NCBI GenBank assembly: GCA_026936335.1
Contig: JAPMXV010000003.1
Span: 186,001-250,000 of the forward strand
Length of the DNA stretch: 64,000 bases
Reading direction: 5' to 3'
Source: Mantamonas sphyraenae STR306
Lineage: Eukaryota; Protista; CRuMs
Shown here: positions 1 to 64,000 of the stretch, one piece after another
Numbering within the stretch: the stretch's first letter is position 1
Layout of the letters: each line of letters begins with the position of its first letter
Translations under genes and position numbers: made by a program
Notes under the pieces: model-generated
The model's database searches: none
What the model saw: the letters and a program-made list of their open reading frames with translations, nothing else
What the model was told of the DNA's origin: nothing

Positions 1-67
1 GGATGCATGTTGTCGTGGCCGGTGCCGGGGCGAGCGGAGGAACAACGCAAACGCGCACACATCAACG

Positions 68-1714
68 ATGAGCAGCAGCGGAAGCAGCAGCAATGGAGGC
101 GTTTTGACCGTCGATAGCAAAACTCTTGTGATGAACAACCTTGGGGCAGCGTTCCGGCGCTTCTTCTTGGACAAAGACACTGCGGATGTGACTCTGCACG
201 TTTTTCAGGAATTGAACGAAAAGGAGGCCTCGAGCAGCAGCAAGAGCACCTCCGCAGTGACATACCCAGTGCACAGGATTGTGCTGGCCGCACAGTCGGA
301 CTATTTTCGAGGGCTATTCTACGACGGGATGCTGGAAAGCGCAGAGAGCGATGTGGAGATCTCTGTGCCGGGCCCCACGTCTGTGTTTGCGGCGTGCCTG
401 ATGCACATGTACACGGGCAAGGTGGCTGAGGATGTGGACGTACAGGAACTGTATTCAATGGCCCAGTTTCTTCAGATGAGCTCGCTGCGGTTGGCGCTGG
501 CGAGCCAGAGCTGCACGGCGTTTCTAAGCACGGCCGTGGCCGACCAGATGGAGGAGGTGATCCCGCATGCAGCACAGGAGGTGGCCAACAAGATGGAAGA
601 GGTGTCCAAGAGTGAGGAGCTGTTCCAGCTGACGGAGGAGGCGTTTGCGGTGTTGTTGTCGCATGACGACGTGGTGTTTGCGCGCAAAGTGGACGAATTG
701 ACGCTGTTCCGTGCGGTGGTGCGATGGGCCCGGTATGTGGTGACGGGGGAGGATATGTTGGAGCAAGGACAAGAGACGAAGCGGGCGGAGGAGGAGAAAG
801 ACCAGGAACGTCAGCCGATGCAGGTGGAGGAGGCAATGCGCAACAGGGCGTCCACAACGGTGGAGATCGCAGACGCAGCAGAGAAGTTGGTGTACCATCT
901 GCGCCTTGGTCTGATCCCTCTGGAGGGTCTTGTGAACGAGGTGGCCTCGAGCGGGGTGGTGCCGTTTGAGCTCCTCGGATACGCAGTTGCACAAAAGGGG
1001 ATGCGCAGCAAGGATCGGGACCTGACCAAGATGATGCATCCTCGCTGGCGCACGTGGCCGCCAGAATCCCTCGACCCGTCGGACCGCTACGGTTGGCTGG
1101 ACGAAACAGATCTGGTGATGCATTTTTCGCCGGCGGAGCAAGAGGTGGAGACGGCGGTTGCAGATTGGTGGAGCCGAGACAGTGCAATTTGTGTGGAGGA
1201 GGAACGAGGCAACATGTTCTTCCACGTGCCAAACGATTCGCCCAGTGTGATGCTGCACATCGATGGCGGCGGCGGCCTGCGCTTCAGGAAGGACTTGCAG
1301 GACGCGTTGGGTGTGAGCTGGACAGTGCTTGTGGTGGATCGATACACGGGTGGCGCTGTTGGACGCACGCTGCAGAGTTCCGAAAACAACTGGCTTCTGG
1401 GTCGCTGGAGCAACAACTTGGGCTGCCACATGGACGGCTGGCTGCAGTACAACCACTGCGAAACAGGCACGGTCAATGTGTCTGTGGTGACAGTGCGCGG
1501 CGGGCAATCTCGCTACTTTGTGGACGGGACCCTGTTGACGGAAAGCGGGAACGGGAACAAACCGCGCACGCGTCTGGCACTGTGTAGCTCGGGCCGCTAC
1601 AACGAGCCAAGTGACTGCGACGTGGGTGACGTGATTGTGTGGAACCGTGTGCTGCACGATGAGGAAGTGGAGCTGATTTCGGAGAAGCTGCTGGAGATGT
1701 ACCGTGGCGCGTAA
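68..1714 (+). CDS. BTB/POZ-BACK domain protein with C-terminal LamG/concanavalin A-like domain
   Basis: Intronless 548 aa ORF. BTB motifs ADVTL...YPVHRIVLAAQSDYFRGLF...MYTGKV; BACK-like FQLTEEAFAVLLSHDDV...DELTLFRAVVRW; C-terminal SDCDVGDVIVWNRVLHDEEV resembles the end of LamG-like domains. Confidence 0.85.
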   Translation: MSSSGSSSNGGVLTVDSKTLVMNNLGAAFRRFFLDKDTADVTLHVFQELNEKEASSSSKSTSAVTYPVHRIVLAAQSDYFRGLFYDGMLESAESDVEISVPGPTSVFAACLMHMYTGKVAEDVDVQELYSMAQFLQMSSLRLALASQSCTAFLSTAVADQMEEVIPHAAQEVANKMEEVSKSEELFQLTEEAFAVLLSHDDVVFARKVDELTLFRAVVRWARYVVTGEDMLEQGQETKRAEEEKDQERQPMQVEEAMRNRASTTVEIADAAEKLVYHLRLGLIPLEGLVNEVASSGVVPFELLGYAVAQKGMRSKDRDLTKMMHPRWRTWPPESLDPSDRYGWLDETDLVMHFSPAEQEVETAVADWWSRDSAICVEEERGNMFFHVPNDSPSVMLHIDGGGGLRFRKDLQDALGVSWTVLVVDRYTGGAVGRTLQSSENNWLLGRWSNNLGCHMDGWLQYNHCETGTVNVSVVTVRGGQSRYFVDGTLLTESGNGNKPRTRLALCSSGRYNEPSDCDVGDVIVWNRVLHDEEVELISEKLLEMYRGA

Positions 1715-1771
1715 ACGGCATGTTTGGATAGAAAAGTGGAAAATTGTGCATTGCTTTGGTGCTTGGCTTGC

Positions 1772-3461
1772 TTAGCCTTCCTTCCAACACCTCTTGCCAA
1801 CATCCAGGTGCTGGAGCTTGCTGATTTCGGAGCAGTCTGCGAATCCGTCGGGAAGGAGGTCCTTCATGTAGGGCTGGATATCCTTAAAGGCGTTGCGCAC
1901 CGTGCAGTGCGTGATACCTGCGACGACGGAGATCTCTTGCTGGGTCTTGCACTTGCCGCTGATGACCGAGACGGCGTAAATGGAGGCGGCGGCGACGGAG
2001 ATGGGACACTTGCCTCCGACGACACCCTCCTCGACGGCGCGTGAGGCCACGTGCTTGGCAGCCTTCATGACTGAGTTGGGCAGATGGAGTTGGTTGCAGA
2101 AGCGGCCCATAAAGTCGTCTGTGCTGATGGATTTGAGGTTTGTGTCGACCATGCGGTTGAGATGTTTAAAGGCGCGGCTCAGCTCCTTTTTGCTGACGCC
2201 AGTGAGGCTGCAGATCTCCTTGATGGAGCGTGCTGTACCTTCTTGCCTGCATGCTGTGTACAGAGCGGCGGCAATGACCGCCCGCTTGGCCTTGTGCCTG
2301 TTGAACCTGGTTTGCTCCTTGTCGGTGAGCTGTTTGTACAAAAGGTTTGCGCGTTGCTTGACCTTGCCCGACACCCCAATGGCTTCAGCCATGACGCTGA
2401 TCTCCTTGAATGCCTCCAGCAGGTGATGGTCTCCACTTTCCCTGGTCGTGTCCGCCATCAGACGCTGCAGCGTTTTCGCATTGGTGCCATCCGAATCGAT
2501 GCCCAACATGAGGCCGCTCTCTTCCAGCAGCTTGTTGGACACGCCGCCCACGCGGCTGGGGTCGTCACTGTGCTTTCCGTCGCCTCCGTCGTCAAAGTTG
2601 CGCCATTCCGCCTTGTCCTCGAGAATTCGCTCACCAATGACGGCTCCGCAGTCGCCGCAGATCAGGTCGCCTGCCTTGTAGTCTGTGGGATGAGTGTGTG
2701 TGCAATGGCGCGCGTCAGTCGTGTGTGTGTGTGTGTGCTGCGTGAAGGCCATCAGGTGCAGATGGCAGTGTGGGAGGGCCGAACGCAGGCAGGGGCCATT
2801 TCCTCTCTGAATTTCCCAGCGCGCACAGGTGTTTCGGAGCCCGGTTTGAGCGCCCGGTGCAAATCTTACCTTCAATAACCTGCGGGTTGGGGTTGTTGCA
2901 ATCGATGCATTCCACGTGGATCTGTGCAAAGGGACGAGCATGCGTGTGTGGACGCGTGAGCGGGCTGTGTCGCGTGCGAGGGCGTTGGGGAGTTTCCGTT
3001 TTCCATCCGAGTCTGAACGAAAACGTCGATTCTTCTTCGCCTACCTTGCGGACGAGCCGAGCTCTGCTCGCACGCTCCTCGTCAATTTCGTCTTGATCAT
3101 CGTCATCATCGTCGTCTTCTTCTTCGTCGTCTTTCTGCTTGCTGCTGCTGCTGCTGTGTTTGCCGTTGTTGTGACTTCTTGCGAGTTGGTGCACGGCGCC
3201 CGCGGCCGCGCCCCGTGCGGCCTTGTCCGAGTTGCCATGGAAGCCAAAGGGTGCAGGCGCACGCTTCGCGTAGCTGCTATGCTCCTGTGTGTGCCCGCCC
3301 TGCACCGAGATGACCGTCTCGGCCTCGGTGGCCGAGCTGTCCTCGCTAGTTTCGCTCGACGCCGGCGACAGGCTACGCCACGACGGCAGCTTGAATGTGG
3401 CTGCCGCCGAGCGCACCAGACTTTGCAGGCACTTGCTCGTCGAGCATGACTTGTCCGTCAT
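1772..3461 (-). CDS. GTF2B: Transcription initiation factor IIB (spliced; 5' end uncertain)
   Basis: Spliced Zn ribbon CIDC...EDYKAGDLICGDCG, B-reader KAEWRNF and two cyclin repeats (AALYTACRQEG..RSIKEI; GKCPISVAAASIY). Phase-compatible GT-AG introns at ~2683-2869 and ~2923-3045. Confidence 0.93.
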
Positions 3462-4114
3462 TCCACACTGGTTCTGGACCTGGACGGAGAATAGAGTTAA
3501 AGTTCTGGCTGGCTTGTTGCGCGCAAGGGACGCGTACTTATACCTTGCCCTCGCAAACTCCAACGGCCTCCTGCGCACGTCACACGCACCCTTGTCGCCT
3601 GATAGCCGTGTCAGAAGAAGGATTCCTGATCTACCTACCGTCTTTTCCTGACGCAGCGCAGTTTGAGGCGCTGGTGGCCGAAGGTGCGGCTCCGCTTCGG
3701 CTGAGTTTTTTCTCCGGCGGCGACTCCCCGGCCCGACAAGGGTGAAGCGCTCGCCTTCTGCGTAGGGTGCCTTGGAATGTGTTTCTGCCATGCATGTGTG
3801 CAGACAACACTTTGCGAGGCCGTATGCATCGCAGAAGGGCGCGTCAACCAGGCCCACCGTTCATCATCCTTCCCCGCGATGGAACTGGACAATGATGATG
3901 ACAATGGCACTGAAATGATGTAGGTGAAAATGTCACTTCAGTGTTTGGGTCTCCCGCACACTCCCTCACGTCCTTCCACCTGTCTCCAGTGTGGCAGCTG
4001 GCTGAAAGCTCTCAGCTTGCCTTGGTCGTTCGTTGTTGCCCCTCGACGGTTTAAAATAGTTGTTTTCGGATGGTGACAGGCTATGCAGCCTGCTTGCAGC
4101 GTTGGTTTGCGCCC

Positions 4115-4221
4115 TTACATGGACTCCTCCAGGAACGAGGCTGCCACCACGTCGCTTGAGCCATTGCTGCTTGTTGCGAGCCCGAGTCCCGTGGCGCCCA
4201 CGTCGACGCTGCTCCCTGTTG

Positions 4222-4252
<31 letters not shown>

Positions 4253-5099
4253 GACGTATGCAAGATCGTCCTCGTTGAGAGTCTGCATGGCCACACGCGA
4301 GCAAACCGACGCCATCACGTTGCGTCCGTTTTCCGCGTTCACAATGAAGCGGTCGGCACAGAACGACTCGATAGAATTCTTCAGGCCGAGCATGGAAGCA
4401 GAGCTGATGCGCACCTCTTGTGTAAACAGCGTCCTGTGTGGTGCAGTGCCGTGTCCGAGCGGGTCAGAAAAATCGCGGAAAGAGGGGCGCCGCACAAATT
4501 TCCCGTGACTCGAAGTTTCCGTCCTCTTCTGCCGTACGAAGCACACCTACCTGCTCTCATTTTCAGGGTCCGGCTCATACGTGCACACCTCCTCCACCTC
4601 CAGATATTCGCCAAACGACACGTTCTTTGTGCGCAGCACCATCTTGCGCTGCTTGGGATCAACCTCCGACTGCTCCTGGAAGTGAGCGTACTTGGAGCCC
4701 ACCCACTGCGTGTGTGCGATGCGTGCGTGTTTTGCCAACACGATGCGGCGTGTGTCAGTTCCCGTGCACCCTTGCTGCGCCTCGGGGGTCGTTTCGGCGG
4801 AAAAAGCGCGCGACGCTGCATGCGTCCCGGCCCAACCTCCGGATAGGCCGCACGCGCGTACAAGCCCGTCTGCACACACGTGACACCCAACATACGCTTT
4901 CCACAAATCCCGGCACTGTCCCTGTAGTTGTCATCAGCCTGTTGGTGTACAGCTTGCCCGTGTCGGCGTCGAACACTCGGTCCGTCACATCGACGTTAAC
5001 AACCTGCGGTGCGTTCGGGTGCGGGTACTTTTGCCACGCCGCACTCGACACAGTCTCCCACTCGTAATCGTACACATGTTGCAGCTGGAAAACACGCAT
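4115..5099 (-). CDS. PRELI/Ups/Slowmo-like mitochondrial lipid transfer protein (3 exons)
   Basis: MRVFQLQHVYDYEWETVSSAAWQKYPHPNAPQVVNVDV..., E.SEVDPKQRKMVLRTKNVSF..LEVEEVCTYEPDPEN and TLFTQE match the PRELI pattern across exons. Confidence 0.9.
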
Positions 5100-5326
5100 T
5101 GTCTGTGGTTGTTCGCAATGAATTGGTTTGTGGTGGATGAATGTGCGCGTTGCCGGCGCTTTGCCCAACAACTGCCCATGCGCCACCTGCCAACATTCGA
5201 CCCTTGCAACGACGTCACGAAACACCCTGCGGTGAAAATGTAAACACAACCAGAGCAGAGCGCACATACACACACACACACACACAGAGAAAATGAACCG
5301 CTTTCATTGCCCCCCGGAGGCACACG

Positions 5327-5877
5327 TCAGGCTCCCAGCCAGCGAAACAGCAGAAAGACCAGGCCAAACACGACCAAAACCACCAAATAAGCCATTTCCT
5401 GCGACACCGCCACTGGTTTGCCTGTACGTGGATCTGGCACGTTGAACAGCACCTTTGTGCTTTTCTTGTCCACAAACCTGCGCACACGCGCACATCCCCG
5501 TCCACGTGTGAGTCTCCATTGCCTCCTCGTGCGTCTGCACACCTCGTGCATGTGGTGCTCTGGCGTTCTGGCACCCAGGATGGATGGCTCGCGCCACGCG
5601 TGCTTCTCCCGTACGACCTCTGCGCACGCACGCACGATAGCCACGCCAACACAGCCACGAACATGCTTTATAGGGCCAACACAAACCACCAATGGGTGGC
5701 ATGCACCAGCAAACACACGCGCTCTGGCGTCTGGAGGTCCTTACGACGTGGCACTGACTCCCCTGCTGCTACCCCGACCACGGCGCACGGCCCCTGCACT
5801 CACTTTTGCCTCACGCGCTCATCCACAACGGGACCTTTGTCCTCCTGCTTCAGCGCCTTTCTCTTTTTGCGGAGCAT
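5327..5877 (-). CDS. Small hypothetical tail-anchored membrane protein (exon structure unresolved)
   Basis: Last exon ends in a hydrophobic helix YLVVLVVFGLVFLLFRWLGA*. Candidate first exon MLRKKRKALKQEDKGPVVDE at 5877; splice phases could not be reconciled. Confidence 0.4.
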
Positions 5878-5937
5878 TCCTGAGCAACGAAATCTTGGAT
5901 GGCCCTGCGCAGAAAGCCCGACCCTCGCCAACAAAAA

Positions 5938-6534
5938 ATGGCTGAAATCGATCTCGTCAAAATTAGCCGCTGGGTCTCGGGCATCTGCGGTGTTGCACTC
6001 GTTGTAGCCGGCGTCCTCGGCGTCTTTTCCTCTTTCGTTGCCTTCAACCTGGCGGTCTTTGTCAATGCCTTCTACATCACCCTCTTCGGTCTCATGACCG
6101 TTGCTGCAGAGCTCCGCAGGCCCGAGCTCCTCTCTCGCTTTGCCTTCCTCTGCACCTTCAACGGACGTGGCATCTTTTACTTCTTGTGCGTTCTCCTCCG
6201 CTCCTGGGCCATTCCCGGCGTTCCCACCGCTCCCTCCATTTCGCCCAGCTCACCTTCCCCCGTCCCTTGGCCCCTTTCCCACAGCATCGGCTCCCTCGGC
6301 ATGTCTGCAGGCACCGGAAACCTGCCCATGCTCATCATTGGCATCCTCATGATGATCAACGGTGTCTTCAACATCATCCTCGGCACCTGCGTTGCAAACA
6401 CGCGCGGGGTCACCGCCGACTCCGGCGCCTCCTCCTCCTCCTCCTCTTCCTACAAGCCGCCTGCCCAGTCTCGACCCTCCAACAGCCAGCCGGCCTCGCA
6501 ACCAGTGCAGCAGGGCACCACGGGCGCCATCTGA
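5938..6534 (+). CDS. COPI-associated (TVP15-like) Golgi membrane protein, one intron ~6187-6283
   Basis: FYITLFGLMTVAAEL...FAFLCTFNGRGIFYFF|IGSL motif with 3-4 TM helices. Confidence 0.85.
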   Translation: MAEIDLVKISRWVSGICGVALVVAGVLGVFSSFVAFNLAVFVNAFYITLFGLMTVAAELRRPELLSRFAFLCTFNGRGIFYFLCVLLRSWAIPGVPTAPSISPSSPSPVPWPLSHSIGSLGMSAGTGNLPMLIIGILMMINGVFNIILGTCVANTRGVTADSGASSSSSSSYKPPAQSRPSNSQPASQPVQQGTTGAI

Positions 6535-6643
6535 AACCACATGCAGTGCGCTTCGCCCCTCGCAGCCCAACGCAAACCGTCCGCGCCACACACCACACAT
6601 GTCCTCCATTCTGGGCGGCAAACCCCTGCCCAACAAGGGCACA

Positions 6644-7133
6644 ATGAAGGACGATCACGTTCGAGGATTTGTATGTTGTTGATACCAGTTCTCTTGCAGT
6701 ATGCCTTTCGTTTTGGCTGCGTGCAGCTGACTCCTGCTGATCACCCCAGATGTTTGCGCCCCCGCAGCGCCACGTTCTTGGATCCAAAGCACGGAAAACC
6801 ATCACCACGGATCCCACTCCCATTCTCGTTCGTGTCAAGCAGCAACAGATCCTCCCCACAAGCAAGAGGAAGACTCCGCGCCAACGCGCCCTGACGCCGG
6901 CCCCGTCCTCCGTCTCCTCTGCCCCAACTTCCGTTTCACCACGTCGGCGCAAGCGCAAGGCACGCAAGATTATCCTCGATGACTCCGAGAAGCGTCAGCG
7001 GGTTGCATTGTCACAGCTTGCCCCTTCATCGTCCAGCAGTGCATCCGCGACCACCACCGCGACCACCACCACCTCCTCCTCCTCCACCACAACTACCACC
7101 ACAACAACCACAACAACCACGTCGTCCTCATGA
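6644..7133 (+). CDS. Small hypothetical basic, Ser/Thr-rich protein (2 exons)
   Basis: MKDDHVRGF|gtatgt...cag|MFAPPQ in phase 0; NLS-like PRRRKRKARK; poly-Thr tail. Confidence 0.45.
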
Positions 7134-7204
7134 TCATTCATCCCATCCAAGCAACAAATCAAACAATGAATCAAGCACATGAAGCTGCTGCATTTCCCCG
7201 AACC

Positions 7205-9277
7205 TCAATCGCTCGAGTCGTCGTTGCTGGCTGTCATGGTGATGCCCTGCATGTTGGTACACCACTCCAAACAGCTGTCCAACATGTTCTCTGGCCTCGA
7301 TCGCTCGTCGATGGCCACTGCAAACGACACCAGCGTGCGGTCGGCGCCTCCGAACCCTTGGTCCTCCTCTGTCACCAGTGCAGACAGCACCACGTCCATG
7401 TGGAAGCTGCCGCGTTCCTTCTGCTCCGTTTCCTCCTCCAGCTTCATCCTCTTTGCGCTGGAACCGTTTGTGTCGTCGTCGCGTTCACCGAAATAGTCCT
7501 TTTCGGGTGAGCCCTTGATACTTCGCGCCAGGAACACAATCGACCCCTCGGCTTCCACGTTGATACGTTCGGCAACGCTGCTCAGCGTGCCGTGCCCCTC
7601 GCCCAGGCGGGCCCACGTTGTCCGGATGTAAAAGTCACGCCCGAGCATGTTCTCTCCACGCGCGTGCTGCACCCCGTAGTACCACTTGCTCCTTGCGCTA
7701 TCTTCCCTTGCGTTCAACTCAGCCACGCTTGTCAACTCATCAAACATGCCTGCGAAAGGCTGCCACTGGCCCTCGTCCCCGTTCAGAAAATCGCAGATCA
7801 CTTCTGGCGCTTGGTCGATGTCCACCTGGCCCTTCAGGACATCCTTCTGCGAGTGGAGCCCTTGAGATACAATCACAGAATCTCCAGAGTGCACCACCTT
7901 CCACGACGCACTGTGATTTCCGCTCAGCGACCCGATCGGCAGCAGAAACCCTGGAAACTCCGTCATGGTCTTTCCCTGGCTTCCGCTCTCGCTTCCCGAC
8001 GAGCTTTCCCCTGAGCTCTTTGGTCGTCCCGACGACGACGACCGCTGCTGCTCTTGCAGCTGCATCTGCAGCTGCATCTGTGCCAGCTTGGCCTGAATCA
8101 GCGACTGCTGAAGTTGTGCCTGAACCTGTTGTTGCAGCTGCAGCATCCTCATCGATCCTTGCTCCCCCTGCGCTCCGCCCATACGCCCTTGCCCTCCCTA
8201 GTGTGGGGTCCGTCATCGATGTCCGTGTGGCCCGTGCGCAAGTCCGGTGAACCGTGTCCTGTGTCAGCCATTTGCGACCTTCCAGCCGAGTCACCGCTCC
8301 CCGTCCTGTCTTCCACAAACACACTTGCATGCAATCCACTGCTTGCACCGCGGCCTGTCCTTGGTGCCACTCGCTGCGTCTGCGCCAACCCTCGTCGCTA
8401 CCACTCCCCATATCGCTTCTTTTGACAACTCACCGTTCCGTCCGCATCTCCTCCGAAACCGCCGTTCATGAACAGCGCATCGAGATTTGAGTTGACACCG
8501 TTGTTACCAAAGTCCAGCGCGAGGTCGTCTGCGTATACACACGTGTAAGCACCCACCCTGGAAAAATCTGCAACCGACGACGCGTCGGAAGGTTTTCACG
8601 TGAGGAAAAAAGGGCCGCATCTCCGAGTTTCGCTTTGGCTCTTGGGCCCTTCTTCCCCAAACTTGCAGACATGGCTCACATGCCACGCGCTCACTCCTCC
8701 GTACGCGTACATGCTCCAGTTGACCCGATCTTCACGTGCACTTCCAATCCCACACGTCAAATTCCCTCTCTGCGTCCACTGTGGAACAAAGCCCGCGAGA
8801 AAACTCCCCGGCCCTCTCCGAACAACTCACCAACGTTGTACGGCGACAGCGCGCCCAGGCCCCCGTCATGGTCGTACGAGCTGCCCACGCTGGGTCGCTC
8901 CCTTTTGTGTCGTGAGTTCCCATCACTCGAGCTTGTTGACGATCCTTCCTTGTTCTGGTTTTTGCGGGGTCTTCCCAGCTTGCGATGCACAGCCGGAACA
9001 CACGTGTCTTCGTGCCCGAGGCGCACACACCTCCTGCACGGCAGTGAGTCGTCACATGCCGCTTTTGCCTTTCGGCAGTTCACACAGGCATTCCGTACAG
9101 CCTTCCTGCCTCCACGCGAGTCTTTGCGACGTTTGCTTGCTGCGTTCAGCCGCCAGGTGCCCAAACATCTCCCCGCGTCAGCCCGCAATCTCCACATGCA
9201 CTTTCCACCCATCGCCACATCCTGCCCAAACCTCTTTCTACACACCCATTCCCACTTTGTGCTGCAAACCTACGCAT
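7205..9277 (-). CDS. Zn(II)2Cys6 binuclear cluster transcription factor with C-terminal START-like domain (4 exons)
   Basis: ACVNCRKAKAACDDSLPCRRCVRLGHEDTC...RKLGRPRK. Phase-consistent introns (~9151-9273, ~8531-8830, ~8198-8433) link it to a Q-rich region and a START-like domain (WKVV, LKGQVDI, RDFYI, FLARSI, ERG). Confidence 0.8.
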
Positions 9278-9519
9278 TTCTGTTGTCGGAGAGTTCACGT
9301 CTTTTCGTTGGCGCGTCTTGCGGAGAAAGTTCCTTTCCATTTTTCCGAAACGACAAAAGTTTCCATCGATCCTCCCCTGCATGCCCAAGACCACGCCAGA
9401 CTCCGTAGTAAAAAGCAAAACACTCCACACAAACCCCGCAAGGCATTTGTTTTGCTCTGCTTCCACTCAGGTCTCTCCTGCGCCGTCCCGAGGTTTCACG
9501 TCCCCGCCCCACGGAAAGT

Positions 9520-12500
9520 TCACTGCCCACCACTCCCCACCGATGACAGGGCAACTTCCTCACGTCCTTTCACACCCTTTCCGCTTTCAGAAATCTCCGT
9601 CAGCATCTCCAACAACAGCGGGGTGCCCTTCCCCACCGCGCTGTCGGTCGCAACCGCGGCTGCATGCACAAGCTGCACCAGCCTCTCTGGAAGCACCTCC
9701 GATTGCTTTGCTGTCAACACATGCACCTCCTTGTTCTCTGATACCTCATGCACACGCTCCACTTCGGCCACCAGCGCCTGCAACTCGCCAACCGACTTTT
9801 TCATCGAAATCGCTTCCACGCGACTGAGAAAGCTCACATGGAACACGGTGGACGCCGCGTCCAACCATTTGCCAAGTTCGGCAACCTTCCGCTCGTCCAA
9901 TGCCAGCAGTCGCTGCCGTTGCCGCAGGCCGACCCTCAGGTCGTCCACCACGAACCACGCACACACCACCAGCACGGAAACTGCAACGGCCACCGTAATC
10001 ACTTCCCATGCATCTGTTCCTCCGCTTGCATCGTCAGTGCTCGTCACAAACACCATCCCGGCCATCAGGAGGAGCAGCGATTCCACAAGCAGAATGCTCT
10101 CCAAGTTGTTGGCCCGCCTCGCTTTGAAAGGGCGCGAGCGTTCATGCATCACACTCGCTCCGCCTAGCACCAACAGACCCAGCAATCCCTGAAGCGTAGG
10201 CAGCGTCGTGGCAAACAATTTGACCGCGACCACAGCCACCTTGCGCAACATCAACAGCGCCTCAAACCAGTAGCACTGCAGCCGGTACTTGCGGTAGATC
10301 GACGAGAACTTTTGTGCAAAGTGAGGGTGCTTGCGTCGTTCTTCCTGCCTTCCATGCCACATGATCACAGCGTAAACTGCAGGGATCCCCAACACAAACA
10401 GCAGGCCAAACACAACTCCCATCCACACCAGTGTCATGTGCCTGCCCTCCCAGCACGTGATGCTGGGGTCGACATCCATCACAGAAACACCCGTACGCAC
10501 CTCGGTGCAGTCAAACACCTCCAGCACTCGCGTGCACAACGGTATGTACAGCAACCCCAGCGTAAACACAACCTCATTCAGCAGCAAACGCAACGTCTCT
10601 TGATCCACAAGCTCACTCTCTGTAAACAGTTTGCTCAAATGGAACCGCGCAAGATCAAACGGAAACGTCCACCGAGACTGGTGCGCTGTTGGTGGCGCAC
10701 AGAACCGCGGATGCGCGTGTCGAAAGCCCTCGCCGTGGTTCATCACCCACGATGCACGCAGAAACTGAACCACAACCCGCAGAATCAGCCCCACACCAAC
10801 GCAAAACGGCAGTGCCATCGTTGTCAGGAAGCGAGCCTCATACGTCCATCCTGTCTGCGTGCACTCGGGCGCGGCCAAATCCAGATTGAAGTTGCTCACG
10901 GAGAACGCATCCAGCACTCGCTGGGCCGCTGTCGGCCATTGCATGCGGTAGCCTGCAAATGTGCTCATCACCTGGAGATGTCCAATCACAAGTGCTAGCA
11001 CCTTGCCCGTGCTTCGCTGCCCAGCACGCACTTGGCGCTTCACAAAGTACAGGAACAGCACAAAGAGAAGCACCATCAGCCCCAACGATGAGCTTGCTGC
11101 TGGATCGCATGCTCGGCAAGTCTCGCCCACACGGTAGAAGCCGTTGCCGCACACGCCACACAGCACGCCCGTGTACCCTTCGGCACATGGGGATCCCTTG
11201 CCACCCAGGCACGCACTTGCCACTGCGCACCGCACAAAGCGCGGGTTCCCGTTCGTCACCGTTGCAAAGTACCCGGGACGGGCTACGGGTGCGCTCAGAA
11301 GCCCATCACAGTTCGCGTTGGCCGGACACTCCAAGCAAGGACGCCCAGCCCTTCCCTGCGGTTCAAAGAAGTTTCGGATGCACTGGCAGTCTGCAAGCGA
11401 TTCAGCCTGGTCCCGGATGGACTCTGTGTTGGTGGGACACACAATCGGTTCCGGCAGCACCTTGAACCGTGCCGATGTGCCTGTAGCTTCGGTGGCCTTT
11501 GGAGAAAAGTGTTGGCCTGCGTCCAGGCTCACTTGCACGAGATACTCGCCTTGCGTGTGGTTTGCTGGCGACTCAAAGACGATTTCCGTTGCGCTCACAC
11601 TTGTCGGCTGAAAAAGGTTTCCCGTGCCCAGCTGCACAACCACGCTCCCTGTGTCGATGAATCCGACACCTCGGATCGTCACTGAGTTGGTCCTTCCGGG
11701 TGGTTTTTGAATCGGCTCCACAGAAGCTACCTGCGGATCCGCGTAGGCGACGACGGACAACCCGGTGTCCACAAAGTCCACGCCGTTGAGTGCAAACCAG
11801 AGAAACAGCGTCTCGGAAGCCCCCGTGGTGCGTATGTACCCTTCGAGAGTGGTCACTGCCACGCTCTGGCCTGAAGACTGCTGTGCAGAGGCAGGCAAAG
11901 CCTGCGAACGCCGACCGTTCGCATCTCGCCACTGCACACGCGGTGTGTCCAGTGGCGGCGCAAACGTGCCTGAGAGCGTTACGGTGGTGCCACCAGACAA
12001 GGGCATGGCAGAAGGGCGAACAGAGGCCATCATGGGTGGTCTAAAGATCCTCACGTAGCGTTTGTCCACCGTCCATGTCTCTCCCCCGTTCGTGCTCACT
12101 TCCACCTCCACATCCACCGATTGCACCGTTGAGGAGCCAAACGACACACGCGAGGTCATGTCTGGCATCGAGATCACAACCGGGAGTGACGTCACGTTCA
12201 GGAAAACGGGCGGATTGGACTTGACCCACACACGCATGGAGTGGGTCACCTCCGATTGCAGCAAGTGGAGGCCTGACACATTGACACGTGTGCCACCGGC
12301 CAGCGGCACTGCAATCGGAGCCACACCATCCACTTGTGGGTTCACAGGACGAAACGGAATTGCACTCACGCTGCTCATCTGTGTTGCACGCAGCTGCCCG
12401 TTCATGGACACGCGCACATCCACAGTTCCCGCAAGAAGCGCGGGCGACACACATGTGATGCGTGTCGACGAGTGGTACACCCCAGGAACAGACACTGACC

Positions 12501-15342
12501 CAAACTCGACCCGAATCAATGACGAGTTGACAAAGCCGCTGCCCTGAACCGTCACAGGCACTGCAAGGCGTGCTGGCGACAGACTGGGTTGCACAGCTGC
12601 CACTACAGGGGTCTGGAACACTCGCAGTTTTGATGCTGTGACGTTGGCAAAGTCGACGCCGTTGGTCGTGACGCCAACATCCACGACGCCCACGGGCAGG
12701 GCAGGCGTTTTGCAAGTCACCGTTGACACGGAATCAAAGGTTCCATCCACCACGTGATCCCCAAATCGACATTTGATGAGAGGGCCCGTGTTTGTGAATC
12801 CATGCCCAATCATCGTCACATCCGTATCGCCACCGCTTGGCGTCAACTGTGGTGTGATGTCGTCCACTCGAAAGAGATTCCATGCAACCGAGGAACTGTA
12901 CTGCTGGCCGTTGAGAGAGATCGAGACCTCTCCCGGCCCGCTGCAACACATTGCAGGCAGTACCGCGCGGACATTGCCTGCATCCAGGAACGTTCCCGAC
13001 ACCGTCGTCTCTGTAGGGGTCCCACCTACTCCGCCTCCACGCACACGTACACGCACCTCGCCTGTGTTTGTGAACGGGAGCCCCTCACTGGGCTGGAGTC
13101 TCACAACCACACCAGCGACGTTCACTGGCCCCGTGGCTGGGATCACCACCGACAGTCCATGCGGGGGGTACAACTCAAACGAAACTGAACCACCCACATA
13201 CTGCTGACCGTTCATGGCAACCTGCACCGACACCGTATGCCTTGAGGCCGTCGCAAAATCTCCTGTCGTTGTGTTCACAACGACGCCGCCCATCGTGTGC
13301 ATCAATGTGCCCATTTGCGTCTGTGTTGTCAAACCCGCCGCCTCGAAACGCACCTTCGGCTTGTCATTCGCGTGTTTCAGTCCTTGACCTGTCAGAGTAA
13401 CCGCTGTGCCACCTGTGGTTGGTCCAGATGCAGGCGAAACGCTTCCCAGAGTCATGTTGAAGACCAGAAAGCCATTGGCTTCCACAGCGTGGTACTGCTG
13501 CCCGTTCAGCGTCACAGAAACCGTGTGATTGCCTTCAGCAAGGTTTGCGGGCGACGAGCACGCAATGCTGCTCGCTTGAACTCCCACCACCGAGGAAGTC
13601 CTGTTGCTTGCACCATCCGCAGAGAACACACACTTGGCAGAATCCAGCGACTGCCGGACGCCAGAAAGGTTGAACGCAGCCACCGTGATGCTCGTGGCAC
13701 CTTCCAGTGGTCCCGAGTGCGGCGCTAGCGACAACATTCGTCCCGAGTAGGCCACAAACACGGGCGCCACATACAGCGGGCTTGTTGAATTGGAAGGCAC
13801 GAAAACACTGTACCGATCCACCTTTGTCACGGCCGGAGTATCGCACTCTAGCCGCGTGGACGACTTGAAGTTGCATGACTGGAACGGAATCACCGGACCA
13901 TTGCCGGCCTGAAACACAGGCAGGCGGCCGGCTTCCAGTTTACCTCCTACAATGGTCACTTTGGTTCCACCTTGAACCGGTCCCAGGATCGGTGACACCT
14001 CGTTGATCACGGGGAAAGATGCGTTGCACAATGGTTGGCCGGGCAGAAAGTTGGCTGTCCCTTCAGCACACCGGAAGCATTGAGTGGCATCCGACGTGTT
14101 CCCAAAGAATCCCACGGGGCACAGTGTGCAATCTTTGCTCGGATCTTCCAATGGATCAGGCAAAGCCGACACACTGCCGGAGAACGAACCCACCTGCGGG
14201 CAGTCGGCCACAGATTTGAATTTGCTCAACAGGGGATCGTTGATTCCTGCCAGCGGACGCGTGAACGACGATCCGGTGCCACCGGCCACAAAAATCTGTC
14301 CACTCGGTGACACAGCGACATCGTATCCTCCTTCGCCGGAGGTGGCAGTTCCCCAAACCTTGGTCCACACCAAACTCCCATCTGCGCTGGAAAGCTTCAG
14401 TAGCACAATGTCCCCAGATCCAACCATTGGTTGACCGTTGAATGAAGCGCCCCCGTTGCTCGTTATCACGGCATACACCGACGCCTCGTCGGGGGACAGG
14501 GCAATCCCCCCAGCCGCGAGGGAGATCGTGTTTCCGAACTGCGAGATCCACTGAAGGTGCCCGGTTGAGTTCCACATGGCCACAAATATCTGATCAGTTG
14601 CACCCGCTGTGCCATTCTCCAGGTTTCCTCGAGTTTTTCCCGACACCCAAACGCTGCCCGTCCGATTCGACACGACAACGCCGCTGCCCTCCTCGTTTTC
14701 TGGTGTCCCAATTTGCCGCGTCCACAGCTCCGTTCCAGCTTTCGACATCAGTCGCACAAACACATCCATCCCCCCTGCATTGGTTCCCTGCAGACTGCCA
14801 GTTGTGGATCCGGCCACAGCTACAAATTGTCCGGCGGCATCCACACAAGTCGAGACATCGTTGCCGCTGGTTCCAAACACAAATGTCGAGCTTAGAGTCG
14901 AGTTTGTTGCTGACGTGAGAGCAAGAAACACGTCATCTCCGCCTTGCGATGCTTGACCCGAGAACGAGCCCGTGAATTGCCCTGTGACCCAAACGCCTCC
15001 GTCGACTGCCGCTTGGATTCCGCGAATGCTGCTTGGGGACATATCAATGACGCTTTGCCATACGACCTGTCCGTTTCGGTCCAGCTTGTTCACTTTAGTG
15101 TTGTCCGCCACGAAAACATCCTCGTTCGTGGCGACCGACACGCGACGGTACGAGTCTCCTTGCACGCTCCACACACGCTTGCCAGCGTCCGTCCAGCGCG
15201 TGATGTCGCCAAGACTGCCCACAAAAATGTCACCCTGCTCATGGATGGACACCGTAAACGCATATGAGAAAGAACCGGGACTGCCCCACTGCTCCGTCCA
15301 ATCTCCCGCCACCAGCGTAGACAAGGCACACACCGTCAACAT
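9520..15342 (-). CDS. Large cell-surface multipass protein: signal peptide, SBBP-type beta-propeller, IPT/TIG repeats, Cys-rich repeats, multi-TM C-terminus
   Basis: Intronless 1940 aa ORF. Propeller blades such as GGMDVFVRLMSKAGTELWTRQIGT; about 9 IPT repeats (SPxxGPxxGGTxVTIxG...VSVTLNGQQY); CxxGYxGxLCxxC repeats; several hydrophobic helices at the C-terminus. Confidence 0.85.
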   Translation of the reverse strand: MLTVCALSTLVAGDWTEQWGSPGSFSYAFTVSIHEQGDIFVGSLGDITRWTDAGKRVWSVQGDSYRRVSVATNEDVFVADNTKVNKLDRNGQVVWQSVIDMSPSSIRGIQAAVDGGVWVTGQFTGSFSGQASQGGDDVFLALTSATNSTLSSTFVFGTSGNDVSTCVDAAGQFVAVAGSTTGSLQGTNAGGMDVFVRLMSKAGTELWTRQIGTPENEEGSGVVVSNRTGSVWVSGKTRGNLENGTAGATDQIFVAMWNSTGHLQWISQFGNTISLAAGGIALSPDEASVYAVITSNGGASFNGQPMVGSGDIVLLKLSSADGSLVWTKVWGTATSGEGGYDVAVSPSGQIFVAGGTGSSFTRPLAGINDPLLSKFKSVADCPQVGSFSGSVSALPDPLEDPSKDCTLCPVGFFGNTSDATQCFRCAEGTANFLPGQPLCNASFPVINEVSPILGPVQGGTKVTIVGGKLEAGRLPVFQAGNGPVIPFQSCNFKSSTRLECDTPAVTKVDRYSVFVPSNSTSPLYVAPVFVAYSGRMLSLAPHSGPLEGATSITVAAFNLSGVRQSLDSAKCVFSADGASNRTSSVVGVQASSIACSSPANLAEGNHTVSVTLNGQQYHAVEANGFLVFNMTLGSVSPASGPTTGGTAVTLTGQGLKHANDKPKVRFEAAGLTTQTQMGTLMHTMGGVVVNTTTGDFATASRHTVSVQVAMNGQQYVGGSVSFELYPPHGLSVVIPATGPVNVAGVVVRLQPSEGLPFTNTGEVRVRVRGGGVGGTPTETTVSGTFLDAGNVRAVLPAMCCSGPGEVSISLNGQQYSSSVAWNLFRVDDITPQLTPSGGDTDVTMIGHGFTNTGPLIKCRFGDHVVDGTFDSVSTVTCKTPALPVGVVDVGVTTNGVDFANVTASKLRVFQTPVVAAVQPSLSPARLAVPVTVQGSGFVNSSLIRVEFGSVSVPGVYHSSTRITCVSPALLAGTVDVRVSMNGQLRATQMSSVSAIPFRPVNPQVDGVAPIAVPLAGGTRVNVSGLHLLQSEVTHSMRVWVKSNPPVFLNVTSLPVVISMPDMTSRVSFGSSTVQSVDVEVEVSTNGGETWTVDKRYVRIFRPPMMASVRPSAMPLSGGTTVTLSGTFAPPLDTPRVQWRDANGRRSQALPASAQQSSGQSVAVTTLEGYIRTTGASETLFLWFALNGVDFVDTGLSVVAYADPQVASVEPIQKPPGRTNSVTIRGVGFIDTGSVVVQLGTGNLFQPTSVSATEIVFESPANHTQGEYLVQVSLDAGQHFSPKATEATGTSARFKVLPEPIVCPTNTESIRDQAESLADCQCIRNFFEPQGRAGRPCLECPANANCDGLLSAPVARPGYFATVTNGNPRFVRCAVASACLGGKGSPCAEGYTGVLCGVCGNGFYRVGETCRACDPAASSSLGLMVLLFVLFLYFVKRQVRAGQRSTGKVLALVIGHLQVMSTFAGYRMQWPTAAQRVLDAFSVSNFNLDLAAPECTQTGWTYEARFLTTMALPFCVGVGLILRVVVQFLRASWVMNHGEGFRHAHPRFCAPPTAHQSRWTFPFDLARFHLSKLFTESELVDQETLRLLLNEVVFTLGLLYIPLCTRVLEVFDCTEVRTGVSVMDVDPSITCWEGRHMTLVWMGVVFGLLFVLGIPAVYAVIMWHGRQEERRKHPHFAQKFSSIYRKYRLQCYWFEALLMLRKVAVVAVKLFATTLPTLQGLLGLLVLGGASVMHERSRPFKARRANNLESILLVESLLLLMAGMVFVTSTDDASGGTDAWEVITVAVAVSVLVVCAWFVVDDLRVGLRQRQRLLALDERKVAELGKWLDAASTVFHVSFLSRVEAISMKKSVGELQALVAEVERVHEVSENKEVHVLTAKQSEVLPERLVQLVHAAAVATDSAVGKGTPLLLEMLTEISESGKGVKGREEVALSSVGSGGQ

Positions 15343-15877
15343 GATCTACAGTTTTGTGAATCCGTGATTGTATGCATTCGCGTTTTTGTTGTTGTGGAGG
15401 AGTTGCGTGGTTGTGTGTGGGCATGCGTGTCAGCAAACGCAAGAACTTGTTCAGACCAGTTCAGACATCCTTCCAAATTTGGGTTGTGTTGCGCGTGTTC
15501 GCTTTCCCACCGGCTTATGCCCTACACACGCCAAATCCTTCACTTTTGATTAGCCCCTCAACCCCCTCAACCCCCTTGCAACTCCTGTGCGCTCACATAC
15601 CTGCACTTGTTGCCTTGAAAGCAATCTGCACAAAATTCCAGAGCCATGCGCATCACCTCTCATTTTCCCGCAGCGAATTGCCCTCTTTCCAAAGGCACCC
15701 CACCGCAAATGAGTCGAATCCATCGCAATGATCTCTGCTCTCTGGTGAGAAAATGTGCCTTGGCGTGCGCGTCCACATGTGTTCAGTGTCGCTCTGCTTT
15801 TGACCCGACCTTGCACTCTGCACGGCCAGACCAGATTCCAACCACAATTCCCCGTCTTTCATTCGCCATGTCATCCA

Positions 15878-16960
15878 TCATCCCCTCTCTTCGCTACGCT
15901 CCTCAAACAGCTCCGTGAACCGCCGCTGCTTCCACTCCTCGCTCTCTCCTTTCTCCGCAAAGCTCTCCTCGCCTCCCCCCCGCTTCTTGGCCTTGGCTTT
16001 CCCCTTTCCCTTCCCCTTCACTGCTGCTTTGCCCCTCTTGACCGGGCTCGCTTTTGCCCGGCTAACACGTCGTCGTTTGCTGCCAGACGCCGCCTGTTCT
16101 TCCTCCTCCTCCTCCTCCTCATCCTGCATCTCTGCCAAGCTCCGCTTCCCCCCCGTGCTCCCAATCCCTGCCTTTTGTCCCTCTGCCTGCTTCTTGGCCA
16201 CAAAGTCCCGCATGAACCGCGCACGCACCTCGTCCAGGCTGCCGCCGCTCGATTGCCTTGTCACTCGTTTCGACGCCGGCACCTCCTCCTCCACAACCGC
16301 GTCCGCCTCTTCCATGGCACGGTCCAACAGCTTCAGCTTCTCCGCTCGCATCTTCTCCCTCCTCTGTGCTGCCAATTCTGCATTCGGCGACATCCCTGAC
16401 GCTCCACGGCCCTTCCCGCCTTTCTTCCCGCTTCGCGCGCTCGTCTTCCCGCCCCTGCCCTTTCCCTTCACAGGCGTTTCCACAACCTCCTCTTCTTCTT
16501 CCGCTTCCTCCTCCTCCTCCTCCTCTTCCTCCTCTTCATCATCTTCCTCCTCCTCTTCTTCCTCCTCCACACGTCGCCCGCGCCTGCTGCTCGCTCGCCC
16601 TCTCGCATTCCCCACTCCTCGTCCGCTGCTGCTCGAAGACCTCTTCCTTCCCGAACTGCTCCCACGCCCTTTGCTCTCCTTTTCCACCCGCGTTGTTGTC
16701 ACTGCCTTGCTCTCAGTCGCCTCCGCCGTCCGGCTACGGCTGCTGCTCTGCCGGCTCGAGCGTGGTGTCTCTTTCGCTTCGCTCACCTTGGTGCTCCCTT
16801 TGGCCTTTCCCTTGATCCCCTTCTTCTTTGGCGTTGCCACCTGCTCATCAAACAGCTTCAACTTCTGCTTGCGCAGCTCAGCCATGCGTGACGCCATCTC
16901 TCCTGCGTGCTTTCCGTTTCCTTCAACAGCGCCCGGTGCCCCCTTCCTTCTCCTTCCCAT
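15878..16960 (-). CDS. Hypothetical highly charged low-complexity protein (likely nuclear)
   Basis: Open frame from MGRRRKG with Lys/Arg-rich blocks, poly-Glu tracts and a twice-repeated motif MAELRKQKLKLFD / MRAEKLKLLD. Confidence 0.6.
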   Translation of the reverse strand: MGRRRKGAPGAVEGNGKHAGEMASRMAELRKQKLKLFDEQVATPKKKGIKGKAKGSTKVSEAKETPRSSRQSSSRSRTAEATESKAVTTTRVEKESKGRGSSSGRKRSSSSSGRGVGNARGRASSRRGRRVEEEEEEEEDDEEEEEEEEEEEAEEEEEVVETPVKGKGRGGKTSARSGKKGGKGRGASGMSPNAELAAQRREKMRAEKLKLLDRAMEEADAVVEEEVPASKRVTRQSSGGSLDEVRARFMRDFVAKKQAEGQKAGIGSTGGKRSLAEMQDEEEEEEEEQAASGSKRRRVSRAKASPVKRGKAAVKGKGKGKAKAKKRGGGEESFAEKGESEEWKQRRFTELFEERSEERG

Positions 16961-16989
16961 GCTCCAAAAGTGCCATAATTTCCAACACT

Positions 16990-17832
16990 CTATTCGTTGT
17001 GTCCTCCACACACCCATGTGCTCGACGTGTCCACCTGCTGCAGCGTGCCCACGTTCTCAAACTCGCACTGGCACGCATACGCCGCACCCCCTCTCCACGT
17101 CTTCAAAAACCCACTCAGTTTGTCCACGTTTGGCATGTGCCACCTCAGATGCAGCAGAAGCTCCGATCGCTCCTCCTCTTCCCGCCACCCGCGCCCTTCC
17201 AAACGCACCACGTCAAAGTCGCACTTTGTACACCGCATCTGGTCGCATACCCGCACGCTGTTGAACCCACATCGGCCCGTTTCTTCCCCCGCTGGTCCCA
17301 CATACACCGAGAAGCACCTGTGCAACCCCATTCCTCCCATGTCAGCGACGATCAGCCAAACGCGCGCACCCCCTTTTTCCTTCTCTTTCCCACCCGCCAC
17401 ACTCTGTGACCACGCACATGCTCCATCACCTCAACACACGTATTCCCCATCGTCTCTCCCATACGCCTCTTCCACCTACTTTGCGTTCCCGCCATTCAGC
17501 ACAGTCTGGCTGTGCACCTTGTTCCCGCTCCCGTTTCCCTCGCCAGCCTCTGTGTTCCCGCTCTGGCTGTATCCGCTGAAATCCGGAATTTCCTCATCCA
17601 CCGTCTGCCTCAAATCTGCCAGGAGGTCGTCCACTTCGCTCTTGTATGTCTTTCTCCCGCTAACTGCACCGACCCCCTCCCCACCTCCGCCTCCGCCTCC
17701 GCCTCCGCCTCCTCTGCTCTTCCCGACACCCCCGCTCCGCTTCTCCTTGCCAGACGATGCCCCACTCAGGTATTGCGTCTCCATCGCCCCCAGAAACTTG
17801 TCCAGGTCCCCCAGGTCGTCGCTTGAGCTCAT
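16990..17832 (-). CDS. CFAP418: Cilia- and flagella-associated protein 418 (C8orf37/RMP domain), one intron ~17319-17478
   Basis: CDQMRCTKCDFDVV...W...LRWHMPNVDKL...AYACQC...WVCGGH match C8orf37; N-terminal DDLxxL motifs. Confidence 0.88.
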
Positions 17833-17876
17833 CTCTCTCCCAGCTTCGTCTTGCCCAACACATCGCGCCCCCGGCA

Positions 17877-20315
17877 ATGTCAACCATTGTGCCCCGCATC
17901 TCTCTGGATGTCGTCATCCAAGAGCTCAAGGACCTCAACGCCTCCTGTGCAAAGGTTCGCCAGCTCGCCACCAAGCACCCGGACCTCCAGACTCAAATCG
18001 ACGACCTCGTGGTCGCAAGCACCCAGGTTGCAAAAACCCTCCTGACCCACTCCTCCACCCTCGTGTCCCACAAATTCCTCGGCTCCTCCGCCTCTGCCTC
18101 CGCCTCTGCCTCCGACGCCAAAGACGATGACCCATCTTCCGGCACCGACTCTGACCACTCCTTCGAGTCGGAATCCGTCACCGCAAATCCAGAGGCCACC
18201 CTTTTCGTCGTCGAAACCCTCGCTTGTGTCGTCCACGAGTTTCTCCAGCCCGCCGCACAGGCCCTTGACGAGCTCGCCGACGTCTACGATGGCAACATGT
18301 TTGCCTCCATGCTCTTTGACTTTTCCAAGCGTCAAACCACCCTCCAGATCGCCTGGAGCAAGCTCAACCTCATCCACCCGTACCTTGCCCTCGACAACAT
18401 CGTCCTCCCCGATCAAATCATCAACGAGACCACCCCAGCCCTCCAGGACGTCATGCTCGTCCAGGAGGTCGGCGGCAAGATCGGCCGCAACATGAAGTTT
18501 GCCATGCACATGGTCAACGTCGGCGCAGGTTTCATGAGCGACCTCCATGCAGAGGGCGACGGCCAGGTCGAGAAACTCTTCAACTCCATGCTCGGTGCCG
18601 CAAAGGCGCTCGTCTCAACCGAGGAGAGCAAGCGCAAGGTTGACCTCGCTCGCATGGGCTCCCTCAAGGTCGAGGACATGACCCAGTTCTGGTCCATTCC
18701 AGAGAACGAGTGGCTCAAGAAGCTTAGCCTCGGCGAGATTGCCCTTCCCGTCCTCGAGGTCAACCAGATGGTCATGTTCCATCGCGTCGCCCCGCACCTC
18801 TCCAGCGACGCCATCGACAACGACACCACCGTTGCCTTCCGTCTCATGTTCTCCAAGCCCATTCCCCTCCTCCAGAAGCTCCATCAGGCCCAACACACCA
18901 TCCGCTCTCGCAAGGGCTTCACCGTCGAACTCGTCGCAAAGAACCTCGACGACTGGGCATGGTTCAACCGCGCTGCCATCGACGCCCTCGATGCAGAGCT
19001 CCAGCAGGACGCACAGGAACACGCCGCCGACGACGACGACTCGACTGACACACAACAAGACGGCGCCGGCGCCTCCTCCTCCTCCTCCTCTTCCTCCAAG
19101 AAGAAGAAGGAGCAAAACAAGAAGAAGAAGAGCGACAAGAAGAAAGAGGACAAATTGCCCAAGGATTTCACCTCGGATCCGGAGGACCTGCTGGAAGATG
19201 AGGACGACGACGACGAAAGCCGATCTGCGAAACGACTGTGGAAACTGCTGCACACGCAGGCCAAAGAGTACCATGGTGTGCGGCACCTGTCTGCCTCTCA
19301 AGTCAAAGACTCGGTGCATCTGTTGCGCACCTCTGCCCACGGCCAGCCACTCGAAAACGACACCTCGCAGCTGCCCATCGATCCCAAGCACCTCACACGC
19401 GTCCCTGCCGTCGTCATGCACATCCATGGCGGTGGGTTCGTGGCCATGAGCTCCTTTTCTCACCAGAGTTACCTTGCAACTGTCTCCAAGCGTTTAGGCC
19501 TGCCCATTGTCTCTGTCGACTACAGACTCGCCCCTGACTACCCGTATCCCCTTGGCCTCAACGACTGCATCGACGTTTACCGCTTCCTCAGCAACCCTGC
19601 CCACCTCGCACGCATCGGTCTCGCCACAAACAAGATCTTTGTTGTTGGCGACAGCGCAGGCGGTGGCCTTACTGCCAGCCTTGTCCTCCACGCCATTCAA
19701 AACCAGGAGCGCGTTCCCGACGCCGTCGTCCTCGAATACCCGGCTCTCGATCTCAGCCGCAAATTCTACCCTTCCCAAGCCATGCACTTCCGCGACGACC
19801 TCCTGGCCGTTCAGCTTGTCGAGCTCTGCTCCAACGCATACATCGGCGACGGCGATCCCCTCGCCGACCATCTCCTCAGTCCCATGCAGGCCCCCGACGA
19901 TCTGCTCCTCCAATGGCCCAAGACCGTCTGTGCCGTGGGTGGTCTCGATCCCCTGCGTGACAACACCCTTGTTTTCGTTCATCGCCTTGTCCACCTAGGC
20001 AAGGCCGACAACGTCCGCCTCAAACTCTACCCAGACATCGCCCACGGCTTCCTCAACTTTGACATGATCCCCGAGATGAAGATGACTGTCAACGACCTCT
20101 GCAAATGGCTCCTGGCCTTTCTCGCCGACGACGCAGACCTCGACTTTGTCATGGGCATCTCCCGTGACGACACTTCCTCCTCCTCCTCGGCTTCTCAGGC
20201 ACAGGACGACCAACCCAACGTCTCCTCCACCCCATCCACCACTGGACTCCAGGATGACGATGGAAACGAAGTTCACAAAGTCAAGGTCGTGGTGGGCGAC
20301 GACGCGAACGAATGA
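17877..20315 (+). CDS. Hormone-sensitive lipase-like alpha/beta hydrolase
   Basis: HIHGGGFVAMSSFSHQSYL, SVDYRLAP, nucleophile motif GDSAGG, LDPLRD and HGF; long N-terminal region as in HSL. Confidence 0.9.
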   Translation: MSTIVPRISLDVVIQELKDLNASCAKVRQLATKHPDLQTQIDDLVVASTQVAKTLLTHSSTLVSHKFLGSSASASASASDAKDDDPSSGTDSDHSFESESVTANPEATLFVVETLACVVHEFLQPAAQALDELADVYDGNMFASMLFDFSKRQTTLQIAWSKLNLIHPYLALDNIVLPDQIINETTPALQDVMLVQEVGGKIGRNMKFAMHMVNVGAGFMSDLHAEGDGQVEKLFNSMLGAAKALVSTEESKRKVDLARMGSLKVEDMTQFWSIPENEWLKKLSLGEIALPVLEVNQMVMFHRVAPHLSSDAIDNDTTVAFRLMFSKPIPLLQKLHQAQHTIRSRKGFTVELVAKNLDDWAWFNRAAIDALDAELQQDAQEHAADDDDSTDTQQDGAGASSSSSSSSKKKKEQNKKKKSDKKKEDKLPKDFTSDPEDLLEDEDDDDESRSAKRLWKLLHTQAKEYHGVRHLSASQVKDSVHLLRTSAHGQPLENDTSQLPIDPKHLTRVPAVVMHIHGGGFVAMSSFSHQSYLATVSKRLGLPIVSVDYRLAPDYPYPLGLNDCIDVYRFLSNPAHLARIGLATNKIFVVGDSAGGGLTASLVLHAIQNQERVPDAVVLEYPALDLSRKFYPSQAMHFRDDLLAVQLVELCSNAYIGDGDPLADHLLSPMQAPDDLLLQWPKTVCAVGGLDPLRDNTLVFVHRLVHLGKADNVRLKLYPDIAHGFLNFDMIPEMKMTVNDLCKWLLAFLADDADLDFVMGISRDDTSSSSSASQAQDDQPNVSSTPSTTGLQDDDGNEVHKVKVVVGDDANE

Positions 20316-20435
20316 ACAAGCAGTGTCCCCCAACAGAATTCCTCCCTCATGGGCGCTTCCTTCAGCTCTGCCTTTTCAGCTATTGTTGAAGGCGCTGCCG
20401 CCTCGGGGGGTGCATGCCGTGATCGCATGTCCACC

Positions 20436-20685
20436 ATGGTCGCCAACAGAGGTCCGTAACGGCTGAAGCGCCAAAATCCAATCCGTCGCACCCCCACCGC
20501 TCTCCACTGCCACCACAGCCATGTCTTCCACTCGCCTTGTGCTCACTCTGTGCCTCTGCTTCACGCTATTGCCCGTCCGCGTGCCCGTACGTCCTGTATT
20601 TCCTCCTCCCACAGGCGACGTCGCCGTCGACGTCAACTCAGGTGCGTTTGTTTGGCCCTTTCCACATCCACCGCTTTGCCCTCGT

Positions 20686-20719
<34 letters not shown>

Positions 20720-23700
20720 ATCCGCTGCCTCTCCGCCTCCATATCTCGCACGGCTTGTGTCCATCCACACGCACTCCTTGCTTCTCTCGTCCGGTGTGAC
20801 GTTTGTGTCCGTGTCCACAACCCCACGTGAGTGTTGCCTTCCGACGCTCACCTCCTCTCCGCAACAGATTCCGACTTTTCAAGCGATCTCGACTCGGACT
20901 CGGATGATGAAGACGGCTACAAGGAGACAGAGGCGGACAAGGTCGAGTTTGAGGGCTACTCGCGCAAGCGACACCTTATGCCGCCGTCCAGCGAGGTGGA
21001 AAAGGCGATGGCCCTTGCGCGCCTCCACCGCGCCGCCGAGAAGAACGAGCTGGAGCTGCTCGAAACCTGCATTGACGCAGGTCTTTTTATTGATCAAACC
21101 AACTCCCAGGGCTACACCCCGCTCCAGGTCGCTCTGCTGAATGGCCACCACGAAACTGCGGTCGTGCTCATCAATGCTGGCGCAAACTGCTGCATTTTCA
21201 CAGACGACAACTTCTCCATGCTGCACATCGTCGTCATGAAGTGCAAGGAAAAGATCAAAGACGCCTCGTTTGTCAAAAAGATGGCCAATGTCGCCAGCCT
21301 GCTGCGAGTCCACGGCTGCGACGCAAACTTCCAGAACGGCGACGGCCTCACCGCATACGATCTGGCACGCAAGCTCGGTGCCCAGGATCTCACAAACATC
21401 ACCAATCCGTTCCACCTGCACAACGCCGTCTTTGACATGGATTCGGGCAAAATCAACAACGTCGCCCTCCTCGAGGAGTTGCTCAGCGTCCCGGGACAGG
21501 ACGTCGACATTCGCAACGAAGAGGGCAAGTCTGCTCTGCACGTCGCCGCCGAAAAGGGCGCCCTCGAGTGTGCCGAGCTGCTCGTTGAGGCTGGCGCAAA
21601 CGTTCTTCTCAAGGACAACATGGGCCTCGCCCCAAAGAACTGGGCCACTTTCAATGGCCAACAAAAGGTGGCCGACTACCTCGTACAAGCCGAGATGGAG
21701 TACAAGAAGAAGGAGGCTGCCAAGCGCAAGATGAAACTCAAGGAGATGGGCAACACCAATCGCTTCCGCTTCCTCAAGGCCTTCCGCCCGCAGGTCACCT
21801 ACTTTGCCTTTCTCACCCTGCTGGCCATTGTGGTCATTGCACGCACGTCTACAGACTTCCATGGTTACTACTTCAAGACTCTCATCGAGGGTTCCATCAT
21901 GGACGGCGACGACGGCGGACGCGGAGACACAACCGAGCTCACCCTGGCCGGCTCAGACCACTTTTGGAGTTATGTGGACGAGTACCTGGTACCCACTCTA
22001 TGGGGAGGCACAAGTACAGGCGTCACCATGGACTACAGCGAACTTGTGGGCGCAGTGCGGTTCCGCCAGCTGCGTGTCAAAGCCAACAGCTGCAGCCTGC
22101 CTGCGTTTGCCAAACCCACCATTTCCGTGTGCTACGCTTCCTTTGACGACTACACTGAATCATCCGATGCATACGGCCCCTCCAACAAGTTTACGTACTC
22201 TTCCGCTGCGACGCTGGGCTACCACGCAGTCGAAGGCAGGTTTGGCACATACACAGGCGGTGGCTTTGTGCAGGACTTTGGGGCCACGCTGTCGCTCAAT
22301 GCCACACAGACCATGGTCGAATCGCTCAAGACGGACAGCTGGATCGATGCACAGACGCGTGCAATCCTGGTCGACGTCAACCTGTACAATCCCAACATCA
22401 ACATGGTGGCCAACACGCGCATCATCAACGAATTCCCACCCACCGGTGGATTCCTTGTCTCTTCGCGCATCCAAGCCATGTACGTCACGCCGTACTACAA
22501 CGGGTGGGACTATGTCAGCCACGTTCTCGAGCTCGCTCTGCTGGCCTTTGTCATCTACTACGCGGTCATGCTGGGCAAACAGCTCATGCGCCAGAAACGC
22601 GCCTTCTTCTACGACATGTGGAACAACCTGGACATGCTCATCACCACTCTCTTCCTGCTGAGCTTCTCCCTGCGCTTTGCCAGCCTGGGAATCGCAGGCG
22701 AAGCACTTGCCACCTTTGAGCGCGACCGGACATCACACATCTCCTTTGAGTCCCTCACGCGCGTGTTTCGATTGGAGCGCGACCTGCTGGCCACCGCCAC
22801 CATCCTTTGCTGGATGCGGCTGATCAAGTACACCCAGCAGCTGCCGCACATCGGTCCCTTTGTGCTGACCGTGGCCAAGATGTCCCAAGACCTGGTCATG
22901 TTCATTGCCATGAGTGTGGTGGTGCTGTGTGGTGTCTCGCTTGCCTTTATGCTGTCGTTTGGCACGCAAGCGTTCGGCTTCCGCGGCTTTGGCGCCACCC
23001 TGAACACGCTGTTTCGCTCTGTGTTTGGCGACTTTGAGTTGGTCAACGTGAGCAGCAACCCGAGCATGGGCACCATGCTCTTTGTTGCCCACGAGATGTT
23101 TACCACAATCATCCTGCTCAACCTGCTCGTCGCCATCCTCAACGACACCTACTCGCGCTACCAGAAGCTGTACAAAATCCAGTGGCGCGACGCAGCGGTA
23201 GCCGACTTGTTGGCAGAGGCAGGCGGCGATGCAAATGACGAGATTGCTGCGCTGATGAAGGAGGAGCTCGAGAAGGAGCTGGGTGGCATGATCGACGTGG
23301 GCCAGGACGTGGACGACGAGAGCAAGGCGCTCGAGGAGGACATCAAGAACATGATGTCCAAGGTGACCACGTTGGCCGAGACGGAGAAGAAGCGCACGCG
23401 CGACCTGGCCGAACAGTTTGAGAAGCTGGACGACAAGATCGAAACCACGGTGAAGCAGATGACGCTGTCGCCCGAACAGATTTCGGAGATGGAAAACCGT
23501 CTGGAGATGCTGGAGAAGAAGGTCGTGGAGAAGGACTCGTTGATCGAGCACGTGCTGACCGAAAAGGAGGAGCAACGCCTGAAGATGATCAAGGACTTTG
23601 ACATGAAGCTGGCTGCGGCCAAGAAGGCCAAGAAGGAGAGCGAAGAAAAGTTGCGCACGGCCGCCAAGCAGCTGCGCGGTGACTTGCGAGGCGAAATGGA

Positions 23701-26110
23701 GCGGCGTCTGAAGAAGTTGCAGGAGCAGAAGCGCAAGAGCGAGGAGGCGCGGGACAAAAAGTACGCCAAGCTGGAACGGATCAAGGAAAAGATGGAGGCC
23801 AAGTACCAACAGGCGCTGGAGAAGCAGTCGGACAAGATGGGCGGGGACATGGACAAGGCGTTGGAGGCGGCAGAGAAGCTGCGGGAAAAGCAGGAGCTGG
23901 AACTGACCGCGCAGCTGATGGAGCTGGAAGAAGCCAAACAGGCAAGCGAAATGGCGCTGCAAGAACAGATGGAGGAGATGCGCGCTGCTCTGGTGGAGGA
24001 GATGGAGCAGAAGTTGGAAGCGGAGGTGGAGGCGCGCAAGAGCGCTGTGGCCGGGTGGAAGGAGCGGTACGCGGAGTTGGAGGAGGCCAAGAAGAACAAC
24101 GAGGCCAAGCTGAAGGGGGTGATCAAACAGCAGAAGGAGGATCTGATCAACAAGATGAAGTCTCGCCTGGATGCAGCGTCGCAGGACAAGGACTCGCTGA
24201 AGAACGACCTGATGACAAAGTACCAACAGTTGCAACTGGAAAAGGAAGAAATGGAGCAGCGACTGACAGCCGAGATGGAGGCGCTGGAGACGCGGCTGAA
24301 GAAAGAGATGGAGGACGCTCTGGATGCTGCGGAAAAGAGGCGAGCCAAGCAGGAGGAGGAGTGCCACGAGAAGCAGCGGGTGATGAAGGAGGAGCGCGAA
24401 CACATGGAGGCATCGTACGAGCAACAGTTGGCACACCTGAAGGAGTCGCACGCAAAGGAGCTTGCGAACAAACTGGCGGCGGCTGCAAACGACAAAGCCA
24501 GCATGGAAGACAAGATGCGTGGAGAGTACGAAAAGTTGGAAGAGGACAAGATGGTGATGGAGGAGGAACTGAACAATGCGATGAAGGCGTTGGAGGAGCG
24601 GCTGACGGAGGAGATGGAAACGGCAGTGCAGAATCTGAAGGACGAGCGCGACACAATGGACGAAGAGTGGGCAGAGACGTACGAGGAACTGGAGCGAGAG
24701 AAGAAGGAGAGCGAAACGGCGTTGCAGAAGCAGATGCGAGATGCAATCCAGGAACTGCAGGAAAGATGCGTGTGGCGGCAAAGGAGGCGGAGCACAGGTT
24801 TGCAGTGGCGGCGGAGGAGCACAAGCAAGCGTACCAGGATCTGCAGCGGGAGAAGGAAGAGATGGAGACGAAGCTGCAGCAGATGATGGCGGAGCAGGAG
24901 AAGCGGCTGACAGGAGAGATGCAGGCGGCGGAGGAAGAGGCGCGGCGCAATGTGGAGGCGATGGAGGCGCGGTTCGAGGAAGAGACAGAGAGGCTGCATC
25001 AAGACTATGCGGAGCAGCTGCATGTGAAGGACATGGAACGGGAGCGTGTGGAGGAGGCGTTCCAAGCGGAAATCGAGCACATCAAGGCGGCCAAGATGGG
25101 CAAGGAGGACGAACTGACGGGCACGCAGAGCGAACTGGCCAAGTGGCAGCGATCGCTGCGTGAGGCGACGAGGGACAACGAGAAACTGGAAAAGGCGTTG
25201 GACAAGCAGGTGCAAAAGATGAACAAGCAGACGGAGCAGTGGAACAGCAAGCGCATGAAGCTGCTGAGCGAGTTGGAAGGGTTGCACGAGAGCGTACGCA
25301 CGCTGACGGCAAGCAACGGTGCGTTGGAGTTGCAGCTGTTTGCGCAGAAGCAACAGAACGAGGCACTGGAGAAGCAGAACAGAGAGGTGAGCTCGGAAAA
25401 CACGCGGCTCAAGGCAGATGCGGTGGACATCGAGGAGCTGCGGGAGGAGTTGGGACGCAAGCAGAAGCAGTTGGACAAGATCATGCCAGAGCTGGAGGAG
25501 CTGCGTGCGGCCAAGGCCGAGGCGGAAAAGCCCGTGTACAAACCGAAGCGCGACAAGATCGACAACATGCTGGCAGAGCTGCTGGTGAAGCTGATGCATC
25601 TGTACATTCCAAGCAACTTTGCACGTATCAGCGAAGGTATGTACCGCTTCGGATCCAAGGTGATTCGCCTGCAGATTTTGAACGGCCAGCTGGTGGCACG
25701 TGTGGGCGGTGGTTTCCTGCCATTTGCAAATTACGCAGAAAAGTACGGCCAGATGGAATGCCGCAAGCTGGAACGACAAGGAGAGCCCGGGCGGCTGGAT
25801 CTTGTGGCGTCGTCCACCAACGTGTTTGACGGCGACGACATTGGCAGCGACGGCGACGTGACGGACCTGGTGGGTGACGTGAACGTGAACCCGGATGACG
25901 ACGGTGGATGGGGCGAATGGATCAAGGCACATCTGGACATTGTGTCTGAGATGTCGAGCCAGAGCGCAGAGGAGCGGCAGGAACGTGCGGAAGAGATTCT
26001 TGGCACTGCCGAGAACGAGCGCGAGCGCAAGGCGTTGCAGACAATGATTGACGAGCAAGAGCGGCGTTTGCAGGCCGCGGAGAATCTGGAAAAGTTGCAA
26101 AAGGGAAGTG

Positions 26111-26152
<42 letters not shown>

Positions 26153-26169
26153 GCAGCGGCAGCGGATGA
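20436..26169 (+). CDS. PKD2: Polycystin-2 (TRPP)-like channel with N-terminal ankyrin repeats, long coiled coil and C-terminal GAS2/GAR domain; one apparent 1-nt frameshift at ~24763
   Basis: Ankyrin repeats (GYTPLQVA, GKSALHVAAEKG); polycystin motifs LVGAVRFRQLRV, GGGFVQD, WIDAQTRAILVDVNLYNPN, IILLNLLVAILNDTY; GAR motif EGMYRFGSKVIRLQILNGQLVARVGGGF. Two small upstream exons start at a CCACCATGG context (20436). Confidence 0.85.
20687..20717. repeat. (CA)n microsatellite in a PKD2-like gene intron
   Basis: Uninterrupted CA run visible in sequence. Confidence 0.9.
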
Positions 26170-27235
26170 AGGAAATGAAGCACAGGTCAACCGAGGGCTT
26201 TGATTTGAACTTTTTCGCGGAGCGTTCGCTACTGCGGTAACGTATTTGATCGCCGTAGAGTCGAACGAGGAGGTGAGGAAACTGCACGCCAAAGACGGAG
26301 CCTGCTTTTTGCAGGGTGAGGAGGCGGTTGTGCTGAGTGACGAGCTTGAACGTGTTGCTGGTCTCCTGTACAATAACGCCGTGCAGGCCGACCTGATGCG
26401 GGGAGCGGCTCTGGAGGACGGTGAGCAACGCGCCATGGTAATCGGCCTTGAGGAGGCGCTCGTGGGTGTTGTTGTTGATGGTGATGGGTGTGGGACCAAC
26501 GACATCAGCGGCATACTGTTGCCAGAGGGTGCGCATGGGCTGTGTCTGGGCAAAGGTGGGGTGGTGCTTCTTGCTGAGGACATGAAGACCTTGCTTGCGA
26601 CGCTGAGTTGCGCTCAGCTGCTTGCCACGGTTTGCGTGGTTGCTTCGTGCAGAGGCCGAGGAGGCGGTGGAGCGTGGGTTGTCCATGAGAACAATGGAAT
26701 CGGACGGCAGCTTGCGTGCAATCTCCTTGTTGATGGCAGCAGAGCTGTAGCGGCCGACCGAAGAGGTGCTACGGGGATTCCGGCTCTCCTGCAGCATGAG
26801 GCCACGTACAAACTCGTGAACCACCTCTCCACTGCGCGTGTCCTCTTCTTGAAGCATCCCGTCGTGCTGCATGCGCTCCTTGTCTGCTCCCAGCAGCTTG
26901 GGGCGTGCATTCTTGGGCAACTCAGCATAGATGAGCTTCTCTCCCTCCTCCTGCTCGGTGCTCAGGGCAAACTCGCTTACGGGCTCGTTGCGTCGTTTTC
27001 TATTCTTGCGAGAGGAGGAGGAGGAAGATGAGGTGCTTGTGGTGGAGTTGTGCTTGTTTGTCGGCGTGGTGGCTCCGACGTCGATGCGTTGTCGCTTTTC
27101 GTGATTGCCATGAGAGGAGGAGGAGGAGGAGGAGGAGGAGATGGGGTGTTGGTGTTGTGTTTGAGAGGCGTCTCTGCTGCGCTTGCGTGCCGAGGACGCC
27201 TTTGCACGGGCGGAAGGTGCGCCGGGCTTGGGCAT
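25922..27235 (-). CDS. POP4: Ribonuclease P/MRP subunit p29 (POP4/Rpp29); 3' end uncertain, homology ends ~26183
   Basis: LLKADYHGALLTVLQSRSPHQVGLHGVIVQETSNTF...LYGDQIRYRSSERSAKKFK. Confidence 0.88.
26113..26165. repeat. (AGC)n trinucleotide repeat encoding poly-Ser
   Basis: Visible AGC run just before the PKD2-like stop codon. Confidence 0.9.
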
Positions 27236-27331
27236 GGGTTTTTCGTCAAGTTTGCTTCAAAACGCGCAGAAACCAAGTGCGCCGATGCACACACCGAAAC
27301 AAGTGAACCACACGACGACGCACCCGCAATC

Positions 27332-28702
27332 ATGTCGAGCAACTCGGAAGCAATGAACGCAGGCATGGAGGATCCGCTGTGGTACCAGTCGCGTATGGCG
27401 CCGGAACTGGGCGAGGAGGAGGCGGCGGATGTGGCGGCGCTGCTGGCAGCGGCGGCTCGCGGGTCGGTGGAGGAGATGGAGGCGCTGGTGGCGGGCAAAG
27501 GAGTGAGTGTGGACGCGGTGTTGGATGCATCGTACTACACGGCGTTGATGGTTGCGTGCCAGCACGGACACGTGGAGGCGGTGAAGTACCTACTGAGCAA
27601 GGATGCAGATGTGCATGCGGTCAAATTCGACGGCGTGACGGCGTTCCTGATTGCCATGCAGAGCGAGGAGCTTGAAGTGGCGTCTCTGCTGCTGGAGAGT
27701 GGGGCGTCGCTGGAGGCCGCCAACGAGGACGGAGCCACGGCACTGCACGAGGCGGCACAGGAGAACCACACAGAGGCAGCCAAGTTTCTACTGGAAAAGG
27801 GAATGAGTGTGGAGGCGACGGATGACGACGGGTGGGTGCCGTTGATGTACGCGGCGCAGAACGGACATGCAGGCATGTGCCAGCTGCTGCTGGAGGCAGG
27901 CACGCCGGTGGACTTTGAGGACGAGGACGGTGGCACGGCGTTGTTTCTGGCCTGCCAGGGAGCACACCTGGAAACGATCGAGGTGCTGGTTGGCGCCGGG
28001 GCAGGGGTCAACGTGGCCGACGAGGACGGCTGGACCCCGTTCCTGTTTGCAGCGCAGCACGGATACGTGGACGTGGTGCAACAGCTCATGAAACTGGACG
28101 TGGACCTGACGGCAGTGAACAAGAACGGCCTGAACGGCGTGCACCTGTGTGCGCAGGACGGCCACGAGGCACTGCTGGGCATCCTGCTGGAACAGGGTGT
28201 GGAGAGCGACCTTCCCAACAAGGAAGGCATCTCTGCGTTTATGTTGGCTGCCCAGGACGGACAGGTGGCATGCATGGAAACCCTGCGTGCACGTGGGGCA
28301 CAAGTGGACCGCGAGGCGAAGCGCACCAAGGCCTCGGCGTTGCATCTCGCGGCGGAGGAGGGCCATGCAAACAGTGTGGAGTACCTGCTGGGTCTGGTGG
28401 CACAGTCTCAGGCTGGCAATTTGCATGCCGATGTGAAGGATGCAATGGGACGCACGCCGCTGCTGCTGGCTGCGCTCAAGGGACGCACCGAAGCCTGCCT
28501 CAAGTTGCTCGAACTCGGCGCCGATCAGAGCTCCGAAGCCATCATGGCGGCCGTGGCCGTGGCACGAAGCAAGGGGTACACGGAAACGGCCGAGGCGTTG
28601 TTGAGTGGAGGTGGCAATGGAAACGAGGAGGCCAAGGAGAAGACGGAGGAGGAGGAGGAGGGAGAAGGGGCTGCCAGCAACTCGGCAGGGCCCAGCGAGT
28701 GA
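27332..28702 (+). CDS. Ankyrin repeat protein (about 11 repeats)
   Basis: Successive repeats TALMVACQHGH, TALHEAAQENH, TPFLFAAQHGY, SALHLAAEEGH, TPLLLAALKG. Confidence 0.92.
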   Translation: MSSNSEAMNAGMEDPLWYQSRMAPELGEEEAADVAALLAAAARGSVEEMEALVAGKGVSVDAVLDASYYTALMVACQHGHVEAVKYLLSKDADVHAVKFDGVTAFLIAMQSEELEVASLLLESGASLEAANEDGATALHEAAQENHTEAAKFLLEKGMSVEATDDDGWVPLMYAAQNGHAGMCQLLLEAGTPVDFEDEDGGTALFLACQGAHLETIEVLVGAGAGVNVADEDGWTPFLFAAQHGYVDVVQQLMKLDVDLTAVNKNGLNGVHLCAQDGHEALLGILLEQGVESDLPNKEGISAFMLAAQDGQVACMETLRARGAQVDREAKRTKASALHLAAEEGHANSVEYLLGLVAQSQAGNLHADVKDAMGRTPLLLAALKGRTEACLKLLELGADQSSEAIMAAVAVARSKGYTETAEALLSGGGNGNEEAKEKTEEEEEGEGAASNSAGPSE

Positions 28703-28782
28703 GGGTGTTGACAGTGTGGGACAAAAGGGTGGATTTGAGTGCAATGAATTGCAAATGGAAGGTTTTGATTGTCGATTCGATT

Positions 28783-28810
28783 GTCGATGGTCGATGGTCG
28801 ATGGTCGATG
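28783..28810. repeat. Intergenic 7-bp tandem repeat (GTCGATG)x4
   Basis: gtcgatg gtcgatg gtcgatg gtcgatg, just upstream of the ATG at 28837. Confidence 0.8.
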
Positions 28811-28836
28811 GATGCGACCGGGGGACCACCGCAAAG

Positions 28837-29033
28837 ATGCTGAGCTCGACGCCGTCGCACCCGATGCGAGCGGGAATGCCGAGCACGGTGGACGAGCTGG
28901 GAGGCATTGGCGCACAGCGCAAGTTGGACATGGAAGCAGGCATGTACGTGGAGGCAGCACGTGGATCACGTCGACGGGCTCCCAAGACAGCCAACTCGCC
29001 GTTTGATCAAGAGGCACAGCAGTACCGCAAGAG

Positions 29034-29069
<36 letters not shown>

Positions 29070-30246
29070 TAGCAGCAGCAGTGTGTCAAGTGCCAATGCA
29101 GAAGAGGTGAAGGGGGCGCACACGGGCAAGAACGTGGACGAGGTGGACGAGGAGTTGCAAGGGTTGCTTGATCGAACCCCCGGGAAAATCCAGCACACGA
29201 TGTCGTCGTCGTCGTCGCTGTCGTCGCTGGCATCGGCAGGCACGGGGCCGGCTGTGCTCAAGACCCCGTCGCCCAAGACGCGTCTGACACGTGTGAACAG
29301 CACAAGCGGGGCAAGCGAGCCGCCCGACCTGGAGAACGTCGCCACCTTCTTGCTGGAGCTGCGCAACACACCCACCTCGGGCATAAGCCGCACCTCGTCG
29401 CCAGCCACCTCTGCACGCAGTTCACCCATGCTGAGCAGTTCGTCGAGTCTGCCGTCCGGATACGGCAGCCCGCCGATGAGTGGCAGCAGCGCACATGTCA
29501 ACCGGCATCATCACCCTCATCATCCGCACAGCCATCCGCTGCTGCCCTCCTCCTACATGGGTTCGCCCAGCATGTACTCTCCGGCGTCGATGACGGCTGC
29601 GTTGGGCAATCTGGAGGGCATTTACAAGTCGGTGGCCAGCATGGGTGGCGAGAAGAAGCAGGCTGGACGCAGGAGCAGTGTTGGGAACGCCGCGGGCTCG
29701 CGAAAAAGAGGGAAATCGAAAATCCGTTCGGCCGACAAGAAAAGGCCCGTGCGCAGCAGCAGTGTGGCCTCAGAGAGCGGCGACGAAGAGATGGAAAGCG
29801 GCAGTGGATCGCCGACGGGCACGCTGCCAAAGTCGCACGGCGTGCTGAAGCACATCATCCTGAACGAGACGCGTGTTCTGTTGTCCATGGATCCGGAGAT
29901 GGACGCACAGCCGGATTTGCGCTCGCAGCTGAAGGACGACTATGTTTTCTTCGATGCCAGTGCCCTGCAACGCATCTACACGACGGAGAAACGGACGTCG
30001 AAGCTGATCAAGCGAGAGACGCTGAAGCGGTACCTGCGCCGCATTTTCAGCCGCTGCTTTGAAGAGCGCGGCTGGGTGGCCATTCCCAAGGAGGGCATCC
30101 TGTGGTACATCAACGGACACGCAGGCGAGGAGGGGAACCAAGTGCCGCCTGTGCTCAGCGCCTCCAAGAAGCGCAAGCTGCCCTCGGCGCCGATGGAGAC
30201 GCTGCCCAGCGAAGAGGATGTCCAAAGCAAGCGTCAGCGCGTGTGA
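28837..30246 (+). CDS. Hypothetical Ser-rich protein with a basic C-terminal globular domain, possibly a transcription factor
   Basis: Long ORF with low-complexity N-terminus, VATFLLELR motif, NLS-like RKRGK and KKRK, and a ~100 aa ordered basic domain. Confidence 0.6.
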
Positions 30247-30490
30247 ACCTTGTCGCCACTCGCCCAGACGCCATGAGTGTCTGCACAGCCTCGCCGCCAT
30301 GCACATGACGAGCAGAGTGACATGTACGTATGGGGATGAGCAAAAGGGAAAAGGAGGAGGAATGTACGCGTTGAACGGTGTGTTTGTTGTTGTGTGGAGG
30401 GAAATCCGCGCCAACCCACGGATTTTTCCCTCTCCGCCGAAAATCGCGCGCGGGTTTCCCGCCAAAAATTTCCAGGGCCCGCTTGCGTGG

Positions 30491-30952
30491 ATGTGGGACC
30501 CGCTGGCGCCACGCCCAATGCGCCATCACGACCGGCGGTGGCAGCGCCTGCAGCGCCTGCGCTACGGACGAGGCGAGGAGGAAGAGGAGGAAGAGGAGGA
30601 AGAGGAGAAGGACAGGCACGCGTCAGGGGAGCGGGTGATCAGGGCTGACATTAGCATGGACAGCTCGACACTCAGCATCGAGGAGGAGGGTGAAGACAGC
30701 AGCGGGACAGACGATACACACAATCATAACCTGAGCCAGGACGGCTCCACAGACTCTTATTTATTCCATGACGGTGGTGAGGGGCCCGAAGACGAGCAGT
30801 ACGTCGACGACACAGCCTCCACCAGCTCAACAGACCACAGACGCAAACGTACGCGCGATCATATGCTCGAGGAAGCATCCGTGGACGACGAGGACATTTC
30901 CGAGTGGAGTGCAAGTGTGCATTCAGCCAAACGCAGCCGCGTGTCGCAATGA
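30491..30952 (+). CDS. Small hypothetical acidic protein
   Basis: ORF from MWDPLAP with poly-Glu and basic RRKRTR / KRSR patches. Confidence 0.45.
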   Translation: MWDPLAPRPMRHHDRRWQRLQRLRYGRGEEEEEEEEEEEKDRHASGERVIRADISMDSSTLSIEEEGEDSSGTDDTHNHNLSQDGSTDSYLFHDGGEGPEDEQYVDDTASTSSTDHRRKRTRDHMLEEASVDDEDISEWSASVHSAKRSRVSQ

Positions 30953-31091
30953 AGGAACATCCGCGGCTCCAGGAACAGCATCAAGACGACACCAGGCCAC
31001 TTCCGTGAACAGCCATGAACAAACAACACACAGGCACACGGCATCCCATCTTGCATCCAAACACTCATCCAAACAAGCACGAAATCAAGCT

Positions 31092-32545
31092 CTATTCGCT
31101 CGTGCCCTCCTCCGAAGTGGTGGAAGCAGAGGCAGAGGAGGAGGAGGAGGACAACGAAGAGTTGCCCTGCGTTTCCTCTGTGTCTTGTTGGGCCTCGTTG
31201 CCATCCTGGTCGACACCTGCCGCGGGCGGGTTGTCCTCCAGCTCGACGAGAAACTCCTTCATCTTGGACGAGTCCCAACCCGTGCCTGCGATGACCACAT
31301 CACACATGTACACGTACAAACTGGCCAACCGCGTGCACTCTGCGTGCCAATGGGCTACAGTGTCCTGCGAGGCGCCGTCGGCGCCCTTGTCGACGTCGCG
31401 GCGAGCCAGGTGCCACAGCATGTACGCAATCTCACAGGCAAAGGCCATGGCGAGCAGATGGGTGGAACTGTAGACACCTTCGTCGAGCATGAGACGAGTC
31501 TGTTCCTCCGAGTCGATCTCGTCACCCTCCTTGGGCTTGCCCGTGCGTTTGGGCTTGCCCTTGTTCTTCTTGCGCTTGGCATCCTGTTGCTTGACCAGGT
31601 CGTCCAGGTTCAAGCCAGCCAGCAACGAGCCGTCGTCGTCACTGGTGTCATTCTCCCGACCGCAGCTGCGTCGCAACACGCGCATGAGCAGCAGGTAGTT
31701 GAACCCCTCTTCCAGCGTCCCTTTCATCACTCCCAGGTTTGTCCAATCGTTGTTCGACCTCAACACACTCCCAATCATGTATCGGATCGCCCCCAGGCGC
31801 CACATCACTGCCTCTGTCGTCTCGGCCGACGTCACGTGGATCATTGCCAACACCTCTGGCGACCCTTGCACCCCTTCAATCGTGCTGAACCCTTCCTCTC
31901 GCTCCACCACACGCTGTGCATCTTCTGCATCCTGTGCAACCTGCACACACTCCAGACAAAGCGGACCCACGCTCTTCAGTCGCTTCAGAATCCTGTTCAG
32001 TGGCTTGCGGCTCTGTGGCGTCAGCTCGAACCCGCCGTCGATCATCATCGTCTGTGTTTGCCGTCCTGTGTCAAATTGTGTGCCTGCTTCCGCACCCATC
32101 CTCACCATGCACATTCAAAACAAGAAAGCCCCCACTTTCCTCCCTTCCCTCGTGCTGTGTATGCACCACCGTGTGCCATGCGTACCTCCTCCGCAAAGGT
32201 GAGCTCCATCATGGTTTCAATGTACGACTTTGTCAGCGTCATTTCTTTGCCATAGTCGATGAGTTGCAGGGCCACAGTGAGCTTCTGCTGGCCTCTGAGC
32301 AGCGTGTCCATATGCTTGGCTGCCCCTTCCTCCTGCAACACCCTCTTGCAGGTCGCCAGCATGGTTTTGATCTCCCGTGCCAGCTTGGCTTTGAATTCTC
32401 CAAGGGCACTCGTCTCCTGCTTTGCTTCGGCCTCGTCACCCGACCCGCTGCTGCTGCCCTCTGCAAACACGTTCTTCTTCGTCTCGCTGTCCTCCTTCTC
32501 CTTGCTTGGCATGGCCATCATTGTGGTGTCTTGTGTGCTGGACAT
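31092..32545 (-). CDS. Hypothetical alpha-helical protein (2 exons, intron ~32053-32185)
   Basis: Two ORFs join in phase 0 (FAEE|gtacgc...cag|TMMIDG); no family recognised. Confidence 0.6.
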
Positions 32546-32733
32546 TCTTCTTCGGAGCTCGTGGCTCCATCTGCGCATGCATCCACACTCGCATGCCATT
32601 GCCTCGTCTCCCTTTCTTTCATGCAGAAAACACACGAACGATCAAAAGAATCCAACCCTGGGACAATCTGCCTCGGCATGGTTGCTGCACTCGCGTGGCA
32701 AACGCAACAACTCGCGTGGAGGGGACAGGGAGG

Positions 32734-35589
32734 ATGGATTTCGATTTCGACATGGACATGGACTTTATGTCCGGCATTGATGATCTGCTGGGAGGCATGG
32801 ATGACATCCTCGGTGGAGGTGATGCTCCCATGACCGGGTCCGTGAGTTTGGATAAACCTGCAGCGAAGCCCAAACCGGCAGCCGCCGCCCCTGCTCCAGC
32901 CCCCACGTCTGCGGCCAGCAACAGCTCGTTTGGCTCGTTTGACCTCGACAGCCTGAATTTGGACATGGATTTCGATTCCATGCTGGGCGACGATCTGGGC
33001 ATGGGTCTTTCGAGCACCACCAGTGCAGCACCCAGCTCCACGGCGGCGGCAACAACGGCCGGCAGCGACCCGTTGGCCTCCGGGTTGGACGACATGGGCA
33101 TGGATCTGGCCACCACCGCACCCGCAGCACTCGGCAGCCAAAGCGCAAAGGCCAGCACGCACGTTTCGGAAGCACACACGAGCTCTGTGGCGAAGGAAGA
33201 GCCCAAGGCGGTGGTTGAACCGGCAAAGGAAGCCAGGCGGGATTCGGATTTCGACGCCACGGGAACCACGTCCGCAGCGGCCACAGCGGGCACGGTGTCG
33301 AAGCGAAGCAAGCGGGACCCAGAGGCACGGAAGCGGGCAGAGGCAGAGCGGAAGCAAAAGGAGGCACGGGAAGAGGCAGCACGACAGGCGAGGGCGGAAC
33401 AGCAGCGGATTGAGGCCGCGGCCCAGGAAAAGATTCGGGCACAGAGAGAGGCCAAGGATCAGGCTCGCAAGGAGGAGGAGGAGCGGAAAATGGCAGCGGA
33501 AATGCAGCGGGTTGCGGCGGAGGAGGAAAAGAGGAGGCGGAAGGAGGAGCGACGTAGGGCACGGGAACGTGAGGAGGAGCAACGGGAACGAGATCGGGTG
33601 GTGGAGGAGCGTAGGAGGGCACGTGAGCAAGCCATGGAACAGAGACGTCGCCAGGAGGAGGCACGAAAGAGGTCATTGGCTCAGGCGGTGCCTGAGAAAC
33701 CAGCGGTGCCTCGATTCCACGTGGTGATGCCCAGCAAGCGCAACGCCACCCCGCAGCCGCCTCCGCCGCCGCCGGAAAAGCCAGGCGTGCCTCGTTTTCG
33801 CAACGTGGTGCCCAGCAAACCCGTGGAAGTGTACACAGACCCAACTCCGCAGGAGATGGTTGCCCAACGGCGTGCTGCACGTCGTCATCGTAACAAGGAG
33901 ATGCAGCGTGTCAAGCGCGCCGCCCAGCAGTTTCACAAACACAAGGTGGCCAAGCGTCAGGTGGAACGCAGGGAATCTCGTCAGGATCGCCAGCGCGAAG
34001 TATACATTCAAGCCCTGGAGGAGGGCAACCAGGCTCTGGAGGAGGATGTGGCACAAGTCATCGAATTGCGTCGCGAACGCATGTATCAGGCCTTGTACGG
34101 AGGTGGTCAACACAGTCAGCTTCATCATCACGGCGTCCAGCCTCGTGTCATGGGTGACGAGGCTGACGCGGGCTTGGGTGCCAGTGGATACCACCAGGGG
34201 CAGCAGCAGCATCGTGGGCGAGTGAGCAATGTGGCCATGGCATGGGGTCTGGCACCACCCGCGCCATTCCCATCCAAAGAGGCGCTACGCAAATTTCGTA
34301 CACCTCACATGTGGGCAGGACCGGCTGTGGAGGCGTCGCGGCAATGGAAGCGTCAGCAGTGGGCGCAGAGGCAGACCGAGGAGGACGAGGACGGCGCCGG
34401 CGGCGTAGGGGAGGGTGTGTGGGGCGATGGAATCGGTGGTGACATGGATAGCAAGGGCGAGTATTTGGTGGACGAGTTGACCACAGATGCGTCGGTGGAC
34501 ACAGAGGCGTTTGAAACACTTGCTGGTCAGCTGCAGCGCGAGTTTGGTGGCCGCGGGTCGCCGTATGCACAACCACGTACACAGAATGCCAGTCTGATGA
34601 TGAGTATGATGTCGCACAGTCGCGAGAGGGGTGACAATGGAGAGCAGTGGGGTGTCATGCACGACGGCAAGGGAGCACATGTGCACGACGATGACGAAGA
34701 TGATGACGATGACGATGACGATGAGGGTGACAAGGACGAGGATGATGGCGACGATGGGAACCAGGGCAGTCGAAATCGGTCGCATGGAAGCCGAAGCAGC
34801 AGCAAAGAGAACCACGGACGGGAAGAGGAAGGTGGACGCAGCACTGGGAACAGACGGGCACGTCGCAGGGGCTCGCAATCGTCGGGAGGACGTGCAAAAA
34901 CCGGTCGCCGTGGCTCGATATCGTCGTTGGGCGGCCACAAGAGTCGGCGTGGGAATCCACTGCTGGACAACACGACGATGGCGCGGGCCATCCTGGACAC
35001 GGAGCGCAGCTTTTCCAGCGACGCCATCTACTACCAGGACGCCACGGGGGCAATGTTGGACACCAGCGAATCGGAATTGAGTGCCAACGAAGGCGGTGGA
35101 GGTGGCGGTGGCGGTGGCTCATCATCGCACCACACGGTGGCGACGCGACGATCAGGCCATCGTGCGCGGCCGTCGAGTGCACGCAGCAGGGGCGGGCGTC
35201 GTGGACGGGCGGCACACAACAACACAATGGCCAGCACAGCCGCACTGGAGAGCACCGAGCGAACAGATGTGGACATGGACTTTGTGCGGGCACTGCAAAG
35301 CAAGCTGGCAGCGTTGGCCGCTCAGCAGGAGGCGGCAGAACGCCAAGCACAGGCGCAGGCACAGGCACAGGCGCAGGCGAAAGCTCAGGCCAAAGCAAGT
35401 GTGCGCGTGGCACGTATGGAAAGGGATGGCCACCAGGGAGTGGACGCGCAGGCGCCCAGGTACAAGTCGGTCGTCCTGCGCAAGGAACGTTCTGAAGAGG
35501 GACGCAGCACAACGACGGGAACAAGGAATCGAGAGGATGCATTGGGTATGTTTGGCATTCGTACGACGCGGACAGGGAGTACGCGTTGA
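32734..35589 (+). CDS. Large disordered/coiled-coil hypothetical protein
   Basis: About 950 aa open frame; N-terminal D/F/M/L-rich motifs, E/R-rich helix, duplicated PEKPxVPRF motif. Confidence 0.65.
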   Translation: MDFDFDMDMDFMSGIDDLLGGMDDILGGGDAPMTGSVSLDKPAAKPKPAAAAPAPAPTSAASNSSFGSFDLDSLNLDMDFDSMLGDDLGMGLSSTTSAAPSSTAAATTAGSDPLASGLDDMGMDLATTAPAALGSQSAKASTHVSEAHTSSVAKEEPKAVVEPAKEARRDSDFDATGTTSAAATAGTVSKRSKRDPEARKRAEAERKQKEAREEAARQARAEQQRIEAAAQEKIRAQREAKDQARKEEEERKMAAEMQRVAAEEEKRRRKEERRRAREREEEQRERDRVVEERRRAREQAMEQRRRQEEARKRSLAQAVPEKPAVPRFHVVMPSKRNATPQPPPPPPEKPGVPRFRNVVPSKPVEVYTDPTPQEMVAQRRAARRHRNKEMQRVKRAAQQFHKHKVAKRQVERRESRQDRQREVYIQALEEGNQALEEDVAQVIELRRERMYQALYGGGQHSQLHHHGVQPRVMGDEADAGLGASGYHQGQQQHRGRVSNVAMAWGLAPPAPFPSKEALRKFRTPHMWAGPAVEASRQWKRQQWAQRQTEEDEDGAGGVGEGVWGDGIGGDMDSKGEYLVDELTTDASVDTEAFETLAGQLQREFGGRGSPYAQPRTQNASLMMSMMSHSRERGDNGEQWGVMHDGKGAHVHDDDEDDDDDDDDEGDKDEDDGDDGNQGSRNRSHGSRSSSKENHGREEEGGRSTGNRRARRRGSQSSGGRAKTGRRGSISSLGGHKSRRGNPLLDNTTMARAILDTERSFSSDAIYYQDATGAMLDTSESELSANEGGGGGGGGGSSSHHTVATRRSGHRARPSSARSRGGRRGRAAHNNTMASTAALESTERTDVDMDFVRALQSKLAALAAQQEAAERQAQAQAQAQAQAKAQAKASVRVARMERDGHQGVDAQAPRYKSVVLRKERSEEGRSTTTGTRNREDALGMFGIRTTRTGSTR

Positions 35590-35598
35590 GCTCGATTT

Positions 35599-37740
35599 CT
35601 ACGACGCGGCGGTTGTTCCACTCTGGGATCCCGTCGGCCCGATGTAGCTGATGTAGAACGTGAACGTGATGTTGATGGCATACAAAATGACAAATGGGAT
35701 GGCCATGATAAAGTAGTTGCGTCCTTCTTCCAGCCGCGTGGCAATGAAGCGGAGCATTTGCAGGTCGGTGATATCCTCCACTTCCTGCGCCTTGCGCAGC
35801 TTGTACTTCCAGATCTTCCACACCATCAGTGTCTCCAGGCAGGCCATGAATAGTACCACCAGGTACTTGAGCTCCACAATGCCCAAAGAGTGTGCATCGA
35901 GGCCATACGAGACCGTGCGGTTCCTGTCAACGCTGAGGACGAAAAAGTCCATGAGGAGAGTGACCATAAGGACGATGACACCAATGATCTCTGTGATGGC
36001 ATCCTGTGCTCCGTGCTGCAGGTGCAACTGCAGCATTTCTGCCTCTGTAGCGCGTCCCTCGTCCGAAGTGATGCCCATGCAGTCGGTCACGCGGCGCAAC
36101 GTGAGCGAGAAGCAGTTCATGCCCCAATCCCACAGCATGCCAGAATTGCGCAGCACAGCGCGTGCAGATTGGATGATGAGAAGAAAGAGAAAGTTCAGGT
36201 CAAGCTGGCTTTGGTCGCCGGACCAGAGGAAAATGAGGTCGACAATGAGTGCATCACACATTTGGAAAATGAACAACGACTCGATGGCCTCTGTTTTTGT
36301 GCGAGTGGCACAGCGGAAGTAACGGTAGGCCAGAGGTGTGATGATCACACTCATGGCCAGCTGGTAGCCAATGGTGAGCAGAAGGATGCTTTGCACGTCC
36401 TTCACGGCAATCAAGTTGTTGATCACAATGTGCGGGAGAGCGCCGACGGCAGTGACCATCCACCAGAAGCCTCCCACAACGTAGCCGAGGTTGTGGCGAA
36501 TGTAGCGATACGACTCTAGCACAGCGGTCATGGACGGGATGATGAACACCGTGTAGAAGAGCGCCCAGACGATATCAAAAGGGATGATGTTGTGCAAAAG
36601 GCCGAGTCCAAGTGCGATAGTGCCTGTTGTGGCAAAGCCTGTGGTCCAGCCGAGGAGGGAAGACTGCGGTTTGCGGCCAGGAATGCGCGGGGTCAACCCA
36701 GCTTCCAGGGCGTTGTTCGCTGCCGTGCGGGTCAGTGAATGCAACTTGACTTGGCCCAGGTGCTTGTTGCTTGCGTCACCAGCCACCATGCCTTTTACGT
36801 AGGCGAGGGAGCGTGTGCTGGTCGACCCGGCGATCTCCTCGCTGGCGTTGGAGTCGGTTTCGTTCGCGAACCAGTTGCCTGCCATGGGCACACTGGCAGT
36901 GTTGGGACGACTAGAGTGCCTCTCAACGTCGCCACTACGCACACCAGCAGCCGACTTTGCACTTGTGGTGGTGTCTGGGCGATGGCCGCCGGCGCGAGCG
37001 GGGCTTGAAGGTTCCGAGGGCGCAAGGGAGGCAGTTTCCACGCCGCCGCGCTGGACCGTCGCAGTGGGCGACACCGTGTCCTCTGTGGGTTGACCGCCGG
37101 TGCCCACGTCATCAGGGTTGGCGGAATGCGTGGAGGATACAGAGGCCGAGTCGCTGCTTCCCTCCGATGGCATGGGGGCGATGGCGTTTGCCGGGGCCTT
37201 GAAAAAAGGAAGGGTTCCGTGCTGGTATTTGTAGCGAGCGGCGTAATAGTAAAACGGCAGCAACCAGGCAATGTAGCTGAAGAAGCGGATGTCGACGAAC
37301 GGTGGGATGTTGTTTACGTGGATGGCCAGCGGGTAGATTGCTGTGTAAAGGCAGAAGATGCCTATGTACATGAAACGGGTCTCGCGGCGCGAGAGGACGG
37401 TGGAATCATACTTGATGCACACACTGTGGCACAGAATGACAGGGAAAAACGTAAAACACAGCGTGTATGGGTAGGAACGCCATGTGCGCGTGTTGATGAG
37501 CCTGTCCTCGATGACTAGAGTGCCAAAATATGCCAGCAGAGGCAGCGCAAAGGTTGGAAACACAAGCAGCTGCACAAGCACAGACACAATTCGGCGCACA
37601 CACAAAACCTTCTGGTGCGCCTCACTCTTCACCGGGATGGGCTGCGGCGTGTCCGTTTTGGTGGGGCACACGGACCGCATGGCGAACGACGGACGCTGGA
37701 ATTGTTGGGTGCCTCTGAGCAAGCGTTGACGCGGCGACAT
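35599..37740 (-). CDS. Orphan multipass membrane protein (~13 TM), tandem paralog A
   Basis: Intronless; ~4 TM, long S/T-rich loop, then ~9 TM; aligns with the adjacent paralog. Confidence 0.8.
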   Translation of the reverse strand: MSPRQRLLRGTQQFQRPSFAMRSVCPTKTDTPQPIPVKSEAHQKVLCVRRIVSVLVQLLVFPTFALPLLAYFGTLVIEDRLINTRTWRSYPYTLCFTFFPVILCHSVCIKYDSTVLSRRETRFMYIGIFCLYTAIYPLAIHVNNIPPFVDIRFFSYIAWLLPFYYYAARYKYQHGTLPFFKAPANAIAPMPSEGSSDSASVSSTHSANPDDVGTGGQPTEDTVSPTATVQRGGVETASLAPSEPSSPARAGGHRPDTTTSAKSAAGVRSGDVERHSSRPNTASVPMAGNWFANETDSNASEEIAGSTSTRSLAYVKGMVAGDASNKHLGQVKLHSLTRTAANNALEAGLTPRIPGRKPQSSLLGWTTGFATTGTIALGLGLLHNIIPFDIVWALFYTVFIIPSMTAVLESYRYIRHNLGYVVGGFWWMVTAVGALPHIVINNLIAVKDVQSILLLTIGYQLAMSVIITPLAYRYFRCATRTKTEAIESLFIFQMCDALIVDLIFLWSGDQSQLDLNFLFLLIIQSARAVLRNSGMLWDWGMNCFSLTLRRVTDCMGITSDEGRATEAEMLQLHLQHGAQDAITEIIGVIVLMVTLLMDFFVLSVDRNRTVSYGLDAHSLGIVELKYLVVLFMACLETLMVWKIWKYKLRKAQEVEDITDLQMLRFIATRLEEGRNYFIMAIPFVILYAINITFTFYISYIGPTGSQSGTTAAS
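35688..36045. repeat. Direct repeat copy 1 (~360 bp, near-identical to 37904-38261)
   Basis: Direct comparison shows long identical runs with a few single-base changes and one short divergent patch. Confidence 0.9.
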
Positions 37741-37826
37741 GTTGTGGGAGGAGGCAGGAGGGGGAAAGGAGGGAAGGGGAAACACACAGGTGTGTTCATT
37801 GTCCGACAATCCGAAGCATGTCCTCG

Positions 37827-39959
37827 TCAATCCAAGCCGGGAGAACTGTCGCTGCCGATGGCGGTCGCGTAGAAGCCAAACGTGATGTTCACGGCGTACA
37901 AGGTGACAAATGGGATGGCCATCATAAAGTAGTTGCGTCCTTCTTCCAGTCGCGTGGCAATGAAGCGGAGCATTTGCAGGTCGGTGATATCCTCCACCTC
38001 CTGCGCCTTGCGCAGCTTGTACTTCCAGATCTTCCACACCATCAGTGTCTCCAGGCAGGCCATGAATAGTACCACCAGGTACTTGAGCTCCACAATGCCC
38101 AAAGAGTGTGCATCGAGGCCATACGAGACCGTGCGGTTGTTTTCGGTACTGAGGACGAAAAAGTCCATGAGGAGAGTGACCATAAGGACGATGACACCAA
38201 TGATCTCTGTGATGGCATCCTGTGCGCCGTGCTGCAGGTGCAACTGCAGCATTTCTGCCTCGCTGACTTCCCATTCGCTGCGGTCAAAGCCGCAGCAGGA
38301 AAAGGCTCTGCCGAGCGTCTGCTGGAAACAGGACATGCCACAGTCCCACAGCATGCCAGAGTTGCGCAGCACAGCACGTGCAGACTGGATGATGAGCAGG
38401 AGCACAAACTCGACATCAAACCTGCTTTGATCGCCAGCCCAGAGGAAAATGAGGTCGACAATGAGCGCGTCGCACATTTGAAAGATGAACAACGACTCGA
38501 TGGCCTCTGTTTTTGTGCGAGTCGTGCAACGAAACAGGCGATAGGCGACGGGTGTGACGACGAAGCTCATGACCAGTTGGTAGCCAATGGTGAGCAGAAG
38601 GATGCTTTGCACGTCATCGAGTGCACGGAGTACGGCCACCACAATGTGAGGCAAGGCACCCACGGCTGTGATCATCCACCAGAGACCTGCAAATACATGA
38701 GCCAAGTCGTGGCGGATGTACTTGTAGCTCTCGAGCAGAGTCCAAATGGGGATTTGGAAGGCAACGATGTAGTAGACGCTGCCCCACAGTGGGTGGGTGC
38801 TGACACCATGAAAGAGGCCAAAGCTGGCACTCTGGACAAAGGTGATACTGACGAAGGAAATGACAGGCATGAATGTGGTGTCGTTGGGCCGTTGTGCCTC
38901 CTTTTCCGGCTCTTCGTGCAGGGCATCACGCAAGGCATACGCCTTGGCATTGCCAATGGGTTTGGCGTGCGTGTTTGCAAACAGAGCGTTGTTGATGGCC
39001 CTGGTCTCGGCCAAGTCCACATCCGTGGCATGTGCACTGTGTGCGGTACGGTGCGTGGCCTGGCTGTGCACCTCGCGTGGACGACCACTGGCCATACTGG
39101 ACGTGGCAGACACCCACTGTCCCTGGGAGGGACGTGGCGCAGATGTGACTGATGCGTGGGACGCGTGCGACTGCTGGTCTTGGGACTGACGACGGCTGCC
39201 GGGATGGCTGCGCTCCATGCTGTTGAGCTCGGGAACGTCGGTTGAGGGCGAAGAGCGGCGCACGTCTGCAGTCACACTGGTGTCTTCTGCTGTCTCCTGT
39301 GGCCCCAGAGAATCATCTCGGCCGGAGAGGGAACGGGGAGAGCGGACACCTTGCGCCTCGGCTTCCGGACGCAGGGTGGCCGCACGTCGTTTGCCCAGCC
39401 ACCATCTGCGGATGACAAAGATGAAGTAGGGCAGGTTCCAGAAGATGTAGCTGGTGTTGCGCGCGTCCGGGTACGGCGGCGTGTTGTTCATGGCCATTGT
39501 GGCAGGGTACAGGGCGACGTAAAGGACGACAAGGGAGGTGAAAAGAAAGATGGTTTCGCGGCGTTGAAATACTTTTGGGTCGTACTTTTGGCACAGAGAG
39601 TAACACAGCACGACGGGGAAGGAGGTGAAGCAAAGGAGGTATGGGAAGGACATCCAGGTTCGTTCCTGATTGATCCGATCCGACACGACCAGGGTGCCCA
39701 CAAACGCGAGCATCGGCAGCATCACCGTCGGCGCAACCAGCAGCTGCACAAGCACCGACACAATGCGGCGCACACACAGCAGCTCCTGGTGCGAGTGCAC
39801 TTTCCGGCTCAGGCCTTCACTGTCGTCGCAGCATGGCATTTGCTGGGAGGGTTTTACAGGCTGAGCTTTGTTTTTTTCATGCGTCGGCCGGCGACTTGCC
39901 CATGCACGGGAGAACAAGCGTGTCATCGAAGTTGGATCTCCCTGTGCAAGTGTGTCCAT
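37827..39959 (-). CDS. Orphan multipass membrane protein (~13 TM), tandem paralog B (start uncertain)
   Basis: Same topology as paralog A; shares LCVRRIVSVLVQLLV and a near-identical C-terminal segment. Confidence 0.8.
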   Translation of the reverse strand: MDTLAQGDPTSMTRLFSRAWASRRPTHEKNKAQPVKPSQQMPCCDDSEGLSRKVHSHQELLCVRRIVSVLVQLLVAPTVMLPMLAFVGTLVVSDRINQERTWMSFPYLLCFTSFPVVLCYSLCQKYDPKVFQRRETIFLFTSLVVLYVALYPATMAMNNTPPYPDARNTSYIFWNLPYFIFVIRRWWLGKRRAATLRPEAEAQGVRSPRSLSGRDDSLGPQETAEDTSVTADVRRSSPSTDVPELNSMERSHPGSRRQSQDQQSHASHASVTSAPRPSQGQWVSATSSMASGRPREVHSQATHRTAHSAHATDVDLAETRAINNALFANTHAKPIGNAKAYALRDALHEEPEKEAQRPNDTTFMPVISFVSITFVQSASFGLFHGVSTHPLWGSVYYIVAFQIPIWTLLESYKYIRHDLAHVFAGLWWMITAVGALPHIVVAVLRALDDVQSILLLTIGYQLVMSFVVTPVAYRLFRCTTRTKTEAIESLFIFQMCDALIVDLIFLWAGDQSRFDVEFVLLLIIQSARAVLRNSGMLWDCGMSCFQQTLGRAFSCCGFDRSEWEVSEAEMLQLHLQHGAQDAITEIIGVIVLMVTLLMDFFVLSTENNRTVSYGLDAHSLGIVELKYLVVLFMACLETLMVWKIWKYKLRKAQEVEDITDLQMLRFIATRLEEGRNYFMMAIPFVTLYAVNITFGFYATAIGSDSSPGLD
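37904..38261. repeat. Direct repeat copy 2 (~360 bp)
   Basis: Near-identical to 35688-36045. Confidence 0.9.
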
Positions 39960-40073
39960 GGGTGGTGCGTCGATGTGATGGCGATGTGTGCCATGTGTGG
40001 TGCAGTGAGTGGGTGGTGCGCAGGAGTGCGCCCTGCGCGAGCGTTTGCAAACTTTTCCCTCCATCGAGCAGCG

Positions 40074-43000
40074 ATGTCCACACCTGAGGAGACCGTGTTG
40101 ACATCCATGGTCCTGCGTGGGCGTTGGCAGTTGTTGAAGAAGATTGGCCAGGGCGCATTCGGTGAGTTGGGACACGAGGTGGAAGACTGAGCTGAGAAGG
40201 CATGCACAGCAACTCCCGGAGCACACGCAGTCCGTCGCCAAGGCAACACCCTCAGCCACACGCAGTCCGTAGTCCCTCTGTCAACAGTGCGCGTGTAGGG
40301 ATGGACATGGCAGGAGATGTTGCTTGGATGGAATGGGGTTGTTTCATGCTGAGCTGCAGGGGGAGACGCTGACACAAATAGGGTTGTGGACTGGATCTCG
40401 ATGCACGCGTGTTTGTTCTCTTCGCATCCGCTCGTACGCAGGATCCATCTATGTTGCCGAGGACATGGAGACGGGTGAGAAGGTGGCCATCAAGGTCGAG
40501 TCGCTGAAGAGCAAGAAGCAGGTGTTGAAGTGCGAGGTGGCTGTGCTGAAAAAGTTGCAGAACTGCAAACGGGTCGCCAGCTACATCAGCTGCGGCCGCA
40601 ACTCCGAGTGCAACTACCTCGTCATGGACCTCCTTGGTGACAACGTAAGTTTCGCCCCAACCCATCCATCACATGGTCAAGTCGCCATAGTGGATGTGCC
40701 CATCCTGGGTGGCAAAGGAAAGGAAAAGCAAAAACTCACACTCCAAGCGCGCCTCCGCGCCACGAACCGCCGCCGCTCCACCGGCCCGTTTCTCAGCTCT
40801 CGGACATCCGCAAGGCTCAGCACGAGCAGCGCTTCTCCCTGGCCACTTCCATGCGCCTGGGTACACAGATGCTGCGTGCCTTGGAGGCCATGCACATGTG
40901 TGGTTATGTCCACCGCGATGTCAAGCCTGTACGTGGCCGCCGCGTGAGCAGAACTGGTTGCTTTTTTCCGACCCTCCCCAACTTTTGTGTGCCGCATCGC
41001 TCACCCGTCCTCCCGCGCCGTTTCCACAGAGCAATTTCTGCGTGGGACGAGGCAAGAAGCGCAAGCAAGTGTTTGTGCTTGACTTTGGCCTGTCCCGTCG
41101 CATCATCGATTCCAACGGCGAACACAGACTGGTACGTTTTGTGTCGCCGCCCGTCGTCCCTTTCCATCGCCGCCCGCTCTGCTGCTGCAGGCACGCTCAC
41201 ACCCACGCCGTCACACAACCATCCCACAGGAACGGCAAAACGTCGGATTCCGAGGCACGGCACGCTACGCCTCCATCCATTCGCACGCAGGCAGGGTAAG
41301 AGAAACGTGTTTCCCATGCGTCCACAACCCCACCCCGCATGGCAGCCGACCCCACAGCCACCGCACACCGCCACGGTTGGCATGCACATGACGTGCCACT
41401 CACGCACGAACCCGAATGCACAGGATCTGGGACGGCGAGACGACCTGTTGTCGTTGTTTTACGTTCTCATCGAATTCCTTGTGGGCTCGCTGCCCTGGCG
41501 CAAGCTGAGGGACAAGGACGAGATTGGAAAGAAGAAGGAGCAGTTTTCGGGGGAGGACCTTGTGGAGGGCCTGCCCACGGAGCTGCTGACGTTTTACAAC
41601 CACGTCAACGGGCTTGCGTTTGAGGAGGAGCCCAACTACTCGCTGCTGCGCTTGTGCCTAAACGAGATGTACCTCAAGAGTGAACCGCACCGTGCGGACT
41701 GGGACATGCACTACGGTGGTGCCATGGGCCATGGAAGCCACAACGGAGGCGGCCGGGAGGTGGTGGGCACGAAGAAGGTCATGGCCAACCTGATGGACAA
41801 CCTGCTGAACCGCAAGGGGGGAAACAACGCCGGCAAAGAGCTGGCGCTCAATCTGCAAAGTCCCTCCAAGGTTGCCATCAGCGACAAGGAGCTGCTGGAC
41901 AAGTTGGCGGAGGAGGAGGAGCGACGGGAACGCGACAGGCAGCACAAGGCGGCCGCGGCAGCAGAACGTGCCAAGCTGAAGGAGGCGGCGGGAGCAACGG
42001 GGTCGAGCTCATCGTCGGGGGCGGCCAGAGACAACAACAACAACAACACCACCGCCTCCAGCAACAATGACAACGAGGGATTGGAGGGCGGCGACCCACA
42101 CCGCTCCGGAGTAGTGATCCACATCAACGGACCGCAGCATGTACATACGCCTGCGTCGGGCCAACAGCAGCAGCAGCAGCAACAGCGAGTGCGTGAACAA
42201 ATGATGGATGAGGGCGATGACGAGCAGATGCAGGAGGAACACGACAAGCGGCTTGCATTGGGCGGATCATCGGTGGCGGACGAGGAGTCCGTGGATGTGC
42301 AGCTGCGCAGGGGCAGCGAACCTGTGGAGGGCAAGGCGGCACGTGCGGCAGCGATGGGTGAGGTGACACCCGAGGCACGCAAGGTTTCGCTGACGGGTGC
42401 GACAGCAAACCGGTTAACACGCAGTGCACAGCCGGGCGTGGGCTCCAAGAGTCCCATGCGGACGGGAGGCCTGTTCAGTGGACGCAAACAGAGCAACAAC
42501 GCGCTGGCAAACGGCAACAAAATCCGTGTGGGGCCGTCGCAGTTTACGTCGCGGATCGTGGAGCAGGAGACGCACGTGGGTCTGCGCAGCGTCAACTCGA
42601 TGGGCTCGGACAGGATGGTGCAGACCAACGCCAACGGACGCTGGACGTCCAACGGCATCCTGCTGCAGAGTGGCGGAAGCACCAGCGAAGCCTTGCGTCG
42701 CGCACCGAGCGCGGCCAACAGTGGTGAGCAGGCGTCGCGCAGTCCCCTTCCGCTGTCCCTCTCGCACATGAATCACATGTCGTTTAACGAGGACGTGGTG
42801 GCCAGCACCGTACGCGAGACAAACGTCGACGACCTCACAGCGGATGCAGACATGATGACAGCCACATTGGGGGGCGGTGGAGGAAGCACAGCGGGCCAGG
42901 GCGGCGCTGGCGTAGGCTCGGGACTCGCCGGCTTGCGTATGGCAAACTCCACGAGCAGAGACAGCAGGGAGGAGGCACAGCTGACGAGTGCCACCCACGA

Positions 43001-43184
43001 CACCGTACGTCCGTCGGGGAAACAACAGACTGGCGGCAAGGCTGGACGGTCTCTCTCGCACGACACCTTGCAAGAGCGCGACGTCGAGGCAGATGCAGAG
43101 TCACCAGCCAAGACACCCGTGGCAGCGGGCGGTGCAGGAGGCGCATCATCCAGTGGGCAGGGCTGCAAATGTGTGATCCTTTGA
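40074..43184 (+). CDS. TTBK: Tau-tubulin kinase (CK1 superfamily), 6 exons, C-terminal CaaX
   Basis: Spliced: KKIGQGAFG, KVES..KKQVLKCEVAVLKKLQ, HRDVKPSNF, DFGLSR, FRGTARYAS, RRDDLLSLFY..LPWR; ends CKCVIL*. Confidence 0.9.
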
Positions 43185-43211
43185 TGTGTTTCCAACAAAC
43201 GACAACGTTGT

Positions 43212-44494
43212 TCATGTGCGTTGGCCATCGCGCTTGTTCTCACGGCCGATGCGTCGCAGGGTCTTTTTGTAGCGGATGATGATGTCGGTGAGGTGGTTGA
43301 TGTAGGTGTTTGTGAGGGAGGTGTGCAGCGGCACGTCCTTCTGCTTGCGAAGGTCGAGGGAACGCAGCTCCTTGATGCGCTTCTCATACATGGAAATAAA
43401 GTCGGCGACCTGCTTTTGGATCTCTGTGGCCATGACCAGGCGCATATGACGCACGTCGGCATCGTTGCGCGCGTCTTCCTCGTCAAACGATGCCACTGCA
43501 CGTTCCAACTCGACAATAAGCGAGTCCAGGGTGTCAAACACGGGCGAAATCACTTCATGGGCAATGTACAGGGGATGGCGTGAGCCCAGGGCACGCTTTG
43601 CGTCGTACGCAAGCTTCTGTTCGCGCTTCAACACCAGCCGGTCGCAATCCACACACACGCGCACCTGTCCCTCCATGTCCTCTGCCGCGTGTGGGTTCAC
43701 CAGCGACTGGGCAAGTGACAGATAATAGTCTGTGCACGTGCCGCAGTACACCAGGCCGCACAGACGACAATGGTGCTTCCGGTTCAGCAGGCCAAACACA
43801 CTGCCACACCCGGGACAGCTCAGTGCCCCACGGTCGTCCTGCCACTTCACCACACTCTGCTCAAATTCCACCTGTTCCGTGTCTGTGCCTCCCAGGTACG
43901 TCCACAGACCCGTGTTCTTTTCCCCCTCGCTGCTGCGCTTCCACGGCGGCCACGACAGCTGACAACGTATGTGTATGTGTGTGTGTGTGTGTGTGGCGTG
44001 AGTGGGATCAAATCCTATCCTTCTCTCTTTCTCTTTCTCCTTCCCTCACTCCTCCACTGTTGTCCGCCTACCTCTCCAAGCCGATCGAGGATTGTATCGG
44101 TGCGCTCCTTCAACACAAACACCGCCGGCTTGCGGTACGCCATAAACAGCTCTGTTCGGTCTCTCCGAACTCCCATTCCCTGTGGGTCTGTGTTGATGGC
44201 CATGCACCCGTCGCACACCTTGCACCACACCCCGTTGGGGTCGATCTTGGCTCGCCGGTTTAGTTTCCGCTCCAGCGAGCAGTGTGCTGTGCAAAAGATC
44301 AGACCGCAGTGTCGACAATGGTGTTTGCGTTCCCAGTACCCAAACTCTGTGTTGCACCCGGGCAGACAGCATTTGGTGGCTTCCTCGTCTGCCATCCAGT
44401 GCGTCCGCAGCACATCTTGCTCACTGTACGGCGGTGCTCCCGATCCATACGACGACGACGACGACGACGACGATGATGTGGATGACGAGGACAT
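43212..44494 (-). CDS. Rabenosyn-5/Vac1/Pep7-like double-FYVE protein (intron ~43959-44071)
   Basis: Two FYVE fingers (RKHHCRHCG; WQDD...RKHHCRLCG) joined by GVRRDRTELF..R and EQSVVKW, as in Pep7/rabenosyn. Confidence 0.82.
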
Positions 44495-44620
44495 GCGATG
44501 TTGTTGGGGTGATTGTTCTTCTGTTGCAATTCGTCCCTCCACCACAGCCCGCCAAGAAAGAAGAAAAAAGTTCTGCTCGACCCTGCGCATGACATTGACA
44601 ACACACACTCCCTCTCTCTT

Positions 44621-46003
44621 TCACCCGCTCACCAGAGCAAACTCCTCAATGACTTGCTGCAGCTCAAAGTCCACCTTTTCGTGGAGGTCCTTCAACGAGG
44701 TGCTGAGGTAGAGAAAGGCCTCTGCGTAGGACAGCAGGCCGCTGCCATCCTTGTCGTAGCGAGCAAAGCGCTTCTGGAAGCGTTCGTCCGCGGATTGGGA
44801 GTTGGGGAAGCGGAGTTTGTGAAAGGCACGCAGTTCGTCATAGCTGAGGTTGCCATCCTCGTCGGTGTCTAGCAAGGGAAACACCTTGCTTGTGACCTTG
44901 TGGCAAACAATCAGGTCCAACAACTCCTCCATGGTCATGTGCTGATCGTTACGTTGGTACACCCAATCGGTGTGGAGCCGTTTGAAGATCGCATCCACCT
45001 GTTTGGGCGACACCTTTTCCTTGCCGCTCTTCTTTGTCGCCGCTGCCCCTCAAAAAGTGGTTTGTTTTGTCCCTTCCGTGTCAGCCCATGGCCCACCCAC
45101 TTCCACCTCAGCCCGCCTTTTCGGGTATAGCACAACCCACGCATGCACACTCACCATTGAACAGCTTCTCCACTTTGCTGCGCATGGCCGAGTACACCTC
45201 GGAGTACCGCGGCATCTTTTGCACCTGCGCTCGTCGCTCCTCTATGGCTTGCCTCTTGTCCACCAGAATGGTGCGCAGTTCGTTTTGCAACTGTTGCTCC
45301 TCTGTCAGCTCTGTGTGTGTGTGTGTGTCGTGTTTCGTGGCCGTGTGTCAGCCGAGCGCTTGGAAAAATCCGGCCGTTTTCGCAGATTCGTCGTCTCGTC
45401 GTCGTGGGTGCCTGTGCACTCAACAGACCGGATTCGCGACAACTTACTCTTGTGCTGTTGCAGCAGCCAGCCCGGCCCATACAACACGCAGTACTCGTTG
45501 AATGTGATTTCGTCCTTTGCCGTCTTCTTGAACAGCTTGAGGTAATACGACACCCGGTTGGCAATCTCCTCGTTCGACGGCTCCACCTCGGGCGGTACTG
45601 TGGACCAAAATGGACCCAGAAGTGAGGGGATGGAAATGTCACATGCCATGTGTACACGTGGGTGGGGTGTTGCGAACGTGTCAGTGTGTCCTCGGCCTTG
45701 TGTGTGTGTGTTTGCGTGTGTGTCACACGCTCAGCACGCACCTTCACACTCGCTGGGGTCACCTCCGCTCTGTTGCCACCCCTTGATGAACGCAGCCTCG
45801 GCCTCATCGTACAATACGTTGTACACAATGTCCTCAAACTCTGCGTAGTCGATGGTGCCGCTTCCGTCGTTGTCAAACGCGGCAAAGCCCGAGTGCAGCG
45901 TGCTCAGCTGGGTCTTGCTCAGCACATTGGCAGGCTCCTCCAGAATGTCCGCCTCCAGCTCCAGTTTCAACTTGTCATAATCCATCCCATCACTCGTCGA
46001 CAT
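44621..46003 (-). CDS. EF-hand calcium-binding protein (about 4 exons)
   Basis: EF loops DNDGSGTIDYAE, DTDEDGNLSYDE and DKDGSGLLSYAE in successive exons. Confidence 0.8.
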
Positions 46004-46221
46004 GGCTGCGTGCGTGTTTCCCTGACGCCAAGTGCCAGTGCCGTTTTGGTTTGCATACAACGCGCACACACACCAGCAGCAGCACAATGCGTGTGCGCAG
46101 GTGGTTGTCCATGGACATCATTCTCCCACGATGACATGTCTTTGCCAGGGCCGCTTGTCATCATCATCCGTTCTTGGCCGATCGTCGTCTGCCGACCCAC
46201 CGCATCTCTTCTCACTTCAGA

Positions 46222-47031
46222 ATGCAGCACCAGCAGCAGCGTGCGCTGATTCTCCTTGTGTGCACCGTGGCATTGGCCATGGCCTGCACGGTGGACAACG
46301 ACTGCTATTCGGACAGCACGACGACTCCGTACTGCGTGCAGACCAGCAACAACTCGCCCCCGTCGTACGACTGCCGTGCCTGCCGCACCGACTGTGACTG
46401 CTCGCCCGGTCAGTTCTGTGTCACCGACGTCACCAAGTCCACCATGGGATCTTGTCAGTCCATCGACTCCATGGCCAAGCGACTGGGCAAACCCTGCACA
46501 GACGTCCAAAACCCCATCCTCGGCACCAACGACAAGTCCTTCTGTGGCTACGTCAGCAGCTACAACAACAACACAAAGAACCCGGAACCGTACGGCAAGC
46601 AGTGGACCGGCGCCTGCATCGATGGCGCCTGCCAGGCTTGCTACAACGGTGACACCAAGTGTGGCAGCCGCCATGGCTGGATCTGCATTCAACATCAGTG
46701 GACCAGCTCCTGGCAGAATGACTTTACCGCACGCACTCTCAAGGGCAACGTCATCGGCCAGAGCGCGACCGCGCTCCTCGTGTTTTTCGTCTTTGTCTTC
46801 CTCGAATTTCACGCCGTCCTGATCTACCGTCACTGTTCCTCCAACCCGGATGCCTACTCCAGCATGACCGAACCCATCATCCGCACATGGCACCAATCCA
46901 TCGGCGACCATCACCACGGTTACGAGCAGGCTCCTCCTGCCCATGGCAGCGGCAACCACAACGGCAACCAAGGCTCAGGAGCCACGGCCCCGCTCAAGTC
47001 AGGTTCTAGCAACTACGGCGCCACCCCGTAA
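46222..47031 (+). CDS. Cys-rich type I membrane protein
   Basis: Signal peptide, Cys-rich ectodomain, TM helix ALLVFFVFVFLEFHAVLIY, short cytoplasmic tail. Confidence 0.8.
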   Translation: MQHQQQRALILLVCTVALAMACTVDNDCYSDSTTTPYCVQTSNNSPPSYDCRACRTDCDCSPGQFCVTDVTKSTMGSCQSIDSMAKRLGKPCTDVQNPILGTNDKSFCGYVSSYNNNTKNPEPYGKQWTGACIDGACQACYNGDTKCGSRHGWICIQHQWTSSWQNDFTARTLKGNVIGQSATALLVFFVFVFLEFHAVLIYRHCSSNPDAYSSMTEPIIRTWHQSIGDHHHGYEQAPPAHGSGNHNGNQGSGATAPLKSGSSNYGATP

Positions 47032-47295
47032 CGACTACCCCCGTTCCAAGCGCACATCGCATCTCTTCATGCGCTTGCTATGCTCAGAAAGGGCGTAGAA
47101 GAAGCGCAACGAGCCCGTTTGCGTGGATTCGCTGCGCACGAGATCCTGCAATTCCCGTCGTCATCATTTCCCCCCGCCCGCACGATCCCATACGAGCTGC
47201 AATCAAGACGAAAATAAATGGATACAGGAGACACATACTCTCTCGCTCAGTGTGTGATGGACAGAAATCAGAAATGAGAAATCCACTCCATTCGT

Positions 47296-50200
47296 TCAGT
47301 TGAAGGCACCGGCCACTGTGAAAACAAACTGCAGCACGTAGCCGATGATGACGATGCAGACGATGGCAATGATGTACTTGATGCTCTTCTTACCGTAATA
47401 GGCAATGAGAAGATCCATGCGCATGGGGTTGATCGAATCGGGCGGACGGTTGGGCGGCTCGAGTTTGGGCGAGTTGTTGGGTTCCTGCAGGCCAAAGCCC
47501 ACGGGGTCACCCACAGCCTCGTCCTCAGGCAGCATGTACATGTCGTAGCGCACCTTGGCGGTGTGGCCGTCGCGCTTGTTGGGGTGGGTCAACAGCCACG
47601 TGCCCTTCTTGGCAATGTCCACCCGCCGGCGTGTCTTGCGCGCCTTCTTGAAGTGCTTGCGCAAGTCCACAATCAGCTCGCCAATGTTGTCACTGGCTCC
47701 GATGTAGTCCTTGTCCCACACCTGCACCTTGAGGCGTGGCAGCTCGTGCGGCAACTCCACGGGAAACACCATGCGCCAGTTGAACAGCGCCTCCTTCTTG
47801 GCCTTCCAATGTACATCTGTGCTCTGTGCCTTGTCGTCGTCATCTCGCTGGAACTTCACCGTCACGTAGACATCGCTGGAGCCCTGGATGGGGTCCATGA
47901 TGGAAAACTCCTTCACGTCCCAGATCACAAGGCGCAGCTCGTACACCACAGGCTTGGGAGGCTCGATGCGTACCACAGGTACCTTGCCGGCCTCTGAACG
48001 CTTCACCACGTCCACCCACATGTCAATCTCGCCCTGCGGCGCAAGCGAGGTCGGTGCGTACAGACCGCGGATCTCACGCGGCTTCTTGTCCAGATCCAGC
48101 CATTCGGTGTTGAACACTCGGTCTTCCAGGTCGATGACAGTGCCTCCAATGAGGTCGTTTGCCCCCAGCTGGTCCCAGTCCCACACATTGACTTCCAGCC
48201 TGTTGTTGCCTGGAATCGTCGCCTCCACCTCGTACATCTTGTACACCTGCGGGTTGGGGTTGTCCAGGAAGTAGTTGTCCGAGTCATAGATGCACTGGTT
48301 TGCCTTGTCGCCCACCTTGACCTCGATGAACGGGTCTGACGGCGAGTCGGCGTCCATCTGCTTCAGCTTCATGCACCGCACCACATACACACGCACCTTG
48401 TACACCTCCGGTCGAAACACCTTTTTCAGGTCCACTTTGGGTCCGCCTGCCTGTCCACGCACCTGCAGCCTAAAGTTGCCCTTGAACACGCCCACCTTTT
48501 TGCGCTTGCCCAGCCCCAGAGCCTTTTCTGTTGACGAAAGGCCGTGTGTTTGGCCTCGGAACAGGTCATACACGTGGAACGGCCTGCGTGTAAACGACTG
48601 CTCCAGTTCATGCTGCAGCTTGACCCTATTCTCCACGGGATCGCTCGGATCGATGTACTCGGCCTCCTCGTCCTCGGCCTCCTCTTCAATCTCTGGCAGT
48701 GTCTTGCCGTCCACGGGCTCGCCATCCACAACCGCTGCCGCCGGTGCTCCGTTCACCTGGTTTGCCTGAGCCTTTGCGGCATCCGATGTGTCCTGCGTGG
48801 CTGCCGCGGCAGCTGCGTTTGCATCCACCGCCATCCCTGCCTGTCCTGCCACCGCTGCATTTGTGTTGCCTTCCTGCTGGCTGCTGGCCCCTTGGTCGGC
48901 AGCCCCTGTGCCGGCAGCCTCGGCCTCGCCTTCATCCTCTGCAGGCATGTCGATTGCCACCTCGTCGCCGGTTCCTTCAACGCCGTCATCCTCGCCATCC
49001 TCGCCGCCTTCCTCCTTGTTCATCTCGTCAATCACCTCGATCACCTCTTCCACAATCTCTTCCACAGGCACTTCTTCGGCCTCGTCTGCATTGTTGCCGT
49101 TGTTGGTTGTGGATTCCCCGTTGACGGTGGCCACAAACTCGGGATCGGGTTCCTCGTCCTCGTGTGGCTCTTCTTCCTCCTCTTCCAACTCCTCGTCGTC
49201 TTCCTCCACCACCTCCTCCACAATCTCTTCCACCACTTCCTCGGCCTCGTCCTCGTCCTCGGCCAGCTCCTCAGGGTCGACTTCCTCCTCCTCCTCCTCC
49301 ACAATGACCTCGACGATTTCCTCAGTCACCTCTGCCTCTGTCACTGTCTCCTGCACAGCCACCGTGTTGCCCTCCTCATCCTCCACTTCCTCTTCGACCA
49401 CTTCGACCACCTCCTCCACCTCCTGCACCACCACCTCGCCATCCGCCACCTCCTTCTCCGTCACCTCTTCATCCTCGTACTCGTCCAGCTCCACCTCGAC
49501 CTCCTCGACCTCTTCGTCTTCCTCCAGGTCCTCCACGTCGTCGTCGCTGTGGGCACTTACGCCGTCGTTCATGTCCGTATCCATGTCGATGCTGGAGAAA
49601 CTCATGTCCTCCAGCGCCTGCAGGTTGTCCAGGTCCACCTCATTGCCATCGTCAAAGTAGTGTGCGGGCAGTGCAAAGTCCAACGGGTCTGCGTAGATGT
49701 CCCGTGCCGTGCGTGTGTCGTCGTCCGAGTCGGAGCCGTCGTCGGACGCAGCTCCGCGTGCGCCCCTGTTCGGTTTGCCGTCGTCGTCTTCCAGCTCATC
49801 GTCCGACGCAACCTCTTCCACATAGTTTTCTGCGTCGACCCAGCTCATAAAATGGAGCATGGGGATGGAGGTGCTGCCTGCCTTGGGCTTCACGAGGCCG
49901 CCCAAGCGGCTGTCGTACACGGTGACGTTGATGGTGGGTGCATACAGAGGGTCCTCCGGGATCATGCACGGGATTTCCAGCGTCTCGAGGAAGTTGGGGT
50001 TGCTTGGGTTTGGCAGCTTGCTGGGTTTGGTGGCCACAAAGCCGTCCGCTGTGCGGTCGCACAGGTCAAACTCCATGTACGGCTGCTGGCAGGGAAGCAT
50101 CTGCACGGGCTCCATGCCACGCAGGCCGATGCACTGGATCTGAAAGGTGCACTCCTTGTACGACGGGTGGATGCTTTCGGGCACGGGGTACAGCGTGGCC

Positions 50201-52609
50201 TTGCTCTCCGGAAACACCTGAAAGGCCACGAGAATGGAACCGACGGTGTCGCTTTTGTTCTCCATGTGCAACGAGCGCCACTTTGGGCGCTCGGGTGCCT
50301 TTTCCGTGGCCTTGCGCATGGGGAAGAAGCACCAGCCCAGGACGTCGTCCTTGCCAAACTGGTCCCAATCGTAGAGCATGATGTTGATGTCCGGGGCGTA
50401 GGCCAGGTTGTCGGGCAGCTCCACTTCCATGTCCATGACCTGGTACCATTGCGGAAACAGGGTCTTTTCCACCACCTCACTCTTGACCTTCTGGCCCGCC
50501 AGACGCACCACGACGTAGGGATCGCTGGTGCCACCCGCATCGGCCCCAGGCAGGTCGCGTGCCTGGTACAGATACGTGCGCACAATGTACTTGGCGGTGG
50601 ACGGCACATCGATCTCGGGTCGCTTGGATGGATCGGGCAAGTCTCTCTTCAGGCCAAACGTCATGCGGTACTGGAGGAAGCCCGGGATGGCGCCATCCTT
50701 GAAGCCCGGCGAGGCTTTGTCGGCCCACAGCATCTGCCAGCGGGGCATCTTTGCGTAGCTGTAGCGCATGACCTCCTCGGGCTTGATGCGCAAGTAGCCG
50801 ATGCGCACGTCCTCCTTGGTCTTCTTCTTGGCATACAGGTTGATAAAGATGTCCGGCACCTGGTCAAACTCATCGGGATAGGCCAGCAGGAGGAGACTCT
50901 TGAGGGGTTGGTACCACTCGGCACGTCCGTGTTCGGCCTTGATCACGGTCGAGGTCAGCACGTCGGGTCCCATGCTCACCGTCAGGTAGATCTTGTCGTT
51001 GTAGTCGGACCAGCAATCGACAATCTGGTAGAGGTCAAAGTGGAGCTGGTAGATGTCGTTGCGTGGCTCCTCGGCCACTGTTTTTGCCTCGCCACGCGAG
51101 TACTCGGGCTCGCCCACGGGGGATTCGCTCAACTTGAGGAGAACACGACCACACCAGGCACTGGGGTCGACGGAACCGGACAGCATGGCCTTGTGTTGCT
51201 TGCTGTTGCTCTTGCTGGTGGGACTGCCGTACAGGTTGACCCAGCGCGGGATGTCCCAGCGGTGGGCTTTGACGTCGCGGTAGGAAAACTCCAGGTTGCA
51301 CACGTGCTCGTCCTTCGGAGTGTCTTCGTCCCACAGCTGCACGGAAATGGAGTCACGCATGATGGGTTCGTACAAGGGAATGTTCACCTCCTGGTTGATG
51401 GTGGGGTTGAGGTCGTTTTTGACCGTCTCTGTGCGCGGCGTCTCCTCACCGTCGTTGCCAAACAGGATCTTGAAGTATGCATCAATGGCACCCCCAGCTG
51501 CAGTGTCACACAGGATGGCCATCACACGTACACACCGGCGCAGGTGGGTGTCAGTCGGTGGCGACGCTGTGGGCTCGATCGCGGGGCCGTGAAAGGGCAT
51601 CGGGAGGGCCGGATCCTGGACACGCGGATTGGCCGCCTGCACCACAAGGCTGTACGCAGGCTGCATGGGGCACGAAAAGGCCTGGGGAATATGGCCATGG
51701 CATGTGTGCAGCCAAGGTGACAGGGAGGGAGAGAGAGAGGGAAATTGGACACGGAGAGGAGGGAGGGAGGAACACGAGGCGAGAGAGAGAGGAAAGGGCA
51801 AAACTCACTCAATCCCTGGTCCATGACGGGCAGGTTCTCGGCCTTGAAAAACTCCACGGTGAGGAGATGGCCCTCCTGTCCAAGCTCCGGGTTGACAAGG
51901 ACGACCTTTTCGGTGGGGATGTCGCTGTCCTTGTGTTTGGGCGGTTCTTTGCCCGGCGGGATGACGGTGATGCTGAAGTTGAGCATGCCTTGGACGCCGT
52001 CGAATTCCGGGTGCATCAGGGGTGCCCACACGTAGTACACCTCATGGTCATCCTGTTCCAACACATACGACACATCCACAGAAAACTCGCCTGTGCAGTG
52101 GGTGTGTGGCGCACAGAAGAGGGTCAGAAGAGAAGCGCGGTTGACACGCAAAATCCGAAAAGTCGCAGGCTCACACAGAAAAACCCAGGCAGACGGGCTC
52201 CACAAGCACACGGGCACACACAAATGGCACACAAGAGACGGCGCAGGGAAGGCAGAAGCAGAATGCAAAGGACAGCACAGGTGGAGAGAGACACACAGAC
52301 GCATGGAGACGTACCAATGAGCTCGTTCTTGAGGAGCTTGTTTGCGTCGTAGACGGCGAGACGGATTGACTCGCCCATGAGGTTGCGCTCGGTGCCTTTG
52401 TATTCAAAGTACATGAGGTGGTCCCAATAGGCGTTGAAGGTGCGCTCCTCAATGGGACCACTCTGCTTCTGGCCAAACATCTCCACAATGGGCACGGGAT
52501 CCGACGTGCCCGAGTCATCCTTGGCCTGCAGATCCTGTGCCTCAATCACATGCACTCGGATCTGGTATTGGTTGCCCGACGCTGTCTTTTTCTTGAACAG
52601 CGACGACAT
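47296..52609 (-). CDS. Ferlin family multi-C2 tail-anchored protein (3 exons)
   Basis: Several C2 domains (YQIRVHVIEAQDL; YLYQARDL..D.GGTSDPY; VRVYVVR..L; YELRLVIWD..TDVHW..FNWRMVF), PVGFGLQEPNNSPKLEPPNRP and a C-terminal TM. Confidence 0.92.
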
Positions 52610-52764
52610 GGTGTTTTTGTGCAAAAGGCGGGCTGGCAGAGCGGGCGCAGGCAACCTTCATTGAGGTTTCGTTTCATTGGAAGCGTTGTTCGGGATGCAG
52701 GGAGAAGAGAGGAGGAGGGTGAGACAGTGGGACAGTGGGACAGTGGGAATGTGTGTGAGTTGTG

Positions 52765-53441
52765 TCACGCTTCGTTGAGGCTGGCGAGCAGCTTGTTCTG
52801 CTTGTTGGCCGCGCGTGTGGCTGCAGAGGAGGACACTTCTGCATCGATGCGTTCCACCATGTCCTCGATGTCTGCTTTGTACATTTGTTCCTGCTCGGCG
52901 TGCTCTTCCAGCTCATCCTGCAGCACGCGTGCCCGGTCGCTCATCAGCTGCGTTGCTTCGACCGCTGTCAGCCCAAACGCAAGGTTCTGTGTGTGTGTGT
53001 GTGTGTGTGTGTGGTATCATGATGAGAAAGAGGAGCGCGATGTGAGAACAAACCAAGAGGGTATCCACGAAGCATCGGGAAACCGGGAGGGGCATGTGAG
53101 GCTGGAGCACGCACGTCGTCCAGGGTGATCAGCGCGCCATCGTTGCGCTCCTCCAAGTGTGCACTGATCTGCTCCTCAACCTCCTCTTTGAGCATCCGCC
53201 GTTGTTCCACAAAGGCATCGTACAGCGTTCGCATCTGCGGATGGTGTCTGTGCAGTGTGTGCATACGTGTGTGTGGCACGTGTGTGTGAGCAGACGGCCG
53301 GCGCCACACGCTCTCGGAGCGCTCAACACACCGGAAGGACTCGTCAAAGAAGGCCAGAAAGGAGTCAAAGTCCATAATGTCGATGGTAGAGTCTGTCAGC
53401 GTGTTGCTGATGGCCTCTACATCTGCATCACGGTTGGACAT
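52765..53441 (-). CDS. Putative Cnl2/Nkp2-like inner kinetochore protein (3 exons)
   Basis: Spliced product MSNRDADVEAISNTLTDSTIDIMDFDSFLAFFDESFRHHPQMRTLYDAFVEQRRMLKEEVEEQI followed by a coiled coil; resembles the Nkp2 N-terminal pattern as recalled. Confidence 0.6.
52988..53013. repeat. (TG)n microsatellite abutting an intron acceptor on the minus strand
   Basis: Reads ...cacacacacag|AAC on the coding strand. Confidence 0.9.
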
Positions 53442-53612
53442 GGCGTGTTTCGTTGACGCACCGGGCGCAGGTGGTCTGTTCATTCACAGCACACGCACTT
53501 CACCACACACATCCGAACAGGGCAACCCTGTGGACATGGAGCGTAGAGGAAGACTGCGTTGGAGGTGACAACAAAAGGCGTGCTGCGTTGGGACAACCAA
53601 CCTTTCCCCAGC

Positions 53613-54833
53613 ATGGCTTTCGGTCTCGACCTGGATCACCTGGACGATGACGACATTCCAGTGTTGAGAACAGTGGTGCTGGTGGCTGCGGCCATGTCCA
53701 TGTGTGGGGGTCTTTTCATTGTGACTTCGTACCTGTTGTTTCGCAGGACACGGGATTTCTCCATGAAGGTGCGTGTGGGCCGAATGTCCCCCCGTTTCAC
53801 ATGCGTCGTGGCGAGTGGCACCTGTGACCTCCTGTGTGGCCCGTGTGCTTGTTCTGGCTCTGCAATACTGACCATTGGGTTTTCACGTGTGGGCAAACCC
53901 GGGGGGCGACCACAGGTCATTCTCTACTTGACAACATGCGACTTGGGCGTGTCTGTGACCTTTCTGCTTTCGCTGAAGTCACCAGTCCTGGACAAAACCA
54001 CATGTTACGTGCAGTCGGTGATGTTGCAGGTGAGTGGAGGCGGTGTGGGGTGGGTGGAGACAAAGCCGGAGAGGAGAGGGCCTAACGCAAACCCGCCGCA
54101 GTTTTTCCTCGTGGCAGGCTTCTTCTGGACTGCGTTCATTGCACATACCCTGCACACCATTGTCACCAAACCCAATTTCGACGTATCGCGCAACGAAAAG
54201 TGGTACCATGCAACGGCGTGGCCTGTGAGTGCGCTGATTTGCGTGTTGCTGGCGGCGGAAGATGCCTTTGGCCCCACGCCACTGTGGTGCTGGCTCAAGG
54301 GGGACCGGAGCTACTACCGCTTCTTCTGCTTCTATCTCATTCTCATTGTGATCTTTGTGTTCAACGCAGTCACGTATCTGCGCGTGGTTGCCTCCATCAA
54401 GCGCACCATGGAAACGCTGCGCACGTCACGGCTGACAAGCTCACAGATAAGTGCCGACGAGTGGTCCAACACATCCGATCAGGTGTCACGGCATGTGTCA
54501 CGCTACATGATGGTCTTTGGTATTTGCTGGTTGTTTGCGCTGATCAATCGCGTGCAAAACTGGATCGCCCCGCACGACCCGCTCTTTGTGCTCTATTTTA
54601 TGCACTCGCTCCTCTCGCCCCTTCAGGCCTTCCTCAACTGCCTTGTATATGGTTTCAACAAGAAGATCCGTCTGCAGTGGGCCATGCAGCTGCGCCGCTG
54701 GCAGACAAAGCTGTTTGGCGGTGTCGACACAGGCGCCTCCCAGCTCATGCACATGCGAGACGACGACCAATGGTTTTCCGACGAAGACGACAGTGAAATG
54801 GCTGGCCGGCCATCGTACCGACGCATGGGGTGA
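53613..54833 (+). CDS. cAMP-receptor-like (Dictyostelium CAR / GCR1 family) 7TM GPCR, 2 introns
   Basis: SMCGGLFIVTSY, ILYLTTCDL, CYVQ..LQFF.VA.FFWT..IA, WCWL, LINRVQN, PLQAFLNCLVYG. Confidence 0.9.
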   Translation: MAFGLDLDHLDDDDIPVLRTVVLVAAAMSMCGGLFIVTSYLLFRRTRDFSMKVRVGRMSPRFTCVVASGTCDLLCGPCACSGSAILTIGFSRVGKPGGRPQVILYLTTCDLGVSVTFLLSLKSPVLDKTTCYVQSVMLQVSGGGVGWVETKPERRGPNANPPQFFLVAGFFWTAFIAHTLHTIVTKPNFDVSRNEKWYHATAWPVSALICVLLAAEDAFGPTPLWCWLKGDRSYYRFFCFYLILIVIFVFNAVTYLRVVASIKRTMETLRTSRLTSSQISADEWSNTSDQVSRHVSRYMMVFGICWLFALINRVQNWIAPHDPLFVLYFMHSLLSPLQAFLNCLVYGFNKKIRLQWAMQLRRWQTKLFGGVDTGASQLMHMRDDDQWFSDEDDSEMAGRPSYRRMG

Positions 54834-54932
54834 GCAAAGAGGGAGAGAGAGGGAGAAATACGCTGCTGGCAGAGCAAAAAACGGGCCTGCCAGACTGATT
54901 GAATTGATTGAATTGCTGCATTCCAAACACAC

Positions 54933-55935
54933 TCACGAGAGCAGGGCCTGGGCATCGATGGCGCCGGGGGCCCAGGCGGTGTTGGCGTAGATGTGCTGAC
55001 GGCCAAGGAGACCCTTGACCTGAGAAAACTCTTCGTACGAGAGGCGCTGCGGGGCGTTGATGCCGTAGGCGCCGTTGGAAGTGAAGCGAACGCGAGGATC
55101 GACCGAGTTGGGCATGCCTGTGGCGTCGCTGACGGCCTTGAAGAGGGCCTTGACGGCCGAGGTGATGGTGGGGTCGCGTGCAGTAAAGGGACTGGTCGCC
55201 TTGGCGCCCACCACAACGGTGATCACATTCCACGAGTTGCCAGCACTGAGGTGGTTGCCGGCCTTGTTCATGGGAAGGAACTGGGTGAGACGGAGCTTGC
55301 CCGTGTTGTCGCGGGCGAGCAAAAAGTGCGGGTAGCGCTTGCTGCTGGCCATCAGGCCCGTGGCCACCTCATAGTCACCGTTGCTGGGCCACTTTCCATC
55401 CAGGGTGTCGATGCAAAACTTGTTTGCGGCGCCGGCAAATGTGTGGAAGCTGGCGGAGACATGAGTGACGTCCTGTCGCTCCACAGGGATGGCACCGGCC
55501 GAGTTGATCCAAAAGGCGGTGCTCTGGGTGGGTGGTGTCGGTGTGCCTGGGGTGGTGCCCACAGTGGGTGCACACGGCGTCAGGTACGTGCTCTGGGTCC
55601 ATGCGTACGTGCCCGTGCGCGGGTCGGTGACCGCACGCACGCGGGTCCACGACGACGACGTCGACTGCTGCACAAAGGCTTCTGTCAGCTTCGCCGACCA
55701 GATCTTGGTGTAGTAGGTGCCTGGTCCGCTGCGCATGTTCAGGTTGTCCACGCTGGGGCACAGCATGTTCACCGTCTTCACGTACCCAGAGTGCACGTGG
55801 CCCTCCTCGCCCTTGTGCGGGCCTCCCAGCACCTGCACGCTGATCCATGAGCCCGTGACACTCTGCTTGATGAACACCGTGTCCGTGCTGGCGGTCCACA
55901 GCAGGCGGTAGCTCGTGTTTGCGGCGCAGCGCGAT
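54933..55935 (-). CDS. Bacterial-type SH3b domains plus N-acetylmuramoyl-L-alanine amidase-like domain (degenerate active site; 5' end not found)
   Basis: SH3b LNMRSGPGTYY...W...AWTQSTYL preceded by a partial second SH3b; P/T linker; amidase-like YPHF..TQFLP..AG..RLSYEEF..GLLGRQHI..PGAID. Confidence 0.7.
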
Positions 55936-55969
55936 GCGGAGCACACAAAAGACCGTCTGCTTCCACCCA

Positions 55970-57364
55970 ATGTCGCTGAACGAGCTGTATGATGAGGAGT
56001 TCCTCGAGAGGATGTAGGTGTCTACTGAAGAGTGTTGGAGTGGGGTCATCCAAAACTGCGTGCCCCGGTTGTGTAGGGGGAGGTTCGAATTCTTGACGCT
56101 AATCCGTTTCAATCACAGCAACCACGGCCGCACGCAGGCCAAGGCTGACAACGAACAGCCCATCTTTCTGATGGCGTGTGGTTCGTACAATCCGCCCACA
56201 ATGATCCACGTGCGCATGCTGGGTAGGTTTACTCCAAAGGCTGAAACGGGGGGGGGGCGGGGGTTTCTCGGGAGGGTTTGCGTTACGCCTTGAAAATCAC
56301 CACTGACCCGTTGGCGGGATGTCCATCGCAGCCACGGCACGTGACCATATCAACAAGCACGTGAGCGGCCACAGTGTCATCGGTGGATGCATCACTCCCG
56401 TGCATGTCAAGTACAACAAGCCTGTAGGTGGTGTTTGTGGGACCGCCGGTGTGATTCCCCTCAAACACTGACTCTGTGTGTGTGTGTCTGTGTACAACCT
56501 GCTCCCCCCCCTTTCCCCCCTCTCTCCCCCCTCTCTCTCTCAACTTCTCTCTGGTGTACAGGGCCTCATCTCCAACGAACACCGTCTGGAGCTGTGCCGT
56601 CGCGCGGTGGCCGACCTGGACTTTGTGCGGGTCAACCCGTGGGAAACCATGCAGGACGACTTTAGCAACACGGTGGAGTCTCTCATGCACATGTACAAGG
56701 CCCTCAACGAGGACAAGGAGCGCTACCCGGTGTCCCTGCGCTTTCTGTGCGGGTCGGATCTCCTGGCTTCGTTCAACACCCCCGGTTCCTGGTCAGAAGA
56801 GGATGTACGTTGTTGTTGTGTGGAGGGGTGAAACAAGAGCATGTGGGAAAAACACTGGTCTCAGAGCAATCCTCTCACATCATCTGATGGCGCGCGCGTG
56901 TGTGTGTGTGTGTGTGTTGCGCACAGCAAGAGACGATCTTTGGCACGCTGGGCGTGGTGGTGATTGAACGCCACGGCAGTGACACACAGGCAATCATTGA
57001 GGCCAACCCGATCATGAAGAAGTACCGATCGAACATCATCACGTTCCAGGACCCGATCAAGAACGACATGAGCTCGACGATGCTGCGTTCGTTGGTGTAC
57101 AACGACGAGAGCATCATGTTCCTCACGCCCACCCCTGTCATCCGGTACATCGAGGAACAGAACCTGTACAAGGACTTTGACCCAAAGGCATCCTCGGGAT
57201 TCACCTACAAGATCAAGTCTGACCGTGCGGGTGTCTCCAAGTCGGGCACAGGTCCCATGCTGGTGGCCGGTCTTTCGGCACTTGCCTGCCTGGCCTATGC
57301 CTTTGCCATGGGCACGGCCAACGATTCTTCTTCGTCGTCGTCTTCCTCCTCTTCCTCCTCGTGA
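55970..57364 (+). CDS. NMNAT: Nicotinamide/nicotinate mononucleotide adenylyltransferase (5 exons) with C-terminal hydrophobic helix
   Basis: ACGSYNPPTMIHVRM, TPVH..Y.K.GL....HR, WE, LCGSDLLASF..PG.W, NDMSSTMLR, VIRYI....LY. Confidence 0.92.
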
Positions 57365-57425
57365 TCATTGTGCGTGGTTGGCTGTGCTGGAAGCAACAAA
57401 AACCTTCTCCGTTTCGTCTCAGAAC

Positions 57426-59911
57426 ATGGCGGGTGGCGGTGGAAGCAGTGATGCGGCATCATCCTGTGGTCATCACGACTTTTCGTCGATTGACTTTAAC
57501 CAACAGGTGGTGAGCATGGGCTGGATGATTGAAGCCTTGATTCTGGTCTCCATCTTGTTCGAGTTTGGCACCCACCGGCTTGAAAAGGTCTGCGCATCCG
57601 TTTGCCTCCAGACGCCCCGCCCCTTTCTAGCGTCCACGTGCACTCACACCCATCTGTGCATCGGCACATGACACCACAGTGGCTCGAACACGAGTCTCGC
57701 GAGCACTACTTGCCCGTGTTGCACTCCGTTTACAAAGGTAGGTGGCCCTTTTCTTTCGCGTGGGATCCCCGAATTTTCCAATGGACATCTCGCTCACTCG
57801 CTCTCCCTGCGGCCGGCACACGCAGAGCTGATCATCCTCGGCATGATTTCCTTACTCCTCTTTGTCGAGCAGACCTTTGGCGGCATCGAGGTGTTCATCG
57901 GCAACATCGACAAGGTGTGTGGACGCGTGCAACGAAGTTTCCCGCGCGGGAGTGTTTGGGATTTCCGTTTTCTGGGGGCGCCTTGCCCCTCTTTTCCCCC
58001 TCGCGAAGCCTGCTGACACGCATTCTGCACACACCCACGCACCCACAGACCACATTTGAGTTTGTGCACCTCACGTTGTTCCTGTCCATGCTGCTGTACC
58101 TCGCGTTCACCGTGTTGGTGCTTGTCATCGCCCGCCGCACAACCGCAGCGTGGCAGCAGAACGAGGCCGACATGAACGACAAGGCCACCGAGGTGGAGGA
58201 GATCCGCTCGCGGTACTTGGATGACCTCAAGGCACAGTCCCAGATGGGCTTTCTGCAGCGAGCCATCCATCGCATCCGCAATCGACAGAACCACCTCGTG
58301 GATCTGTTCTACCTGCTCAAGGCTGTGTTTATGCGCCAGCACGAGCTGATGGAGCCGTTCCTGTTTGGGCCGTACATTTCGCTGTGCATCCAAGACATGC
58401 TGTCGTCGCTTGTGGAGGTGCATTGGTCTGTGTGGTTCTTCCTGTTTGTGCTGGTGCTGCTGAACAACCTGCGCAAGCTGCTGTCGCCTGACTCGTCGCT
58501 CACCTCCTCCGTGGGTGGCAACACCGCCTTTTTCCTCATTGTGGGCTACCTGCTCACACTTGGCGCTGTGGTGGTGTTTCTCAAGTGCAACGACATCCTC
58601 AAGGCGCTGGTGCAGAAGACCAAGGGCGAGCTGTTGGAGCAGGACGATAGCAAGCGCTCCTGCTTCTCCAGTGTGTGTCAATGCTGTGTCACGGACATCG
58701 ACGTGACCCACGACGGCAAGCCCAGCTTGGCGTCGGGTGCTTCAAAGGGCGTGGGCGAAGTCATCACCCGCGAGTGCATCAATGCCAACCAGCTCCACCG
58801 CATGTTTCTGTTTCCCCACGAGGTGCCGCGTGGAGACGGTCACCGCCTGATGCAGTCCATCACACGCATGCAGGTGCGCCACCAACGAAGCAGCACCGAA
58901 GGGGCCCAACATGCACACGGACCGCACGGACCCGGCGGTCCGTTGGACGAACACGACGACCTTGGACGTGATGATCTCTCTGTGACGAGCAGCGAGGACG
59001 AGGCAGAGGTGGAGTACGACGGCAGCGCGGAGATCGGTGCGGGTCTTGGATCGGCAGCGGTCACCACCGAAACCTCCACCGTCAGCCGAGCAGCACCCGA
59101 GGGCACTGTCATTTCCACCATTGCAGTGACAACGACATCCAACAGCAGCAGCAGCAGTAGCGGCAGTATCAACTCGGAGGCGTCGGCACGTGCAAAGTCG
59201 AGGTGGGGTGCCGTACGGGAACGAGTGCGCAAGGAGCCTGCGTCGCTGACTTCGTCGCAGAAGCAGCGACGCGAAACGTGGGGCTTCCTGTTGGACACGC
59301 TGAACACAGAAGGCAACGAGCGCGTGTTCATTCCAGATTTGGCAGTCCGCCACCTCCAGTACGCGTACTTGGAGGACGTCTGGACGTACCATCAAGATCC
59401 GCATGCCATGCGGGAGCGCCACGAATTCAACGTGGACGCAGACTTTGCCACGTGTGGCTCCACATGGTTGTCGCGCAATGTGTGTGTGTGGAACGGCCGT
59501 GCGCATCCTCAGGAGCGCCTGTTCTGGTTTGCCTCCCCTCGCACCATGCTTCGCATCATCCAATCCATTGTGCTCTTCACTGCCATCTACCTGGCCATCT
59601 ACATCAACTATTTCTCCGCCGTGTTCAACCAACAGGGCGGCACCACCGCTGTCGTGTTGCACATCCTCTGCCTGGTGCCCATCTTCTCCACCGTGATCAT
59701 CTTTCCGGCAAACATCCTCGGACTCTTCACCATGGTTTACTACGTGGGTTTCTTCACCCACGGCAAAAACCTCGACAAAGCCATTGCCATCAGCGTGCGC
59801 CACTTCCAAGGCATCGAAGACGACCACAACGACAACTGCTGCTCGGTGCTGTGTTGCACGGGCTCTCACCGCACAGGCAGCCATCACCCGTCCAGTGGTG
59901 CCAGCGTGTAG
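57426..59911 (+). CDS. MLO: MLO family membrane protein (4 exons)
   Basis: VSILFE...YKELIILGMISLLL, FVHLTLF, FLFGPYI...LVEVHWSVW, LFWFASPRTMLRIIQSIVL are characteristic MLO motifs. Confidence 0.85.
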
Positions 59912-60168
59912 GCAGCGCAAGCGCGCGCTGCAACGGAGAAATGTCGTCCGAGATTTGTTCCAGAATCCTCGCGCAAGAAACGGTCCGTTCAGCGTCCCTG
60001 CAGGCCGCACAAGGCAAGTACACAGCACTAGGGTCCAACGCATTCACAAGAACTCATTTGTCTTGGTGGATCTTCCCAAAACACATCTCAGACAGGCAAG
60101 TGAAGAGTGCACGGAGGAAATCGAACCGTTGCATTCATTTCCCGCGCGTGTGAACGTTGCACGCCCAT

Positions 60169-60546
60169 TTACACGGGGCTGACAGTGGACGGACCCTCGT
60201 GGGTGACGAATCCAGCAATGAGGTAGCAGATGGAGCCAATGATGAAGCAAGCACCGCCAATCCAGCCCACACCCGGGGTGAGGAAGCTGAAAATGCTGAG
60301 CACAATGTAGAGGATGCCGCGGTAGCCAAGGTGATCGAAGAACGTGAGGTACTTGTGGATGAACTCGAGAGGGATCTCCAGCGAGAAGTAGAAGAGGAGG
60401 ACCACGAGGGCCAGGATGGCCATGACGATCTGGCCTGAGATGAGGGCCAGGATGGCAAAGATGGCCGAGAGAATGCACGCAATCAGGATCAGAATGCGGC
60501 CGATCTTGGCCCAGGGCACAGATTTGCACGAGTCAGCAGCAGCCAT
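60169..60546 (-). CDS. Small COPI-associated/TVP15-like membrane protein
   Basis: 3-4 TM helices with LE...YLTFFDHLGYRGILYIVL. Confidence 0.7.
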   Translation of the reverse strand: MAAADSCKSVPWAKIGRILILIACILSAIFAILALISGQIVMAILALVVLLFYFSLEIPLEFIHKYLTFFDHLGYRGILYIVLSIFSFLTPGVGWIGGACFIIGSICYLIAGFVTHEGPSTVSPV

Positions 60547-60654
60547 TGTGTGATGGTGTGTCCTTTCGAGTTGACTTTGTTTTGGGATGGGTGTGCAGGG
60601 GCGGTGCTGCTTGCGCGTGGGCATCCAACCGTTTTGCAGCTCACCCTCGGGACC

Positions 60655-62471
60655 ATGTCGACCACATTCCGGGAAACCAATCCGCTGAACCGCAGCAACC
60701 GACTGGAGGAGCTGGAGGAGGATGCAGACACAGACACGAGCTCGCAGCAGGAGAACAACGAGGACAACGACTCGGAGGACAGGGACTGGGCAGGCGACAC
60801 GACCTCTGACGATGATTCGGCTTTGGTTGGATCCAGCTCGGGCACGGCTGCCGCTCTGCTGGCCAGCGAGGAGCTGTACGACCAGGACGGCAACCTGCTC
60901 AAGCATCGCATGTTCAAAACACGCTCCATGGACCAGGACGAGCTCAGTTTGCTTGACGGTGAGCTGGACTTTGGCTCAGACAATCTCAACAAGGCCGTGT
61001 ATGGACTCATCACGCAGCTGAAGCGCCGGTGCGTTTGTTTCCCCCATTGCAAAGAGAGAGGACGATGCGGCATTCCCCTCTCTCCTTCCACGCAGCCACA
61101 ACGCCTTTGAGTGTGTTTGCACTCCTTTGCTCGGCATGTGCTCACGCTGCACTGTTGCCCTCCCGTCCCCGTGCTCATGCACGTTCCCACAGCAAGGTGA
61201 CCGGCTCTTATGCCGCGGCCATGGAGACGGCCAAGATCCTGCGCATGATCGTCTCCGGGTCAAGGAACGACCTCCAGAGCGTGTTTGACAACATCCGCAC
61301 TGTCGGTCTTGTGCTGTCCAAGGCGGCACCATCCGGTACGTACATGATGCCGAGTCGTTTGCGTGGAGACGGGTTGCCATGGCACGCATGGGAGGCTTGG
61401 GTTCACCCTCTGACACCGACGACCGACCGACGCCACTTTCTCGGAAACCCTGCTGCTGCGTGGGCGCGCTGTGCCATGAACACGATGAATGCCACGGATG
61501 CACGCGGAACACAGAACTGGCCATTCCCAACATCACACGGAGGGTGATGAAAATGATCCGGGAACAGATTGAGGAGCTGACGATGGAGGAGGACGAGGAC
61601 AACAACACGTCGCTGCTGACAGACTTTATGGGCAGCGGAGACATGAGCGGGATGACGGACGACGGCAACGGGTCCAATCTGTTGCAGGGGGTGGACACAA
61701 GCACGGGAGGAGCGGCAAGTGCGTTGCTGGACGTGGTGTCGGGGGGTTCCAAGATGAAGCGCGATCTCAGCGGCGACCTGGTGAATCCCAAGATGAAGGA
61801 CATCAAACCCGTGCTGATCAAGGAGATTGGCAACATGATCGACGAGCTCAGCGACCTGTACACAGACATTGCCAAGCGTGCGCCGGAACACATCCACGCA
61901 AACGAGGTGGTGCTCACCTACGGACGCTCACGCACCGTGGAACACTTTTTCAAGCGGGTGGCGGAGAAGAAGCGCCACTTTGAGGTGATTGTGGTGGAGA
62001 GTGGACCCTCGAACCAGGGTCATCACATGGCGAAGAACCTGGCGGAAGCCGGGATTGACACCACCCTCATCACCGACGCCTCGGTGTTTGCCATCATGGC
62101 ACGGGTGAACAAGGTCATTGTGGGCACACACGCAGTCATGGCCAACGGAGGCTGCATCATGCACACGGGCGGCCACCTCATTGCCAGCGCCGCCAAGCAT
62201 TACTCGGTGCCCGTCGTCGTCTGCACGGGATTGTACAAACTCTCGCCTCAGTACCCGTACGACCAGGACTCGTTCAACGACCTCAGCTCCCCATTCAACA
62301 TCCTCAAGTTTGAGGATGCCTCCTTCCTGGAGGAGGTGCACGTCATCAACCCTGCCTTTGACTACGTCCCTCCCGAGCTCATTTCCCTCTTTATCGTGCC
62401 CAGCGGCGGCCACTCCCCCCTCCTACATTTACCGTCTCCTAGCAGACAACTATGACTTGGATGACATGTGA
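60655..62471 (+). CDS. EIF2B2: Translation initiation factor eIF2B subunit beta (3 exons; apparent 1-nt frameshift at ~62418)
   Basis: LKRR|KVTGSYAAAMETA, ELAIPNITRRV, EHIHANEVVLTYG.S.TV, FAIMARVNKVIVGTHAVMANGG, NPAFDYVPPELI, SYIYRLL. Confidence 0.93.
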
Positions 62472-62606
62472 GACAAGCAGTGGGCTGCGGGCAGCGGGAG
62501 GAATGGAAATGGAAGCGGCTTTTTCTTGATCACACTCCCTCGTGGCATGTGCGTCCCCCTCCCCCCCCCCCAAAAGAATACATACAAAGGGGGCAGGAGA
62601 AGCGTC

Positions 62607-62946
62607 TCATTGCATCCAATCTTCCTTGTTGACCTTGTACTGGCCGAAATACCACGGCGGACGTTCCTTGGGTTTCTTTTTGCCCACGCCGTGCTCCAAC
62701 CAGTACTCCTCCTGCCACAAGCAAGCAAGATTGTATGTGTGTGTACGTGTGTGTCAGTGCCTGTCGACTTGGTGTGTCCACACGCGGAGCAACAGCTCCA
62801 GGCCGAGGGTGAAAACCCACCAAGTCCAGCCGTTCCTTGCAAGTGGCGACCACCACTCCTGTGTACATTCCCAACGCGCTCATAAGCAACAGGCCTCCCA
62901 CTCGCAGTGGCTTTGGTCCAGCACCACCAGCCCCGGTGCCACTCAT
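62607..62946 (-). CDS. Small single-TM hypothetical protein (~76 aa, 2 exons)
   Basis: MSGTGAGGAGPKPLRVGGLLLMSALGMYTGVVVATCKERLDL|EEYWLEHGVGKKKPKERPPWYFGQYKVNKEDWMQ*, phase-0 GT-AG intron. Confidence 0.55.
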
Positions 62947-63140
62947 GTCCCCAGCGTGTCTGTGAGGTGTGTATTCGTTGTTTGATGTGGCTAGGACGGC
63001 GTCCCACATGCACAGGATGTGCACATGTGCAAAGGGGTGGGGTGGGAAGGGAGGGAGGGGCAGAGAAGGAGACAGAGGGGAGTTGGGTGTGCGTTTGGAC
63101 ACGTGGCTGCCGGGCTCAGCTGGATCCAGCAGAAAACCAA

Positions 63141-64000
63141 ATGTCATCGGCTCGCCGCACACGCTGGGCAGATGCACAGCTGGCTGTGCGTGGCCTGCGC
63201 AAGGTTCTGAATGCTGCCGTTCAACCACAAGTGTACAGAGAAGACACGCTTGTGCGCACGGCGGCCATGGCCTCGCGCAACGTGCGTCATGTGCCCACAG
63301 GGCCGTCCTCGGCAGAGATCACTCGCCAGGTTCGCGTCGAGCCCTACGACCCCACCGCCGACCTGGACCCAAGCTTCTTTCGCAGCGACTACACCCCACG
63401 TCCACTGGTGTTTGACCCTCCGTTGTCGTCGCAGCCTGAGCCCCAACCTGAGCCCCAGCCTGAGCCAGAGCCCCAGCCTGTGGCGACAAGTTCGCCGGAA
63501 AGCACCGACGGCCAAGTAAGGCAACAGGAGCCGCCGGAACAGGAACAGCCACAGGCTGAATCCCAACCCACAACCCCGCAGGTGGCACAGAATGAAGCCA
63601 TAACCGATGCCCAGAAGGGCGAATCGGCATCAAGTGTAAAGAGCCAGCGGAAATCGCAGGCAAAGCAAACCAAGGTGAGTGATTGCCGGCTTTCGTGCGC
63701 GAGAGACGCCCAGGTTGCTCACATGGGCGTGTGTGTGGTCCCCACCGTGTAGAAGAGAAAGGCAGGGCGTGCTGTCAAGGTGCCGTCGTCGCGCATGGAG
63801 CGTGTGTTTGAATTCGGAGGGTTGGCGGCTGGGTTGGCGACGGGCACGGTTTCCGAGTTCTTTCGGCGCACTTTCGCAGGACCCACGCAGAGGCCTCAAG
63901 GCACAGGGGCAGGGGAAGCGGAGGGAGGAGGAGCAGCGGAACATAGCGCACCTTCGTTGCAGGACTACCATCCTTTCTTCAACGAGGACAATGCAACGCG
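63141..64000 (+). CDS. COQ8: COQ8/ABC1 atypical kinase, 5' part (runs off window)
   Basis: After intron ~63674-63752: VKVPSSRMERVFEFGGLAAGLATGTVSEFFRR...FFNEDNATR, the conserved COQ8 segment preceding the kinase domain; Arg-rich presequence-like N-terminus. Confidence 0.82.

Follow-up and report, generated by a model that had tools for sequence, protein, structure and literature searches.

A TRPP channel of Mantamonas sphyraenae fused to ankyrin repeats, a long helical rod and a putative microtubule-binding GAR domain

Gene structure and transcript support

The gene described here lies on the forward strand of a 64,000-nucleotide window of the Mantamonas sphyraenae STR306 assembly (GCA_026936335.1, contig JAPMXV010000003.1, positions 186,001 to 250,000); all coordinates below are positions in this window. 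Mantamonas is a deep-branching genus of marine flagellates without genetic tools. With one missing A added, the restored frame encodes 1810 amino acids in three exons. Exon 1 (20349-20451) begins with MGASFS, which aligns to the MGAGFS start of the M. plastica orthologue (P0001). Intron 1 (20452-20614, GT...AG) joins in frame and in agreement with P0001, which also matches the DVAVDVNSD peptide of the 27 nt exon 2 (20615-20641). Intron 2 (20642-20867, GT...AG) contains a CA repeat, and exon 3 (20868-26169) is a single frame after the correction, ending with a TGA codon at 26167-26169. The start originally predicted at 20436 is an internal methionine: the in-frame ATG at 20349 is preferred because it aligns to the conserved N-terminus of the M. 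plastica orthologue. A contig of sequencing run X3 reaches 165 nt upstream of 20900, which is the spliced distance back to 20346.

In the uncorrected assembly, the frame is closed by a stop codon at 24884-24886. This frameshift arises from the loss of one base from an A run (24761-24764, where AAA should read AAAA) and is an assembly error, as the proposed fusion requires. The extra A behind 24761 is present at full depth in contigs of three sequencing runs (X1, X2 and X3), one of which is probably RNA, and is also seen at the loose end of an X4 contig. Neither an intron nor a programmed frameshift at 24763 fits the reads, which contain one more A and show no joint there. Misassembly was also rejected, as the X1 and X2 contigs each span the whole examined stretch; the single listed contig "joint" is based on 21-letter matches from another locus and was discounted.

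A complete M. plastica transcript encodes an ankyrin-TOP-TRPP-rod-GAR protein of 1833 amino acids. The fusion is therefore real and belongs to one gene, carried on a single transcript in the sister species, and both the single polypeptide and the continuous frame across 24700-24900 that had been predicted are borne out by the contigs and by this transcript. That the locus is a broken gene or two adjacent genes, as the assembly stop would imply, is refuted by the full-length orthologous transcript and by the additional A that contigs from three runs carry, and a 51-residue repeat register that runs unbroken across the frameshift site also argues against it; we give this artefact practically no weight.

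Domains of the predicted protein

Exon 1 encodes a Gly2/Ser6 N-myristoylation-type motif that is conserved at the M. plastica start, as well as a conserved cysteine (GGACRD) that could be palmitoylated. From these motifs we infer N-terminal acylation, which would be compatible with targeting to the flagellar membrane. Approximately six to seven ankyrin repeats follow (21014-21706), identified by Pfam (Ank_2, E 7e-21; Ank_4, E 2e-16; ~21023-21706) and present in the structure that AlphaFold predicts for the M. plastica orthologue (mean pLDDT 82). The ankyrin domain is 78% identical between the two species, and its last helix is predicted in the M. plastica model to extend as one long helix (220-282) into S1.

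The channel itself (S1, TOP domain and S2-S6) occupies 21779-23155, as determined by Pfam, PDB alignment and Foldseek. The Polycystin (TOP) domain (PF20519, E 5.5e-30, 21950-22480) and the PKD_channel domain (PF08016, E 1e-26, 22499-23155) both score above their cut-offs. The best solved relative is human PKD2 (E 3e-57), and PKD2 is also the best Foldseek match for the M. plastica model (E 1.6e-28, TM 0.90 by target). In the PDB alignment, the extracellular TOP domain keeps both of its disulfide cysteines; the F-G-D-F filter (~23024-23035) and the S6 segment LLNLLVAILND align with those of PKD2. Judged by its sequence, this is a true TRPP channel, with conducting PKD2-type rather than PKD1-type motifs. 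S5-pore-S6 is 84% conserved relative to M. plastica and the filter is canonical, suggesting that conduction is under selection. No part of the protein changes faster than the TOP domain (52% identity). No EF-hand was matched by Pfam in either Mantamonas protein. The genome contains approximately ten further PKD2-like genes that could supply conductance.

S6 is followed by a rod of approximately 740 residues, which would be about 110 nm long if extended. It comprises a proximal helical or coiled-coil segment (23174-23608; 86% conserved over aa 813-1000), a tandem array of approximately nine helical repeats of 51 residues each (aa 958-1416, 23609-24984) and a distal coiled coil without the repeat (24985-25527). 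The original prediction of ~750 residues of coiled coil is thus right as to a long rod and is corrected by the repeats within it. These were detected by autocorrelation, with peaks of 0.79-0.88 at lags 51, 102 and 153 against a shuffled maximum of 0.22 over the sampled lags; most units begin Y-x-x-L-E, and the M. plastica rod has units of the same period. Most of the rod is 65-68% identical to that of M. plastica. Its first 770 residues include one proline only, and aa 829-855 contain glycine pairs and an acidic stretch. Fifty-one residues correspond to 14 turns at 3.64 residues per turn; a match of the repeat to the 8-nm tubulin dimer is a weak lead, as 51 x 0.148-0.15 nm gives approximately 7.6 nm, which is somewhat short.

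The rod leads into a GAR/GAS2 domain (25528-25776) with a predicted topology of helix, five strands and helix. Pfam GAS2 (PF02187) matches at 25594-25746 (E 9.4e-7), its 29.1 bits exceeding the 21.3 cut-off, and the M. plastica domain scores 32.4 bits. The best solved relatives are the GAR domains of GAS2 and MACF1 (E 6.5e-6), and the nearest Atlas clusters are GAS2 (0.93-0.94). The predicted model is of moderate confidence (pLDDT ~60): its top four Foldseek matches are all GAR domains, with weak E-values (5e-3). At 91% identity to M. plastica, this is the most conserved region of the protein, supporting strong purifying selection. Among the positions at which GAS2 contacts tubulin, K237, R252, GGG (G254-256) and K266 are identical, and W257F (conservative), R242Q and H267Y are changed; the identical residues and the aromatic at 257 are the same in both Mantamonas species. 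The Cys-Cys-Asp-Cys zinc site retains its last cysteine alone, and the loop between helix 1 and strand 1 is without cysteine. Downstream are an acidic linker, a conserved three-helix tail (74% identical) and a poly-Ser end (25777-26169). The Pfam searches thus place all three domains (ankyrin, polycystin-2 channel and GAS2/GAR) where they had been predicted.

The same genome encodes a rod and GAR domain behind a myosin motor and also in other coiled-coil proteins, so that the rod-GAR module is in use in the Mantamonas cell. The rod of the myosin is unshared: only the GAR domain aligns, and the periodicity of the myosin rod is heptad. No myosin-GAS2 architecture was found in the literature searched, outside which most subscription papers lie.

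Distribution and phylogeny

The ankyrin-TRPP-rod-GAR architecture was found in two species of one genus, M. sphyraenae and M. plastica. Word-index searches with the ankyrin-channel, GAR and channel regions, of limited length window and word sensitivity, returned no channel-GAR fusion beyond Mantamonas. None of the best 150 matches of an exhaustive phmmer search carries a GAR domain (local HMM), and metagenome scans for the full architecture were empty.

The ankyrin-channel portion is more widespread. Ank + Polycystin_dom + PKD_channel proteins occur in Cyanophora paradoxa, Cavostelium apophysatum, Planoprotostelium fungivorum and Entosiphon sulcatum, and ankyrin-bearing TRPPs were also found among MMETSP and metagenome proteins; M. 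sphyraenae has a second copy. In a 35-row tree of channel columns alone, with PKD1-like proteins as the only outgroup, the ankyrin-bearing TRPPs form one clade with support of 100/99. This clade includes CRuM, glaucophyte and amoebozoan members, joined in a quick tree by the euglenid, and is separate from the lizard PKD2 (P0100) group; the Mantamonas protein falls on the PKD2-like side relative to the outgroup and is not grouped with animal PKD2. The architecture as a whole had not been recognised from elsewhere: the channel-GAR fusion is indeed confined to Mantamonas in our searches, but ankyrin + TRPP is, on the sequences compared, an old and widespread protist architecture and no part of this gene's novelty. 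The clade is apparently undescribed, as neither an ankyrin-TRPP family nor a channel-GAR fusion was found in the literature searched (most subscription papers being outside it). It blurs the textbook division of TRP channels into group 1, with ankyrins, and group 2, with a TOP domain.

Predicted function

We favour, with a probability of about 60%, the interpretation that this protein is a TRPP (polycystin-2-like) cation channel subunit with its own microtubule anchor. The subunits would tetramerise like other TRPPs and their four C-terminal rods would bundle into a nearly straight strut of up to ~110 nm, with the GAR domain docking in the alpha/beta-tubulin groove as in GAS2. A source of Ca2+ or other cations would thereby be held at a set place relative to a microtubule array of this gliding flagellate, be it the axoneme, a flagellar root or a cortical band. 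Anchoring and positioning are most likely the primary role, with force gating through the rod as a possible addition; a repeat rod of this length would suit an anchor or spacer more than a gating spring like that of NOMPC.

Several observations support the anchor. R252 and W257, the positions at which mutation is most damaging to GAS2-microtubule binding (PMC12084551), are respectively kept and conservatively changed, and K266 and the glycine hairpin are also kept. The GAR domain is far better conserved than either the TOP domain or most of the rod. The rod-GAR module also recurs in other proteins of the genome, and axonemal Chlamydomonas PKD2 provides a precedent for a microtubule-anchored TRPP (PMC7265326). 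Against it stand the loss of most of the zinc site, which is important to the folding of animal GAR domains (PMC12084551), the glutamine at R242, the moderate confidence of the GAR model, and the restriction of the fusion to one genus. The zinc-less GAR-like domain of Trypanosoma brucei SNAP1 reportedly does not bind microtubules (PMC10656233), which also counts against the anchor, although four of the five basic residues are missing there.

A stronger form of the anchor interpretation, and one compatible with it, is a tethered mechanosensor convergent with NOMPC, in which force between membrane and microtubule would pass through the rod to S6 and open the pore. The rod begins right after S6, the gate helix, is nearly proline-free, and S5-S6 and the proximal coil are 84-86% conserved. 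However, the NOMPC ankyrin tether and the gap between membrane and doublet are each several times shorter than ~110 nm, so a rod of that length would be slack or at a shallow angle. Between aa 829 and 855, the glycine pairs and the acidic stretch might decouple the rod from the gate, and six to seven ankyrins are too few for a NOMPC-type spring. To our knowledge, direct mechanical gating of TRPP channels is unproven in general. A further point against it is that TRPs are mostly insensitive to membrane stretch (PMC9108448). We regard this extension as rather unlikely. In its favour, tether gating is established for NOMPC (PMC9108448), and a mechanosensory role has been proposed for axoneme-anchored Chlamydomonas PKD2 (PMC7265326).

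Equally doubtful is an indirect anchor, in which the GAR-like domain would bind a microtubule-associated or other cytoskeletal partner rather than tubulin. The lost zinc ligands and the changed R242 suggest such a partner; the tubulin-facing surface argues otherwise, since K237, R252, GGG, an aromatic residue at 257 and K266 are kept, unlike in SNAP1, and these positions are identical in both species. Less probable again is a mainly structural role, with the channel tetramer riveting a cytoskeletal strut to the membrane and ion flux being secondary. Such a rivet might shape the flat cell, hold an organelle or, like Chlamydomonas PKD2 with its mastigonemes, use the TOP domain to hold an extracellular filament. 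In line with this role, over half of the protein consists of the repeat rod and GAR domain, the TOP domain changes fastest, and the other PKD2-like genes could conduct; the conserved S5-pore-S6 and canonical filter argue against it.

The predicted anchored channel bears on two long-standing questions, whether polycystin-2 senses force and how it is attached to ciliary microtubules. As one chain carries both the channel and a recognised microtubule-binding fold, simple deletions or point changes made in a heterologous cell could separate tether from pore, without an unknown partner. That the GAR domain of this TRPP binds microtubules directly and that force along the rod opens the pore at S6, making it a single-chain tether-gated TRP independent of NOMPC, is unlikely, slightly more so than the mechanosensor alone. 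If true, it would be the second single-chain tether-gated TRP after NOMPC, the first among polycystins, and a member of an undescribed ankyrin-bearing TRPP lineage spanning several eukaryote supergroups.

Comparison with known systems

Animal PKD2 and PKD2L1 share the six-transmembrane channel, the TOP domain with its disulfide cysteines and the G-D filter. At ~25% identity to animal PKD2, the Mantamonas protein adds N-terminal ankyrins and an acylation-type start, lacks an EF-hand match, and has the 740-residue rod and GAR domain in place of a short C-terminal coiled coil. Other protist ankyrin TRPPs have the same ankyrin, TOP and channel domains, but their C-terminal tails are 150-510 residues long and without GAR, some carrying WD40 or LRR domains. 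TRPW is likewise an ancient protist TRP family with ankyrins in some members, and acts on flagellar beating; in contrast to the Mantamonas protein, which carries a TOP domain but lacks WD40, it is group-1-like, with WD40 and little extracellular surface (bioRxiv 10.64898/2026.06.15.732144).

The GAS2 family, spectraplakins and SNAP1 share a C-terminal GAR domain preceded by an extended rod, the glycine hairpin and R252. Relative to the GAS2 family and spectraplakins, the Mantamonas protein lacks the zinc site, and its other end is an ion channel where those proteins have an actin-binding head; Pfam matched no CH domains or spectrin/plakin repeats in either Mantamonas protein. NOMPC/TRPN channels likewise use a cytoplasmic domain of their own as the microtubule link, a feature that is predicted in Mantamonas. 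NOMPC is a group 1 TRP with a long N-terminal ankyrin spring, whereas the Mantamonas protein, with six to seven ankyrins and a TOP domain, is a group 2 channel with a C-terminal rod ending in GAR, and is an analogue at most. The Chlamydomonas PKD2-mastigoneme complex is also a microtubule-attached TRPP, as is predicted here: there, a thin unidentified linker, seen by tomography, fixes the channel to the axonemal doublets (PMC7265326), whereas in Mantamonas a recognised microtubule-binding fold lies within the chain itself.

Gene structure and frame correction

Mantamonas sphyraenae, a member of the CRuMs, is a marine biflagellate that moves by gliding; its PacBio/FALCON assembly has been reported as 25.06 Mb in 78 contigs (PMC10492846), and the genome examined here comprises 25,061,354 bases in 78 contigs. 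The channel gene has three exons on the plus strand (20349-20451, 20615-20641 and 20868-26169), encoding 1810 amino acids (aa). The original prediction began at the ATG at 20436, but this codon is internal: 29 codons upstream of it are conserved with M. plastica, the source of the nearest protein found.

The original prediction of a single polypeptide depended on a frameshift at ~24763 being an assembly error, which it is. Four public sequencing runs, all of one study, contain the channel stretch. Contigs of three of these (X1, X2 and X3) carry one extra A behind 24761 at the full depth of each, giving one continuous frame, and the contig of the fourth (X4) ends at this site with letters compatible with four A. 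In both X1 and X2, one contig covers the whole compared stretch; these runs may be the source data of the assembly, and so correct its consensus but do not represent a second isolate. The 51-residue repeat of the rod also keeps its register across the repaired site. The M. plastica orthologue (P0001), a complete 1833-aa transcriptome open reading frame (ORF), gives independent support: its ankyrin, TOP, PKD channel and GAS2 domains follow one another as in the M. sphyraenae protein, and it can be aligned over its full length with the corrected model. We conclude that the channel-GAR architecture is real, expressed and conserved. The joined, frame-corrected model was used in pairwise alignment, repeat analysis and the tree, while database queries were pieces of the window or P0001. 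The P0001 rod contains a 37-residue stretch duplicated perfectly in tandem (~aa 1304-1380), which the M. sphyraenae protein lacks; either the length truly differs or the transcript was misassembled.

The label "DNA" for X3 is a guess, and we infer that this run behaves like RNA-seq. It contains 0.93 of the query words (the introns of the query would remove ~7%), its depth is uneven (340-800), its longest contig is 20 kb and its pieces tile the channel gene with 30-letter overlaps. The 5' contig extends 165 letters upstream of 20900, which is exactly the spliced distance to position 20346; the ATG follows three bases later. One RNA run is listed for M. sphyraenae (PMC10492846).

Only 33 bases (20315-20349) separate the stop codon of the upstream neighbour, a hormone-sensitive-lipase-like gene, from the channel ATG; given this gap and a probable transcript start at ~20346, the channel promoter must reach into the end of the lipase gene. 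The convergent downstream neighbour encodes RNase P p29 (POP4). Its ORF (25922-27235, minus strand) lacks a stop past the usual C-terminus near 26185 and continues antisense into the channel gene, possibly through another single-base assembly error; this region lies outside the stretch compared with the run contigs.

Ankyrin and channel domains

Pfam identifies ankyrin repeats, a polycystin TOP domain (E 5.5e-30) and a PKD channel domain (E 1e-26) in ORF 20831-24886, and the best solved relative of the channel is human PKD2 (E 3e-57), bearing out the predicted ankyrin repeats and full polycystin-2 channel. In an AlphaFold model of this part of the M. plastica orthologue (mean pLDDT 82), ~6-7 ankyrin repeats, the last continuing as one long helix into S1, precede a full TOP domain and S2-S6; the model matches PKD2 structures with a TM of up to 0.90 by target. 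The TOP cysteines, G-D filter and S6 motif are all retained. Identity between the two Mantamonas species is 52% in TOP, 55% in S2-S4 and 84% in S5-S6.

Relatives and origin

An exhaustive phmmer search with the ankyrin and channel part as query recovered nine more proteins that combine ankyrins, TOP and PKD channel (P0058, P0080, P0087, P0101, P0114, P0116, P0153, P0154 and P0164). They come from Cyanophora (glaucophyte), Cavostelium and Planoprotostelium (amoebozoans), Entosiphon (euglenid), an MMETSP transcriptome and metagenomes, and some have added WD40 or LRR domains. A second M. sphyraenae protein of this kind (L046:3771-7064, minus, G000:C44) is very divergent, lacks GAR and falls in the ankyrin-TRPP clade in the quick tree only. 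That tree, of channel columns alone, places 12/12 ankyrin-bearing rows in one clade (SH-aLRT 99). The careful tree, from which four ankyrin rows on long branches and many redundant ones had been removed, unites the remaining eight (100/99), including six of the nine relatives, which group with the Mantamonas protein at 100/99. Both are subject to long branches, selection of rows by similarity to the query and a PKD1-like outgroup only, TRPML and group 1 rows being left out.

With these caveats, the clade suggests that the ankyrin-TRPP combination marks an old lineage of protist channels. It is possibly an undescribed ancient TRP subfamily; our literature search found no description of an ankyrin-TRPP lineage. 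The original prediction knew of no other instance of the architecture. This does not apply to the ankyrin-TRPP combination, but none of the ankyrin-TRPP relatives has either GAR or a long rod, and within the sensitivity of our sequence, metagenome and paper searches the channel-GAR fusion was confined to Mantamonas. The simplest history would be addition of a lineage-specific rod-GAR tail to an ancient ankyrin-TRPP channel. The protein is a TRPP channel of new architecture, outside the TRPN and GAS2/spectraplakin families, and in the narrow sense does not count as an orthologue of animal PKD2. The genome has about eleven PKD2-like genes, several of them in lineage-specific groups (L036-L044); for a protist genome of 25 Mb this is an unusually large number of TRPP genes.

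Rods ending in GAR also occur behind a myosin motor and in two other coiled-coil proteins of this genome. The myosin (L034:10-5784; G000:C17:179009-184783) combines a motor and IQ-like motifs with a heptad coiled coil of ~1000 aa and, at the C-terminus, a GAS2/GAR domain (30.1 bits); it is a candidate for an actin motor whose tail binds microtubules. A frame break near L034:2140, seen in the assembly alone, puts its head and tail ORFs in different frames, and our literature search found no paper on a myosin-GAS2/GAR architecture. The others are L035:5248-6249 and L051:40-1644, the latter with a GAR-like domain at the end of a 2265-aa open frame, scoring below Pfam's detection.

Rod, GAR domain and proposed function

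We consider it probable (about 0.6) that the protein forms a tetrameric cation channel and that its own GAR domains anchor it to a microtubule array. These domains would sit at the end of a stiff rod, and the anchoring would position a Ca2+ source at a particular location, for example the flagellum, a flagellar root or the cortex.

The ~740 residues between S6 and GAR are helical and include just one proline; extended, they would measure ~110 nm. Residues 958-1416 form about nine 51-residue repeats, also found in M. plastica. Fifty-one residues equal 14 turns at 3.64 residues per turn, a periodicity for which coiled-coil theory predicts an almost straight bundle. The two species are identical at 86% of positions in the proximal coil and at 65-68% in the remaining rod. 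Force gating through this rod, the stronger claim of the original prediction, overlaps with anchoring and would accord with the attachment to S6 and the rod's conservation; it is nevertheless unlikely, since the rod is so long, a glycine-rich acidic stretch interrupts it at aa 829-855, and direct mechanogating of TRPP channels is in general unproven.

The predicted GAS2/GAR-like C-terminal domain is recovered by Pfam in the frame after the ORF (29.1 bits; cut-off 21.3). Among solved structures it is closest to the GAR domains of GAS2 and MACF1, and its nearest Atlas clusters are those of GAS2. The predicted fold runs helix, five strands, helix (pLDDT about 60); the top four Foldseek matches are all GAR domains, with weak E-values. 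Identity between the species is 91%. In a cryo-EM study of GAS2 on microtubules, R252E raised the Kd from 0.69 to about 47 uM, among the largest binding losses, others being W257E (27 uM), K266E (10.6 uM), G255E (9.6 uM) and R242E (5 uM) (PMC12084551). Aligned to solved GAR domains, the channel's GAR retains K237, R252, the three glycines and K266, with W257 replaced by Phe, R242 by Gln and H267 by Tyr; one of four zinc ligands is kept. T. brucei SNAP1, a coiled-coil protein whose zinc-less GAR-like domain lacks four of five basic residues, does not bind microtubules (PMC10656233). Because the contacts are mostly kept and the zinc ligands mostly lost, and by comparison with SNAP1, microtubule binding appears likely, not certain. 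That GAR binds an adaptor instead is about as unlikely as force gating, and a mainly structural rivet is the least probable role.

The N-terminus reads MGASFS in M. sphyraenae vs MGAGFS in M. plastica, followed in both by GGACRD. Gly2 and Ser6 match the pattern for N-myristoylation, and the GGACRD Cys could be palmitoylated. Several proteins are sent to cilia by dual acylation (PMC6678300), although in these the Cys usually adjoins Gly2. A functional precedent for the proposed microtubule-fixed channel is PKD2 of Chlamydomonas, which a thin unidentified linker ties to doublets 4 and 8 (PMC7265326).

Follow-up and report, generated by a model that had tools for sequence, protein, structure and literature searches.

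The locus considered here raises a simple question: what is a gene for a bacterial or phage-type cell-wall amidase, with an active site that looks dismantled, doing between two spliced genes of a eukaryote? The window (the whole 64,000-nucleotide stretch of DNA that was analysed) comes from Mantamonas, a bacteria-eating protist and deep-branching phagotroph of the CRuMs lineage. On balance, we think that the gene probably encodes a non-catalytic, peptidoglycan-binding pseudo-amidase, a lineage-specific duplicate within a protist family of SH3b-plus-amidase proteins.

The frame itself (Table 1) comprises 345 codons and a stop, with neither an internal stop nor an intron, as the sequence-only reading had described, and the same minus-strand frame stays open up to 56021, giving 362 codons in full. 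The TTG "start" assigned to it is an artefact of a bacterial ORF caller. Base 55970 is common to its first codon and to the ATG of the divergent NMNAT gene, a one-base overlap between opposite strands. The frame is flanked, at 100-150 bp or less, by spliced eukaryotic genes, and their GT..AG joints, the reason we take run X3 to be RNA, confirm the setting between two intron-containing eukaryotic genes that had been proposed. We give next to no credence to contamination or a chimeric bacterial or phage assembly, a reading that an intronless frame with bacterial and phage domain types might otherwise invite. The flanking spliced genes speak against it, as do two diverged paralogs in the same genome, one with introns, and a GC3 of 0.82 like that of those paralogs. 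The DNA contig of runs X1 and X2, which may themselves underlie the assembly, is unbroken from 53000 to 56461, and it pauses only at a skipped repeat before resuming at 56546. Both borders of the ORF are also crossed in X4, an independent sample of low depth (54779-54964 and 55652-56252). The original argument against contamination is thereby strengthened.

Table 1. Features of the SH3b-amidase locus, in window coordinates
Feature	Position	Strand	Remarks
Open frame: SH3b-1, SH3b-2, P/T linker, pseudo-amidase	54933..55970	-	Stop codon 54933-54935; unspliced in RNA-like contig
Amidase_2/PGRP-fold domain without catalytic residues, residues 152-345 (194 aa)	54936..55517	-	AF2, Foldseek, VIA-align, family profile
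A332 and A334, sites of family His (AmpD K162) and Zn ligand 3 Asp (AmpD D164)	54969..54977	-	
R324, Zn ligand 2 site (family His 99%; AmpD H154)	54999..55001	-	Arg also in sister L002
RNA-like contig of X3	55042..55731	.	711 nt, depth 60, ends at 55731 in adapter sequence
T251 and V253, sites of family Q (99%) and catalytic Glu (98%; AmpD E116)	55212..55220	-	
D188, Zn ligand 1 site (family His 99%; AmpD H34)	55407..55409	-	
Pro/Thr-rich linker, residues 133-151	55518..55574	-	Translation
SH3b repeat 2, residues 75-130	55581..55748	-	Pfam SH3_3 best stretch, E 1e-3, below cut-off; homologous to SH3_3 region of L002 and L003
First in-frame ATG, M69	55764..55766	-	Next is M79 at 55734-55736; signal peptide after neither
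SH3b repeat 1, residues about 14-68	55767..55931	-	Aligned to L002, equivalent region SH3_3 2e-14
NMNAT first coding exon, divergent gene	55970..56013	+	ATG 55970-55972; intron 1 is 56014-56118
Candidate 5' exon	56117..56163	-	ATG at 56163, donor GTGATT, acceptor GCAG ending 55957, correct phase

The N-terminal part of the frame holds two SH3b repeats rather than the "one and a half" first counted, the first having a degenerate N-terminal motif (RCAAN, against RSGPG in the paralog), and the P/T linker is present as described. Pfam SH3_3 (PF08239) gives two stretches of the ORF 19.6 bits, below its gathering cut-off of 27, and the homologous region of the paralog L002, which is 46-58% identical in the alignment, scores 53.9 bits.

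The C-terminal domain is far harder to see. Sequence searches of Pfam, NCBIfam, PHROGs and the PDB matched nothing there, and neither the window copy nor its paralogs L002 and L003 match Pfam Amidase_2 (PF01510) at the gathering cut-off of 26 bits; relatives score 21-24 bits, and weak matches appear in 10 of 43 family members. A word-based homologue search with residues 150-345 also returned no matches, a result of little weight because the nearest relatives are less than 50% identical. Deeper methods give a different picture, and it is by these alone that the proposed resemblance to Amidase_2-type enzymes is borne out. An AlphaFold model from the three paralogs alone (pLDDT 43.8) was set aside, and the one used here, built on a 43-sequence alignment, has a pLDDT of 95.5. 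It matches 78 PDB chains at a Z of at least 8, and all 50 of the PDB entries listed (Z 11.4-15.8) are Amidase_2/PGRP proteins, the best aligning over 152 residues with an rmsd of 2.5: PlyP100 scores 15.8, AmpD 15.7, AmiA 15.3 and PGRP-SD 13.3. Similarly, the ESM Atlas neighbours of the domain are Amidase_2 clusters (score 0.94), and its best viral matches are amidase domains of actinophage Lysin A. The family is thus a divergent Amidase_2 subfamily, visible by profile and structure only.

With the fold in hand, the active site can be read residue by residue from a profile aligned globally with AmpD of E. coli. Zinc ligands H34, H154 and D164 of AmpD correspond to D188, R324 and A334 of the window copy, exactly the substitutions that had been suspected from the motifs KFCIDTLDG (residues 184-192), GRQHI (323-327) and TAWAPG (331-336), whereas the paralog L003 has His, His and Asp. 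The catalytic Glu and the Lys/His beside the zinc site are likewise gone, V253 aligning with AmpD E116 and A332 with K162. The motif string that reads HTQEHHHD in full in 114 of 139 family members reads DTTVRHAA here, the most degenerate active site of the 139. At positions conserved in at least 80% of the family, the window copy retains none of six active-site residues and 15 of 17 others. With different residues in place of every zinc ligand, of the Glu and of the Lys-equivalent His, the protein would not be expected to cleave the MurNAc-L-Ala bond. One could argue that it is still an enzyme, its metal held by other residues such as D188 and H326: Asp is able to ligate zinc, and H326 (H175 in family numbering) is conserved in all three paralogs. 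We find this highly improbable, given a Val in place of the general-base Glu, Arg and Ala at two of the three ligand sites and an Ala at the Lys/His-equivalent position; we know of no Amidase_2 enzyme that works without its zinc ligands, Glu and Lys/His-equivalent.

Loss of the zinc site invites comparison with animal peptidoglycan recognition proteins. Non-catalytic animal PGRPs have lost zinc ligands, and hence catalysis, and have kept the peptidoglycan groove, serving as wall binders and sensors. The parallel drawn in the sequence-only reading is apt, in that the fold is the same (Z 12-13 for Drosophila PGRP-SA, PGRP-LC and PGRP-SD and the human PGRP-I domains) and ligands are lost in both. 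At the same time, the two belong to different sequence lineages. Searched against the PDB, the family profile finds phage/Bacillus XlyA (3.6e-5) and no PGRP, and the nearest relatives of the family are actinophage endolysins, so that descent from the animal PGRP lineage is not what we observe. The zinc site of animal PGRPs ends in Cys, while that of the family is AmpD-like His/His/Asp; animal PGRPs have lost one ligand, while the window copy has lost all of them and the catalytic Glu; and only the window copy carries N-terminal SH3b repeats with which it would engage the wall. AmpD, the cytoplasmic anhydro-muropeptide amidase of bacteria, shares the fold, and its His/His/Asp, Glu and Lys align column by column with the family, but it is distant from the window copy (14% identity), which has none of these five residues.

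Actinophage endolysins are the nearest non-eukaryotic relatives, about 30% identical to the intact paralog. They include phrog_17214, which the window copy itself does not match, Brevibacterium phage AGM, Streptomyces phage phiSASD1 and Gordonia and Mycobacterium Lysin A. They share with the family the signature LHTTEG ... IQVE ... GHQHVPxNxHWDPG and the pairing of an amidase with wall-binding domains (SH3_3 or PG_binding_1), but differ in retaining all catalytic residues, in an N-terminal amidase and in their phage or prophage contexts.

The two paralogs in the genome tell us how the window gene came about. L003, a catalytically intact paralog of the kind that the sequence-only reading had proposed to look for, has all catalytic residues, a signal peptide and introns. 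L002 has a signal peptide, a Peptidase_M8 (leishmanolysin, 2e-97) domain, two SH3b repeats and a dead amidase domain; the two signal peptides are MNAKVAILLLACIAMVNA and MTRTAVLLLAFALLASLVAA. In the tree, the window copy and L002 are sisters (support 99) and share the H-to-R change at the second zinc ligand; L003 joins them (support 95), and all three nest within a eukaryotic clade of 35 rows (SH-aLRT 98), which stands beside the actinophage endolysins. This clade includes Fabomonas tropica, Ploeotia vitrea and uncultured protists, and its checked members all sit in eukaryotic contexts, on contigs that carry Ras/RCC1/coronin, TFIIF/FBPase or Suf/PFK genes. The window gene is an in-genome duplicate in an established eukaryotic family, not a recent transfer; introns and signal peptides occur in that family, and other protists have members of it. 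Thus, the horizontal acquisition first proposed did not take place in this genome as such; actinophage-type endolysins are only the deep origin of the family, which preserves the phage connection of the earlier proposal but not a placement of the window gene itself among bacterial or phage sequences. Catalysis was lost after duplication from an intact paralog.

The most serious doubt concerns whether the window copy still makes a functional protein. A single unspliced X3 contig covers most of the frame at a depth of 60, compared with 25 and 44 for the neighbouring genes; the X3 data are contigs and therefore give neither strand nor expression level. The very deep X3 bin 55004-55170 is not explained by a paralog origin, as L002 and L003 match it at just 67-70% identity in DNA. 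The contig ends downstream of both candidate ATGs, and this could be the 5' end of a transcript that includes neither. No in-frame ATG precedes codon 69, the only ones being at codons 69 and 79; no signal peptide is found in the ORF, and a hydrophobic leader is absent after either ATG. The frame adjoins the NMNAT start codon, which is why it shows neither a start codon nor a signal peptide of its own; the sequence-only reading had left this out of account. Upstream, only one candidate exon fits both phase and splice motifs. It is antisense to NMNAT exon 2, the N-terminus that it encodes is weakly signal-peptide-like, and it was left out of the ORF in all searches and folding; no splice joint from the ORF to an upstream exon, CT..AC joints included, occurs in the RNA-like run.

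These observations make it possible that the gene is a transcribed relic, a 5'-truncated partial duplicate of a leishmanolysin-SH3b-pseudoamidase gene or its ancestor that came to lie next to the promoter of NMNAT, owes its transcription to that bidirectional region and yields no functional protein, or a truncated, non-secreted one. Both paralogs have classical starts and signal peptides, while the window copy has a degenerate first SH3b motif, the family's most degenerate active site and a terminal branch about three times that of the intact paralog. In addition, dN/dS is higher in the part before M69 (0.69) than in the other two domain regions, although divergence and a strong GC3 bias saturate the values among the paralogs (0.47-0.69, Nei-Gojobori), and for this reason we do not take them as evidence of selection. 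Truncation could also be recent, in a long-functional gene. Nonetheless, we consider a relic unlikely, without dismissing it. The frame has stayed free of stops and frameshifts although its product has diverged from that of the nearest paralog by about 45% in amino acids, whereas neutral-substitution simulations to the observed branch divergence, which ignore indels, leave it stop-free in only about 1-3% of cases. Upstream of M69, too, the frame is open, and there it shares 46% identity with L002; the non-catalytic signature residues are largely retained, and GC3 is paralog-like. The RNA-like coverage and the simulations also fit poorly with an unexpressed gene in neutral decay, the outcome that the sequence-only reading had held to count against it.

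We therefore return to the pseudo-amidase, for which the general pathway can be outlined. The window copy would have arisen by duplication in a family of protist cell-wall hydrolases that combine SH3b with an amidase domain; the amidase domain of the family, with its Amidase_2 fold and AmpD-like His/His/Asp zinc site, appears to descend from actinophage-type endolysins. The copy would then have kept the fold and the greater part of its structural signature while every zinc ligand, the catalytic Glu and the Lys-equivalent His were replaced. A protein that keeps the fold and its SH3b repeats and has lost the catalytic and zinc residues most likely binds the wall without cutting it, the dead domain and the two SH3b repeats together forming a non-catalytic module for bacterial peptidoglycan. 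Consider the sister copy, L002, in which the dead module is fused to a secreted leishmanolysin-type metalloprotease: this suggests that the module holds a protein on bacterial prey. The stand-alone window copy, if it is secreted, might by the same token act as a lectin-like wall binder in feeding. The fold, the lost residues, the paralogy, the transcription and the eukaryotic setting are thus observed, and binding to peptidoglycan, secretion and a part in prey recognition or digestion are inferred.

A dead hydrolase domain could also work by binding and modulating the active paralog or another hydrolase, instead of mainly binding peptidoglycan. An active paralog is present in the same genome, and inactive hydrolase domains are known as regulators, the degenerate LytM factors EnvC, NlpD and DipM regulating bacterial amidases (PMC10336132). 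We regard such a role as improbable, however, since the protease fusion of the sister copy is a better fit to a targeting module, and the SH3b repeats point to the wall.

A broader proposal is possible, and we put it forward tentatively: that a phagotrophic CRuMs eukaryote has independently reinvented PGRP-like recognition, turning a phage endolysin amidase that lost its zinc site, together with SH3b repeats, into a peptidoglycan recognition module that is used both stand-alone and as the targeting arm of a leishmanolysin, within an unannotated eukaryote-wide family. If the dead domain does bind peptidoglycan, PGRP-like recognition of bacteria would have arisen independently a second time, from the actinophage endolysin branch of the Amidase_2 fold and in a lineage placed close to the base of Amorphea. 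Regardless of the specific function of the window copy, the family, which standard domain libraries do not annotate, occurs in several unrelated bacterivorous protists and bears on how phagotrophs gained tools against bacterial walls; we found no description in the literature of a protist endolysin-derived amidase family. Within a single genome, the three paralogs make up a natural series (an active enzyme, a dead module on a protease and a dead stand-alone copy) in which the turning of hydrolases into recognition modules could be studied. The SH3b-bearing NlpC/P60 and GH19 class B proteins of Trichomonas differ in having other catalytic folds and in being active, with no dead derivative or protease fusion described in the available parts of the reports on them (PMC12612818, 10.1101/320382); like the present family they carry tandem N-terminal SH3b domains, and they are laterally acquired, secreted wall hydrolases thought to target bacteria.

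The SH3b frame of the window is, in our firm judgement, a dead Amidase_2-fold paralog within a eukaryotic, endolysin-derived family; the full statement, in which this dead paralog also binds bacterial walls, is one that we favour with more reserve. The sequence-only reading had described a horizontally acquired SH3b-amidase protein with lost zinc ligands: the observation is confirmed, and of the interpretation the fold and the ligand loss hold up, while recent horizontal acquisition does not. Open upstream as far as a TAG at 56022-56024 (362 codons), the frame contains all three strings singled out by that reading (KFCIDTLDG, GRQHI and TAWAPG), together with the SH3b modules it described, although these number two rather than one and a half. 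The window copy is barely visible to standard domain libraries: its SH3_3 match lies below the Pfam threshold (19.6 bits, cut-off 27), its PHROGs match is marginal and covers the SH3 part only, and searches of NCBIfam and of PDB sequences gave no match.

Features of the window copy, its paralogs and its neighbours (window coordinates unless a contig or residues are named)
Feature	Location	Strand	Remarks
SH3b/pseudo-amidase open frame	55970 down to stop 54933-54935	minus	345 codons, no internal stop
SH3b-like repeat 1	residues about 14-68 of window copy
SH3b-like repeat 2	residues 75-130 of window copy
Pro/Thr linker	residues 133-151 of window copy
C-terminal domain	C-terminus of window copy		194 residues
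Candidate upstream exon	56163-56117	minus	donor GTGATT, acceptor GCAG ending 55957; phase and splice motifs fit
Left neighbour, multi-pass membrane protein gene	53559-54843	plus	two confirmed introns, near 53767-53915 and 54026-54101
NMNAT introns, right neighbour	56014-56118, 56222-56331, 56424-56561		GT..AG joints in X3 (RNA-like run)
L002 (loci L002/L011)	contig C3, 300374-302990	plus	same contig as window copy, about 60 kb off
L003	contig C4, about 91980-93415	plus

A word-based protein search found no relatives of the C-terminal domain, and an exhaustive profile search was therefore made with the C-terminal domains of the window copy and its two paralogs as query, yielding 672 proteins at E<=1e-3, of which 18 reached E<=1e-30. 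The family signature in a 43-sequence alignment reads, in order, LHTTEG, PHF, IQVE, an invariant Arg and GHQHVPxNxHWDPG. From this alignment the fold of the window domain was predicted with pLDDT 95.5 and pTM 0.92 (a three-sequence alignment gave pLDDT 43.8), and structure searches with the model (Foldseek, VIA-align) gave 78 chains at Z>=8, all 50 entries listed (Z 11.4-15.8) being Amidase_2/PGRP structures, among them PlyP100 (Z 15.8), AmpD (15.7), AmiA (15.3), AmiE (14.9), XlyA (14.4), LytA (14.2), PGRP-SD (13.3) and T7 lysozyme (11.9). Taken with the match of the family profile to XlyA in sequence (E 3.6e-5), weak Pfam Amidase_2 matches in 10 of 43 family members, and ESM Atlas neighbours that are Amidase_2 clusters, the model establishes the amidase fold, in keeping with the resemblance first noticed. 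The family is a divergent Amidase_2 subfamily not captured by Pfam.

In AmpD, H34, H154 and D164 are established as the zinc ligands, E116 as the catalytic base and K162 as the catalytic lysine. Global profile alignment to the E. coli protein (sequence from NC_000913) places family His37, Glu102, His173, His181 and Asp183 on H34, E116, H154, K162 and D164, respectively, where the window copy has D188, V253, R324, A332 and A334; ligand loss at the three named motifs (D188, R324 and A334) is thereby borne out. The invariant Gln two residues ahead of the catalytic Glu is T251. Lacking the means of holding zinc or activating water as Amidase_2 enzymes do, the domain is a pseudo-amidase. Its eight-column active-site motif, HTQEHHHD in 114 of 139 family domains, is DTTVRHAA, the most degenerate of them all; the paralogs L002 and L003 have MTQMRHMD and HTQEHHHD, and the unrelated member P0014 has YTQGRHGD. 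At positions at least 80% conserved in the other 136 members, the window copy keeps none of six in the active site versus 15 of 17 elsewhere. Its retained non-catalytic signature comprises PHF, WxPG, the arginine in APQRLS and, of the two histidines in GHQH, the second. The five AmpD-mapped residues, fixed beforehand, all fall among the 8 lost of 23 positions (hypergeometric P about 0.002); judged from the alignment, the losses are not randomly spread. A second dead copy of independent origin is P0014, a member of the eukaryotic clade; its domain, with Y, G, R and G at key positions, forms the C-terminal end of a protein of 678 aa.

When all six frames of the window's own assembly (25,061,354 bases, 78 contigs) were searched, two paralogs came up, both diverged (53-55% identity), and one of them was the catalytically intact relative that had been sought. 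This paralog, L003, has at least two introns, an upstream exon that codes for a classical signal peptide (MNAKVAILLLACIAMVNA) and then an SH3b repeat, two SH3b repeats in all, and a C-terminal domain in which the family signature residues are all intact, the catalytic H, E, H, H and D included. The domain matches endolysin family phrog_17214 at 1.5e-10, and L003 is likely an active N-acetylmuramoyl-L-alanine amidase of this protist. L002 is a fusion: a first exon encoding a signal peptide (MTRTAVLLLAFALLASLVAA), an intron, and a single frame of 871 codons, in which a leishmanolysin domain (Peptidase_M8, E 2e-97) is followed by two SH3b repeats (SH3_3, E 2e-14) and by a C-terminal domain of the window copy's type. 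The leishmanolysin, its HEIGH motif intact, is apparently active; the amidase domain is partly dead, with M, M, R and M at four of five key positions and the Asp kept. L002 is a candidate secreted, wall-targeted protease.

In a maximum-likelihood tree of 139 family domains, the main split (SH-aLRT 98) sets a clade of 35 rows against the remaining 104. Nine clade members were checked beyond this genome's three copies, and all six that could be placed are eukaryotic. EukProt members come from the ancyromonad Fabomonas tropica and the euglenid Ploeotia vitrea, and on three member contigs the genes alongside are, respectively, Ras, RCC1 and coronin; TFIIF and FBPase; and Suf/HAT, PFK and a split H+-PPase. 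Architectures in the clade vary: many members bear signal peptides, Cys-rich modules, a hevein domain or transmembrane tails, with a hevein-type chitin-binding domain in P0003 and, in the long Cys-rich proteins P0005 and P0009, transmembrane tails. The 104-row side is phage-type: checked members match phrog_17214 and carry PG_binding_1 or SH3_3, and two adjoin integrase and WhiB genes. With the intact paralog as query, all that tblastn found were endolysins of Brevibacterium and Streptomyces phages (about 30% identity), and the best viral structural matches are Lysin A amidase domains of Gordonia, Arthrobacter and Mycobacterium phages. This genome's three copies group together (support 95), and within the group the window copy pairs with L002 (support 99). 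These two sisters have in common a His-to-Arg change at the second zinc ligand; their stem measures 0.35 and their terminal branches 0.38 and 0.41, and the terminal branch of L003 measures 0.13. From this placement we infer that an actinophage-type amidase, transferred long ago, founded a eukaryotic family, which later duplicated in this lineage, and that the ancestor common to the two sisters had already lost catalysis. Horizontal acquisition thus stands as a deep origin, with the phage-type endolysins across the split, whereas a recent event is contradicted by nesting in the eukaryotic clade and by the in-genome paralogs. The eukaryotic family is without annotation in domain libraries, and we found no description in the literature of this protist amidase family or of a dead derivative.

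Mantamonas, of the CRuMs group, is a small marine gliding bacterivore, and SH3b repeats are established cell-wall-binding modules. With the fold and non-catalytic signature kept and two SH3b repeats ahead, the SH3b/pseudo-amidase module would anchor a protein to bacterial walls; in L002, where the same dead module ends a secreted, apparently active leishmanolysin, anchoring would be the simplest reading, and the stand-alone window copy would be a lectin that binds walls and might, for example, coat or hold prey. The likeness is to non-catalytic animal PGRPs, which have the same fold, have lost the zinc site and have kept binding, as the window copy putatively has; unlike that lineage, the window copy has actinophage endolysins as relatives and an ancestral AmpD-like zinc site (His/His/Asp), and among PDB sequences the family profile found no PGRP. 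PGRP-like loss of catalysis would here be an independent event, starting from an endolysin lineage within a protist, which bears on protist biology and on the evolution of bacterial recognition. Trichomonas likewise has laterally acquired, SH3b-bearing wall hydrolases (PMC12612818); there the catalytic folds differ and the enzymes are active.

The only in-frame ATGs are codons 69 (55764-55766) and 79 (55734-55736), neither followed by a hydrophobic leader, and the start codon of NMNAT, the divergent plus-strand gene to the right (55970-55972, exon 1 ending at 56013), has base 55970 in common with the frame's first codon. Both facts would suit a non-functional transcribed relic, left over from partial duplication of the fusion gene, an explanation that we consider unlikely: in neutral simulations, with indels ignored and at the amino-acid divergence implied by the terminal branch (p about 0.3), the ORF stayed stop-free in only about 1-3% of runs, which, together with the signature residues kept, argues against long neutral drift. 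With synonymous sites saturated and GC3 at 0.82-0.88, dN/dS among the paralogs (0.47-0.69) permits no inference. The part before codon 69 is open as well and shares 46% identity with L002; over most of its history it was probably a translated segment, and loss of the 5' end may be recent. The two genes stand head-to-head with no intergenic DNA, and therefore have overlapping 5' ends or leave the SH3b gene truncated. RNA-like reads showed no minus-strand (CT..AC) splice joint upstream of the frame; the candidate upstream exon is antisense to NMNAT exon 2, has a poor signal peptide and drew no read support. The main contig of X3, the RNA-like run, ends at 55731 in Illumina adapter letters (AGATCGGAA), with lower-depth coverage (14-22) going on upstream; 55731 is possibly a frequent molecule end, a transcript 5' end 3 bases below the codon-79 ATG and below both ATGs.

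The placement between two intron-containing eukaryotic genes was upheld by X3, which behaves as RNA, with GT..AG joints in both neighbours. An unspliced 711-nt X3 contig spans 55042-55731 of the ORF at depth 60 (25 and 44 for the neighbour genes), such contigs carrying no strand or true expression level. The left neighbour's RNA contig stops at 54843, roughly 90 bp short of the SH3b stop codon, in a convergent arrangement of 3' ends. One DNA contig from runs X1 and X2, which may be the assembly's own source, is unbroken over 53000-56461 with both ORF borders inside (a gap from 56461 to 56546 is a skipped repeat), and X4, an independent low-depth sample, spans both ORF ends (54779-54964 and 55652-56252); contamination or chimeric assembly is ruled out for practical purposes by this bridging. 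X3 depth in the bin 55004-55170 reaches 4178, against about 60 around it, and at 55042, where the RNA contig breaks, 12 letters are unmatched; the paralogs were rejected as its source, DNA identity there being only 67-70%, and the peak may reflect a short word that also occurs in a very abundant transcript.
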